Shown here piece by piece: positions 1-64,000 of a stretch of DNA of 64,000 nt. A program made the position numbers and the translations under genes. The notes under the pieces are model-generated. The model was not told where the DNA came from and searched no databases. It saw only the letters and a list, made by a program, of their open reading frames with translations. Numbering within the stretch: the first letter of the stretch is position 1; each line of letters starts with the position of its first letter. The DNA is taken from contig OZ316897.1 in the NCBI GenBank assembly GCA_973895155.1, positions 14,631,375 through 14,695,374 on the forward strand, given 5' to 3'. This DNA is from Marsupella aquatica. Its lineage: Eukaryota; Plantae; Marchantiophyta.

Positions 1-142
1 TAATGAGTCCAGATCATCAAAGGAGGGGGAGAGTTCTCAGGACTCCCATACTGACAAGGGGAAATCTCCCATCCCAGACCGGGTTGAGGGGGAGATTAGT
101 CATGATGATGTTCATGACAGGAGAGATGGAGAAGCTTCAGGC

Positions 143-1937
143 TTGGAGCTGGTTCCTGTGATGGAACAAGAGGAGCAGATTGTTGCTGGGGTACCTCAAA
201 TTCAACCAGCAGCAGCAGCAGATCAGCCTGAGTCATCTACTAGAAGAACTTCCAGTCGTTCTATTAGAGCTCCTACCAGGTATGGTCAATGGGCAGACTC
301 ATCTAAGCTAGATGATATTGACATTGCACCTGATGATGATGATATGGCTTTGATCTTGGAAGAAGGAGAGTCTTCTTCATATAGTGAGGCTTGTGCTTCA
401 GAGCAAAAGCATGAGTGGAATGCAACAATGCAGAGGGAGTTACAATCTTTGAGTGACAACAAGACATGGGAGCTGGTGGAGCTTCCAAGAGGTCAACAAG
501 TGGTGGACAGCTTGCAAGTGGATTTACAAGTTGAAGGACAGTCCTTCAGAGGGTGGAGATAAGATCTATAAGGCAAGGCTTGTTGCCAAGGGATTCACTC
601 AAGAGAAAGGCGTGGACTACAATGAGGTCTTTTCACCGGTGGCTAAGTATTCCACAATTCGGATCTTGTGTCAACTTGTTGTGTTTTTTAATCTGGTGAT
701 GGATCAGATGGATGTTGTTACAACTTTTCTTTATGGCAACTTGGAAGAGTTGATCTTCATGAGACAGCCACTAGGCTTTATGAAGAAGGGCCAAGAGAAC
801 TTAGTTTGCAGATTGCTCAAGTCTTTGTATGGATTGAAGCAATCTCCCAAACAGTGGAACAAGCGGTTTGATAATTTTATGCTTGCTCAAGGTTTTACAA
901 GGATGGTATATGATCCTTGTGTGTATACGAAATCAGTCAAGAATGATGTATTTGGGTTCATCATTCTAGTGATCTATGTGGATGACATGTTGATTGTGGC
1001 TAAAGATCAATCTGAGGTTGACAGTCTCAAGGCAAAATTGAGTGTTGAATTCAGGATGAAGGATCTTGGTAAGGCCAAGAGGATCTTAGGGATGGAGATT
1101 TTTAGGAACTCTGATATTGGACAGTTGTGCTTGAGTCAAGGCCAGTATGCGAGAAAAGTACTTGCACGATTCAACATGGAGAACTGTAAGCTAGTGAGTA
1201 TTCCTTTAGCTTCACATTTCAAGTTATCATCGGCTTTCTCTCCTATGGATGCTATGGAGAAAGGCCTGATGGCTAAGATTCCTTATGAGAAGGCAGTAGG
1301 CAGTCTGATATATTTGATGACTTGTACTAGGCTTGACTTGGCCCTAGCGATGGGCAAGGTTAGCAGATTCATGTCAAATCCAGGGAAAGTACATTGGGAA
1401 GCTGTGAAGTGGATTCTCAAGTACCTCAAGGGTACACAGGACTATGGTTTACTATTTGATAACAGATCAGATAGAACGTTAGTTGGCTATGTAGATTTTG
1501 ATTATGGAGGCTGTCTGGATACAAGGAGGTCAACAACTGGGTTTGTATACACTCTTGGAGGAGGATGTATCAGTTGGAAATCTACCTTGCAGAAGTGTAT
1601 ATCTCAATCTACTACAGAAGCAGAGTATGTTGCAGCAGCAGAAGCAACAAAGGAAGCAATTTGGTTGGACAAGTTGATCGCGGAGATGGGTTTAGAGCAT
1701 GGCAAAATGACTCTAAACTGTGATAGTCAGAGTGCTCTTCACTTGGCTGCTAACCAGGTGATGGATAGCAGGGTGAAGCACATTGATATCAAGTACCATT
1801 TTATCAGGCAAGCAGTGTCTGATAAAACTTTTGAGCTAGTCAAGATTGATGGAAAGCTCAATCCCGCTGATGCCTTTACCAAAGTGATTCCTTTGGAGAG
1901 TTTCTCAAGACACCGTGCTACTTTGCATGTTTTGTAG
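143..1937 (+). pseudogene. Copia pol (RT-RNase H), frameshifted
   Basis: ORF 143..562 (…NKTWELVELPRG) and ORF 453..1937 (CKWIYK…YVDD…) are consecutive parts of one pol in different frames. Confidence 0.9.
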
Positions 1938-2150
1938 TTGTAGTGCAAGTAGAGTTATTTAGCAATGTGTGACTATTTGTATATGGATTACTCATTCCTA
2001 TTTGGCTACGACTTAGTTCTAGTTAACCCTTAGTTAACCCTTGTGGTTTTTAGGGGGAGACCTGGTTTGGTGATTGTCTAGAACTTCCCGCTGAGGAATC
2101 CATATGGTAGCATTTAGTCCAATTACCAAGACAAGAGTCAAGGGGGAGTT

Positions 2151-2495
2151 TGTTAGATATTGCTCTAGTCTTGTAACTCATGAGCTAACCACAGTTAGTC
2201 TAACTCGAGTTAGGACTTAGCTAATGTTAGCGGTAGTGCTGTTGTGCATATAGCCGGGGCTAATGCTAGACCCCTGGTGGAACTTAGGCTCATTGTTACG
2301 GAGCTAGTTGAGAGATAGGGAGAGCTTGTGCTGTGGATGTTTGGTATGGCCGGTCGGCCTAGAGTGCAGTAAAGCTCTTGTGTGTTCCCGTGGACGTAGC
2401 CTCATGTGGAGGTGAACCATGTATCTCTCTGTGTCAACTATTGTGCGTTGGATGGTTCATGGGCTTGCCGTTACAAATGTCGTCTATGCTCAACA
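2151..2495 (+). repeat. 3' LTR of the copia element (345 bp)
   Basis: Starts TGTTAG right after the PPT and ends TGCTCAACA. The end is supported by the homologous solo LTR at 57808-58150. Confidence 0.9.
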
Positions 2496-4140
2496 ACTTG
2501 GAAGGATCGAGAGATCTTCCTTTATGGAAACCACACCACAATCATGTTCACGCCAATCAGGCAAAGTGTCATATAGCAACCCACAAAGGAAAATCAGAGG
2601 GGCTGGTTTTCGCCATATGAAGGACGTCTTGGATTTGGAAGGCCGTTTTATTAGGTGGGAGGATGGCCCAAATGCTTTGCTACCTAGGAACTATGCTAGT
2701 GCATATCACAAACTGATTGCAAACCTTTGATGTGTGCTAGAACTCCACTGTGACCCTTTGCAACTACTCCCGTGAGTGTTCATGGAAGCTTATCTATCGG
2801 ATGGGAGCTTAAGGGTCTGGGAGTTTTGGATACAGCACAATCACATTACTTCCCAATGGCAACAGTTTAATGATACAGCTAACCCCAGATGGACTTTCAT
2901 GGTGGTCAACGGTCTCCTATCCAAATCTGACACCCTTGCTCCACTAGCTGGACTCCCCCTACATCGTGCGCTGATTAGGACTGAGGGAAAGAACAATGTC
3001 CATAGGCAACATTTTGGGAGTCCTACGGGCCTTCTGGCTCCTCTATTACAATTCGTTTGGAAAGATGGCCTCCCCTTCCTTGATACCGACACTGCACACC
3101 TGAGGGCAATACAAGGTCCCCTCCATCAAACATTGCATAAGGTGGTGCACAAATGGGCATTGCGGCTGAACTGGTGTCCCAATCCAATCACTCTAGGCAG
3201 ATACCTGGCTTTCCTTTTGCGCTGTAAGTGAGAACTGTTTCTTGTGGCAATTGATCTATAGGATACCGGCTACGCAACATTGGCGATTCCCTTGCCTACC
3301 TACTACTGACTCAAGCACTTGGTGTACCAAATGTGATTCCCATCAACAGGAAGATATTGTGCATTGTATATGGGGCTACACAAAGTCGCATGGTGTATGG
3401 GAGTGGGTGCAGTTTGTTTTGCAGTTATGTGCCTTCTCAAGAGGATGCACCATTCAGTTACAACCTGCTCACATCTTTGTAGGTGCAGCCCTACTCGAGG
3501 AATGGGATATCCCTGGGAGACTTTGGCACATTGAGGACTATCATCTGCTGGTGCTTATGGAAAGATCGATGTGCCTTCATGGATCACACCCAACCAAATT
3601 CACAAGGAGTCGTTCGGAAATCATGGCATTGACTGGGAGTGTATATACGGCGGGACTGGAACCGGCAGAAAGTCAAGATACAATCTGGTAGAATCACTAT
3701 CAGGGAAGCACATCATGAGATGACCATGCACTATGGCACCTCGAATGGTCTTTGGATGATTCATGAGAATATCCTTCAGATCCCGCCGGTCCCTCCACGT
3801 CCACCGTGACATCCCCTCCCCTTGTCAGGCTCCAAAGCTGCACTGCAGACTGACTAACTGAGTCATCCCTCTCTCACGGACCCACTGGAAGGAACCTCGC
3901 CAGAACCTAATCACTGGCCGGTCTTTAGGAGTTAGCTGCTCTGACTGTAGTCTCTAAATGTCTTGTTTAGTTGCCTCCTCCTAAGGCACAGCTTCTGTCC
4001 TGGTGCCAGCCTCCCCGGTTGTTAGCTCTCCAACCTTTGGTCCTTTGGGGTGGACCCTGTTTTGGGTCCCCTCTTTTGTATGCTGGCTATTTGAATGAAA
4101 TTTATTTGATTTTTTTGAGGCAAATAAAATAAAAAAATAA
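2496..4140 (+). mobile_element. Degenerate LINE (L1-clade) 3' region, interrupted by the copia insertion
   Basis: Broken ORFs include a zf-RVT-like motif (CTKCDSHQQEDIVHCIWG…VWEWV, 3242..3691). A-rich tail at about 4122-4142. Confidence 0.7.
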
Positions 4141-4339
4141 AATTATTATAATTGGCACACACAAATAGTGTACAAAATAACCTTTTCCACAACACACGGC
4201 TAAAATAGCCAACGGTCCAGCTTCGCCAAAAGTAGTGATTACTGTAGGTAGTGAGCTACGTCCTCACCTCAAATCTATTACCCCCAACAAAGTAGGCCAT
4301 TTTTTTTCTTGATGAAACACATCTTGGCCCCTGAAGACT

Positions 4340-4600
4340 CTTTCTCATTTCTAGTAGTTTGCATTTGCCCTCTTCTCTTGAGGTTTGGTGGACTCCATCG
4401 TCCTTTTGTCTAAATTGGTCTTTGACAAACAGAGAACAAAAAGAGAGCTATGGCTCTGATTCCCCGCCCCCTCATCTTTTCTCAGTTGCCTTCCCCTCTT
4501 GAGTTTGCTCTTTGTCCTCTCTAGACTCCACTGTACTTTGATTGGCCCAATTTTATTTCTAAATCGGTCTTTGCGAAACAGAGGACAAAAAAAGAGCGAC
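4340..4600. repeat. Imperfect ~150-bp tandem duplication upstream of B12D
   Basis: CTAAATTGGTCTTTGACAAACAGAGAACAAAAAGAG (~4410) vs CTAAATCGGTCTTTGCGAAACAGAGGACAAAAAAGAG (~4560). Confidence 0.6.
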
Positions 4601-5038
4601 TGTACCATGAGGAACTATGCAGCATATACCCGGAATGTTTAGCAGAGGTGGGCCTTCAGCCGTGCGATCGGTCGGCGCCCTCAAGATCGGCGGCGGAGGG
4701 TGCCGCTGTGATCTTCTTAATTCAGTTGTTCCCGCATAAACAAACAAACAAATAATAAAGCGACCATAAAATAATAGAACCACAAAGAGACTAGAAGAAG
4801 ACGAGACGAGGACGAAAGGAGAAAAAGCGCAAAGAGAGAGAAGAGAAGAGAAGAAAGAAAGCACAGAAGCGAAAGAGAGAGGAGATCTCAGAGATGACAC
4901 ATTTGGCTGTCAAGGGAAAGAGATTGTAAGGTGGGCTCGAGGTCGTAGGCCAGATCGGGAGACACCGTGGTGCGGAGCGCGCGTGTGGCAGCATCAGAAG
5001 GAGCAGAAACGTCGGTCGGTTCGTCGACAAGTTCCGCT

Positions 5039-6371
5039 ATGGGAAAGGCATTCAAATGGATCCAGCCTGAGGTCAGTCTGCAGCTGAATGATATCTCTCC
5101 CTCTCCCTCTCTCTCTATTTCTGTCTTCCTCTCGTCCTTTGTTACCCCATTCTGTGGTTCTGATTTCTGGCCTTTTTCCTTTCACTTTAGTATGGTGTTT
5201 CTATCGACAGAGATGACACCATTTTCATTCCCTGCCTTGCCCACGGTGGCGCACGTTCTTTCGAGTTCCCCCTTCGATGTTAGGGTTTTGTCAAACGCCT
5301 CCGGCCTGGGGTGATTCCATACTTCGATGGTCTCTCCAGCTTTCGCTTGCTCTCTTCCTCTCGTTGGTTGTTACTTCACTGTGGTTCTACTTTCGGGTCT
5401 CTCCATTTCCGTTTCGGACGGCCGTTGGATCGACAGAGATGAGGACTCACAGGATCAATTTTAGTATCCTGCTACCCGTGGTTGCGCACGTTCTTTCGAG
5501 GAGTTCCCTCTTCGATATTAGGGTTTGGTCAAATGTATACTGCCCGAGGTCAGTCCACAGTTGGATGGTCCCTCCCACTATCTCTTGCTCTCTTCCTCTC
5601 GTCCGTTGTTAGTTCACTGCGGTTCCACTTTCTGGTCTTCCCGTTTTAATACACCCTTCGATTGACAGAGCTGCAATGAGTCCTAGAGTTGTCAATCAAA
5701 CAATTATGTCGGGAAAAAGGGGATGATTATATTGAGGAGAACACATCTACCCACGAATGTAGATGTGTTGCCTGCAACACAGACTCAGGGAAACTTGAAA
5801 GTATCCAATGAGGAAGACTACTGATTAATTTTAAATCTCCTCTTGCGAGAATAGAATCTGTCGTTTTCGTTCCCTTCTACAGTTGGAGATTCGGGCAAAC
5901 TTAAGACGTCCCTGTTTGTTTCGATGATGCAGATTTATCCTCTGTTCTTGGCTGTAGGTACGGCAGTTGGGTTGTGTGGCTTTGCGATAACTCGCAACCT
6001 TGCCATCAATCCTGATGTCAGGTATACCCTATCTGGTTCATGCTGATTGCCCGTCGCTGTGGGAAAGTAGTGGGCATTTAGTTGCTCGGTTGTATGAGTG
6101 CAATTTTCTTGTTTCTCACATTGAGTGTCTGAAAACTGTCAGATATAGTTCTGGATCTAGATGAGTCTATCTTCTGCTTATTTTTTTTGTCTTTTCATTG
6201 TATTTCTGTAGGATCAACAAGGACGATCGTGCAGCGGGAGTACTTGAGAATTTCAAAGAAGGGAAAAGCTACAAAGACCATGGGCTGAGGAAATACGTTC
6301 ACGACAAAACCCCTGAAATCATGCCTGGACTGAATGGCTACTTCAGCGGCAGCAGCCAAAGCAAATCATAA
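5039..6371 (+). CDS. B12D: B12D / NDUFA4 (MLRQ)-like small mitochondrial protein; exons 5039-5071, 5933-6021, 6212-6371
   Basis: Spliced product MGKAFKWIQPE|IYPLFLAVGTAVGLCGFAITRNLAINPDVR|INKDDRAAGVLENFKEGKSYKDHGLRKYVHDKTPEIMPGLNGYFSGSSQSKS* matches the plant B12D pattern. GT-AG introns keep the frame. Confidence 0.93.
5100..5680. repeat. About 2.5 copies of a ~235-bp unit in B12D intron 1; the two full units carry a reverse telo-box (TTAGGGTTT)
   Basis: Repeated blocks ATCGACAGAGATGA, GCGCACGTTCTTTCGAG and TTAGGGTTT (about 5280 and 5518). Confidence 0.7.
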
Positions 6372-7631
6372 CTTTGTGCTCACTGTGCAGTTCGTGTCGT
6401 TCCTTCTTTGGTGCCAGAAATCGTTGTGACAAAACTGTCATGAGAAATGTTCTGATTGTTTGTTTTTCCTCACACTACGAGGACTTAAATCCATCTCGTG
6501 TCAAGTTGGTTGCTGTTTATTACGCAATTTTACTGACTGTTTACAACGTTTGGAAGAACGGGATCACAAGAATAGTTGATACTTGGTTTTTAGAGCTTCA
6601 ATCTCCAACACTATTGATGCCACTGTTGGCACATAGAAAGTGCAACTTTGCTAACCTTGGAAACTCCTTCAACTTGTGATTTCCGGGAGTCTTGTTCATA
6701 TTACCAGATGAGTTACGGATTGGTGTTGGAATGGAGGCTTCTGAATAATACTGGATTGATTTAATTTTGAGCGAGGCAGGTCTTGTATATGTGCTACCTG
6801 TTACGGGTCCTATTCGCAATTTAGGCCAGCTTGGAGAGAAATTTGATTGTGTTTTACCTAGTGGAGTACCAATACTATGCAAGAGAAGTTTACATCATGC
6901 TGACAGTTTTCTTGTTTCTGTCATAGTCCTCCGTTCCCAATTTAGGTGATTGATTTGAACTAGCACGAGCTCGCTAAGTAAATGCAAACGATATTCTATT
7001 TTCACCCTACTTCATGGGAAGTAGAGAATGCTCATACTTGTGGGGACGAAAGCAGTCAGAATGGTACTGATGTGAACTGCTTCAACTGCTAATCATCATC
7101 TTCTTGCAAGCTCCCAACAAGAGATCTGAATGGTTTTTACAACTGAATTTGTAAGGATATCACATTCCTTTAAGGTTCGTTAACCGCTAACAGGGGTTGT
7201 TTTTTTAGTTACATGCACAGTTGGCTGACAACTTCCACGCCAGTTCATTCTCTCTTTTCAATTGGTATGTAGTGTTAATGTTTGACATGGCTCCATCGCG
7301 GCTCCTTTTTCTCTACAACTTGCTTGTTTTCTTTTTCTTGTCGAACCAAATTCATTCAGTCTACTCTGGGTTCGGTTGTCTAATATGCTTCTTCGATTTT
7401 TGTGAGTTGGTAATGTATTGACAAAAGCAGTTATGTCGTTTCATGCCAACTACCCCACTGTGTGTACAGTTCTGATCACGTCATGTCAATTGTTGTCTAT
7501 GCCGTACCAGCTTTGACGAGTGCTTTCAATTTCCCCGGCACTTTTCATGTTTTGATAGCTTTCTCGCTTCTGGTGTGTCTTTCAGTCGTTCTGTTGTCCT
7601 CTTGCTGATTATACTGGCAGGGAGGTGGGCA

Positions 7632-7710
7632 ATGATGAGCACTTACTAAAATCTGTCAATCCTCTGAATGACTTTATGTCAATTGTGGATAATGGTCAAT
7701 GATGTGCTGA
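7632..7710 (+). ncRNA. C/D snoRNA copy 1 (intact)
   Basis: C 7632-7638, guide 7650-7663, D' 7664-7667, D 7707-7710. Confidence 0.9.
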
Positions 7711-7879
7711 GTCCTTCTGGGAACTTTATTTTGTCAAATGACAATTTTGCATTACTCTAGTATGGGTGTGCAAGGAGAAGTAAGCTCTTCAAGCTTCGGC
7801 AATTTTCGGAGCCGTTTTATGCTTCATGTGAAGACTGGTGTGCAGGACACTCATTGGTTTCCCTGTACTAGAACGTACA

Positions 7880-7954
7880 ATGAGCAGCATGTTATGAATC
7901 TGTCGATCCTCTGAAGAGCTTCGTCACTTGTGGACGAGTTTTACTATGTGCTGG
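7880..7954 (+). pseudogene. C/D snoRNA copy 2 (box C ATGAGCA and box D CTGG degenerate; guide AATCTGTCGATCCT)
   Basis: Clear paralog of copy 1 with mutated terminal boxes. Confidence 0.75.
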
Positions 7955-8169
7955 CTGCCATTCCCAGTACAGGTGGAAGTCAATGTTTTCTCCCTTCGAT
8001 CTTTTTCATAAACTGTCTGTGAAGGTTTGGTGAGCGCGTTATTGTGGATTTGCAATCATCGGAACGGATCTATGCCTCGCATGGATTTCGTTATGAGGCT
8101 TTAAGCTACATGCTGCAAAGACCGTGTTGAAGTTACTTCGCCGGCAGACTCTGGGATTTGTTTTTCGCA

Positions 8170-8250
8170 ATGATGAGCACTTTCTTGCTACTCTGTCAAT
8201 CTTCTGAGTGGCTTCTTGCCGCTCGTGGACGACGTTTCTCTTTCTGCTGA
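8170..8250 (+). ncRNA. C/D snoRNA copy 3 (intact boxes, variant guide ACTCTGTCAATCTT)
   Basis: C 8170-8176, D' 8204-8207, D 8247-8250. Still allows a 12-bp duplex with 18S including one U:G pair. Confidence 0.82.
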
Positions 8251-8360
8251 GAGTGCCTCTTTGAGGTTGTGCTAGTAGTAAGTGTCCACTTCTGAGTGGC
8301 TCAATTCTCTCGGAACCTACTAGGCGTTTTCTGCAGACACTTCGTGGGATGTATTGTACA

Positions 8361-8441
8361 ACGATAAGGGTACTATTGTGAATGTGACACTCCTCTGAAT
8401 GGCTTCATGCCATTGTGGACAACGATTTACTGATGTGCTTA
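8361..8441 (+). pseudogene. C/D snoRNA copy 4 (decayed)
   Basis: C ACGATAA, guide AATGTGACACTCCT, D CTTA. Confidence 0.7.
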
Positions 8442-8552
8442 GTCCCTTCTGGAGTTTTGTGTATTCATTATTTTGCTTTCTCATGAGGTTTACCCAGAAT
8501 GTTTGAGACCATTAATGAAGGCATGTTTGGGTAAGTCATGCATTAATCCACA

Positions 8553-8637
8553 ATGATGAGCATATTATTATGAATCTGTCAATCCTCTGAAGGGCATCTT
8601 CACGCCACTTGTGGATAAAGATTTATTTATGTACTGA
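8553..8637 (+). ncRNA. C/D snoRNA copy 5 (intact)
   Basis: C 8553-8559, guide 8573-8586, D' 8587-8590, D 8634-8637. Confidence 0.9.
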
Positions 8638-8824
8638 GTGCCTTTCTGAAGTTGTGTGCTTGGCGCCAACAAAAAAACAATTTCAAATTCTCCGTGATAC
8701 CTCGATGAAGCATGTATTGCTTAGAATTCTCCGAACCATTTATTAGGTTGCTTTCTTACGATATCTTCCCTCTATGTCGACTGGGCTGAAGCCATTGGCG
8801 GGTATGACGTGCATTCAGACATCA

Positions 8825-8904
8825 ATGATGAGCATATTATTATAATTCTGTCAGTCCGAAGGGGGTCTTCATGCAACTTATGGACAAAGATTTTGTATTT
8901 TTGA
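8825..8904 (+). pseudogene. C/D snoRNA copy 6 (partly decayed)
   Basis: Box C intact, guide/D' eroded (TTCTGTCAGTCCGA), D TTGA. Confidence 0.7.
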
Positions 8905-9005
8905 GTACCTTTCTGAAGTGCTTCTGGTTTCTTTCTTCCTAGTTGTTCCGGTAGTATTTGAGAATCTGTTGAAGTTATTGCGGTAAGGTATGCAATCAGT
9001 CCACA

Positions 9006-9089
9006 ATGATGAGCATAAATTTATAAATCTGTCAATCCTCTGAAGGGCGTCTTCATGCCACTTGTTGACAAAGGTTTATTGTGTGCTGA
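9006..9089 (+). ncRNA. C/D snoRNA copy 7 (intact)
   Basis: C 9006-9012, guide 9026-9039, D' 9040-9043, D 9086-9089. Confidence 0.9.
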
Positions 9090-9180
9090 GTGCCTTTGTT
9101 AGTAGTGGTTGCTTTTTTCGCCCAACTATCTGAGAGTCTTCTGGAGGTATTCGCTGGTACCTTGTGGAGGTCGGTTTACA

Positions 9181-9262
9181 ACGGTGCGCTTATCATTTTA
9201 CGTGTCGATTTTCTAAAGGGCTTCATGTCATTCGTGGATTAAGTTTACTAGGGCAGTGGGCC
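9181..9262 (+). pseudogene. C/D snoRNA copy 8 (strongly decayed)
   Basis: Residual TGTCGATTTTCTAAAGGGCTTCATGTCATTCGTGGA aligns to the unit core; boxes are lost. Confidence 0.55.
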
Positions 9263-9346
9263 TTTCTAAGATGTCGTGCTAGTGTTGATTGTGTCCTTAT
9301 GTTTCGTTGCCCAGTTGTTTTTTGCCTCGTGGCATTTTATTGTACG

Positions 9347-9425
9347 ATGATGAGCATACCATTAAATCTGTCAATCCTCCGAAGGGCGTCAGGCCAGTTG
9401 TGGACAAAGGTTTATTATGTGCTGA
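9347..9425 (+). ncRNA. C/D snoRNA copy 9 (intact; D' CCGA)
   Basis: C 9347-9353, guide 9365-9378, D 9422-9425. Confidence 0.87.
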
Positions 9426-9482
9426 GTGCCCTTCAACATGACCTCGTTTAGTTGCAATTACGGTTTGTTGGCTTGTTGTTTG

Positions 9483-9663
9483 AGAACCTAGTGATGATAG
9501 TTTACCGCTACAGCGTTGGGCGACAGACCTAGTTTACAGTCCATTAATTGAGTAGAAAGGTCTCCTGGTTTGCTGACAGAGTTACTTGCGCTCGTTACAT
9601 CTCGGTTTTGAGTACTGAACCGAAGAGATTCTCGGGTCAGAGTCAACTAACAATCTGAATTCT
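9483..9663 (+). ncRNA. Candidate long (~170 nt) orphan box C/D RNA ending the cluster
   Basis: Box C GTGATGA 9491-9497, box D CTGA 9655-9658, terminal stem AGAA/TTCT. Internal stems AGACCT/AGGTCT and CTGACAGAG…CTCGGGTCAG. Confidence 0.5.
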
Positions 9664-10843
9664 AAATTGTGACTAATTGAGGCTCCTTTACTAGAATTCG
9701 GACGACTTGTGAAGTAGCCATTCCTCTGCATTCAACATTCGGACAACTTGTTAACTAGCTATGTTGCCACATTGGAAAAGAATAGTCCTCTTCGCGGAGT
9801 TTGTGGATTTGAGCCTTACTTTGTATAGACATAATCCGTTTAGAGGAATCTAAATCTGGAGCAACTTGGTAGAATTTGAGGGTCAAGGTTAGTTCTGAAT
9901 GTGCTCCACACATTGAGTTATGAATTAAATATAGCAGACTATGGGAGATCAGCCAAAGGCGGCCAATTTGATACCCGACTGCAGGAGCTTACTGCATCAA
10001 CTCAGCTGAGGACTGTAGTTCAACGCATACCTTGGATTGAATTTGAGTGTTTTGCAGTCGGACTTTGCTTAGATGGCACAATGACCACTTAGGATTATTA
10101 TAGTCTATGGGGCAATCTGAATGTTGATTGAACTTTCATCCCACTTAACCACTTATAGTAAAAGAGGGCAATTGATTGGAATGTGACACTTGGACTCCGA
10201 AGAATTTTCTGGGGAAGTCTCATTTTGCTTGGACTCCGAAGAATTTGCCGGGGGAGTCCCCTTCTGAACAAATGTGGTTTTATATCCAGACATGTGTCTC
10301 GTCTTTCTTGACTGCAAAGAACCTTATTAAGTTACTTGAAGGTGAGTGCCATTCAGGACAATCGGTTCAGATCGCAGCTTGGACCATGATGGGAATCGGT
10401 AAGGAACGCAGGGCTATCTGACCTTAATTTTGAGTGGACTTTGAGGCTGTACCATTCTTGTCTTATATTGAGCTGTATCAAGAAATGTCGGAAGAGAAAA
10501 AATTTCTCACTCTCATAGCGAAACTGGACTCTTTCACCCGTCAGTTTGTGTACTTCCAAGTCTTCAAGCTTCTGCTTCTGGACCCTACTTTTAGAGAGCG
10601 TTTTCAGTAAACTTACCACTTCCTGAACAGCTAGTACTGCTAAATGTGTCAAAACTAGATTCAAATCACGTCCTAGGAAATATACGCTTCGTCCTAGACG
10701 TATAAACTGTGGTGCTCACCTGCCTCCCATTGTTATCAAAGTCCCAAACCCATGACCTTGACAAAGATTCTGATATAGGGTGTAGACTGGCATAGCCTAT
10801 GGCATTCAATGTGTTGCCGTGAGTTTTTGTTCACAAATGAGGT

Positions 10844-11053
10844 TTTGTAGAGCACATTTGGTATGTCATACAACCATCCATTTGAGTAGTGTTTTTATTT
10901 AGATGCCAGTGTCCAATGCAAGAAAAAATTGGCCAGTCATGTGGGACCTTTGTAGAGCACATTTGGTATGTCATACAACCATCCATTTGAGCAGTGTTTT
11001 TATTTAGATGCCAGTGTCCAATGCGAGAACAAATTGGCCGGTCATGTGGGACC
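10844..11053. repeat. Near-perfect 105-bp tandem duplication
   Basis: 10844-10948 and 10949-11053 differ by only a few substitutions. Confidence 0.9.
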
Positions 11054-11912
11054 GGAGAAAAACAAATTTTGATTGTGTGAAGCGCACCTCACGTTGTTTC
11101 TGGGTTCTGAAAATTTAAAGTTAACAGTAAAAATAAAACTGTATAATGTGAATATGAAATCGATAGGGAGATGTAGAGGAGTAAACTAGACCAGACCAGA
11201 ATGGGGTAGGGGAGTTTAGGGTACATTTATATTGAATGTAAAGAGAAAATTGTTTACTAGAATAAATGGTACCCCATATTTAAATAATGCGCCTATTGAT
11301 CGATACCCAGGACAGAAAATATCCGTCGTCCTATCTTCTTTGCACTTCAACCGACGCAAGATGCTTGCCTTTTGGGGAACAAGGTAGTTGAAACGAATTC
11401 ACCCGTTAAAGAGAATAGATATTTAAAACTCCCAGCTCTAATTTACAACTACTACAAAAAACATTTGACTCTTACTAGAAGTTTTCTCATCGTCTAAAAT
11501 CTTAAAGTTTCCCTTCCCTGAAGCTCATATTGTTTTTCATTCCCCGCCCTCCCTCAAGCTTCCCCCCCCCTCTGAAGCTAGAGTTTTTTTTCTTCACCCC
11601 TGAAGGTGAGGTTTTTTTTCTTCCCCGAAAAAGCTGAACTTTTTTTTGCTTGCTTTGGTTTTTGCATTTTTTCTTCTCCCCCACTTTCACATTATGTACG
11701 GTTTACATCATGTGTGAAAAAAACTAGGATACAATGTACGAATTTGATGAAAAAAATCACCCATAGTTTAGGGAACCAATAGAGAGCTGGTAAATTCAGG
11801 CATGTACTTTGGCTGGTATTTGTCCCTGCAATACCCAAAATGCCGATCCGGTGAGGTTTAGGGTCTTTTCAGTACATTCAGAGTCCTTCTGTCGGCACAG
11901 GCCACCTTCATG

Positions 11913-11979
11913 GGGTACCCTCATTGATCAAAGTACCATCATTGATAAGCGTACCCTCATTGATAAGAGTACTACCCTC
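11913..11979. repeat. ~18-bp minisatellite (GTACCCTCATTGATAAGA), left part; continues at 17813-17910
   Basis: The same unit occurs on both sides of the copia insertion. Confidence 0.8.
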
Positions 11980-12275
11980 TGTAAGAAACCGTCGGCTCCG
12001 GACTAGACAGCAATGCGGAAACATGAGAGAGACTCATTCAGACGCTACACCAACGAGACACCCCGAGTGGAGAAACTCCTGAAGGCTCCATAGCAAATGA
12101 AAGTACATGTGAAGAATAAGGGAGAGAGTGCTCTCCCTCCAGCCTATACCCCCCAAGGGGGGCCAAGATGAGTGGGCCTAAACTAAGCGGATCTTATCCT
12201 AATGTAATCTAGGGTTAAAACTAACCCTAGTAAAGCCAAGCTAACTATGTCGGGAACTAGAGTCAATTCCTAACA
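11980..12275 (-). repeat. 3' LTR (296 bp)
   Basis: About 6 substitutions and 1 indel versus the 5' LTR, counted by eye. Confidence 0.95.
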
Positions 12276-12342
12276 ATCTCCACCTTGACTCAAGTTCACA
12301 GAATGAGTCAGGTGATATACAATATGTAACTAAGTAACATAT

Positions 12343-15300
12343 TTACATAGTCACTGGTTGGGCCCTAACATTAATAATATCCACACAATGACTAAAGCTA
12401 CTGGTAGGTAAAACTTTGGTAAACATGTCTGTCGCATTCTCCTCTGAAGCCACCTTCTCCAGAAACATCTGCTTCGTCTCAATCACCTCACGGATGAAGT
12501 GATAACGAATATCAATGTGCTTTGTCCTGGCATGGAACACAGGGTTCTTAGCCAGATGCAAAGCACTTTGACTGTCGCACAGCAGCACCGGTCTTTCAGG
12601 TGAAAGACCCAGATCACTCACCAATCTCCGTAGCCAGATCAGCTCCTTGGTTGCCTCACATGCAGCCATGTACTCAGCCTCAGTAGTAGACAACGCAACA
12701 CAAGATTGAGTTGCCGACTTCCAGCTGATACAACCTCCACCCAACATAAACACATAGCCTGTAGTAGACTTCCTGTCATCCAAGTTACCAGCATAATCTG
12801 AATCTACAAAACCTTCCAACTCTAATGTAGAGTCTGCTTTACCGTCAAATAAGATCCCACAATCTAAGGTACCTTTCAGATACCGCAAAACCCACTTCAT
12901 TGCTTCCCAGTGAAGCTTACCAGGATTTGCCATAAATTTGCTCAAAATGCTAACAGCGTGGGCAATGTTAGGTCTAGTGCATGTCATTGCATACATCAAA
13001 ATACCCACAACACTATCATAGGGAACATGTTTCATCACCAGTCTATCACTCTCACTAGAAGGGCAATCATTCTTTGAGAGTTTAAAGTGGGAGGCCAATG
13101 GAGTACCAACTGGTTTTGCATTCTCCATTCCATACTTGGCAAGTACCTTCTCCAAATACTGCCTCTGAGACAACCATAATTGCCTTTGCTCCCTGTCATG
13201 ATGAATCTCCATCCCTAGTATCTTCTTGGCCTGACCCAAGTCCTTCATTGAAAACTCCTTACTCAGCATTGCTTTCAAATGGGCAACATCAGACTTATTC
13301 TCAGCCAGGATCAGCATGTCATCCACGTACAATGCCAGCACAATGTAACCAAAGCGTGAGTAATTCTCCACCTCCTTCATGTAAATACAACAATCATGTT
13401 CACTTCGTGTGAACCCCTGAGATAACATGAAGGAATCAAAACGCTTATTCCACTCTCTAGGACTCTGCTTCAATCCGTATAACGAGCACAAGAGCTTACA
13501 CACCAAGTGTCTGGTCTTCTCATCAATAAAACCTGGAGGCTGAGTCATATAAATCTCCACATCAAGCAATCCATGCAGGAAAGCAGTAATTACATCCATC
13601 TGATCTAACTCAAGATCATAGAATGTCACAATCGCAAGTAAAACACGGATAGTAGCAAGTTTGACAACTGGTGAGAAAATCTCCGTGTAGTCCAAGCCCT
13701 TCTTCTGGGTGTACCCTTTGGCCACAAGGCGTGCCATCCTGCTTCTTCTTGTACAACCATCTACACGGAACCAGTGTTTTCCCGCGAGGCATGTCAGTTA
13801 AGCGCCAAGTTGAATTCTTCTTCAAAGAATTCATCTCCTTCAACATCGCCTCCAACCACTTATCCTTCTCTGGAGAGGCCATAGCTTCTTCATAGCTAGA
13901 GGGGTCTCCATCTTTAGTAAGCAAAACAACACCGGGATCATCGTCATGTTCAACAATGTGAACACGAGGATTTGCAAAACCAAATCTATCAGGGGGTTGG
14001 CCAAAATTGGCCCTGGTGGAGCGCCTTGGTTGAGGAATTTCTCCTCTACCAGAGGGACTAGCAGCTTCCTCATCACCACCAAGCTCCACCGTAGTGGGTT
14101 CCTCCACCTGTTCCTCCTGAATATCCCGGGGTCTTGACAACCATTCTTTGTCAAAAACAACATTTCTGCTCAGAACTGCCTTGCAATCGATAGGATCCCA
14201 CAATTTATAGCCCTTCTGCCCAGGACTAAAGCCTAGAAAAATATGTTTCTTAGACTTGGGATCCAACTTAGATCTGTGTGTCTGCTCAATGTGAACATAG
14301 GCAGCACAACCAAAAACTCGGAGTCTAGAGTAATCAGCAGGTCTCTTATACCACAACTCAAATGGAGTCTGCATCAACTTACTACTATGCGGTGACAGAT
14401 TGTAGACGTATGCAACTTGGTTGATAGCTTCAGCCCAAAAGTTGTTGGGTAACTTGGACTTACATAGCATGCTGCGTGCTTTCTCCAGTAATGTCCGATT
14501 CAACGGTTCTGCAACTCCATTCTGCTGCGGGGTCTCCGGTACAGTGTAATGACGCTTGAGGCCAAGGTCCCGACCAAATTGATCAAACTCATTGGACTTA
14601 TACTCGCCACCGTTATCGGACCAAACACACTTCAACTCCTTCCCAGTTTGTAGCTCTACCATGGCTTTCCACTCCTTGAAGATCTCAAAGACTTGAGACT
14701 TTTCCTTCATGTAGTACAGCCAACACATTTGAGAGTAATCATCTACAAACGTCACAAAATATCTGGCTCCACCCAACGACGGCTCCGGCGCTGGACCCCA
14801 AACATCCGAATGTACATACTCAAGAATCTCATGAGAATGGTATGAACTAGAACTGAAACTCACTCTCCTCTGCTTGCCGAAGATGCAATCTTCACAGAAA
14901 GAGAGTTTACCAGATTGAGCGCCTTGCAGCAAATCTCTGTTTGCCAAGGCTGCCAATCCTTTACCACTCAAGTGCCCCAACCGTGCATGCCACAAATCTA
15001 TGGCTTGTGTGCGACCAGATGTTGAGGGTGCTTCAATTGAAGTAGCCGTAGATGACTCGATAGCAGGTGTTGCCGCTGCATCCGAACGTTCCACCACGGA
15101 ATCCACATGCTCCACTCTAGGAGCAATGACATCGCCTTCCAAGATGTACAAATTATTCTGCCGTAGCGCTTTAATCAAAGATACATCATCTTTGACGACA
15201 AAGAGCGCACCATCACGTGTAGTGAAATGAGATCCACCAGCTTCCAAAGCACCAAGAGAAATCAAATTCTTAGAGATGTCTGGTATGTGTCTGACTTGCG

Positions 15301-16348
15301 TCAGTGCTCGCACAACACCATCAAACATCCAGAATTTGATAGTCCCCATGCCAACAATCGCACATCGGACTCCATTTCTGATTTCCACAGTACCGGTACA
15401 AGGTTGGTAAGTGAAGAAATACGATTGCGTTGGACACACGTGATAAGAGGAACCCGAATCCAACATCCATTTATTGTCATACACAAAATTCACAGCACCA
15501 ATACATAGCACTTCAACAGCATCCCCATTATCAGCAATCACAATACCAGCTGACGATGAGGATGCACCATTGGAAGCAAGACGCTTCTGCTTCGATAGAG
15601 AAGGACAATTCCACTTGGTGTGGCCCTTCTCATGGCAATGCCAACACTGAAATTTCTTACTACGGGACTTAGATTTAGATGTACTGTGTGATTTAGATCT
15701 AGACTGATTCGTAGTACGCTCCGTCGATCTGCCTCTAACCACTAAGGCAACAGACTCATTATCACGGCCAGAAAGTTGTCGCTTGCCCCATTCTGCAAGA
15801 ACGGTAGCCTTCACCTCATCCAACTTCAACTTAGAATTGTCATGTGTGATGACCGTTACCAACGTTGAATAGCTCTGAGGAAGCGACATCAACAAATGCA
15901 TTGCAAGATACTCATCGGTCAACTTGTCTCCTGCCGTGACCACCTCGTGCACAATCTCATCAAAGAGACTGAGGTGATCACGCATGTTGCCACCATCCTT
16001 CAACTTCAACCTGAACAGCCGCTCCAAGTGATAAATGCGAGTAGTCAATGAAGTACTCTGGTAGAGCTGAGTAAGCATATCCCAGATCTTCTTGGCGTTA
16101 CGATCCATTCCCAACACGTTCTTGAGAATGTTGTTTGCCAAGAACAACTCAATTGTGCTACACGCCTGCACCGACATGTCCTCCCACTCCTCATCTGTTA
16201 GATTCGAGGGTTTCACTCCAGTGAGGGTCTTCTCAAGACCCTACTGGATCAACACATTGGTCACCTTTCGAGTCCAGAGGCTGAAGCTAACCTTCCCGTC
16301 AAACTTCTCCACCTCAAACTTTGGCGCCGCAAGCTTTCTTGAAGTCAT
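12343..16348 (-). pseudogene. Copia gag-pol polyprotein with a premature stop (~16243) and a frameshift (~13737)
   Basis: MTSRKLAAPKFEVEKFDG…IQ*GL…; ORFs 13616..16216 (gag, PR, integrase) and 12343..13737 (RT YVDD, RNase H) are in different frames. Confidence 0.9.
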
Positions 16349-17517
16349 TGATGCTGCCACAAACACACAGGAAACACAACCAAAATACCTCCACCCAAAA
16401 AGTCACCAAAAAATGAAAGTTGGTGAAAGTGGAAATGGAATGCACCGCCGCGTAGCCTGCAAGGTACACTACCAAGATCTGAAAATGATTTGGCAAAAAA
16501 CTTCTCCAGCGAAAACTGATTCAACCCAGACCGGAGGGGGGTCAAAATGGCCGTTTTGACCCCCGTCGGGTATTTTAGGTCCCGAAAAAATTCCGCAATA
16601 GTTAGATGCAAATCGATTTCACAGGCCCGTGCTCAACTCCCTTGAGTATCCCCTTGCAAAGCTGTGCAAAAACACCTGTCCCCTCTCCCCCTCTTCAATG
16701 CTCATAGGGCCTTGTGCCCAAAGAAAATGACTCCCGTAAGAAGGGAGCACAAATCCTTCCCTTCCCACTTAATGCAGTACTTTCAAGTACTGCACCTGCA
16801 GGTACAGTTGTACCTGCTCAGACCTTAGGCCCTGCAGGAAAATACTCCCGTGAGGAGGGAGCTCCCTCTCCCCACTGTACCTGCGGGTACAGTTGTACCC
16901 CGTCCACCTGCTTGTGCCTTTGGCCTTGTACCGCCACGTACAGGCGTACATATGATGGGGCTTGTACAGTCGCCCTGGTAGTCCTCTCGTACTTTCTCCT
17001 GCCGTTCCGCCAAAAAATGTTGCGCAGCGGCGACCAGGACAGAAAAGCCCAACAAGCAAAATTTTGCAACTTTGGCTTACAAAAACTTGACTTTTAACAA
17101 GAAGGAAAATGGCCCCTCTGGCCCCACAACGAGAAGAGTCGAAACAAAAAACAAAGCATAACCTAGAGCATCAAGCTCTTAACAGCAAACTCAAAATGAG
17201 ATTACTCCGCACTCGAAAAACAAAAAGTAATGAAACTTTCGCCAGAACTTAGTGCATACCAACGTGCATAAAAGATCGTTGGACTGTACACCCAACAATC
17301 CCTTCAGAAAAACACAGTGACACATCCAACACTTCAGAGAAGTTACAATTGGAAAACCGTCACCCCTTCTGAACACAAATCCTTCAATGTGAAACGACCA
17401 GTGAAACGATCACGCAACCGTCAACGACGATTCAATCTTTCACCACGATCCAACACAATGATCGCTCTCACCACTGCCCAGACCACCGAACCACGAACAC
17501 GAGGCTCTGATACCACT

Positions 17518-17812
17518 TGTAAGAAACCGTCGGCTCCGGACTAGACAACAATGCGGAAACATGAGAGAGACTCATTCAGATGCTACACCAACGAGACACC
17601 CCGAGTGGAGAAACTCCTGAACGATCCATAGCAAATGAAAGTACATGTGAAGAATAAGGGAGAGAGTGCTCTCCCTCCAGCCTATACCCCCCAAGGGGGC
17701 CAAGATGAGTGGGCCTAAACTAAGCGGATCTTATCCTAATGTAATCTAGGGTTAAAACTAACCCTAGTAAGACCAAGCTAACTATGTCGGGAACTAGAGT
17801 CAATTCCTAACA
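17518..17812 (-). repeat. 5' LTR (295 bp)
   Basis: Direct repeat of 11980-12275, followed on the minus strand by the PBS. Confidence 0.95.
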
Positions 17813-20062
17813 CCCTCATGCACAAGGGTACCCTCAGGGAGATAAGAGTACCCTCATTGATCAAAGTATCATCATTGATAAGAGTACCTTCACTGATTAG
17901 AGTACCTTTATGCTAATGCAAGGCCAGCCAGAACTCTTGGCAACAGACGGGGCCTGCCGGCCATAAAGTATCCGGCGGAAGGAAGTCAAATTTCACGGAG
18001 TCCTACTAATAATGATGGAACAGGTGGATTAATTTCTGGCGGGCCTCTCCATTGGCCCCCTCAACTAACTCTGTAGTTTGTTTTTCCCAACTCAGTAAAG
18101 AATGATTTTTTCCGCACACTTAAAGTTTCAGTTGTGCACATGATTTCCTGCGTTGCCAAATTTTTTGCACCAACCCGTGAGACAAAATTTTTTGCACTGT
18201 TTCGTCCGATGTGATAACTCCAGTCCAGAGGTGTGCTTTAGGAAATATTTTGCACCGGACCAGATATTTCTTGTCTTGTAGTACCCAGTCAAAAATGTTC
18301 GCAACATAGGTATCGCGAGATGCGATAGGAAATTTGTCGCACAGGTTTTGCCATACCAAAATTTTTGCACAGGGGACATGCATGTGCGTACCTGCTGTCA
18401 TATAAATGTTTTTGCACCAGATATTCCTCATGTTTTTTTTGTGCCCTACCATAAAAGTAAAGATTACAAAAACAAATACCATTGATTTTATCCTAAATTC
18501 TACCTCTTGTGTTGGATGTGCATTTTGTTGGGCATAGGAAAGGCGAGGAGAGTTTTTTCAGTCTAGACAGTACACTGTGGTGAAAATATGATATTTCAGG
18601 TGCGAGAAATATATGTGCTGGTAAATGTGTTCCCATTCCAACAAATGACAGAGCTTGTTGTTATGTTCACCGAAAACAAGAGAGTAAATAGGTTAACCCT
18701 CCAAAATAGAGGGATGCAACAAAAAAAATTCTAAACCCTAAACATTGGCGTGTAAAGTAGTGTTTTGCGCCCAGCTGTACGACATAACAAATGTGTTGCA
18801 TGTACGACACTTCAAATTGTGGCCAAGGCCAAATACTCACGGCAACATGTTGGATGCCATAACAGCCACCATATGTTCCTAATAAATCTCTAAAAGAACC
18901 TAAAGTTGGGTCTATTCTTCTAGAGTGAGCCCTCTAGATACCTTTAGGGCCCAGCCAAATTTATGTCCATGTAATGAAGGGTGACATTATATATGTCGAA
19001 AACGATGGCCATGTGTGATGATTTTTGTTGTCATGGCTATTCACATCCAGGCTCATAGGGACTAAATCTTCAAAATTCTCACATTTGTCACATTCCAATC
19101 ATTGCCCTCTTTACTATACCAGTTTCCTGAACCATTTTATCACAGTTCTCCAGTGAATGGCCCACTCCCCCCTCTCACCCCTCCCCGCCTACCCCCAAGA
19201 TCATTGAAACATTAAATCCCCGTGTCTTCACGAAGAACTTGTAGCATATATGGAAGAAATGTCAGAAACTTCTGCCTTTTTTCACCTTCCAGTCATTACC
19301 GTCCTCTGCTACGCCAAAATCCTCCAGACTGTGGGACAAAGCGCCTATAAAATGTTTCAAACTGGTGGATCCAGGTTTGATAAGGGACTGGCGCTTTTAA
19401 GTTCTGTTAAGAAATGACGGGACAAGAAAATAGGACACAGAAAAGTAATGGAGGTTTCGAACGAATAGAGTTGTCGTGAGTATAATAATACTAATGTACA
19501 TTTTCTAAATGTCAGTAGTCCAAGATGGGCACTCATTATGAAACGAGTACACATGAACTCCACTAGATTTACAATTAAGTCAACATCCAACTTGAAAGAA
19601 ATGTACACCAATTGAGTTTATCTGCACCAAGAGTCCCCATGAAGCTCAACCAAGATCAAGTCCCCATGAAGGTTTTGTTAATTTTGTTCGTGACAAAATG
19701 AGTGTTACAGAATTTTGTTGGTGACACTACCCACATGAATCACTCCAACCCAGTTTTCGAAAGTTTTCGATTTTCCATTTACTTAACTCACTTGGCCTCA
19801 TGAACAGAGATAATTAAAGTCATTTCCAAAGACTTACCTCTCAAAACATTTTGTCCTTTGAATTATTAATTGGAAGAAACAGAACCAGTCGAAGAAGCCG
19901 ACCTCTGTTGCAAATTTGCCCCAAATTAGCTGTCAAAGAACGAGTAAGACTGACTTTTATGATAGGTTTGAAACCCTCTGTAACACAGACTTTCATGATA
20001 GATTTAAAACCCTCTGTACAGTAAGGATGAATCCAAAGCAAGTAGATTTTCCATTCTGCTTT

Positions 20063-23000
20063 TCAGGCTGCTGGAAAGCCAGATTGGCTGTCTAGGAGAG
20101 AACTAGAAGCATCGTCTAAAATTACTGCCCCCGTCCCAGGTCTTGAACAGATAAGATATCCAAGCTCCCCTTTTGTTCGCTGACAGTTGACACCATTCCA
20201 TTCAGTAGGAGTGGGGAGTGCTTCAATGTCTTCTACGGACTTAATTCCAGCTAGTTGTAGAATGCTTTGATCTCCCACGACGTAACTGCAAGACCAGCGA
20301 GAGGTTGCAGAGCTGATGTTAATTTGCAGACGTCCAGCCAGCGGATCAAAAAAAATTGCTTCCTTGCTCTCATGCATTTTACAATTATGCAGCAGTCCCC
20401 GAGTGGTACAGGTTGGTAAACAGAAACGCACCTTGAGAAGTCAGCTTCAGGCGCTGGAGGGAAAACATACAAGAGACGCTGCAACAAAGCTGTGGCAGCC
20501 TTCTCATTGGGTGCAAATAGGACCGCATTTGGCCCAGCATCGAACGTATATGCAGCCTGCAAAGTGCCAAAGAATCTTCAATTCATTGGTCCTGTCCCAA
20601 GGACCAAATAGAACTGAAAAACGCTCCAAGACGAGTCGTCACAAAGACTCGTCAGCAGCCATAAGATCAAATGTTTACTATTGATGGAAAACTTAATCAA
20701 ACCCTGAATCGTTGTCCATGCACCAGAAGACCATGGTCAGAAGAAGTGTGCATACCTGAGGAGTTTTCTCGTGACTGTTCCAGCGCTCAACAAGACCAAT
20801 AAGTCTAAGAACAAAACAAGGAAAAGCAACATCAGACCAGAACCCTTCTTGAAAACAAATACCAGCTAGTCGTACAGAAAGCAGTCCTGCATGAAGTACC
20901 AGCATCTACTATAAGAAGATACCTGCGTGAAGTATCGTTCATGTAGAAAATCGGAGGATATGTATCAAGACAGGTAGCATGGAACTGATTGCTATCAGCA
21001 CAGCTGATTTTTGCAAATGCTGCAAAATCACGATTCTTTATGGCTTCCTCCATCTGTGCTATGCGCTTGGGAACTACTGTCTGTCCACCCAGTAACCGAG
21101 ACATGATCAGAAGAAACGCACAAATAAAGTCTCTCATAAACAAAAATAACAGGGATCTTCCATCACTTCCCACATCTGCGCTCAAATAACATACTCGGTT
21201 TGTAACAAAGATTCCCAGATCAAATAACCTGGATTGTATCTGCTTCAGGACAGCTCATTCACCTACTTGCAGAACAAGCACTTGAGCTATTGAAATGAAG
21301 TGTTTGCTAAGACGGCGGAGGATGGATTAATCCAGAATTGAAGTGTCAAAAGAGAAGAAAATACCTCAGCTCTGTACTTTAGAAGAGGGCTTGTTCGCAC
21401 ACTCTCCTGCATACCTGCAGTGCTGCTAGTCTCTTTTTGACGCGAGCTCACCTACGTTGTCCACACGATTGCAAGTTCAAAAAGTATATACCGTGCTTTC
21501 ATTGAATGCATTCTGAAGTCAACAAGAAATCTGAAGAACATATACTAACAAACCATACGGGGGCTGAGCCTTACCACTGCAATAAGAATAACCAGGTCCT
21601 TCCAGTGATCTTCTCCAAAAAGCTGTGTTGCCACGCTATCTCTCCCATCGTCCTCCTTGCTTCTCCGAAAATCACAATGGCATCAGAATACCTGTTGTCT
21701 TGAAGAGAAACCAGAGTACCTGCTCTAAAACAATGTACTACAGAGATTCTAAATCAGATGGAAAACCCAAAAGCAGTTGTAACGGATATACCTGTCCCAT
21801 AGTCCACTTAACATATCCACCGTATAAGCTGCGGCAGGCACTTCCTGAACCAAGCCTTCAATACCATAAGACCATCACTAAGTTAGTCTAGATATCGTAC
21901 AAAACGATCCAGTTGCCTTTGAAGGCGCTACTCAAAACTTTGACCAAAGTGGATGCCCTGTTTAGAAGAGCTTGGTGATTTGTGTCACATGTTAATGTTA
22001 TCGCTTACACTTTTGGTCCAAGAAATTCGTTGGCATCCAATGGAAACTGATCCAAAACTTTATTTTAAGCGTCAAACATCGGTATCAAGATCCATCGAAC
22101 AATCGGAGATAAAGAGTAGAGTCAGGATCAATGGGAAATACCGAGCAATTGAAGACAATTCTCCTTGATAGGACTCCTTCGCTCCCATTAGGTTTGCAAG
22201 CCCATAAACTGGAGTTTGAACATGACATTCTCACTGTCAGCATAGAGCACATGAGAGCTGTAGTTGAAATCCTAGTCATTCAATTTCCCGTTTGAACATG
22301 ACATTCTCGCTGTGAACACAGACCACCTAAGCACTGTGAAATCCCTGTCATTCAATTCCACGTCTTCAAAACCAGTACAATCACGACACAGAGACTAGCA
22401 ATAGATACGATGAACGGTCTTCCACCAGCTTGCTAAAATGTTCTCGCAAATAGAGGCACGGCCACCAAAGGCATTTTAGAAGTATAAGACTCGAAGTGTT
22501 TATAATGAGTAAACAAGGGACAGAGGCAAGACCTAAGCATGCAAACCCGGCAGCTGAAGAAGCGAGGCCAGCAGCCGTGGGAAAGTTATTCTTTGATGCA
22601 ACATGGACTTTCAATTTCTGCCAGTCTTCCTTCTTCACGACAAGACCAGTCTTCTCGTCCACCACATCTGTCGCTCTGGCACGGATCTGCTTCAAGCAGT
22701 TCTTATACCTTTCACTCTCCATGGACACCTCCTGCCACAACCGCACCCATTCCCTTACCGATCAGAGAATAGTATTCATGACATGTTCTGCCTGTGCTGA
22801 AATTCTCAAAAGGACAAAGAAAACGCAGGCCTCCTCCAATTCCCGGGAGCCGAATCAACCTCACAGTGGATGTAGAATTAGAATAAAATCTCACGTCATC
22901 AAAAACAAACTCACACTGGATGCATAAAGACTGCACGTAGCAAAATCAATTACGCAATGTTAAAATATGGGCACCTCCCAATGAACGTACTTTGTGTCCC

Positions 23001-23615
23001 GACCGGACTAGATCAAGAAAAGCTCTGACTTCTCTTCAATTCATTCCAACCTGATTCCTTCTACCTTAAAGAAAGGTTACAACGTGGATACACCTCTTCA
23101 TTAAGGAACTCTCAAAGTCAAATTGATTGGACCCAGAAAGGTCAATTTCCGTCTCCCCAACCTTCATGTCGTGACTGCCAACACGAGAGGATGAACAGAC
23201 TCTCAAACCCAAATTGATTGGACCCAGTAAGGTAAATTCTCGTCTCCCCATTCTTGATGACCTGATCTGACTTCTCCCACCTTCGGAAGACTGAAACTCG
23301 CCGCTACCAATACTCGAGGATAAACAGCTCACAGTGCACTCCAGAAAAGATGAAACTGGACGATGACACGAGCGATAGGCGGCGCCCGGCCATCCACCTA
23401 CGTACCTTTCCATTGAGCCACAATCGGTCCGCCGTGAATGATGGGCTAGCGGCCACCGTGGTGGTCGCGAAGAGGTAATCTAAGGTGACGCTGATGCTGG
23501 AATTGATGGGGAGAATCAGCTTCTCGTCCCGCTTGCCCCAATACTTGATCACCGCAATGTTGCTGGGCGCCCTCGCCGTCTTCATGAGCACCCAAGCCGA
23601 CCCTTCGCTCCCCAT
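20063..23615 (-). CDS. MVD: Diphosphomevalonate decarboxylase; exons 23406-23615, 22533-22731, 22142-22208, 21792-21855, 21575-21655, 21365-21451, 20923-21080, 20756-20804, 20432-20556, 20063-20285
   Basis: Signature motifs [63 protein letters not shown]. All introns are GT-AG and frame-consistent. Confidence 0.96.
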
Positions 23616-26485
23616 CTCGGTTCCAAAAGACCGTCCCTGCCAAGCAGATCGGTCGGAAGAACCTGTCTGATCACTTTCGCTCCTCCCTCCCTCCCTCTGC
23701 AACACTGGTCTGCTGAATGGAGCCCAATTCCTTCTGAATTCCCAAAACGGCGACAAAACCAACACACCACAATGTACGCCTTGTCAGCTAACTGATTTAA
23801 CTCAGCACAAGTTCTTTGTCGGTGATTTTTATGCGATATTATTGTGTTCCACCAGTGTGTAAACTGAGCAGACTGGATCAGTGAGTTCTCCGTTTCAGAT
23901 TCTCAAACCAGACGAACACACATTCAGGTTGAGCCACTCACTCTGAAGAAAGAGTTCGCTCACATGCATTACTTTGCTGGGCCTTCAAAGCAAAAACAGA
24001 AACAGCATTCCAAGATCAGAGAGGAGAAGGGACAACTTACTGCAGGCCTCAGCAACCTCGACACTTTGTGCAATGGTTGTGAGAGCTCCAAATCCTTGCT
24101 CCAAATCTTGGAAGCGAGAGGAATTGTTCACCTCCAAATCTTGGAGGCGAGAGGAATTGTTCTGGTGAAGATACAACAAAAAACATATGTATACGTAGAA
24201 GACGAGAATATGCTTCTCAATTGTCGCCTCTCGCCTGCTCTTGTCTGCTCTGCTCGTCTCCTCTTCTCTGTATATTGTTGCTCAAGCTCTGTCTCCAGCT
24301 CTACTGTAGCTCTAGCTCTAGCTCACTCATTCACTCACTCACTCACTCACCACTCCTGAGGTCAAGAGCGAAGACTGCTCTGCACACTCTGTAAGGAGTA
24401 AAGGTACCTACCAAAGACCCCAGAACTCCACCTTACAGTACAGTATACCTTCTTCCCAATTTGTCAAACTGGGTCTGGGGAGATTCAATCTGAAAGGCCA
24501 GGAAACCGAATTATGAGGTGGAAAGCAGAGAGGTGTTGTGATTGTTGGTGGCACCAACTGAGATTTGGATGAAACTGGTCGAAATTGCTCTACCAGGATT
24601 TTCGGTTTGGTGCTTGGGTTGTGGGTTAGTTATTGCGCCCTTGGTGGGTTTTCTGGCTCGTGGTTTCTTTTTGTCTCGTTGGTCATCCTGGTTCTCCTTT
24701 GTTTTCTCCCCCTTATTAGGCTTTCTGCCTTTGGGATCCTTGTTTGACTGTCTTTTTTGTTCTTTGACAGTCTGATATATAATTGGTGGTGTGTTTTCTC
24801 CCCTTTACTAGGCTTCCTGGCTTTGGGATTATTGTTTGACTATTTTTTTTGTTCTTTGACAGTCTGATATATATAATTGGTGGTGTGGTTGTTGGGGAAG
24901 GTGAAGCAAGGACTCTTTTCTGTAGGAGAGGGCTCCCTCCTGATAGCTAGACAAATTGGATGATTTGAATAAATAAGGAGTGTATGCTAGCTGGAAATTG
25001 AAGCCTGGATGGACCCCGATGTTTGCCAAAATGTTTCGATGGACTTTTGCAACCCCAATGGACTGCAGCAAAACCCTGTTTTCTGCATGATAAGTTGATA
25101 AATGAAATGTGACAAGAAAATGAGACAATCATCTTTGTAATTTCCCCAGTTGGATTCAGACTCATGCGTCAACTCAACAAAAAGAAGGGGAGTTGAGGCA
25201 TAAGTTTAACAAGTTGTGTTTGCAATTGCTGACAACCTTATTCTGTCGCTGCTTACTCTCTTCTTGGACCAGTAAACCTGAGCCTAGATTCACCTTAATT
25301 TAAGAGATTTTGGGAGACACTTTGATATTTTGGAGTTATTGTTTCATTTCTCTTCATTGACAACCTTTGATATTACATTGTATATAAACCCTTTGCACAT
25401 CCTATTTCTAATTTTTTGAGTTTGATTTTTTATTGAACTCAAAAGCCCTCTTTTTATTAGAGCCAATCCAATGCAACAATTTGGGTATCTCTGTACTACT
25501 AAATTATAAGTCCAGTATCATAATTAATTAGCTAGTTTGCCTTGATTAAAGGTATTTTCATTTTATTATGGTTTAATCAAATTTTTGATACACATAATCA
25601 CCTAGATATGAGTTAGAATTTGTCACATAAGTCCAATATGCTGAAGGGCAACCAATTGAAGCAAAAATGTGGAGTTGCTTTAAGAAGCATGCCAGGATTT
25701 TATCAATCATCAGTGCATCAATTGAGCAATATATGCACCATACATTGCCTTTTACCTTTGATGTACGGATTTGGCCAGAGTTTGGCTTAGTTTAGTGATG
25801 CCATGGGATTACAATGAATATTTTGTTTGACTTGATCCTTGAACTTCTTGCGAGAAAGGAGAGTGCATGGTTCATTAGAGAACCATAGAAATTGAGTTTC
25901 AAATTTTGACTAAAAGACGGCCTTTGGAAAATGTCAGACCACCATCTTGAATGTGTTCAATTTTGGACAAGTGAATATGGCAGAAGGAAAACCAGCAAAA
26001 AATGTCAATTAATGAGAGGAACAATTTCAAAAGCGATTGTAGGGACAACACTAGTGAAACACAGAAGAAAATAGTAACTAGAACACATCTCACTGTAGCA
26101 TTTGGGGAGAGTCAGCACAATCAAAGAATTAAGCAAACAGAAGCCATTCACTTAGTCATGAAGAGCATGACCTAAGTAGATTACACAACATATAAATGAG
26201 GAAAAATTCAAGTCAAACGCCAAAAACAATGAAGAAGAAGTTCAACAATTCACGATCATAAAAGTGATTTCCCTGTGATCCAACTAGGAGCAATCTGACT
26301 CTCTATCCATAGAGTAATGCCTAGATGAAAACCTCATATTTGCAAGGAAGAATTGTGGTCAGATGCCAAAGCTATTAACAAGAAGTTCAACAAAACGAGT
26401 CACTAAAGCTAAATTTGATGTGATTCATTTATCTGAGAATGACCTAGACGAGAACATTGTATCAACAAGGAAGGATTGAGGTAAA

Positions 26486-28715
26486 ATGCCAAAACCATTG
26501 AGAAGCAAACGGGACTCTAAACCTAATGTCCAAGCAATCCCTGAATCTCCTGGGGAAGATGAAGCTAGGATGGACCCAAAAGGAAATGAATATAATAATT
26601 ATATGGATCCCTCTTCATCTGCTTATAATGCGGGTGTAAGTTCACCTCTCAATCCCACTACTGAAATAGTTGATACACACAAGAAGGACATTCCATTTGA
26701 AATGTCATAAAGTCTCCAGGTTTCTTTCACAATGATGAAATGAGTCTACAAGTTCATTGTTTTCTAGCAGTGGATCACCTTATTTGTTTATAGAAATTAG
26801 TGTAGAGACAACGACAAGAAGTACGAAGGGATTAATAGAGTCAAAGATGGGTTTTTCACACTGATGTGTTCTTAGATTGTTGTCACAGTTCCCAAGAATA
26901 ATTGTCAAATTTTGCCAAATGCAAAGCCTCCTAGAATGAATCTAAGCTTCAAGTTGGTATCAATTCCGGTATCAAGTTCACTACAGTTGGCAGGAAATAT
27001 GAATACCTCGTAGTCCATTAGGTCTGAATACATTCCGACGTCTAAAAGCATAAAAAGTGAAAAGTCTTATAGCCTGCTTGCTGAGAGCAAAATGAAGAAC
27101 TACTCAAAATGAATTCTGACTAGAACTTAGGTGAGGAATATTCCTTCGTCAGTCAAACACGGGCATGCATTTTTAACTTACTAGCCCCCCTGACTAGCCC
27201 CAACACGCATGTGTATGGACAAGAAGCGCTCTGTGTACCCAGACTCCCCATGCCCATCATTGCTCACAAGCATAATCTAATTATCTGCCCATCATTGCTC
27301 ACAAGCTTAATTTAATTATCTGTTACTGGAGAAGTTTATGGCCCATGGCTTCACGCTAAGGAGTAGGTCATGAAAGGTGGACTTCAGTCACAAATTACTC
27401 TATACTCTATATTATTTCCCTGTGAGTAGTCAATCTGGTCTATCCTTATTATTACCATGACAACTGTATGCTTATTAGTTTCTTTTTAAATGCATATCGT
27501 AATATTCATTACAGAGGCCCCAACCACGAAAGAATTAGAGATGATTTTACTCTTTTTGCAGGATGTGGTACAAAGTGAGGTACCTAACGGACCAAACAAC
27601 CAATTTGTTCCTGAGAGAGCAAAGGAAATAATTGGTGCTATTCTTAATGAAAAATTGACAGGGGTCAAGTATAATCCTGAAAGTGCACCACTTTATGTGA
27701 GGGAGATCACTGAGGCCATAAAAACACAATTGAAAGGTAAAAATAAACAAAAACATGATCTTGTTTGATAATAATCTTGACCTCTTAGTACATTTGTTTG
27801 TGGGATTGTCTGATGTATCTCTTTGAGGATACCCTCTTGCTGATAAATCCTTAACAGGCCCTGCAGTGAGGGATACGGTTATGAGTAGTGTAAATGGTTA
27901 TATTAATATTTCAAGACAGTGTTATGGGTTTTAATAGAGATGATAGATGTAATTATGGCATAGGTTTATTCAAATGAATTACAAAATGAAGATTTCAAAG
28001 TGTAAACTACTTTTCCAGAAGCTGAAGCTCTCATAGATTGTAACATTTGAAAATATACTTTGATAGACTGCCAAAACCCAAATGGACCATTTTGAGATTT
28101 TTCTAAAATGCAAATAGCACCTTTGCTTTGTATAGATGCTCACCTTTTCCACTGTCAAAAACTGTTTGGCCCATCTGAGCATTTTCTTTGTTTTTCCAAG
28201 TTCAGAAGACGTGTACATATTATAGAAACCAAGTCCTTTCTCTTCTGATAAGTAACAAATCAAGCCACAACTTCAACAAAATCTGAACTTGAATGTTACT
28301 TTTTGTGCCAATTTAGTACTTCATTTATAAACCACAGTCATTATGCAGACAGCCTCTTCTAGTCGGTGCTCTACAAGAAATCCTGATGGTGAGGTCATGA
28401 AAAATAAGCTAAATACAAACCAAATGCACTCTTTTTTCTCTGAAAATTGTGCATAATTTCATTCATCAGTACCAATTCAAATTGTTTGGAGAGTCACTAA
28501 TCACTTTGTGGTGAGACTCAATATATTGGGCAGATATGGGCCTGGACAAATACAAGATAGTGGTGCAAGCTATGCTTGGAGAGCAAAGAGGACAAGGATT
28601 TCAGATGTCTTGCAGATGCTTTTGGGATCCCAACACGGACAACTATGCTCACAATTCATTTTCCAATGAATCCATTTTTTGTGTAGCTGGTGCCTTTGCA
28701 TTGTACATGTCCTGA
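26486..28715 (+). CDS. TCTEX1D2: Tctex1-domain dynein light chain (TCTEX1D2/DYNLT2B, Tctex2b-type); exons 27562-27736 and 28534-28715 firm, first exon (26486 or a later ATG to 26635) tentative
   Basis: …FVPERAKEIIGAILNEKL…YNPE…IKTQLK|DMGLDKYKIVVQAMLGEQRGQGFQMSCRCFWDPNTDNYA…NESIFCVAGAFALY matches the Tctex2 pattern. Phase-0 donor GGT|GTAAGT at 26635. Confidence 0.85.
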
Positions 28716-29390
28716 ATTGATTCTGCTTGCCATCTTCCACACATTCAAGCTCTTTGTGGTTCTCAAGCCCTCTAGTCAGAGCTATCAATCGAGCTACCCT
28801 AAAAATCTCAATTGATCACTCATCAATGTGTTGCATGCTCTGAAGCATGAGCAATGCAATTAGTGATCTCGTAAGTACTCTCTGTGGATTTTGAGGCAAA
28901 ATGTGCACTCATTTTACCATGCATGTTTTGCTTTCTTAAATTTAGATGTACTTTTATAATTTTATGTGTGATTCCCATAGTCACACATAGTTTACATATG
29001 TTGTCATGAGCATTCTCTAAGTCTGCTCTGAGTTTGAGGTGTGTATTGCGCGTGTTCAACTGATCAGGAGAACTACATAGTTACTGATTTTGTGTAGTTT
29101 GGTACATAAATGGTGGCCAAATGATTCCGATTTAACCAAACTTCTAAACACTAATCAAACCTTTGAGGGTGTCAAGTTTGAAAGTACAGCAGTTCTCGGT
29201 GTTAGAAAGGAGTTTATATATTCACTCAAGGAAGATAATTATTGTCGGAAATATATCAGGGATTTATGGGCACGATGCACCTAATTGTTTGACAATAAAT
29301 ACATAACCAGCTTCTTGTATGATTAAAATTTTGTGGCAGGGTCAAATAGAATGAAATCTTATTAAGACAAAGGTGAACACCCAGCCCCAA

Positions 29391-29962
29391 ACTTGGGTCT
29401 ACTACAAAAAAAAAGCCATAGGCATTGTGTGTGATCCAAAATGTGTATTTTAATATTGTTCTTACCACAGTTTTATAAGTGTACAGGAAGTAAACTAACA
29501 AATTGTTGGTTCAAACTAGACAACAAATGCAGACATAAAAGTACACTCGATCACATGCATGCTACACCAACAAGACACCACGGATGGAGAAACTCCTAAA
29601 TGGTCCATAGTATAATTATGAGAGTGCATGTGAAGACAAGTGAGAGAATGCTCTCCCTCCAACCTATACCCCCACATGTACCTTCCAAAGGGGACTAAGA
29701 TGTGTGGCCTAAGTGAAGTGGATCTTATCCTCCCCTGATCAAGGCTTAAGTAACCATAGTCGGGAACTTGAGTCAATTCAAAATAGTAAACACAAAAATA
29801 GATAACACTCCTTACTATATATATAAATATTTTATACAGTAAATTAGGTCAGCTCAAATTAAACACATATTGATTTATAGAATATCCACTTGAAAAAGGG
29901 TATTTTAATTAGGCCAAGGTCCCATGTGGTATCATAAAAAATATACTAAGTTAACCCCCCAG
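29391..29962. mobile_element. Degenerate MITE of the 36224-36511 family, interrupted by a solo LTR
   Basis: Right end CATGTGGTATCATAAAAAATATACTAAGTTAACCCCCCAG resembles CACGTGGTATCCCAAAATATACACTTAGTTAACTCCCCCGAG. Left end GATCCAAAATGTGTATTTT resembles TATCCAAAATAGGTATTTT. Confidence 0.55.
29500..29782 (-). mobile_element. Diverged solo LTR related to the 11980-17812 copia family
   Basis: Shared blocks GCTACACCAAC, GGAGAAACTCCT, GCTCTCCCTCCA.CCTATACCCC, GGATCTTATCCT, GTCGGGAACT.GAGTCAATTC. Ends are eroded. Confidence 0.8.
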
Positions 29963-30249
29963 TAGCCCAAAGTACCAAGTAATCTTAAGCTGTGCACACA
30001 CCAAGCCACCAGGTATCACTTAGTTACCCTCTAAAAAGGTGCCATGTATGTACAAGGCCCTGTTAGGTAACCCCTAACAATATTTTTGGATCATAGAAGA
30101 AGCTCCATCTCCAGATTATCAGTGAGACTCACATAGGTACCACTTCTAGCCCTGTACTCAGTTAATAGGCCTGGCGTTCACTTCATGTCTTGCTCCTCTT
30201 CATTCGTAATTAGTTTCTCATGTGGTCAATTTGTTAGATTTTAGGGCTG

Positions 30250-31582
30250 AGGAAGGTAGTCCAATGGAGAGACTCTTCTCATGCTAGAAAATTCTTTCCA
30301 TTATCTGTCTATTAGGAGTACAACTCTCTCTAAAGGTACACTCTCAGGAAGACGGATCAGTTTTGCGCTAAACCAAGCCTTGCAGTAGTTGATAAATGCA
30401 AACCCCCTACAATTTGCTCTTATCAATAAGTGTGCATGGTTTACATCCTTTGTGAAATGTGTGGTTTGTTAAGTCAGTGAGCAATCTAGTGACTCTTAAC
30501 ACAAACTGCCTGTCCTTGCCCTAAACTTGGTGTCCTACTCCATAAATGCATTTTACACTACTAAAAAATGTCACGCACTGCCCAGAGAGACATGGCTGTG
30601 TGGTAGCTCACTTTAGTTGAGACTCATAGGTCTAGAGTTGAGTTCAAATGATGTGATGGACTTCTCCCTTTCTGTGGGGTTTCACAGATTTCTCCTTAAA
30701 AAAAAGGTTTAAAGAATAATTTTCCATGCACTTCTAATCACCTGCAATTTGATGGGATTGTGCACTTGCCAATCAGGACAAAAGTACAATTATCAATGGT
30801 TTTGCACTTATACAGTCTTTTTGACAAAATGAATCCAGGCCTGTTTGCACATGGAAAAGGTACAAAAGAAGTGCAACTTTGTTAAAGTAAGAGGGGACAA
30901 ACAGGGTAAATTGCAATTTCCATATTTGCACTTATGGAACTTGCACTTACAGAGAGTCCACTGTACTCCAATAGTAGTTTTCATGGATTCAACTCCTCAA
31001 AGGCAATGAACTACGTCAAAGGAATATATCTTGTGCTACTCTCCATTGATCATTGAATTTTTGTATGGATATTTTGTTAAATGATTGGGCAAGGAAAAAG
31101 CTGTCCATTGGAGAGCTTCTTATGTCATAAAATTCTGCCCTCTGGACTTTTATCTTAAACCACAATTGCACCTATAAAGGTTTAAAGGTTACCCATAACA
31201 AATTCAGTTTTAGTAGGAATGAGCTGGAGTCACACAAAAGGTGCTGAGTGCTCCACCTTTTATGGTGAGTAGTGAGGCATGGTATGGGGCTTTTATAGGG
31301 GCAGGTGTGGTTTAAGAGGACTCCACTAGGTGTTTACTTGGATTCAAGTACTCAACAGCAATGCCTAAGAGACTCTAGGCACTGCCTGTGCAGTAGCTCA
31401 CTTGAGTTAATATTCATAGGTCAAGAGATCACATCAAATGTTCGGGTGATAAAATGTTGCCACTAACTGTCCCTTTCTGTGGAGTTTGACAGAGTCTCTT
31501 ATATATCTTTATATAAAAATCTCTTATATATCTTTATATAAAAATATTCCTCCCTGTGGGTTTCACAGATTTTCCCTTAAAT
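30250..31582. repeat. Diverged direct duplication (~30250-30705 vs ~31090-31582) separated by a CAGT-TIR element end at ~30925-30966
   Basis: Shared CCA(A/T)TGGAGAG, GTAGCTCACTT…TCATAGGTC, CCCTTTCTGTGG and GGTTTCACAGATTT blocks. Confidence 0.5.
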
Positions 31583-32375
31583 TTCTTAATATAAATAAAA
31601 CGTCCTCAATGGCAACGAAATGCATCTGGCAAACAAATACCCAGCCATGTGGGCAAGCCATACCAGCAATGCATGTTTCAAGGATACATTTCGCCTCTTC
31701 CAACGTTTCAATTGACTCCTCTTTTCAAAGCCCTTTACTTTTCGAGATTTCAGTGTTCTGATGTTGTTGAGAAGACAGCTACATAACCAGAGACAAGAAC
31801 CAGGACACAAGTGAGGTTGATAATTTCTCTGATTCAGAGTGAGGCAACCAGTTTCTTCAAGTGACAGGATTCGGAGTTGTTGAGATTCTGCGATTTAGTG
31901 AAGATTTGCAGAGTACCGTATAGCAGTTGTAAGTCTGGAGGTCTGTAGCCCTGCTCTTGATTAAAATTGGATTGTGTCTTCAAATGACAATTGGAGGACC
32001 GTAAGACAGATAGGAGATTTTCCAGACAAGGCGTCGTAGAGGGAGGAACAAGGCTAATTGCATAAATATGGCTACATCAATTCCAGGAGCATTAAAGTAG
32101 TCCAATGCCATCGATTTGATGCAAACCAACTTTTTGATGACCCTCACACAAACTGGAACGACGGTAACCCCGGATAAATTGGATTGTATTTGATTGATTA
32201 GGTGACACAAATGCACTTCAAAAAATGAGTCAAAATTGTCCAAAGGCAGGAAACTGCCAAAGATTGATCTACTGACCAGGTGCTTTATGGACAGCATGAT
32301 ATCATCGGTGAGTCATTTGACTCGCATGAGTGAATCATAAATGAAGGATCTTCTGGAGTTGTCCAACATGAACAT

Positions 32376-34991
32376 CTATTGAGGAGAACTCAAGCTAATT
32401 TGGAACCCTCGTTTTGCCCGGTCTTGTGCTTGTTGTTTCAACACATAGCAATAGTTCACCTGTAAGCATAAAATGGTCAGTACAATCCGGCTTCTCTTGG
32501 CAAAGTTTTCCTTCATCCATACAACAGGGCATAGCAAAATGCTGGAAGTCTTACCTGCAATATTATCTCTGAGTCCCTCAAGCAATTCCTTTGTCTGGCA
32601 AAATACAAGGGTAAGAGTGTTCAGACACTCACCTCAAGACGGAAAAGCTTTGTCGGGAAGACTAAACCGACACCACAAGAGGAACGGAAGGTGTCCAAAA
32701 AAGTATTTACAGAGAAGCTTGGGTTATCTCCTGTTAATGAGACTAGATTGCCAGCACAAATGAATGTGTGTGCATGAATCCCCCAGCCCCTCCATGCCCT
32801 GACTGGTAGGTCAAATGACAAATCGGCAAACCCAGACACAGCAAGATCTCCTCCGAGTGTGTCCCTCATTTGTCTCTCTTCAGATGCAGCCTGTGGCTCA
32901 GAACTCGTTTGAGCATTATGGGCGGGTTGCCTAGGCTCACTGGGACCAACCCCTCTCGTCCTGAAACCTAATAGAGCAGATGGTCCCTTCATATTTCCAA
33001 GCAAAGATGCGTGACCTCCCATGAAGAAGCGATCACTGATTGGTGTGGCCTTGGTCTGGAAGTTTGGTCCCCACGGTACTAAAACACCTCCAGCAGCTCC
33101 AACATTTAAGGCTGCATTGAGGAAGCCTAATGGTATAGCATAACGCAATTCCAACTCCTGCATCAAGAGGCCATGGAGGTTCAGAAATTCTGGACGAATT
33201 AGAATGAACACACCCCAAGGGACAAAGATTAAAGAGTATATGTGACAGCAACTTAATTGTTTGTCATGTTGAACGTAGGTTGTACCTGTCGTGCGAATCT
33301 CAAGAGCTTGTCATCAGGCCCAAGTCCTGCAAGCTGGGAAGAAGATATAAAAGAGTATCCTTGAGTCGGTCGGATAGCGGAATCTCGTTCGTCAATTTTA
33401 TACTGATACTTCAACGATGAGACTAGATGGTGACCCAACTGCCTTCGAACGGAATGAGATGCTTGACGGCTTGGATCCTCCAATTCTCGCCAGGTGAAGT
33501 TATAGCTGAGATCGTGGCTATCTTCTTTGATCAATCCCACAGTGAAACCCTTCAACCTCTCACGATAAGACGAATACTTCTGCCAGTCTTGCGTCAGAAT
33601 GGTAGCTCGGGATACAAGAGAACTATGCAGCCCTTTGAATCGGGGATAGTTGACTCCTGCACTCAACTCTGAGGTAGTGTCCCACCCGTAGCAGCCAGTC
33701 GCATCAATTGTCTCACCGTGTCCTAAAAGATTCCTCCATTTCACCGTCCCTTCCAGACTCCAAGTCTTCGTCTGAAAACAGCCACCATAGCACACAAACT
33801 TCAAAATAGGTGAAAGAGAAATTTCAAGATAAGATAAGAGATGACTTTTGGGAAAGAATGGCATTGCGCCACACAAACTGCAGAATCGGTCATTAGGATA
33901 ATTTCGGGATATGAGATGCATTTTGGGCAAGAATGCATACTATCACACAAACTTCAGTATAGGTCCGAAGGCAAACTTTCACGAAGAAGAGTTTTGAGCA
34001 AGAATTGGGTGTTGCCACACGAACTTCAAAATAGGTCAAGATAAAAAATTTAGGGAAAGATATTTATTCTGTGCAAAACTTGAATGTTGCTACAGGAACT
34101 TCAAAATAGGTCAAAATCTAGATAAGGAGATAGATTCTGCGCAGAATTTGCATGCTGCCATACGAACTTCAGGATAGGTCAAAGGATTCGGGTGTAGGAG
34201 ATTAATTTTGCGCTAACTGCACTCTGCCTCAAGAAGTAGAAGCTTTTTTCTCAGTGTAGAGCAGGTATCGGCAGAGCACCCATCCACAAACTAAAAGAAT
34301 ACGACAGACAAATTCTCTTCGTTCCCAAGCTCGAACGCTATCCAAACCACCAATTGCGAAGACCTCAAGGAGACCAAAACGCAAGGCAAAGAGCAGATTG
34401 GCCCCTGGAGGAGATGTCACCGAGCAAAAGGCTCACCTCCGGCTTGGAGAATATACCCATATCACCAGAGAATGGGCGCTTTGTCTCCTCCACATCGACA
34501 ATGACGTTGGCTGTCCCAGGAAGCTCGTCAGGTCCAGCATCCACGGTGATGGTACACTTTTCGAAAATACCCATGGCTCGTAGACGGGCATTGGCCTTCA
34601 CGGATTCTTGCAGCAGATCTTGCATTGTCTGAACTCTCCGAACTTCGTCCAACTGAGCTTCTATTACACTGTCCTTGGTCTTCACGTTGCCCTTGATCTG
34701 GACATCATGCACCCGAACGTGGATCGGCTCGGTGGTCAGCTTCTCTGATAGCTTTCTGGCAAGTCTTGCAGCGTCATAAATAGCCTCCTCTTCGCTCTCT
34801 TCTTCTTCATCTTCTTCTTCGAGAAAATCCTCCTCTCCTGCGCCTTCACCATCTCTTTTCCCTCCTTCAGAGGGAATTCCATCAGAGATCACTTTCTCCT
34901 CCGGCTCCTCCTCCTCTGCTTTTTTCCTGTCTCCATTTTCCACCACATCAGTCACATGTCCTTCATCGCCATCCTTTGGCTCGGTTCCCAT
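32376..34991 (-). CDS. SAM50: Mitochondrial outer-membrane beta-barrel assembly factor SAM50/TOB55 (Omp85 family); exons 34437-34991, 33286-33771, 32633-33157, 32376-32459
   Basis: POTRA start VRVHDVQIKGNVKTKDSVIE, RNLLGHGE, DRFFMGG, GFRTRGVGP, and C-terminal RLEVNYC…GFQIS. GT-AG introns. Confidence 0.94.
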
Positions 34992-36223
34992 TGCACCTCC
35001 TGCTTGGAAGGAGGCAGAGGGCACACAATGGCAGAGGGGAGTGCGGACAATGAGCCTTTCCTACATCGATCGGCAGACTTCCACACAGGCGCAGAATTCA
35101 GGATCGAGCTGCCGCTGCTCGTTAGGGATTGTTTGATCCTTCGGGGCAAAAGCCCAAAGACCCAAACGTTGAGGTGAAGCTGTGCCCAATCCTAGCTTTG
35201 ATTGTGCAGCGAGAGAGATCCAGCAGCTAAGGATGAACTTCAGGCTACAACTGGGACCGATGGAAAGGTGGGCTGGTACCAGAGAATCCTGCCCACAGTG
35301 TTCTCCCAATTTCAAATGACGGTTTGGGGCAAGCTATGGGAGAATCGAACTGGATTTTCATCGGGAACCATTCTGTTCTCGGAGCAGGAGGAGAAGGAGA
35401 AGGAGGAGGACCCTAATGTACACTTGGCAAGGTTCATGTGAGATCATATGACTGACAGTGGGTCTCGTTGTGAAGACTATGACTCGAGCTTTGCTCGAGG
35501 AATTGCTGCCTGCGCACCTCCAGATGCAGAGGGGTTTTCCTCGGGCATGAGAGGGAACCTAGCACTCAATTTAACTCGGGCATTTGAGGGAATTATAACA
35601 GTGCAAAAGAGACATAAACGGAGACAGGGTCCGAAAGGCAGAACAACCCAATAAAGCGAAAAAGCCCACAAAATTGGGTTTTACTAGATTGCCATTGGTT
35701 TTTGTCAAAAACTATAGCATGACAGGCTATTTTTTTGGGTTAACTACAGTAGCACTGATGCTCTAGCTATGCCCATAAACAGATGGTGAGTTCCTGTATT
35801 TCCATTTCTTATTGCACAGGATGGTGAGTTCATTTATGCCCATTTCCATTTCCATTTCCACTCGCACTAGCCATGCCTGGAGAGTCAGTCATGCCTGGAG
35901 AGTCAGGGTCAAGAGGTTTCACATCCTGCCCATTTCCAGTTCCACCCGCACATGAGTCATGCCCGGAGAGTCACTGTCTAGAGGCTTCACTCTAGATCGT
36001 AGGCCTTTATCCTAGCTTTTGATTGTGCTTGATTAGATAGATTATTGCCCTATCACTTTTTTTGGTCACAGGTTAAGTGACTTAACTTTGCTTAGCTGCA
36101 GAAGATCCTACAGCCCTCAGAAAGCCACATTGGAGAATCTGACATTTCACATCACCCTCAGAGCATAGTGCACTAAGGCCGATGAGGCCGTATGAGAGCA
36201 CCTAGGAAATAGGGAGGTGAGGG

Positions 36224-36511
36224 CTCGGGGGGTTGACTATCAAAAATCTTAGGAACCACGTGCTATCCAAAATAGGTATTTTTTGGAGATTTTAACTAAA
36301 GTTTTTAAAAGCATAGGAGGCAAAAGAAGGTATTATAAACTCATGTTTATAGAATATTCTTTAATATATATCCTTTATAAAGTAAAATAGGTTATTAATA
36401 TTTAAAATAAAGAATATTCTTGGAATATTTTCTTTATAAAATAGGTCTATTTATATTAGGCTAGGATCGCACGTGGTATCCCAAAATATACACTTAGTTA
36501 ACTCCCCCGAG
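36224..36511. mobile_element. 288-bp MITE with 8-bp TSD (hAT-type by TSD length)
   Basis: TIRs CTCGGGGGGTTGACTA / TAGTTAACTCCCCCGAG, subterminal IR GGAACCACGTGCTATCC / GGATCGCACGTGGTATCC, perfect TSD GGTGAGGG (36216-36223, 36512-36519). Confidence 0.88.
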
Positions 36512-38349
36512 GGTGAGGGTGGGGCAGGAATCGGCATGGAGGGTGGAACCCTGCCCTAGTGGACCAGTAGCACAGACGTGTGAATCCAACCCCCAAGGCC
36601 AATCAACACCATCGGATTATTCAATGTGACAATCTCAGGGACATAAGATCTCTAGAGCTAAGTTCCTTAGTAATCCATAACAATAAAGAAATTAGCATTG
36701 CAGTAATGAGTCTGAAAAAAGTGGCAAGTCATAATATCTGACCAAAAATGTGGCAACCTAGTAACTGGATTTGTGGGAAACTAACACTTTAAGGCTTGCT
36801 TGTGAGTAGCGCTCACATTTGGTGGGTCCCTTTAGATTGTCAAATCTAGCAAACCAAGAAATTGAAGGTTCTTGCAAAGTCTAAGGGGCAACTTGGGGGG
36901 GGGGGGGTCTAAACCAAAATACCCCCGCTCAAACAAGAAATACCAAAACCCCTCGCAGAATTTCTGTTGGACTCTAGGGAAAAGTTGAGACATTAATTCT
37001 GTGAGAAGACAAAGGTGCCACATGCGGGATGCAAATATGCAATGACAATCCCTCACTTTCCCTGGCGCCTTCCATGGAAAGCAAATCAATTTACAAGTTA
37101 TAAGTGGACAAATCAAAGAAAATGGACCCTAATGTTCTTCCACAAAACTTTGGAAGTCTTCAAACTGGACCATTTAAATGATTATATAGTTTATTGCGCA
37201 TGATGGGTCCTTTCTGTAGAAGTTCCCTCCCTCCCCCAAGGAAAATAGTGAAGAAATACCATACAATGGTGAAGAAAGATGGGGAAGAGAGTTTAGTGGA
37301 TTGGTACTGTAAATATAGCATGCTCATTTTTTGTCTTAGTGATCTGAAAGTAAATAAAATATGAGAGCATAGAAGTGCTGTTATATAAGTAAAGTGTCTG
37401 CCAAGAAAAGCACAGTGACCAAGAAAAGGTACAGTCAAACGATGCTACGGATGTGTGCACTTAACTCAGGGTGCCTTATGAATGACACTCCTTTCAATAA
37501 AAACCATAAACCTAGGAAAGAAAAACATGAGGAGAACTTAAAAGGCTATGCATTCATGTTCTTCAGTATCATTTCTCTCACTCGTGGTGGTGGAGCCTTT
37601 GGTTTCATCTCTAAGAAAACCCATACTGTGAAAGGGGGCTGCCAAAATAAGTTCAAAACACTCTAGAATACCTAAAACTAAAGGGGTCTAAAAATTAATT
37701 AAAAATGTATAGAATCAAAAGGCTGTCCCTTGATAAGGCAGATTGAAATGAAAATACATGACACAAAAATTTGAATAAGACAAAATCTGAAATGTGCATT
37801 CACCATTATAGCAACTTCAAAAATTTAAATAATAAATTAGACAGACAATCAAAACTTGAATTAACAATAGAATCTGAGTTACTATGTTGGCTCAGAATTG
37901 CAGAAAAGCTGTGCTTAATTGATTAAGTGCCCCGCAAATGAACCAAACGAGGGAAGAGATTTACTAACAATTTCATCAATTGGGACTATTGTCTGTGAAT
38001 AGGGAGGATGGATCAACAGATCAAGAGGAGGCCACGTTCTCTAAACACTGTCTAGATGTAGAGCCAGTGGCGGAGGAGAATGTGGTAAAAGTCAAACAAA
38101 GATGATGGAAGAAGCTAGTCATGAAATCAACAAGGAACTTAGGCAAGACCTAATTCTCCCATATTTAGCCACAAGGAATACCTAGTGTGAATTGAGGAAG
38201 GAACTGGCCAAAGACACTCCTGTTTGGTTGACTTGTGAAGTTCATAGACATTGACTGAGGTTGAAAGTTAGGGAGGAGGAATATACAAAGGAGGTTAACT
38301 TGTGAAGTTTAGGGTTTAGGTGAAAATAGTTGTTGGATTAGAAAGAAAA

Positions 38350-39000
38350 GAGGAAAAGGAATCGACAAGATTGCTCATTCCAAAGGATACAAGGATGTCA
38401 AATGAAGTTATCCAAAGAAGGAAGAGAGTTGAATAAGTTCATTAATGGAATGAGGGATGTTCAATGTAATGTCTTACTATTTGTATTATGGAACGGGCCA
38501 ACTACATTTCAAAGACTGACAATAATGCTTTCTTGCAAGTACTTGAATAAGTTCACCCAAAATGATATTTTCAGACAAAATTTCAGTTTATGGAAAAGGG
38601 AAGAACACTTAAAACATTTAAATCTCTGCCTAATTTGCTGTAGTTGAGAAGGGGGAGCCAGTCTTAATGGATAGAAATGTCCAGTTCTTCATTTTGTCTA
38701 AAAAGTATTAGCACGTATAGTGTCCTACTGGCACATATAGTGTCAAAACCGGGATTGTTAATGATCCTGATGCAATCAAGGTGATCAAAGAGATGCCTGC
38801 TTCTACAAGTGCCATTCAAGTAAGACGATTTTTGGGATCTGGTGAGTTTTACCCATACTACATTCAAGGATTAGCAGATATAAACGCTCCTCTGTGAAGA
38901 CTGATAGGAAGTCAGGCTGCATTAGGAAGTCAAGCTGCATTTTTGTGTGGGCCTAAGTATCCAAAAGCATTTGCAGGAGGGGAATTCCATTGCCCTAGGC
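38350..39000 (+). mobile_element. Degenerate Ty3/Gypsy pol remnant (copy A of a locally duplicated block)
   Basis: Translates as IKEMPASTSAIQVRRFLGSGEFYPYYIQGLADINAPL, the Gypsy RT-RNase H connection. Homologous to 58780-60780. Confidence 0.65.
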
Positions 39001-39264
39001 CTTGTAAATCTAACTATATAATTGTGAAGAGCTAGAATGAAGGTTATGCTCTAGAGTGAAACTTTTAGAATGCGACTCTAGCCAAGTATAGGCAGAAACA
39101 TACCATCATGGGGGTGGGAAATGAAATGAGCTCCTTTCAGTTCCCGCAGAATATGCTAGGACGTTTCAAACACAAAATGAATTGAACAAAAAGTGCATTC
39201 TATTTGAAAAGGCTTTCTATTGATAGAGGAGCGATAGCATTTCTTAACTCTCGTGATGGGAGGA

Positions 39265-39530
39265 AAATACCCAAAAATGGCGCTGCCACATAGAAAATGA
39301 CCTGAACCAATTTTCATTCATTCGTCCTACGCTGATTCACTGTGCTTTAATTTTGATGTTGTTGTTTTAATGTCAGGTCGATCATCGAGACAAAGAGAAC
39401 ACGTCCCTTTTACGGTTTGGCTTATCCCCTTTCGAAAGCAGCCACTAGGCACGCTTCTATGATTGGTGTTTTCGACTGGAAAGTATCCAATCCTGTACTA
39501 GAAGAAGCTCACAATCTGGACATTGCAAAT
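39265..39530 (+). pseudogene. Decayed fragment of SPP intron 1 / exon 2
   Basis: AAATACCCAAAAATGGCGCTGCCA and TTTTAATGTCAGGTCGATCATCGAGACAAAGAGAACACGTCCCTTTTACGGTTTGG match SPP 51567-51820. Frameshifted. Confidence 0.85.
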
Positions 39531-40223
39531 AATCAACCAACCAGTAAAACCTCGAGGCAAAGCGAATGGACAAGAAGTCCCACCTTTCGTCTGCATACGA
39601 CTGTTCCAAATTAGATCTGTTCACGAGTTCACATGAAATGTGTTTGGACTGGTGATCTAAACGCATCGAAGAACGAATCCTCACAATGTATCACGGAATT
39701 ACCTGAGGCCCATGCAGAAAGACAGATGAGGACTCAGTCCACATTTACACAAGTTTGGCTCAAATCTTTTGCTTCAGGAGAACAAGAATGACCAGAACCA
39801 ATTCGACGAAGGAAAAAGGCTTTCCTTTTGAAACATTTGTCGAGTCGAAATTACCTCGTCTAAGTTGTAACGTACCTGTATCATACGATACGCCATGTAA
39901 TCGTCCTACCAAAAGTCTCATCTATCAACCAATCCTGAAATTGATAGTCATTAGGAATCATAGTCAACAACTAGAATTAACAGCTCGGGCAGAGGGAAAC
40001 GTGGTGATCTATAGTTGCCTTCGAAGGTGGAAGCAATTTCTAATGCATGCCCGACCAAGGCGGCGCCTCATTGTCGACACAAACAATACCTATCTCGCCT
40101 TCTTCCTTATGTGTGACCCTGGCAAATGCACTTTAGCTAATTATCGAGCTTAGTGACAAACTACAGATAAAATTCCTAATAAAATAAACCTGCCAACCTT
40201 GCGATGCGAGAATTCTGCACTAC

Positions 40224-41636
40224 TTAGAGTGTGTCACATTGCATTTGCTTAAACCCGACGCGGCCTCCTGCTCTATCATAAAGGATTTGAAAATTTTGCT
40301 GCTGAATGTTGCCATAGATGGTAAACCCGTACGACCCAGCCATCGCGAGGCAAAGCGTACCCTGTTTATCTACCGTGACAAAATAGTTTTCAGCAGGAAG
40401 TGCGATGTCTGCCTGATCGAAATGGAAGGTGAGTGTGGGGACCCTCACAGAAGAAGAAGCTCCGGACACATCAAAGCACAAATCAAGTCCTGCAGGTGAG
40501 CCGCTGACTTGGGGGTACTGCATTTGAGACTGGAACGCCTGAACGACCACCTTGTATGCAGAACTCACCAACTGGGTAATAGTTGTGCCAGAATCCAGAA
40601 TGGTGCCTCCACTGCCTGAAGAGTCGATAGCGAAGACACTCGCAGGGATGTTAAGCAAGGTTCCACCCACGCTGATGCCCGTAAGCCCAACATAGTAGTA
40701 CGTGTGGTGATGAGAGTTCTGAACGATGGGTGTGTACTTCACAGTTCCTGAAGGGATACCTGCATTTCCGAACAAAAGGGGACTGGTCTGGGACGGGGAA
40801 TCGATCAAGCTGACGAGGCAATAAGAGAATTTACCACCAAAGAGTGAGCTGAGCTGGGAAGTGAATGAGATAGGTCCTTGGCCCAGCCCCACGAGCCCAT
40901 CAACACCAGAGAAGGAGCCCTGATTGTCGTGTCCACAGCCAAATGCCACGCTACCAACCTGCAGCGTCCCGCCGGAGGTAGTAGCCATGGTGACAGTATC
41001 TTGCGAAAAGGTGCCCACGGTGGTGGACTGATCCCCATACTCGTAGAAGTACTGGCAGCTGGGAGAGCAGCCCTCGACAACTGGCAGAGTCTGGCACAGA
41101 CTGTTGCTGCATCCCAAAGCTGCGTAGGAGCTGGAGGTTGAAGGGTCGAACATTGGGTTGGGTTGCTGGAAGCATTGTGTGCACGGGTTACACTGGATCC
41201 AAGTCAGGTCGCTGCCTGTGTCAACAATAACGGAGTAAGTCTTCGACGGTGTACCGAGATCCAACGCCATGACATACTCCCCGTTGCCAATCGAGACAGG
41301 AGACTGAAAATCTGTTGGTGCCACAACACTAGCACCAGCTGGGTTCAGAAACCTTGCCAGATATTTGGCCCTCGAGTTGCTTCTGCCCACAAAGCCTCGA
41401 ACTCGCTCTGTCAGCGTGAGCTGATCCTGACTGCTGCTGTCTCTATGCAAAAGTTCTGCCCTCGCGCTGATGGAGTCGCTTTCAAGCATCCGCCGACCAA
41501 CGTTGCTGACGGATGAGGATGACCCATTCACCAACCGAATGGACCTCATTGCCACGGAACTCGATGGCTGCAGCATAAGTAAGACGTAAAGTACCACCCA
41601 AAATTTGAGCCCGACAGCACGCATGGCTCTAGACAT
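40224..41636 (-). CDS. Secreted A1B (nepenthesin/CDR1-like) aspartic protease, single coding exon; probable 5'UTR intron 41691-42287
   Basis: 470-aa ORF with signal peptide, catalytic DTGS and DSGT, Cys-rich nepenthesin insert (QCNPCTQCFQQ), GNIQQQNF. Confidence 0.96.
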   Translation of the reverse strand: MSRAMRAVGLKFWVVLYVLLMLQPSSSVAMRSIRLVNGSSSSVSNVGRRMLESDSISARAELLHRDSSSQDQLTLTERVRGFVGRSNSRAKYLARFLNPAGASVVAPTDFQSPVSIGNGEYVMALDLGTPSKTYSVIVDTGSDLTWIQCNPCTQCFQQPNPMFDPSTSSSYAALGCSNSLCQTLPVVEGCSPSCQYFYEYGDQSTTVGTFSQDTVTMATTSGGTLQVGSVAFGCGHDNQGSFSGVDGLVGLGQGPISFTSQLSSLFGGKFSYCLVSLIDSPSQTSPLLFGNAGIPSGTVKYTPIVQNSHHHTYYYVGLTGISVGGTLLNIPASVFAIDSSGSGGTILDSGTTITQLVSSAYKVVVQAFQSQMQYPQVSGSPAGLDLCFDVSGASSSVRVPTLTFHFDQADIALPAENYFVTVDKQGTLCLAMAGSYGFTIYGNIQQQNFQILYDRAGGRVGFKQMQCDTL

Positions 41637-42999
41637 CTTGCTAGTAAGCTCAGCTCGATGAACTCGCCCGGCTCACTCCAACTGCTCAACCTACAGTGGG
41701 CAAGGTTACAAGTGTAACAGAAGCACAACCAGCTCAGCTTCAACAACTTCAACAAATTTCTTCGATTTATCCTGCACAAGAAGTGACGCTCGTATCAAAG
41801 GATGAATTGACTTGGCTGGTAAATCTGGCACAGCTCAACGAAGTGGGAGGAAATGAGAGAAAACCCACCACTAACACTTGTAAATAATCAAGATTATACC
41901 AGCTCAGACAAATATGTTCTATCGGTGAAGCACGTACACACTGTCTTGCTCACAGAACCTCAGTATCAACCCAACCTTACAGAACAGCAAACGCGAGAAA
42001 GCCCAGGCAAGTGCTTAAATTAATAGACAAGCTGATGCCTGACTTCAGTGCCCTAGTGTTGGTAGGTGCTGGCGCTAACGAGATGCACATGACCAACTCT
42101 GTACGTAGCAAAGATGAACTGTCCAGCACTCGATCAGCCTAACAACCTGATTTCAAAGCCCGAGGCAGAACGGGCTGTGCTCACTCACTGACATTCGACA
42201 AGGATCAAGCGGGAAAGACAGACATATATCCCATTCAGCAGGCGGCGACTCGATCAGTAGACTAGGGGTCGTAAACAATCCACTTACAGGCAACTGTTTG
42301 GCTGGAAGACACAAAACAGACAACCCACGAATACGATGAGCACAATGGGCCGCCTCTACGACCGATCAAGAACGACATATAATCGTAAAAAACCTGATCG
42401 AATCTCGCTCTGACTTTCAGTCCAACCAGAGTCACGCCAAGGTCCACGTACAACAGGAAGCTGAACAAACGACCTCGTTGACGCAATGCAGGGCTGGCGA
42501 TCAAGAAGCTGGCAACAGCAGCGAAGAACAGAACTGGGCAGCTCTCAACTCAGCTCAGTCAGCTAAGCTAAGCTCAGCTCAGCTCAACTCAACTCAACTC
42601 GGTTGCTATCGCATTCGTCCTCCTTTCTTTTCAGAGGGGACAGCACAAATGTGAAATTCTGGTTACTCATGTGGTCCCGGAGGTCCGAATTGGCACTACG
42701 ACGAGTGAGTGAGGGAGTGGGGGCAAGTGTTCATTACAATCGGACTGAGTCACTGAGCTGAGCTTTTGCGGCTGGAGTGCTGCGCGAGTGGGCAGGACAG
42801 ATGGGCAGGGAGGGAGGCAGGGAGGCAAACGGTTCATGTTTGGGGGAAGCGAAGGCGAAGGCGGGTTCGCACTGTCATGCTCGTGCAGTGTGATCATTTC
42901 CCAACCAGATCCTGTACAGTCCTTTTTAGTCCTTTCACCGCGGCTTCCTTCCTTCCTCCCCTCGCTGCACGTAACTTATTATTAACCCACTCGGGTACA

Positions 43000-43502
43000 G
43001 TCACCTCTCTCTCAGTGCACTCTCCATAAGTGCACATCCTGGACAGTTGCAGACTTGCAGTGCTGCACGGTGACTCGCTCTTCCCCTTTGTTTCCCACCA
43101 GTTTGGCACTTTTTGTAGAATAATAAAAGTCTTGTTTAGTGGGCACCATCTCTCTCTCGCTCTCAGTGCAAATCCTGGACATTGGCACGGTGACTCGCTC
43201 TTCCCCTTTGTTTCCCACCGTTTTGCAGTTTTTGTATAATAATAAAGTCTTGTTTAGTGGGCATCATCTCTCTCTCTCTCAGTGCACTCTCCATAAGTGC
43301 AAATTCTGGACAGTTGCACGGTGACTCGCTGTTCTGTTTCCCACCATTTTGCACTTTTTGTAGAATAATAAAGTCTTGTTTAGTGGGCATCATCTGTGTC
43401 TCAGTGCAAATCCTGGACAGTTGCACAGTGACACGCTCTTCCCCTTTGTTTCCCACCATTTTGCACTTTTTCTGAAATAATAAAGCTTGTTCATTGGGCA
43501 TC
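43000..43502. repeat. Four tandem copies of a ~120-bp unit
   Basis: Repeated GCACGGTGACTCGCTCTTCCCCTTTGTTTCCCACC…AATAAAGTCTTGTTTAGTGGGCA. Confidence 0.92.
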
Positions 43503-43712
43503 TTGGAATACAATGCCTGGCAAAATAAGAGCTTCAGGCCGAGTTTTGAGTGGCTACTATTGCCCTTGGAACAGGACCTTATTACTTAAAAGGCCTCCGG
43601 TATTTTATGCTACTAATTTTAGGAAAAATAGAGGAGAAGCTTCAAATATACAATTGCATTACGCGCATTTATGGGTAAGCAAATATTTCTTTCTACTTGA
43701 AATTATTGATAA

Positions 43713-44240
43713 CTAGCTCAATACCTGTGCGTTGCACAAAAGAAGTTGTGTCGGCCAAGATGTCGTTGAGAAAAAATGATGTCATGTTAGCCAAGAGGTC
43801 GTGGAGAGAAAAGATGTTGTGTTGGCCAAGAGGTCTTGGAGAGAAAAAAATGTTGTGTCACCCAAGAGGTCGTTGAGAGAAAAGATGTCTTGTCGCTCAA
43901 GACGTTGTTGAGAGAAAAGATGTTATGTCGCCCAAGATGTCGTTGAGAAAAAAAGACGTGTCGGCCAAGAGGTCGTGGAGAGAAAGTATGTCGAGTCGCC
44001 CTAAAGGTCATTCATTGAGAGAAAAGAAGTCGTTGGGAAAAAAAGATATCATGTCAACCAAGAGGTCGTTGAGAAAAAAGATGTTGTCTTGGCCAAGAAG
44101 TTATTGAGAAAAAAGATGTCGTGTCGGTCAAGATGTCATTAAAATAAATAAATTATGTCGGCCAAGATGTTGTTGAGAAAAAAGATGTCGTGTTGACAAA
44201 GACATCGTTGAAGGAAAAGATGTCGTGTCGGCCAAAACAT
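43713..44240 (-). mobile_element. Helitron-like 3' terminus with an adjoining ~35-bp minisatellite (GTGTCGGCCAAGATGTCGTTGAGAAAAAAGATGT)
   Basis: Plus strand A|CTAGCTCAATACCTGTGCGTTGCACA equals a minus-strand hairpin followed by CTAG|T. The minisatellite spans 43745-44235. Confidence 0.6.
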
Positions 44241-45869
44241 CATTTAGGTAAATTTGCACTTATGAAGTAGGGGATCATATTTAGATCAGGGACATCCAGT
44301 TTAGTGAGGTAGCCAAGAGAGTGTTGCCTGACAAAGGGTCCCTGGCAAGCAATAAATGTAAATTGCAAATTATTAACACTTATGACGTAGTATAAACCAT
44401 CATTAAGTGCACACGGGAGACTTCTAGACTTCTAGTACCCAGGATTCTGCACTTAGAGAGAGGTCACCTTGTTGTACTGTACCTTGTTGTACTGCCACTT
44501 AACCAATTTTCTAACAACCCTCATTTAACCAATCAGATGAAAAACATTGAAGAGAAACAACAAAGAAAAAAGTGATTCACGTTGGGGGGACACAAGAAAG
44601 AAGAAAATGGATGGGAGTTTGGGGGTGGGCAAGTAAGGGAAAATAAATTTGGGGTTGCAAGTTTACATTTTATTGAGCTTTTGGTAAGCTTTAAGCACTA
44701 ATTATTTTCCACTTTTGTTGAGCTTTATTTAAGGCTAACCACTAATTATTTAAAATTGGTATGGTCATCGAGTGAATGCATTAAATTCTACTAATGAGGT
44801 AGGGTTCGTTTACATGAATTGCATACAAACTCCAGTGAGTGGCACATGGAATAGAAGATACAAGCTGGGAACCATTAATTTAATTTTCATGTGTCACAGT
44901 ATTATAAGGTTTGAAAGGGACACCTATTTTACTTCTTTGGGCACGTTATTGATATTGTCAAAGCAACATCCCACCCTCCCAACCCTGAAAATAAATGTAA
45001 TTGGGCTTCCCCCAAATATTAACTGTCACCGATTGTTTTCTATGTTATGTGATCGAGTTGAGTTGGCCAATCGTCAAGGTCTATCAGGGAAAACATGTGG
45101 GACTCACCTCATATGTAATTCTAACCTATTAAAACTATGAAAAGCCTTAGATCTTCCCTAATCTTAAGTACAAGCATAGCATCTTCAAAGATTTGGCAAA
45201 TCCAACTTCTGCTGAAGGCAGCTTTGGACAAATTGTTTAATATTCTCCCCGTTGTTATTCTTTGTATTATTTTTCTGGAGACTGGAAGATTTTGGCATTA
45301 TTAAGTCAATTTATAAAAATAATTCCCAACAACAATTACTACGATAGTGTCATCCTTGCTTGCGCAAAAAATCACAGCTATAAAGAAAAAATTATACCTC
45401 ACTAACAAAGTATTTTAGAGTCCCTATGAGATCTCAAAATAATTTTGTGATGCGATTATAAGAATATCCCAAACATTTTAATATATAGGCTGACTTTGCA
45501 ATCTATGAGATATTTATGGACCCCAATGGGAATCTCCTTCCAAAATGACTAGGAGCTCGTGCGCCACATCAGTGCTATGGGTCACAAACAAGTATGGCTT
45601 CAATAAGAACCAAACCTAACAATTAATTTGTGTTTGAGGCAAGGCAAAAGAAACGCCCCATAATGATAAAAATAATGAAAATAAATAAGTAACACTTGAA
45701 ATAAAACCAACAAAGGGGTAAGAGAAAAAAACCTTTTGGTTGGGTATTGATGGATATATCATTGTTCCTCCAATAAGATATTTGAAGTGAAGTTTATATT
45801 TAATGACAAGTTTTTGAAATAGCCATGCATAGAAAGAATTCCTTTGAATACTTACTATAACATTTTGCA

Positions 45870-46170
45870 TGGACTCTATGGAAAGAGAAATACCAAGGGA
45901 AAGTAAGGGGACAAAGGAATATGGGCAATGGAATATCAGGGAATGTAAGAGACCCTTTGACTACTATGGACAGAAGGATTGCAAAGGAATGTAGGAAACC
46001 CTTCCGCTACTATGAACATTGGACTACCAAGGGAATGTAAGAAACCCTTCGACTACCATGATTGGACAAAAGAATACCAAGGGCACATAATAAACCCTTT
46101 GACACTATGACATTTCACATGAACCATATGGAATATTACATGGTTGGACATAGGATTACTAAAGGAACAT
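45870..46170. repeat. Degenerate ~45-bp tandem repeat
   Basis: Recurrent ACCAAGGGAATGTAAGAAACCCTT.GACTACTATG. Confidence 0.7.
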
Positions 46171-48171
46171 GTATGCGTGGACTCTTACCATTAATAATCT
46201 CCTCTTTGTTTTCAATGAAATTTAATGTGCCCTAATACCTAGAAATCCACTCCATTCTAAACATTTCATTTGATCTTTGTCATCTTATCTCCATATTCAA
46301 ACCTATTCCAATATGCAACTTTTTATCTCCAACTTGTCGAGTAACATCAAGCTTAAACAACCGAGCTAATTTCTCCTCAAACTAGTCTTTAAAAACATGT
46401 ATTAGTTTTAAAAACATGTATTAGTTTCTTTATAAGCATTATGTCAGGGTAGACGAACTAATTTAGGTAACTTGTTTAGGTGTAAACTTGAACTAATTTT
46501 AGAAACATGTATTAGTTTCTTTACAAGTATTATGTAAGATTTAACGTACTAAATAATTTAGGTAACTAATCTAGGTGTAAACCTAGTCAGATGTAAACTC
46601 TAATGACTTTATGAGGTAAATTTGAGCTTAGGCTTCATATTTTGTCAATCACATCCAAAGTTTTAATCACTACAGTATTTATTTGTTGCGGATTGCACTA
46701 CGGTATGGGAACCCTAACTTATGTGCTGATACTTCATTATTGGGACGTTCTCCCTTCTCTCGTGGGGTGGGTTTTCATTGTTCTCTTCTCTTTCTTTGCA
46801 GGGTTATGATTTACAATTCATGGGGTTTGCTCGACTCCTGTTCCCTGATGAAGAGGTGAGAGGAAGCATAGGTCAAGATGAGGCAACTCAAGTTTCACGA
46901 GAAGAAACTGCTGAAAAAGGTTAATTTTTGGACCAGATTGTAGAACATGAAGACTACCACAAGTGATTATGATAATGCAGGTTCTTTGGGCTTATGGATT
47001 CGGTGCGTTGAGTCAATGTGTGGATTTCATTGCTGTAACTGTCTCGCACTTGAAGCGAGTTGGGGTTGCAGATCACTTAATATATCTCAATAACAGATGC
47101 TGCAGGTATAAAAAAATGTGCGGATGGTTACCAAGTTTGTGAATGTAATGAAAAAGCTGCACACTCACCTCATTTTGCTTCATATGCTTTATGAAATTGA
47201 TCACAGTAATATAAAAACATCTATGTTGGATCATGCGGGATGCTTACAGTTTTAGTAGATAATCTCTCAAGTTATGGTCTAGGCTAGCACTTTCAATTCT
47301 TGTTTGAGTTTGCCTAAGAGTGTATACACCATTTGTGAGTGATACTTGAAAGTAGAAGAATAGTGTTCTAAACCAATTTATGTTTTATTTAAATTAAAAA
47401 TTTTGGCCCATGTTTTCAAAGTTATTTTCTTGGAAATTTGATTATAATAACAGTTAATAGTGTGTGTGTGTGTGTGGGTGGGGGGGGGGGGGGGGAGGGG
47501 GTAGGAGATGATGATAGCCCCTCTCAAAGTGCACAGTTGCTTCAAGAAATGTTCCATAATATATATAATAGTTGAAAAAATTCTAGAATTTCTCTAATGT
47601 TTCAGTAATTCTATGGAGCATAGGGTTTTGGGAAAGGAAGCAGAAATTTGTCCTATTGATCACACCAAAAACTCTTCTAAGTTTGTGTCCCTCCCCCAAA
47701 AAACCGGAAAATGAATAAAAGGGCTGAAAGAAAATCCATCTATCTATTGATATATAGAGAGAGAGATTTCACTAGCAGTTTCCTTATCTACCCTTGAAAG
47801 CAAGAACAAAAACGTAGTCACTCTTAATCTGGCTACCTGCAATACTAGGGATTAATTAATTAAGAAACTGGGATTGTAAGATACTTACAATAAATATTAA
47901 TTTTTCAAATGAATAATAGAGCCATGAAGTTATCAATGAAAAATTGTTCTTTGGCTTCAACATGATTTCTCCTATGGCCCATTCGTATAAACCTTCCTAC
48001 GCAGATGAATCTGATTACTTTTCACCCAAAAAATATGTATTTTTTACTAATGAAAAAATTCTGAAAACCTTTTTTCCCAATCCATCCGGGTGCACAAGAA
48101 GTCCATCCAGGCATTACAGAACTCCTTTAGGGAAGTGGGGTTTCCTTTTCAATAGGGCGACTTCCTTTTCA

Positions 48172-50006
48172 ATTTAGGGAGACGCTTCCTGCATTGTCAT
48201 TCAATGCACCTCGATTCTCCCCCACACCCCACTCTCCCCATTTTTGGGTCCCACTTCACTTTCTGGCCAGCCCCATTTTTGGGTCCCCGTTCAGTTTTGA
48301 GGTGGGCACCGATTTGTGAGGAGATTCTAATGCTTGACTGTTTTAACTTCTTCGAAAATAATGTAAAACTAGGTTGTAATATCAATTTTAGGTGATGAAA
48401 TATAAAATAATTATTAAATTTTAAATGGTAATGAGTATGGAGAATTGATGCACTGTGTGACCTAGTGGTATTGGAGCTCAGTTGAGACTACTAGGTGACA
48501 TGTTCAAGGCGTGCAATTTTTCTTTTCTTTAATCTTTAATGGATAGGAATGAACGTTAGAGGGGGTGGGGGTGTCTAATTGTATTTGAACATGGAAATGG
48601 TAAATGAGATATATATGGGGAGTTCAAGTAATTTGGAGCTAGAAAAAATAACAAAAGAGAAACCCATTAGAGGCAGGGATTAAAATTAACCTCTTTTGTT
48701 GGCTTCTTGTACCTGCCCATTGTTGTTGAGAGGTGCCAATCATGTTCCTGGTGGGGCAACTACTTTCAGTTGTAGGAAGAATCCAACAAAAGAGGTTAGT
48801 ACAAGAAACCAACAAAAGAGGTTAGTAGTCAAAAGGCAAACAATATTAGAGGTGGTGTTGAGAAGAAACAGGAGAAGAAAGGCCTTGTGCAACAAGCTGA
48901 GAAAACAAGTAAGACAAAAGAAGGCCCCTATGAAAAGGACACAAAAACTAACCCAGTAAAATTCCCCTATGAAGCGAGTCCAAAAGTCCGTGGTAGAGAA
49001 GACAACAGGGCTAGGATTGGGAAGTGTGCTCCAATTGACACAGGGTTTTGATAGTTTGCAAGGAATTGGCACAAGCATGGGTCCTAATTCTTTGATTGTC
49101 TTGACAAATGTGTCAAGCACAACACCTTTGGTAGACCCTGTTGTTTTCCAGGGTAGCCAACTTAGACCATTTCCAGCCTTGTCCATACAAACAATATGTG
49201 ATTGAGTGATTAATTGTAGGGTGGTAGACTGCCATTGGCATGCCTAGCATCCTGCCATATCTTTTTTGATTTGAAAACAAAATTCAGGAACAAAGTTTTG
49301 CTTCTTATACAATAGGATGTGTGCTTACCATGAAATCAATGGTTTAGGAGATAAATGGTTTTTTATGTGATCATGTCTCCTCAAATTTTCTGATGTTGCT
49401 ATGTGGCGCATCCTTGTCTCATGTCCCCAAGTCCAATTTTTTTGGATCTTATTTTAATTTTAATCCCTGCCTCTGATGGGTGTCTCTTTTGGTATTTTTT
49501 CTATCTCCAAATTCCTTGAACCCTCCGCATATATATCTCCTTTACCATTTCCATTTTCAAATACAATTAGACACCCCTGCCCCCTCTAATGTTCATTCCT
49601 TTCCATGCCTTTGATTATAGAAAATAAAAGTTGCCGTTGTGAGCCTCTAACACGCCAACTTGTAGTCTCAAGTGAGCTCCAATACCACTAGGTCACACAC
49701 TACTTCTGTGCATCAATTCTCCATGCTCATGCTCATTTAAAATTTAAAAACATTTTATATTTTCTTGCTTAAAATTGATATTGTAACTTAGTTTTATATT
49801 ATTTTTGAATAAGTTAAAACAGTCAAACATTAAATTCTACTCAAAAATCTGTGCCTCTCTCAAAACTGAACTGGACCCAAAAATAGGCTGTCCTGAAATT
49901 GAAGTGGGACCCAAAAATGGGGAGAGTATTCCGGTGGGTGTGCGGAGGAAAATGGAGGGGAAAAATAGAGGTGCACTGAATGACAAAGCAAGGAGTCTCC
50001 CTGAAT
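48172..50006. mobile_element. Mutator-like (MULE) foldback element with ~520-bp TIRs and an internal transposase remnant
   Basis: 48172-48690 is the diverged reverse complement of 49453-50006. Flanks TCCTTTTCA / TCCTATTCA form an 8-9-bp TSD with one mismatch. Internal ASCTCP…H (SWIM-like) plus a K/R-rich stretch. Confidence 0.85.
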
Positions 50007-50028
50007 CCTATTCATGGGCTTCATATTT

Positions 50029-50256
50029 CACGTGAATGTGACCTATTTTCATGTGAAAAGCATTTAATGGACAACAGAAACACCCAATGAGATGCTCCAA
50101 TCACAATTATCAGTTTCAGCCCAGTGTCCAGCTTGCACGTGGGATAAACTCGCCACTTGGCAGTCGTTCGTAGAGCGTGTCGTGCTTGGTACGAACTTCA
50201 GATGTACACGTGTTAATCCACATGAATTAAGAACCTAAACTCTCCGCTCATATAAG
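50029..50256 (+). promoter_or_regulatory. Putative SPP promoter: three G-boxes (CACGTG) and a TATA-like box
   Basis: CACGTG at 50029, 50136 and 50207; TATAAG at 50251. Confidence 0.5.
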
Positions 50257-50933
50257 AACTGAGACTTTCCGGAAACGATTAGTCGGTGTTCGTCCCAAAT
50301 GCACCAATCCCGGCCGTCGGATCTCGTACCGTTTTTACTTTTGGGATGTTTGCGGTTGCTCGGATCTCTCGCGATAGAAGAGCAGAAGATTTCCGTAGAT
50401 ACCGCTAAGAAGACCTCGAGGGCCGTAGATTCGAATCATCGACGACTGCTGAGCAGAGCTTGAGGACGACTCTTGAAGAGAGGCCCATCGCCCAGATGGG
50501 GAGGGTCCTACCTTTAAGAAGGTGCGCAAGCTCCAAGAGTCCGAGTCCTACCCTCCAGCTGCTTCAGTCGTTCGCGTTCTTGGAATGGAAAGTCCGTCAC
50601 TCCAGTCCTACCCTCCAGACGGTGGTCCCGTATTCTCCAACTCTGACGTCAAATGCCACTGAAAGCTTCGAAGCAGTCGCCCTCCTCATCGTCTCGATCT
50701 CTCCTCTTTTCTTCGAATGGGAGGTGGCAATTGAGGCTGACTACAAGTAATTCGGGAGGCCCGGCGTTCAACGTTTCTCCTCATCAATTTCTGCTCGCTT
50801 TTGGAGCTGAACTCATTTCCCACCTTTGAGCTTTCATCACCCACAATCAGTTCTCTGTGATTTGAGTGTTGATCGGAGGATTGGGAAAGCAGGAGCAGGA
50901 GCAGGAGCAGGAGCAGCTAGCCTTCCAGTAGCC

Positions 50934-53900
50934 ATGGCAATTGGAGTGTCTCCCCGGCTGTTGATCGTGTCGGATCTCGACAACACAATGGTGGGTTTGT
51001 CTGCTCTCCCCCTTCCCCTTCTCCTCCCTGTTTGTCTAGCAGCTTCTTCTTCGACAGATTTGTGTCGGGCGTGTGTTGTGTATCACTCTTTCATCCGTCG
51101 TATGTTTTTTGAACTGTCTGTATATAAGTTTCCGATTGCTGCGTTGAATGATGTGCTTGTTCTTGCGAATGGATTTCTCTCCCTCCGGTCTGAGGAATTC
51201 TGAGCCCTACCGTTCGCCAGCCACCGTTTCAATTGTTAGGGAATTGCCATCAGAGAGGTAGATGATGAGTAGGCTAATAGTATGGCTCCGCGTTGGTCCA
51301 TGTCTTTCGAAGAGTAGGAAAAATTTCACATTTCAAAACTTGCAGTGTGAGATGAGTTTTCCTCCAGGGAAATTTGTAGGGGTTAAAATCCCATTTTGTG
51401 CCAGAGGGTTAGAGTAGCTAGGAAGTGGTGCCCCCCCCATGTGGCTCATCTCATGCTGATGGGTCGAGAGAAAATGCACCTTTGTGTCTCAGCCACTTAC
51501 AAATAGAAATAATCCGGATGCACACAGAAGTGAAGTTCTCGAATTAGAGAAGGCGGATTGGAGGTCAAATACCCCAGAACGGCGCTGCCATAAGAATTTG
51601 TCTTTCATTTGCTCTATATTGAATTCACGTTGCTTCGTTGCCTTCTGACCTTCTTAATTACTACCGATTTTTGAGGGTGTTTGAAACGCAGTAGGCTCCT
51701 TGGGTGACGGTTCCTGATTCTATCCCGATTGTCATCTCTCATTTTGCGTTTCTTGACGTTGTTTTAATCTCAGGTTGATCATCAAGACAAAGAGAATACC
51801 TCCCTTTTACGGTTTGGGTCGCTTTGGGAAGCAGCCTACAGACACGATTCTATGCTGGTGTTTTCAACAGGAAGGTCTCCAATTCTGTACCAGACTCTCA
51901 GAAGTGAAGTGCCACTGCTGACTCCGGACATTGCAATAACGTCGGTTGGGACGGAGATAGTCTATGGAGACACCTTGAAAGCGGACGCTGGCTGGACTGA
52001 GGAGCTGAATCAGGGTTGGGATCGCAATGCGGTGGTTGAAGAGGCCAGCAAACTCGCTTTGAAGTTTCAGGTACAATTTTTCTGTTCCACTTGTTGGTTT
52101 TGTAGTAGTGCTTCAGTGCTATTTCCAGCTGCATTGGAGCACCAAAGAAAGGAACTGTGAAGATCATTCGAGTTCTGGACAGACTTGAATCTGAGAGTGC
52201 ACATGGCAATTCTGACCATGATAATGCCCATGCAGTTGTGAAGCTTAGAGTGCGAGTTTTTTTGTGTACGAAGGATTTCGTTTACTGTTCATGTAGAGGT
52301 TTTTTTTAATATATTTAAACTCAATTTTCGAATTCTAGGTATATTTCTATACCGAGGCAACCAATATGAAAAACCCCTGGAGCAGCTAAATTTCTAGGTT
52401 TTGATCTTAAGTTCCTGGTTCGGTTTCGAAATAGTGCCTCTACTCTCGTGCAGGATGAGTCGGAGCAGAGGCCCCATAAGTTGAGTTTCCATGTCGAGAA
52501 AGCCACGGCAGGGCAGATTGTCGAAGATCTTTCTGAAAAACTGAAGACTCGTGGGGTGAGTACATGTGCGTTCGAGCGTTATAGTCCAATCTTTATTGAT
52601 TTTCTTCCTTGTTCTTGCTGACACGATATTTTGATCGAAGACGGCCTCTACTTTTCGATTTTCATTTCGCTTAGCCTTGCGTTTCAAATTCCATGTATTC
52701 ACTGTTTCTTTGTCGGCAATGAAATATGGCTTACTTCGTCTGAAAGACAAAGAACAGCCCTTCTCAGGCTAGGCATTTATGAGCCAGAGATGATGTCTGT
52801 TGTCCATCCCTGACGTCCTTTAGAGATTCATGCTTTCGAGGTGGGGTTTATGAGGAATGGACACTCAGGTACACATTCTAAGATGATTTCTATTTGGGTT
52901 ACAGGTAAAGGCGAAATTGATTTACAGTGGAGGCCTGGATCTAGATGTACTTCCTCAAGGAGCAGGGAAAGGCCAGGCTCTTGCCTACTTACTTAAAAAA
53001 TTCAAGGCCGAGAATAGATCCCCTGTAAACACTCTTGTCTGCGGAGATTCAGGGAATGATGCGGAGCTTTTTGCGGTTGCAGATGTACATGGAGTGATGG
53101 TAAGATTTTAATTCTAGTAACATACGGCAGGCAATGGTGTGTACAATAAGAGGCAAGAGTGGCCCTCTTGTCTTATAAGTAGCTGCCAAAGATAAGCTGT
53201 CATCTGAATGACTCGTGGCTTTCTTAGGTTGGAAATGCAATGGAGGAGCTAATTCAATGGCATGAGAAACACGCAAAATACAACGCTAAGGTTTTTCGAG
53301 CAACAGAAAGGTGTGCAGCAGGAATCATTCAAGCAATGCAGCACTTCGAGTTTTTCCCCAATATCTCGCCCCGTGACTTAAGCTGGCAAGAGCTGTCTAA
53401 AAAGGATAAACAACCGGAGGATGAGAAGTCCCGAGTCGCATGCGAGATTGTCGAATATCAAGTTTATCTTGAAAATTGGCTCCGGGGGCAAGTTGACAAC
53501 AGTGACAGCGGCTTTTGGCGGTTGAAATACACTTTAGTAAGTGGACTTCTGAAGTTGTGTTGTAAGCCATTGATATGTTTACTGTGCTCAACATTGAATT
53601 TACACGCTTGAGAGAAATGTGGAATGGGTACTATTCTTGTCTTGTGGAGTGCATGCGTTATCACAGGTGCGAGTGACGATGTTGATCAGTGTTAGGTCAG
53701 CAGATCTCCTTATCTTTACTGGATTCACTCTAAATTTTGCATCAGAAGCGCTCGGTCAGAGATTTCTTGTGTTAGGAAATAATTTGTTCTCTAAACATAC
53801 TTCCTGACACTGGTTGCTGCAGGATGAAAAGACCTCCATGGTATTTCCAAACGGAACGGCAGGAAATGCTTATCTTACAATTGATAATGCCAGAAGTTTA

Positions 53901-54680
53901 CACGGAGCTCTACCTCACTTTGTAATTTGGGTGGATCGTGTCCGCATTAGAAAGTTGTCAGAGGGCGCTTGGAGTGTCATATTTGATAAATGGCAAAGAG
54001 CTAGTCCAGGTGAGCTGCACGCTTTAAGCCTACGATGTTATGCTCATATTATTTTCACTCAATTGACCGTAAAGTACAACGTTGAGTTCTGAGGGTATCT
54101 CTACTGTCTGGAGTTGTATGTTCAGGCGACTATGAAATAATTTTGATGTTGTCCTTTCATATGCGACCGAGTCTGTCCTGCTTTGCACCTTCATGGAGTC
54201 GTCTGTTGTACCCCTTCGTTTCTTGGTTGCAATTTTATTATAGCCGGTATGTGAAGTCTATCAGTTGGACGAGAATTCTATGAAGTGTTCGAATTAGTTT
54301 AGAGTTTAGTGTCTGTATTGGGGAAATACTTATTCCGCACATATTTGGCTTGCCACAGCGGAGGAGTTGAATTGCAAAATTTCTTCTGCCGTGCTTGTGT
54401 CGCAGGTAAGTTTTCGTAAGCTGTCTATCGAAATGATATAAAATTAACCAGTACTTTGCTCATTTCTGTGCCTGAAATGCCCTGCAGTACAGCTTGTGTC
54501 GTGCTTACGTGACAAAGAGCCAGCCCTACCAAGCTCATAGGATTTTGAGTATCTTATACCCGACGTCATGACTGAAAGATTGACTTTGTTTGTGATCAGG
54601 GCGGGACTCCGAACGGCTTAAAGTGGCTGCACGTACATGATACTTGGCTAGCAGGTCATGCTGGAAAACCATCAGGCTGA
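50934..54680 (+). CDS. SPP: Sucrose-phosphate phosphatase; exons 50934-50990, 51774-52070, 52454-52555, 52905-53099, 53228-53536, 53823-54009, 54359-54405, 54600-54680
   Basis: HAD motifs [57 protein letters not shown]; S6PP_C end [12 protein letters not shown] introns in frame. Confidence 0.96.
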
Positions 54681-54774
54681 ACAATTGTGGCAACGTCACG
54701 TCTTTGATATTGGGCCTGGAGCCTATGAGCTATTGTTTTGAGGTAGAATTGGAGGGCTTTGCCCTCTTATCCAA

Positions 54775-55262
54775 AATTTTATGGAAGAAGGTGCTGCCAA
54801 GTAGCTGTATCACTAATGTAATTTTGTGTGCCATGTACTGGCATCACTGATTTGGAATGCAACTGGGTGCTGAAGTTGCATGCCATTTGCAGGGAGCGAA
54901 TTGATGCATCCCTGTCTTTTTTCAAAGTTCACGCAATTGCAGGAAGGTGCTTATGGCCTGTAAATTTGGAACTTTTGGTGGATCCTACATTCTTTGGAGA
55001 AATCGAAGTTGATTCAACCAAAATTTCATGAAAGATGGTGCTGCCAAGTAGCTGTATCACTACCATGTAACCTTGCATGCCATTTACTGGCATCACTGAT
55101 TTGAAATGCAACCCGGGTGCTGAAGTTGCATTCCATTTGCAGGGAGCAAAGTGATGCATCCCTGTCATTTTTCAAAGTTCACGCAACTGCAGGAAGCTGC
55201 TTGTGGCCGGTAAATTCTTTTGGTGGATCCTACGTTTTTTAGAGAAAATTGAAGTTGACGCA
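54775..55262. repeat. ~245-bp tandem duplication just 3' of the SPP stop codon
   Basis: GGTGCTGCCAAGTAGCTGTATCACT…GGTGCTGAAGTTGCAT…GGTGGATCCTAC occurs twice. Confidence 0.9.
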
Positions 55263-57807
55263 AAATTGAAGTTGATGCAAACCTTTCTCTGTCACTATTT
55301 TGTTTAATCCATCTCAAGCAAAAATGCCCCAATTCCAGGTATGTTTTATCTCCATGGTTTGCAGAAAGATGTATAGTCAAAGCAATCTCTGCCCTTACTC
55401 TGCAAACATTTCGCATCAAACTTCAAAGGCGGTTGTGAACTCCCATAGGAATGGACTAAGCTTTCCGCCATCTGGGATGGAAAAGTAATGAAACTATTGA
55501 GTTGAAGAACATGACACAACGTGGACAGTTGGCCAGGGAATAAAAATCTGTCAAACTGCAAGGACCAAATTGCCTCAAATGCACAAGGGACACGATTTTA
55601 TACATTAGCCTGACTCAAATTTCACTCTTAATGGATTCAGAATACTATTGTGCCCCTTTTCAGTTCCACCCCCAATAGGAGCTATGTCCCAGTGTCTCAA
55701 TCTAGAGGCTTCGCTGTAGACTGGAGGCCCTTGTCCTAGCTTTCGCTCCCACTTCCAGTTCCTTGTCCAACAGTAGCTGTGCTCCCAGCACCAGTCTAGA
55801 GGCTTCATTCTGGACCATTGGCGTCCCAAGGCTTGATCGCTCTTTATTAGGTAGGTAGGATCCGTAGATCTGATAGACATATGTTATTAATAGAATCCAT
55901 ACATCAGATTCTGGCTAGTAGGCCCTGGGGCTTGGCGGAAACTGGCTAATGGGATTGAAAAATAGTTGCAAAAAATAGCCAAAGCTGGTTTTGGCGAAGG
56001 TGGGTGTTGCTTAAATTCCCCCACTACAAACATCCTGACTACAGTATCCTCTTGCTCCAAAATCTGTACCCTATTCGGAATGCGATCATGTTTTGGCTCT
56101 AGACCTATTTGATCACAGTCCAACCTGGAAATCTAGCGCGCACCTCCCAATCATGATATTAAGAATTACAAATGTTTGATAGCCTGTGGCATAGCATAGG
56201 AGACATTGAGTATGACATGTTTTTCCTTTCATAGTATACCTCATCTTCCAAAAGCTGGCATATTGATAGCTGTGCCTTGTATGGTCCAGCACTTACTAGA
56301 GATCCATCTGCCAGAGAGAATGTATGTGATTGTGAAGCAAGTGTATGAAGTTTGCAAAGAAGAAGCATGGTGTAGTACTTTGACATTCTAGTAATTTTCA
56401 AAGATAGCTTTGAATTGTAACAAAAACAAAGAAAGGTAGCAACTTATGGAATCTAGAATGACTAATTGAAGGCAGAAAAGAAACAATCAACACCAAAATA
56501 GAAAGTGGTGGGGCTCCAAATGGTTGAGGTTGTCTTGATTGACACACATGATTGCAAATGGAGGGTCTGCCTGCAACTCCAGTCAAACAACACATCCATT
56601 GAGCAGAAGGGTGGCCATCGTCAGAATTTACACCCATATTTGCCACTGAATGTTTGCTGAACAATGAGGTTTGAGATGCCCTATTGATAACTGGTGGTCT
56701 TTGTTTACTCAGCAGTTAAAATAGCTTGGCCAGTTCAGGCCAGCCATTTTACTGTTATGGCCAAATTTTACTCCAGATTTCCTCTACTAGCACTACTGAA
56801 AGATAAAATAACATTTGGTGACGACACAATGCTAAGTACCTCCCTAGATGAAGGAGCTAGTGGTTTAGATTTAACCTCGAAAGTCCTTGCTCATGCTTGA
56901 ACTACTAAAGCATCCTTCACAAAAGTAAACGACATTCCCAAAAGTGATAGATTGTCACTCATGCCCTTGCTCACGCCCAAACTTGCTACTTAAAGTGTCT
57001 TTCAAAGTGAAATGTCTCCCCAAAAGTGATAATTTGTTACTCACTTGCTACTTAAAATGTTTTTCACAAAGTCAAATGTCCTCCCCAATAGTGATAATTT
57101 GTTACTCACGCCTAAACTACTCAGATGTGCATCACAAAAGTAAAACATCTGCTGGCATATGGTTCATAATATCTGATCAATTTTGTGCTCCTAGGAAGTG
57201 GAACAAATGCTATTACAGAAATCTTTAAAAAAAATTAATGCATAATAGGTTGGACATGGGAGAACAGTTTGGTACAATTGAAGATTAAACAAAGATCCAA
57301 ATTTATCCAAAGCAATGTCTGGCTGCCAAAACCCAACTTTTTACAATTGATGGGCTTACCTGGAAAAACTACTTGTGGAGTCCTTCTCAAAAGTGAAGTG
57401 TCCTTCCAAAAATCAGTTGGCCTCTTTTTCTTTCTAGCTGATAACTATAGATAATTCACGAGGGATGGGCTGGACAAACCCTTTGGTCCTTCTGGAGTAA
57501 TATATTATATTTGGTCATAATTTTAATGAATACCAGTCTTAATGCTCCAGCTTTGCTCTTAATAGAGGACGAGGATCATTGTGCCCTTCCCAGTTCCATG
57601 CCCACTGGTAGGTGTGCCCAAAAGCCTACCTTATCCTATCTTCAATCACACTTTACCAGGGCGTTTGAGAACTCAATTTGCGGGCCTCAGTTATAGTTAA
57701 AGCTTAATCCCAATATTACAGTATGTTACGGCCTAACCTCTGGCTCAATTGTATGTCTCATTCCCTTCCCTGCCATCACCTCCAATGCAATACACAGGGC
57801 CACGTTA

Positions 57808-58150
57808 TGTTGAGCATAGACGATAATCGCAACGGTAAGCACATGACACATCCAACGATCAAGTAGTCGACACAAGAGATACATGGTTCACCTCCTCGAG
57901 GCTACGTCCACGGGAACACACAAGAGAGCTTTACTGAACTCTAACCCCGTCGGCCATACCAAGTCTCCACAGTGTAAGCTCTCCTCATCTCTCAAGTGGC
58001 TCCATAACAATGAGCCTAAGTTCCACTTATCCAAGCAAACACCGCTTGGCATATAGTGTGCATCCTAGTTAACCTAACCATGTCTTTGACTACGGTTAGT
58101 CTAACTACGGTTACATGTTGTAACCCTAGACCTTGAGTAAATACCTAACA
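57808..58150 (-). mobile_element. Solo LTR of the 1-2495 copia family
   Basis: TG…CA ends, perfect 5-bp TSD CGTTA (57803-57807, 58151-58155). Reverse-complement similarity to 2151-2495, e.g. TGTGTTCCCGTGGACGTAGCCTC. Confidence 0.93.
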
Positions 58151-58779
58151 CGTTAGGTTTCATGCCCAGCTGCCTTCCAATTGTCATCCCCAAATTCCAG
58201 TGAATAAAACAAACTTGTCCATGCCCAACTGCCTTTCAATTATCATCCCCTAATTCCAGGGATTGAAGAAAATGTTGCATTGTATCCAACACATTGAGAG
58301 TGTTACTTAATTGCACTTTTTTGGATTTCCAGATCTCTTAAAGATCTCCATATTCACAAGCTACAGTCCCAAAAATTTGAGCAATATTTGTGCCTAAAGT
58401 TTACAGACCGTGGTAACTTTTATTGGTTAAGTCTTGAGGCTACAGGCTTTCTTCACAGGAGCCAAAGATTGGCTTCACACAACTTGTATGGGTATTCACA
58501 TAAGTCTGAAGTTATCGACTACCTTGGTATCATTGAGTTCTGAGGTGACTACAGTTTGCTAGTGTACTGCAGTACTTCTCCAGAGGTCTGAAAGCTGGGT
58601 GGCCAGCAATATGGAATGTGGGGCACTGCAAATGGCCGACTATGAAAGCAATGAAAGTTTGGTGGCCTGCAATATGGAATATGGGGTACCACATATGGAT
58701 AACCACACATCAACCAAGATGAGCACAAAGGAGAAGAACAAACTATGACAGTCTCCTACACTCAGTAGTACTCCAGTTG

Positions 58780-61040
58780 GAAAAGGAATTGACAAGATTG
58801 CTCATTCCAAGGGATATGTCAAGGATGTATTTGCTTGGATTACACCAAGCTGAAGGGCATAGTACAAACCATTGAAATAATTAAATCATACAAGACTCAA
58901 ACCAAGGACAATTCCTGTACAAGCACAGAGGTGCAGGATGAACCCCCGGATGAACCATGACTACCCAAACCAAGTTAGAAGAAGAAATTCATCATCCAAA
59001 AGATGCTAAAATTATGAGCCTTGTAAACCATTTTACTTGGCTCTCGTGAATTGTTGCATTGCCCCATAAGAATGGTAAGTTGGGATGCATTGATGTTAAA
59101 AACTGAAATGACAAACTACGAAGGATTGTCCGCTTCCAGTACCTTTCTTAGAAGCAATATTGGATGAAGTCCTTGGAAAGGGTGTTCATTCCTTTATGAA
59201 GGGTTTACTGGATATAGTCAAATAAGGTTATCCCAAGAAGGAAGAGAGTTCAATAAGCTCATTATGGAATTAATCCGTGGACCCCCATGTTATTTTAGAG
59301 ACAGTTATCTACAAACTAAAGCCTAGATGGACCTCCAAATCTAAAGATTTTTTTTTTCAAAAATGGACAAGTCAATGTTTGACACTTGAAACAATGATCA
59401 AACTTACCAAGGATACCACAATTTACATCAATCACAAAATCAGCTGCAATGTGAACTACTGTTTAATGTGTGGGTAGCTTAATTGCCCACTTCAGCAAAA
59501 CGGTGCTTGATGATTTCCTCCACGGTACCGAAAGGATGCTGGATGCACTCAAGTTGCATCGAAAGTAATCACTTTTCAATTCCTGGGAAAGGCGAAGAGA
59601 GAGAAGTCATAGTGTCATCAAATCACTAACTTCGCATAATTGTTTAAGACAAAATGTTTCATGGAAACAAATCTCCTTACTACTTGATAAAATCTGTCAA
59701 TTTTAGGTTCATTCTCATGGAAGGGGTACAACAAAGATTTATATTCGCGTTAGAGATTATAAAATCATGGGCAAAATCTATTTTTTAAAATTATTTACTT
59801 AATTCATTCCGAATGGTGACAATGCTGAGCTCATTAGGATCGTCTCTTCAAGATCTTTCCAACGCCATATTATACATGAGTTTTCATTATGATTTGACTC
59901 AGCAATGTCAAATCAAAAATTGCTATCGGGAAAATTTTATGTTTTGAATAAAATCAAAATGTAAATAAAACCTTTTACTGGAAGCAGTTTTATCTCAATC
60001 TTTTTGTCTTTTGATTTGCATGTCAGTTATTTTTACATTCTTTTTTACGGCATGGTGTCCAGATTTTTACAGCAAAGTTGCCACAAACACAAATGTAGAA
60101 GTTCTTTTTATCCAAAAACAAGTCTCTTCCTGTTTGCAGCGTGTCATGATGATGTGCCGCTGTGGAGCCAGGAATTTTGGAAAGGACCTCTAATGGGGCT
60201 ACGTAATGAGGGATGTTCAATGTAATATCTTTCCAATTGTATTATATAACCAGCCAAGTACATTTCAAAGACTGAAGATGATGCTTTCTCACCAGTACCC
60301 GGGACCAGTACTTCAATAAGTTCACCCAGAATGATATTTTCAGACAAATTTTCAGTATATGGAAAAGGGGAGAACATAGGAACAATTAAAACTCTGTTAA
60401 TCTGACATAGAGAAGGGAGAGCCAGTCTTAATTGATCAAAATGTCAGGTTCTTCATTTGTCTAAAAAACTATTAGCACAAATTGTATTTCGTCTAAGAAA
60501 CTATTAGCACATATAGTGTCAAAACTGAGATTATTGACGATCCTGATGCAATCAAGGTGATCAAAGAGATACCTGCTCCAACATGTGCTATTCAAGTAAG
60601 AAGATTTTTGGGATCTGGTGAGTTTTACCCACACTACATTCAAGGAGTTGCAGATATAAACTCATTCAGGCTGCATTTTTGTGCGGGCCAAAATATCAAA
60701 AAGCATTTGACACTCTTACAGAAGGGCCATTTTATTGCCCTAGGCCTTGTAAATCTAACTATATTTACAATTGTGAAGAGGAGTAGAATAAGGGTTATGC
60801 TCTAAAGTGAAACTTTGACAGTAGAATGTGTCTCTAGCCAAGCATGGGCAGAAACATACCATCATGGGGGTGTGAAATGAAACCAGTTCCTGTGTGTTCT
60901 CCCCAAATATTTGTGGATGGGCACTAGGCTAGTGACCAAGTTTCAAACACAAAGTAATGAATGAGAAGGAACAAAAGAGTACCAAGAGAAATTTGAACAA
61001 AAAGTGCAGTTTATTTCAAAAAGGCTTTCTATTAATGGAG
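58780..61040 (+). mobile_element. Degenerate Gypsy RT remnant (copy B of the duplicated block), with a ~930-bp insertion at 59275-60203
   Basis: PLPVPFLEAILDEVLG…GYSQI-like RT segment at ~59130-59225 and ORF 60557..60805 (VRRFLG). Collinear with 38350-39230. The insertion is bounded by TAAT repeats and weak IRs CCGTGGACCCC / GGGGCTACG. Confidence 0.65.
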
Positions 61041-62004
61041 GAGTGGTTGTAAAGATAGCACTAGCCTGATTCTGTGTTCCTTGAACAGAACTAGAGGTGA
61101 GGACCAAAAAAAATATTTTGCCAAACGAGGAAGCCCGACTGGTTTGCTTTCATTTCTCCTGATCTCTGTTTTTTTCTGGACCGTCACTTTCAGTTATGCC
61201 CTTAGTTAGAGTGGGACTCCACCCTCACTTTAAGTTGTGCACTTAGTTAGATGGTTCATCTCTCCCCTGAGCTCTAAGTTTTTTTGTCTCCACTTCATTT
61301 GTATAATTTGCCCTAACAATAATGTGCCCTAACAAGGTGAGTTGATTGTCATTACCTAGAAGCAAATGAAAATTTATACTATATGTGCACAACTCTTTAG
61401 TACCTTGGTACTTTCTTGGTCATAATGTGCTTTTCTTTGCATGTGAACTTATGGTTTTGTGTGTTATGTCACTCACTCTTCTTGGTATATTCCTTACATG
61501 TACTTATTTCATTTATCATAAAATGAATTACATATCACTACAAGACAAAAAAAGAGTCATGTTCCAGGATGAACATGCTATATAAAATGCAAAAGGAAGC
61601 TAGAGTTGAGATCTAGGTTTCTAGAGTGAAAACTCTCTACCTTGAGAGTAGGGTCCCACCATAATATATGTGCATGAAAAGGAGGCTGCTATGATATGTA
61701 TGATTCTTAAAATGATGAGGCTCAGACATGATTATTATTTTAATCATTTCATTAACCTTAAAAAAATGAGAATAGTACATATATATTGCTGACATTTTAT
61801 TGTACTCCTCTATTCATGTGCAAAGAAGAACTGAAATAGTAAATATATATTGGTGGCACTTTTATTATGCTCTCCTCTATTACTCTCATCTATTCATGTT
61901 TAGTAAATATATATTGGTGGCACTTTTATTATCCTCTCCTCTATTACTCTCCTCTATTCATGTTCAATACTCTATGCATGTCCAAAGAACGGGCAGTTAG
62001 GGCT

Positions 62005-62180
62005 AGTTTTCATTCATTCATCGTGCATTCAATCCCGATTTGTCATTTCTCCTTATTGCTGTGGTTGGTTTGTTCTTTTAATCTCAGGTTGATCATCGAG
62101 ACAAAGAAAACACCTCCCTCTTACGGTTTGTGGTACCCCTTTTCAAAAGAAGCCTCTGGAAAGTATCCAATTCTATACTA
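62005..62180 (+). pseudogene. Second decayed fragment of SPP intron 1 / exon 2
   Basis: TTTTAATCTCAGGTTGATCATCGAGACAAAGAAAACACCTCCCTCTTACGGTTTG matches SPP 51762-51817. Truncated by the LINE. Confidence 0.85.
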
Positions 62181-64000
62181 TAAGGGGGGCTTTACAAGAT
62201 GGTGGGGGCCATTCAACTCTCTCCATCCAGAGCAAAGCTAATCGCCATTTCCTTTCACAAAAGTTAAAATGCATGAGCCAAAATATGTCAGGTTTGGGTC
62301 GACCCCCACTCCAGGTACCTCGGACCCGAAGGCAACATTCTACCTAGCATGTCGACGGCTTCGTCGGGAATACAAGAACATCCAATCAAAGAAATCAGAG
62401 AAGCAGTATAACACCGGGGAACTCAGACACCGTGTGCAAACATTGCGTACACGTTCCGATGCATCTAGTATAGGTAACTCCCTTTCGGAGCTCCGTGAAG
62501 CAGAAACATTGTTGCGAGACTCTGAATTCCTAGAAGCAATAGAAATTCGCAGGAAATCTCGGATTCGCTGGCTGGGACTTGGAGATGCCTCTACTAGATT
62601 TTTCTTTAACATTGTCCGGGTTCAACAACAGCGAGCTGCTATCCCTTCCCTTAAACTAGCAGACGGTTCTCTCTCTTCGGATCTGGACCATATTCTGATC
62701 GAGGTAGGAAATTTCTACCGCTCCTTATACTCCCCAGACGCTCCGGAATCGGCTCAGAATGCTGCAGCCCGGCAACAGATACTTCAATTCTCCTCCTCAC
62801 GTATATCAGAATCAGAATCCCTCACCATGGACTCGATCCCGACCATGTCTGAGCTTCTTTTGGCTGCCCAGAAGCTACAGAAAAATAAAGCGCCCGGTAT
62901 TGATGGGCTCACAATTGAGGTATTTCTTCGCTGCTGGGAATTTATTGCTCCGGTCTTTCTTGCCATGCTGGTCTCGTTCTGGAATGATGGGATAATGCTC
63001 CCAGGTTTTTTGGAAGGCGTTATTAAGTTGGTCCCTAAATCAACAGATAAAACTATGTTGTCTAATTGGAGACCGATTACTCTTTTGAACATAGCATACA
63101 AAATAATAGCCAAGCTCATCGCTATCCGTCTAGGCCGGCTTCTCCCTAAAATGGTTAATGCGCAGCAAACCGGATTTGTCCCAGGTCGACAAATTCTAGA
63201 TAATATTTCCATTGCTTGGTTAGCAACTGACTGGCTAAAAACAAACAACACTCCTGCTCTTTTTTCTTAAGATGGATTTCTCGAAGGCGTTTGACCGCGT
63301 CGACCACAGGTACATCAGAGAAACTCTTGGTGCCTCTGGATTCAGTCCAATGCTTATCCGTATCATTATGAGTTTGATGACTAATGCATTGGCTAAGATT
63401 CACGTGAACGGACAATTCACTGATCCGATCCCTCTTCTCCGTGGGGTCCGGCAGGGATGTCCCCTGGCCCCTCTGGTGTACGCACTCTCAACCCAGCCCC
63501 TCATGGATTTTTTTGATGAGGCTCTCAAGCATGGAGAAGTACATGGTATAAAAATAAATCAGGAACTCACTCTTTTCCACCGATTCTTTGCAGATGATCT
63601 AGGGGTATTCACCCCGGCCCTTGAGTCGTGCTTTCTAGAAATACAAAACAAACTGGAGCTATACGAACTTGCTGCAGGGGCCCGTCTGAATCTTGAAAAA
63701 TCAGAAGCGATCATTTTTGGACTCGATAATCCTCCACAATGGCTAATCAACTCTAAAATGGTTATTATTCCTCCAGGACAGATCTCTAGCTACCTCGGTG
63801 CCCCCTTCGGTCATAATCTCTCTCGATCTCAGGTCCAGGAGTTTTGCATGAAAAAACTAAATAAGCGACTTTCGACCTGGTCTAATAAAAGATTCTCCTT
63901 CACAGGACGTGTGCTTTTGATTAAATAGATACTACTTTCAATGACAGTATACCATATGATGTATTCTCGGTTTGATAGTAGTCTCACTAATTTGATTCGG
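62181..64000 (+). mobile_element. LINE (L1-clade) ORF2 reverse-transcriptase region, frameshifted, runs off the window
   Basis: GDASTRFF, KAPGIDG, NWRPITLLN, QTGFVPGRQI | DFSKAFDRV, GVRQGCPLAP, FADD, YLG. Frameshift at ~63270 and stop at 63926-63928. Confidence 0.93.

Follow-up and report, generated by a model that had tools for sequence, protein, structure and literature searches.

The liverwort Marsupella aquatica carries, downstream of a B12D gene, a tandem series of short units with the boxes of C/D snoRNAs. The locus raises the question of whether these units are functional guides, decaying copies or repeats of another kind, and whether a single-family array of this size departs from known snoRNA clusters. 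In what follows, the window is the whole 64 kb stretch of DNA that was analysed.

Copies and Layout of the Array

On the + strand, a repeat search located nine box C/D units of 80-85 nt, in the same places where an earlier note on this DNA had put them (Table 1). A covariance model trained on the five best copies and run over the 64 kb window recovered exactly these nine, with nothing else below E 0.5, and the four units outside its training set scored 42-73 bits (E 1e-6 to 2e-13). Two relics, c0 and cX, were detected by alignment to array copies, judged against 200 shuffles. The first is the faint relic that had been suspected at about 7445-7525; it is real, aligning locally to c1 in the same register (z 5.1, with 0/200 shuffles as good), and is missed by the covariance model. 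The second, a decayed copy at 8027-8110, had been overlooked, so that the earlier count of 9-10 copies holds for the nine units and the relic, and the total of recognisable copies is 11.

The exact 14-nt guide AATCTGTCAATCCT has four occurrences, all within the array. Repeat units measure 143 to 293 nt in length. The spacers had been described as poorly conserved and variable in length, which agrees with the 87-216 nt found here and with the finding that they share only about 20 nt adjoining each unit and cannot be aligned past that point. Scanning both strands of 6372-12300 for boxes and stems identified no C/D genes beyond the array members. No tRNA genes are present, and a tRNA-snoRNA dicistron is therefore rejected. 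The surrounding region also contains retrotransposons.

Table 1. Coordinates and state of the array copies and of the upstream gene (own model, the covariance model trained on the five best copies)
Feature	Position	Strand	State and sequence features	Matches
B12D (complex I MLRQ-type) gene, upstream of array	5924..6371	+	exons 5924-6021 and 6212-6371	
c0, relic	7445..7530	+	only D'-to-hairpin core 7471-7493 recognisable	
c1, intact	7627..7714	+	C box 7632-7638; D box 7707-7710; 4-bp terminal stem	own model 107.8 bits (c1 itself a training sequence)
c1, guide and D'	7650-7663; 7664-7667	+	guide exact; D' CTGA	
c2, pseudogene	7872..7957	+	C box minus 3 nt (ACAATGAGC); D box CTGG; guide with a single, G-U compatible change	own model 52 bits, E 7e-9
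cX, strongly decayed	8027..8110	+	C box TGGTGAG; D' CGGA; guide with 4-5 changes	35/46 positions (76%) match c5, in register from C box to hairpin, 0/200 shuffles; weak own-model match at 8022-8106, 10.6 bits
c3, boxes intact	8165..8256	+	guide ACTCTGTCAATCTT with two changes, one still permitting a G-U pair	
c4, pseudogene	8356..8445	+	C box CGATAAG; D box CTTA; guide with 3 mismatches	own model 72.6 bits
c5, intact	8548..8641	+	exact guide 8573-8586	
c6, pseudogene	8820..8909	+	intact C box; 2-nt deletion in guide/D' region; D box TTGA	nearest relative c5 (79%); own model 56.8 bits
c7, intact	9001..9093	+	exact guide 9026-9039	
c8, pseudogene	9176..9263	+	three boxes all broken; guide with 6 changes	own model 41.9 bits, E 1e-6
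c9, intact	9342..9429	+	exact guide 9365-9378; D' variant CCGA; D box intact	

Box C/D Architecture and Selection

Five copies (c1, c3, c5, c7, and c9) retain the guide and the C, D', and D boxes, and have a short terminal stem as well as an internal hairpin. Their C box (RUGAUGA) and D box (CUGA) are exact, D' is CUGA (CCGA in c9), C' is a degenerate UGUGGA, and the 14-nt guide abuts D'. The C box, the D box or both are broken in c2, cX, c4, c6, and c8. A terminal stem of 3-4 bp is present in 5/5 intact copies, with one compensatory change as well as G-U changes. When the terminal stem and the D'-C' hairpin were examined together for compensatory changes, 85% of cells were paired, against 25-47% with slid partners. 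Judged by these features, five copies look working and six look decaying. The description of boxes and guide as constant in the best copies is accordingly borne out for the intact five, where they are almost invariant, whereas the boxes are intact in only 5/11 copies overall.

Among the five intact copies, 26/29 columns in the boxes and guide are invariant, compared to 19/56 in the remaining body (Fisher p 5.7e-7). Body sequences of the copies are 59-86% identical to one another, and spacer sequence is essentially random. Near-invariant boxes and guide set in a variable body between random spacers indicate selection on an RNA, in agreement with the view that this is not a satellite. A reading of the units as satellite DNA, pieces of a transposon or copies of a coding exon, with snoRNA-like boxes by coincidence, draws on the tandem layout and on the retrotransposons in the region, but retains next to no probability. 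TRF (Tandem Repeats Finder) calls no tandem repeat in the array because the units are too diverged, unit lengths vary over the range given above, conservation is restricted to boxes, guide and stems, no ORF spans the units, and Pfam detects no domain near the array. TRF, the stem test, the covariance model and column conservation together effectively refute it.

The large share of broken copies also bears on whether any of the array is alive. If the whole array were dead or unexpressed, a working gene for the same methylation would lie elsewhere in the genome. In favor of this are the pseudogenes that make up over half of the copies, a promoter search that was negative, and the finding that many annotated snoRNA copies in animals are unexpressed pseudogenes (PMC12309372). 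However, five copies keep all boxes, both stems and the guide despite spacers diverged to randomness, and such retention requires purifying selection, unless a live copy has converted them very recently. The chance that the entire array is dead is thus rated as slight.

Guide, Predicted Target and Family

Rfam at gathering thresholds has no match anywhere in the window, so annotation by these thresholds would leave the array blank. The best matches in a search against Rfam are SNORD110 (RF00610; 23.6 bits and E 0.13, at c1) and plant snoR14 (RF01280; 21 bits and E 0.83, at c7). Both belong to clan CL00076 and agree with the array in the guide and in its register before D'. This search supports the family by best match and guide register, but not by score, since all copies fall far below the gathering cut-offs of 64 bits for SNORD110 and 40 bits for snoR14.

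Plant snoR14, the Arabidopsis guide for 18S Um1235 and 25S Um803, has its box C/D type and a length of about 85 nt in common with the array units. It also shares with them the D' guide core UCUGUCAAUCC, its register before CUGA and, by prediction, the 18S nucleotide that is selected; guide core and spacing to D' match the consensus of SNORD110 as well. Relative to the snoR14 consensus in Rfam, a single guide base differs, being A in the array and G in snoR14. In addition, the array copies appear to lack a conserved second (25S) guide upstream of box D. The 15-20 nt preceding this box differ greatly among c1, c3, and the c5/c7/c9 group, the 25S guide of Arabidopsis SnoR14 does not appear to be conserved among array copies, and no array copy carries a new conserved guide.

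With the D'+5 rule, the guide is predicted to select an 18S uridine, the first U of GGAUUGACAG (marked in GGAU*UGACAG). This prediction from sequence points to a target equivalent to Arabidopsis U1235 and Neurospora U1227, and the proposal that the guide pairs with 18S and selects the first U at D'+5 gains weight from the register shared with snoR14 and SNORD110, which serve a known 18S Um. Arabidopsis SnoR14 has been assigned to a mapped Nm at 18S U1235 by RiboMeth-seq (PMC8053127). Neurospora CD44 (18S-Um1227), S. pombe snR82, snoR14, and human HBII-55 (SNORD110) are tabulated as equivalents, and the array resembles the non-plant members of this set in its guide and in the equivalent 18S uridine that it would select. 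The human site is 18S Um1288. The same guide also occurs in 2-3 linked copies in several eukaryotes known from metagenomes; a metagenome scan for the guide returned 29 contigs, none from a close relative, and these cannot be aligned with the array outside boxes and guide.

A Proposed Guide Locus and Its Transcription

Starting from the directly observed copies, boxes, stems and guide, their selective conservation and their family resemblance, the array is probably the liverwort counterpart of snoR14/SNORD110: an 18S guide locus, polycistronic and grown in tandem, that birth and death have brought to five working and six decaying copies. Intact copies would be packaged with fibrillarin, Nop56, Nop58, and Snu13/15.5K, the core C/D proteins. 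The 14-nt element upstream of box D' would then pair with the conserved 18S segment AGGAUUGACAGAUU and direct 2'-O-methylation of the first U in AUUG, the position of Arabidopsis 18S U1235. By analogy with other plant polycistronic clusters, the copies would be cut from a single long + strand Pol II precursor and trimmed by exonucleases.

The array had been placed downstream of B12D, and two B12D exons are indeed found upstream on the same strand. Searched individually, exon 1 matches Pfam PF06522 (E 2.5e-10) and exon 2 shares 79% identity with Marchantia paleacea Mapa_007016. A motif scan from the B12D stop codon to c1 detected no telo box, site II, TATA, snRNA-type USE or AATAAA. From the stop codon through the array the + strand is T-rich (36% T vs 20-24% A), which fits transcription of this strand.

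These observations also suit a host role for B12D, in which the array would have no promoter of its own and would belong to an extended 3' UTR or to a read-through transcript of that gene. The array begins 1.1-1.3 kb past the B12D stop codon on the same strand, neither a promoter motif nor AATAAA intervenes, the T-rich bias is continuous from 6372 on, and snoRNAs in 3' UTRs have precedents in Arabidopsis and Neurospora. Upstream of B12D, at 5281 and 5519, there are two telo boxes, elements typical of promoters of the plant translation apparatus. However, missing simple motifs are weak evidence because liverwort promoters are poorly described, and 1.1 kb is long for a 3' UTR. Read-through from B12D is consequently considered unlikely, though it deserves more weight than any other alternative treated here.

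Release by splicing and debranching would instead call for a non-coding host gene in which short exons recur and each intron holds one snoRNA, an arrangement like that of UHG, GAS5, the SNORD116 host transcript or Neurospora clusters. GTAAG-type motifs do lie 18-20 nt upstream of c5 and c7, GTATGA precedes c6, pyrimidine tracts followed by AG occur at 7760 and 8942, the T-rich spacers resemble plant introns, and Neurospora C/D clusters are arranged as one-per-intron host genes. Nevertheless, splice-type motifs (GTAAG and Y-tract-AG) are few in the array and not enriched over background: those resembling 5' splice sites have a density of 0.8 per kb there, and the window as a whole has 1.26 per kb per strand. 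The 5' motif is found at only two copies and good 3' sites number only two. Furthermore, plants usually process several snoRNAs from a single precursor, with no need for splicing (PMC7671301). An intronic origin of the copies is accordingly improbable, and the polycistronic precursor remains the favored arrangement.

Comparison With Known SnoRNA Clusters

Human SNORD110 is a single intron-encoded gene, and Neurospora CD44, unlike the array, is tabulated as one. Arabidopsis snoR14-1 lies in a mixed cluster with snoR15 and snoR86-2, whereas the liverwort array consists of a single family. Same-family snoRNA clusters of 2-3 are found in Arabidopsis (PMC2875012), and plant U14 clusters are a further case, cited in PMC7464842. 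Polycistronic clusters of this kind (U14; Arabidopsis snoR155a/b/c, snoR79a/b/c, and snoR135a/b) resemble the array in being linked on one strand through local duplication, with spacers of about 100-200 nt in both. The array differs in having 11 recognisable copies, over half of them dead, where the usual number is 2-4, and in that its polycistronic expression is presumed.

The earlier note had likened the array to mammalian SNORD115/SNORD116. These share with it a tandem single C/D family, birth and death of copies and some degenerate members, but the analogy is not supported. SNORD115/SNORD116 are orphan RNAs rather than rRNA guides, imprinted and brain-expressed, and each lies in an intron of a repeated host-gene unit. 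Gene conversion has strongly homogenised their copies, of which there are tens to more than 100. The array, in contrast, has the canonical 18S guide of snoR14/SNORD110, copies at 59-86% identity with no sign of homogenisation, no enrichment of splice-like motifs and no detectable intron-exon repeat structure; it is old and heterogeneous, unlike SNORD115/116. The suggestion of an undescribed dosage or diversification system is likewise not supported, as there is no new conserved guide, more than half of the copies are dead, and same-family plant clusters are known. The array is a large but ordinary plant snoRNA cluster and does not point to a new mechanism. Its interest lies in placing in a liverwort a guide for a conserved 18S methylation, one that the curated Rfam thresholds miss.

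Proposed Birth and Death of Array Copies

The array probably grew long ago by repeated unequal crossing-over or tandem duplication, after which redundancy would have let copies die singly until five working and six decaying ones were left. The mixture of intact and dead copies fits the birth-and-death evolution that had been proposed. It offers a compact natural case of this process, with working copies beside pseudogenes at several stages of decay, and could be of use in calibrating methods for telling expressed plant snoRNAs from pseudogenes.

The tree of array copies has no resolved branching order. The decayed copies carry differing, independent lesions with none in common, and their union in a single clade is rejected (AU p 0.029). 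Growth of the array by amplification of an intact-plus-dead dimer is rejected on both of these grounds and because a period-2 pattern is absent from flank similarities. With the additional dead copy at 8027-8110, intact and decayed copies do not alternate strictly. Intact copies are nevertheless never neighbours, with one or two dead copies between successive intact ones. There is a small chance that this spacing reflects interference between close working C/D units, or the recruitment of dead copies as spacers or host exons. If so, interference would affect assembly or processing on the common precursor, and a spacing rule of this kind for polycistronic snoRNA arrays would be previously undescribed.

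Array Copies and Their Detection

The repeats downstream of B12D form a real, selectively maintained tandem cluster of one predicted methylation guide of the snoR14/SNORD110 type, with birth-and-death decay. Units of ~80–85 nt recur on the plus strand within 7445–9430. An earlier note had claimed repeat units at 7632–9347, and these are present at exactly the positions it named, both in a repeat search and with a covariance model. The model, which includes a terminal stem and an internal hairpin, was trained on the five best copies, and the whole 64 kb was searched with filters off. The training copies score 97–113 bits by construction, and the others score 72.6 (c4), 56.8 (c6), 52 (c2), and 41.9 bits (c8), with E-values of 2e-13 to 1e-6; no match in the 64 kb beyond these nine copies falls below E 0.5.

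The "faint relic" reported at the 5′ end (c0) is borne out but very short: 7471–7493 aligns to c1 with the register kept, and none of 200 shuffles equalled it. The same shuffle test on the long spacers revealed an additional copy that the note had missed (cX), which agrees with c5 in 35 of 46 nt and holds its register across the C box, the guide, and D′ as far as the hairpin (0/200 shuffles equal). Nine model-detected units, the c0 relic, and cX thus give 11 recognisable copies. The spacers are as poorly conserved and variable as had been described, measuring 87–216 nt with likeness limited to the 15–25 nt directly flanking each unit, and Tandem Repeats Finder reports no repeat for the array.

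Coordinates and state of the array copies and of neighbouring coding features
Feature	Position	Strand	Description
B12D exon 1	5924–6021	+	Two-exon gene upstream of the array
B12D exon 2	6212–6371	+	
c0	7445–7530	+	Heavily decayed
c1	7627–7714	+	C ATGATGA, intact; exact 14-nt guide AATCTGTCAATCCT; D′ CTGA; D CTGA
c2	7872–7957	+	Decayed: C box with 3-nt deletion; D CTGG
cX	8027–8110	+	Heavily decayed
c3	8165–8256	+	Boxes intact; guide weaker (two changes, one still G-U compatible)
c4	8356–8445	+	Decayed: C CGATAAG; D CTTA
c5	8548–8641	+	C, guide, D′, and D as c1
c6	8820–8909	+	Decayed: 2-nt deletion at guide/D′ junction; D TTGA
c7	9001–9093	+	C, guide, D′, and D as c1
c8	9176–9263	+	Decayed: every box broken
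c9	9342–9429	+	C GATGATGA, counted intact; guide as c1; D′ CCGA; D CTGA
Reverse transcriptase ORF	12343–13737	−	Ty1/Copia-type, 464 aa; Pfam RVT_2, E 8e-58

Constraint and Decay

When the five intact copies are aligned, 26 of the 29 columns that make up the boxes and guide show no variation, versus 19 of the 56 other columns inside the RNA (Fisher p 5.7e-7), in keeping with the claim that boxes and guide are held constant in the best copies. All five retain the terminal stem and the D′-C′ hairpin (3–4 bp each), and both helices show one change that is fully compensatory. Overall, 85% of cells are paired, compared with 25–47% after the 3′ partners are slid by 1–3 columns. This pattern backs an RNA structure, although with five sequences only it is supportive rather than conclusive.

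Lesions differ from one decayed copy to the next. Since decayed copies retain 59–79% identity to intact ones while the spacers are randomised, most of them may have been long under constraint and then have died at different times. No inner branch is supported in a maximum-likelihood tree of ten copies, on which the decayed state needs four changes. The results do not support amplification of a dimer made up of one intact and one dead copy, because forcing the decayed copies into a single clade is rejected (AU p 0.029) and flank likeness joins c5-c6-c7, c4-c9, and c1-c4 with no period-2 pattern; on the same grounds, the copies decayed independently. In 5′ to 3′ order the copies read D I D D I D I D I D I (D, decayed; I, intact). 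The additional dead copy cX rules out a strict alternation of the two states, but no two intact copies are adjacent. With five intact copies, the chance of this is 6/252 (0.024) for 10 copies and 21/462 (0.045) for 11; as the pattern was noticed post hoc, it carries marginal weight.

Family Identity and Predicted Target

The Rfam search proposed in the note gave a divided answer, with no match at gathering thresholds but weak matches in E-value mode, the best to SNORD110 (23.6, 21.2, and 19.7 bits; cut-off 64) and to snoR14 (21 bits; cut-off 40), both within clan CL00076. Two elements carry these alignments, the C box and a guide core (UCUGUCAAUCC) that precedes a single base and then CUGA, with the register seen in the array. 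The base five upstream of D′ is A, and therefore the predicted modified residue is the U paired with it, the first U of AUUG in AGGAUUGACAGAUU, which agrees with the target first proposed. Arabidopsis SnoR14 has been assigned to 18S Um1235, mapped by RiboMeth-seq, as well as to 25S Um803 (PMC8053127), and a Neurospora survey tabulates CD44 (18S-Um1227) as equivalent to S. pombe snR82, plant snoR14, and human HBII-55 (PMC2780460). The array RNA is therefore in all probability the liverwort representative of an ancient guide family found throughout eukaryotes, though it lies below the curated Rfam score. Upstream of box D, the sequences of c1, of c3, and of the c5/c7/c9 group are strongly different from one another, and no second guide directed at 25S is evident there.

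Comparison With Known Arrays

Same-family linkage is established in other plant clusters too. The maize U14 cluster comprises four genes, and the intronic clusters of Chlamydomonas are largely same-family, derived from local duplication. Linked same-family genes in Arabidopsis include snoR155a/b/c, snoR79a/b/c, and snoR135a/b, among others (PMC2875012), and closely linked, polycistronically transcribed U14 genes were the first plant clusters described (Leader et al., 1994, as cited in PMC7464842). What is unusual in the array is only its size (11 copies) and its high share of pseudogenes. The suggested resemblance to SNORD115/116 fails on the defining points, as those are orphan RNAs, each housed in an intron of its own within repeated host units, strongly homogenised, and imprinted (PMC12429941).

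A metagenome scan for the guide and D′ returned 29 contigs from unknown eukaryotes, none a close relative and several with 2–3 linked copies. On one of them (JACLAC010011884.1, 2900–4700), intronic snoRNA clusters lie inside a protein-coding gene: one intron holds a different C/D snoRNA and then the same 18S guide twice in tandem, and a later intron repeats this pair of families with a third guide copy. By eye, the host gene looks like a small GTPase of the ARF/ARL type.

Predicted Transcription of the Array

The B12D exons were searched one by one rather than as a joined protein; exon 1 matches Pfam B12D, and exon 2 shares 79% identity with a protein of Marchantia paleacea, which marks the genome as that of a liverwort other than M. 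paleacea. From the B12D stop codon through the array (6372–9425), the plus strand carries an unbroken excess of T over A (36% versus 20–24%), the strongest AT skew within the window, which fits transcription of that strand. The predicted transcript may come from a promoter of the array's own or from B12D read-through. The interval between the B12D stop codon and c1 contains no telo box, site II element, TATA box, AATAAA, or snRNA-type USE.

Splice-site-like motifs occur near some copies, including GTAAG 18–20 nt upstream of c5 and c7. As they are not enriched in the array relative to the window, the array is most simply predicted to be a polycistronic precursor, the usual arrangement for plant snoRNAs (PMC7671301). 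No tRNA gene was found, nor any other canonical C/D candidate near the array. Directly 3′ of the array, 9491–9574 has a GTGATGA motif with CTGA 80 nt further on; this pair, which has neither a clean terminal stem nor an Rfam match, could be a different C/D snoRNA.

Other Features of the Window

Immediately upstream of the B12D start codon, a ~238-bp unit stands in three tandem copies (5052–5650), and the second and third carry a telo box (AAACCCTA, minus strand) at 5281 and 5519; these units could be a repeated promoter module. A stretch of ~150 nt at 48678–48830 gives weak Rfam matches on both strands (MIR4221, 34 bits; mir-3914, 32 bits), far below the cut-offs. Matches on both strands suggest that an inverted repeat forms a long hairpin here, which could be a MITE or else a young locus of miRNA-like type. 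At 10830–11060, a ~105-nt unit spotted by eye is present in two direct copies, with the look of either a transposon fragment or a duplication on a small, local scale.
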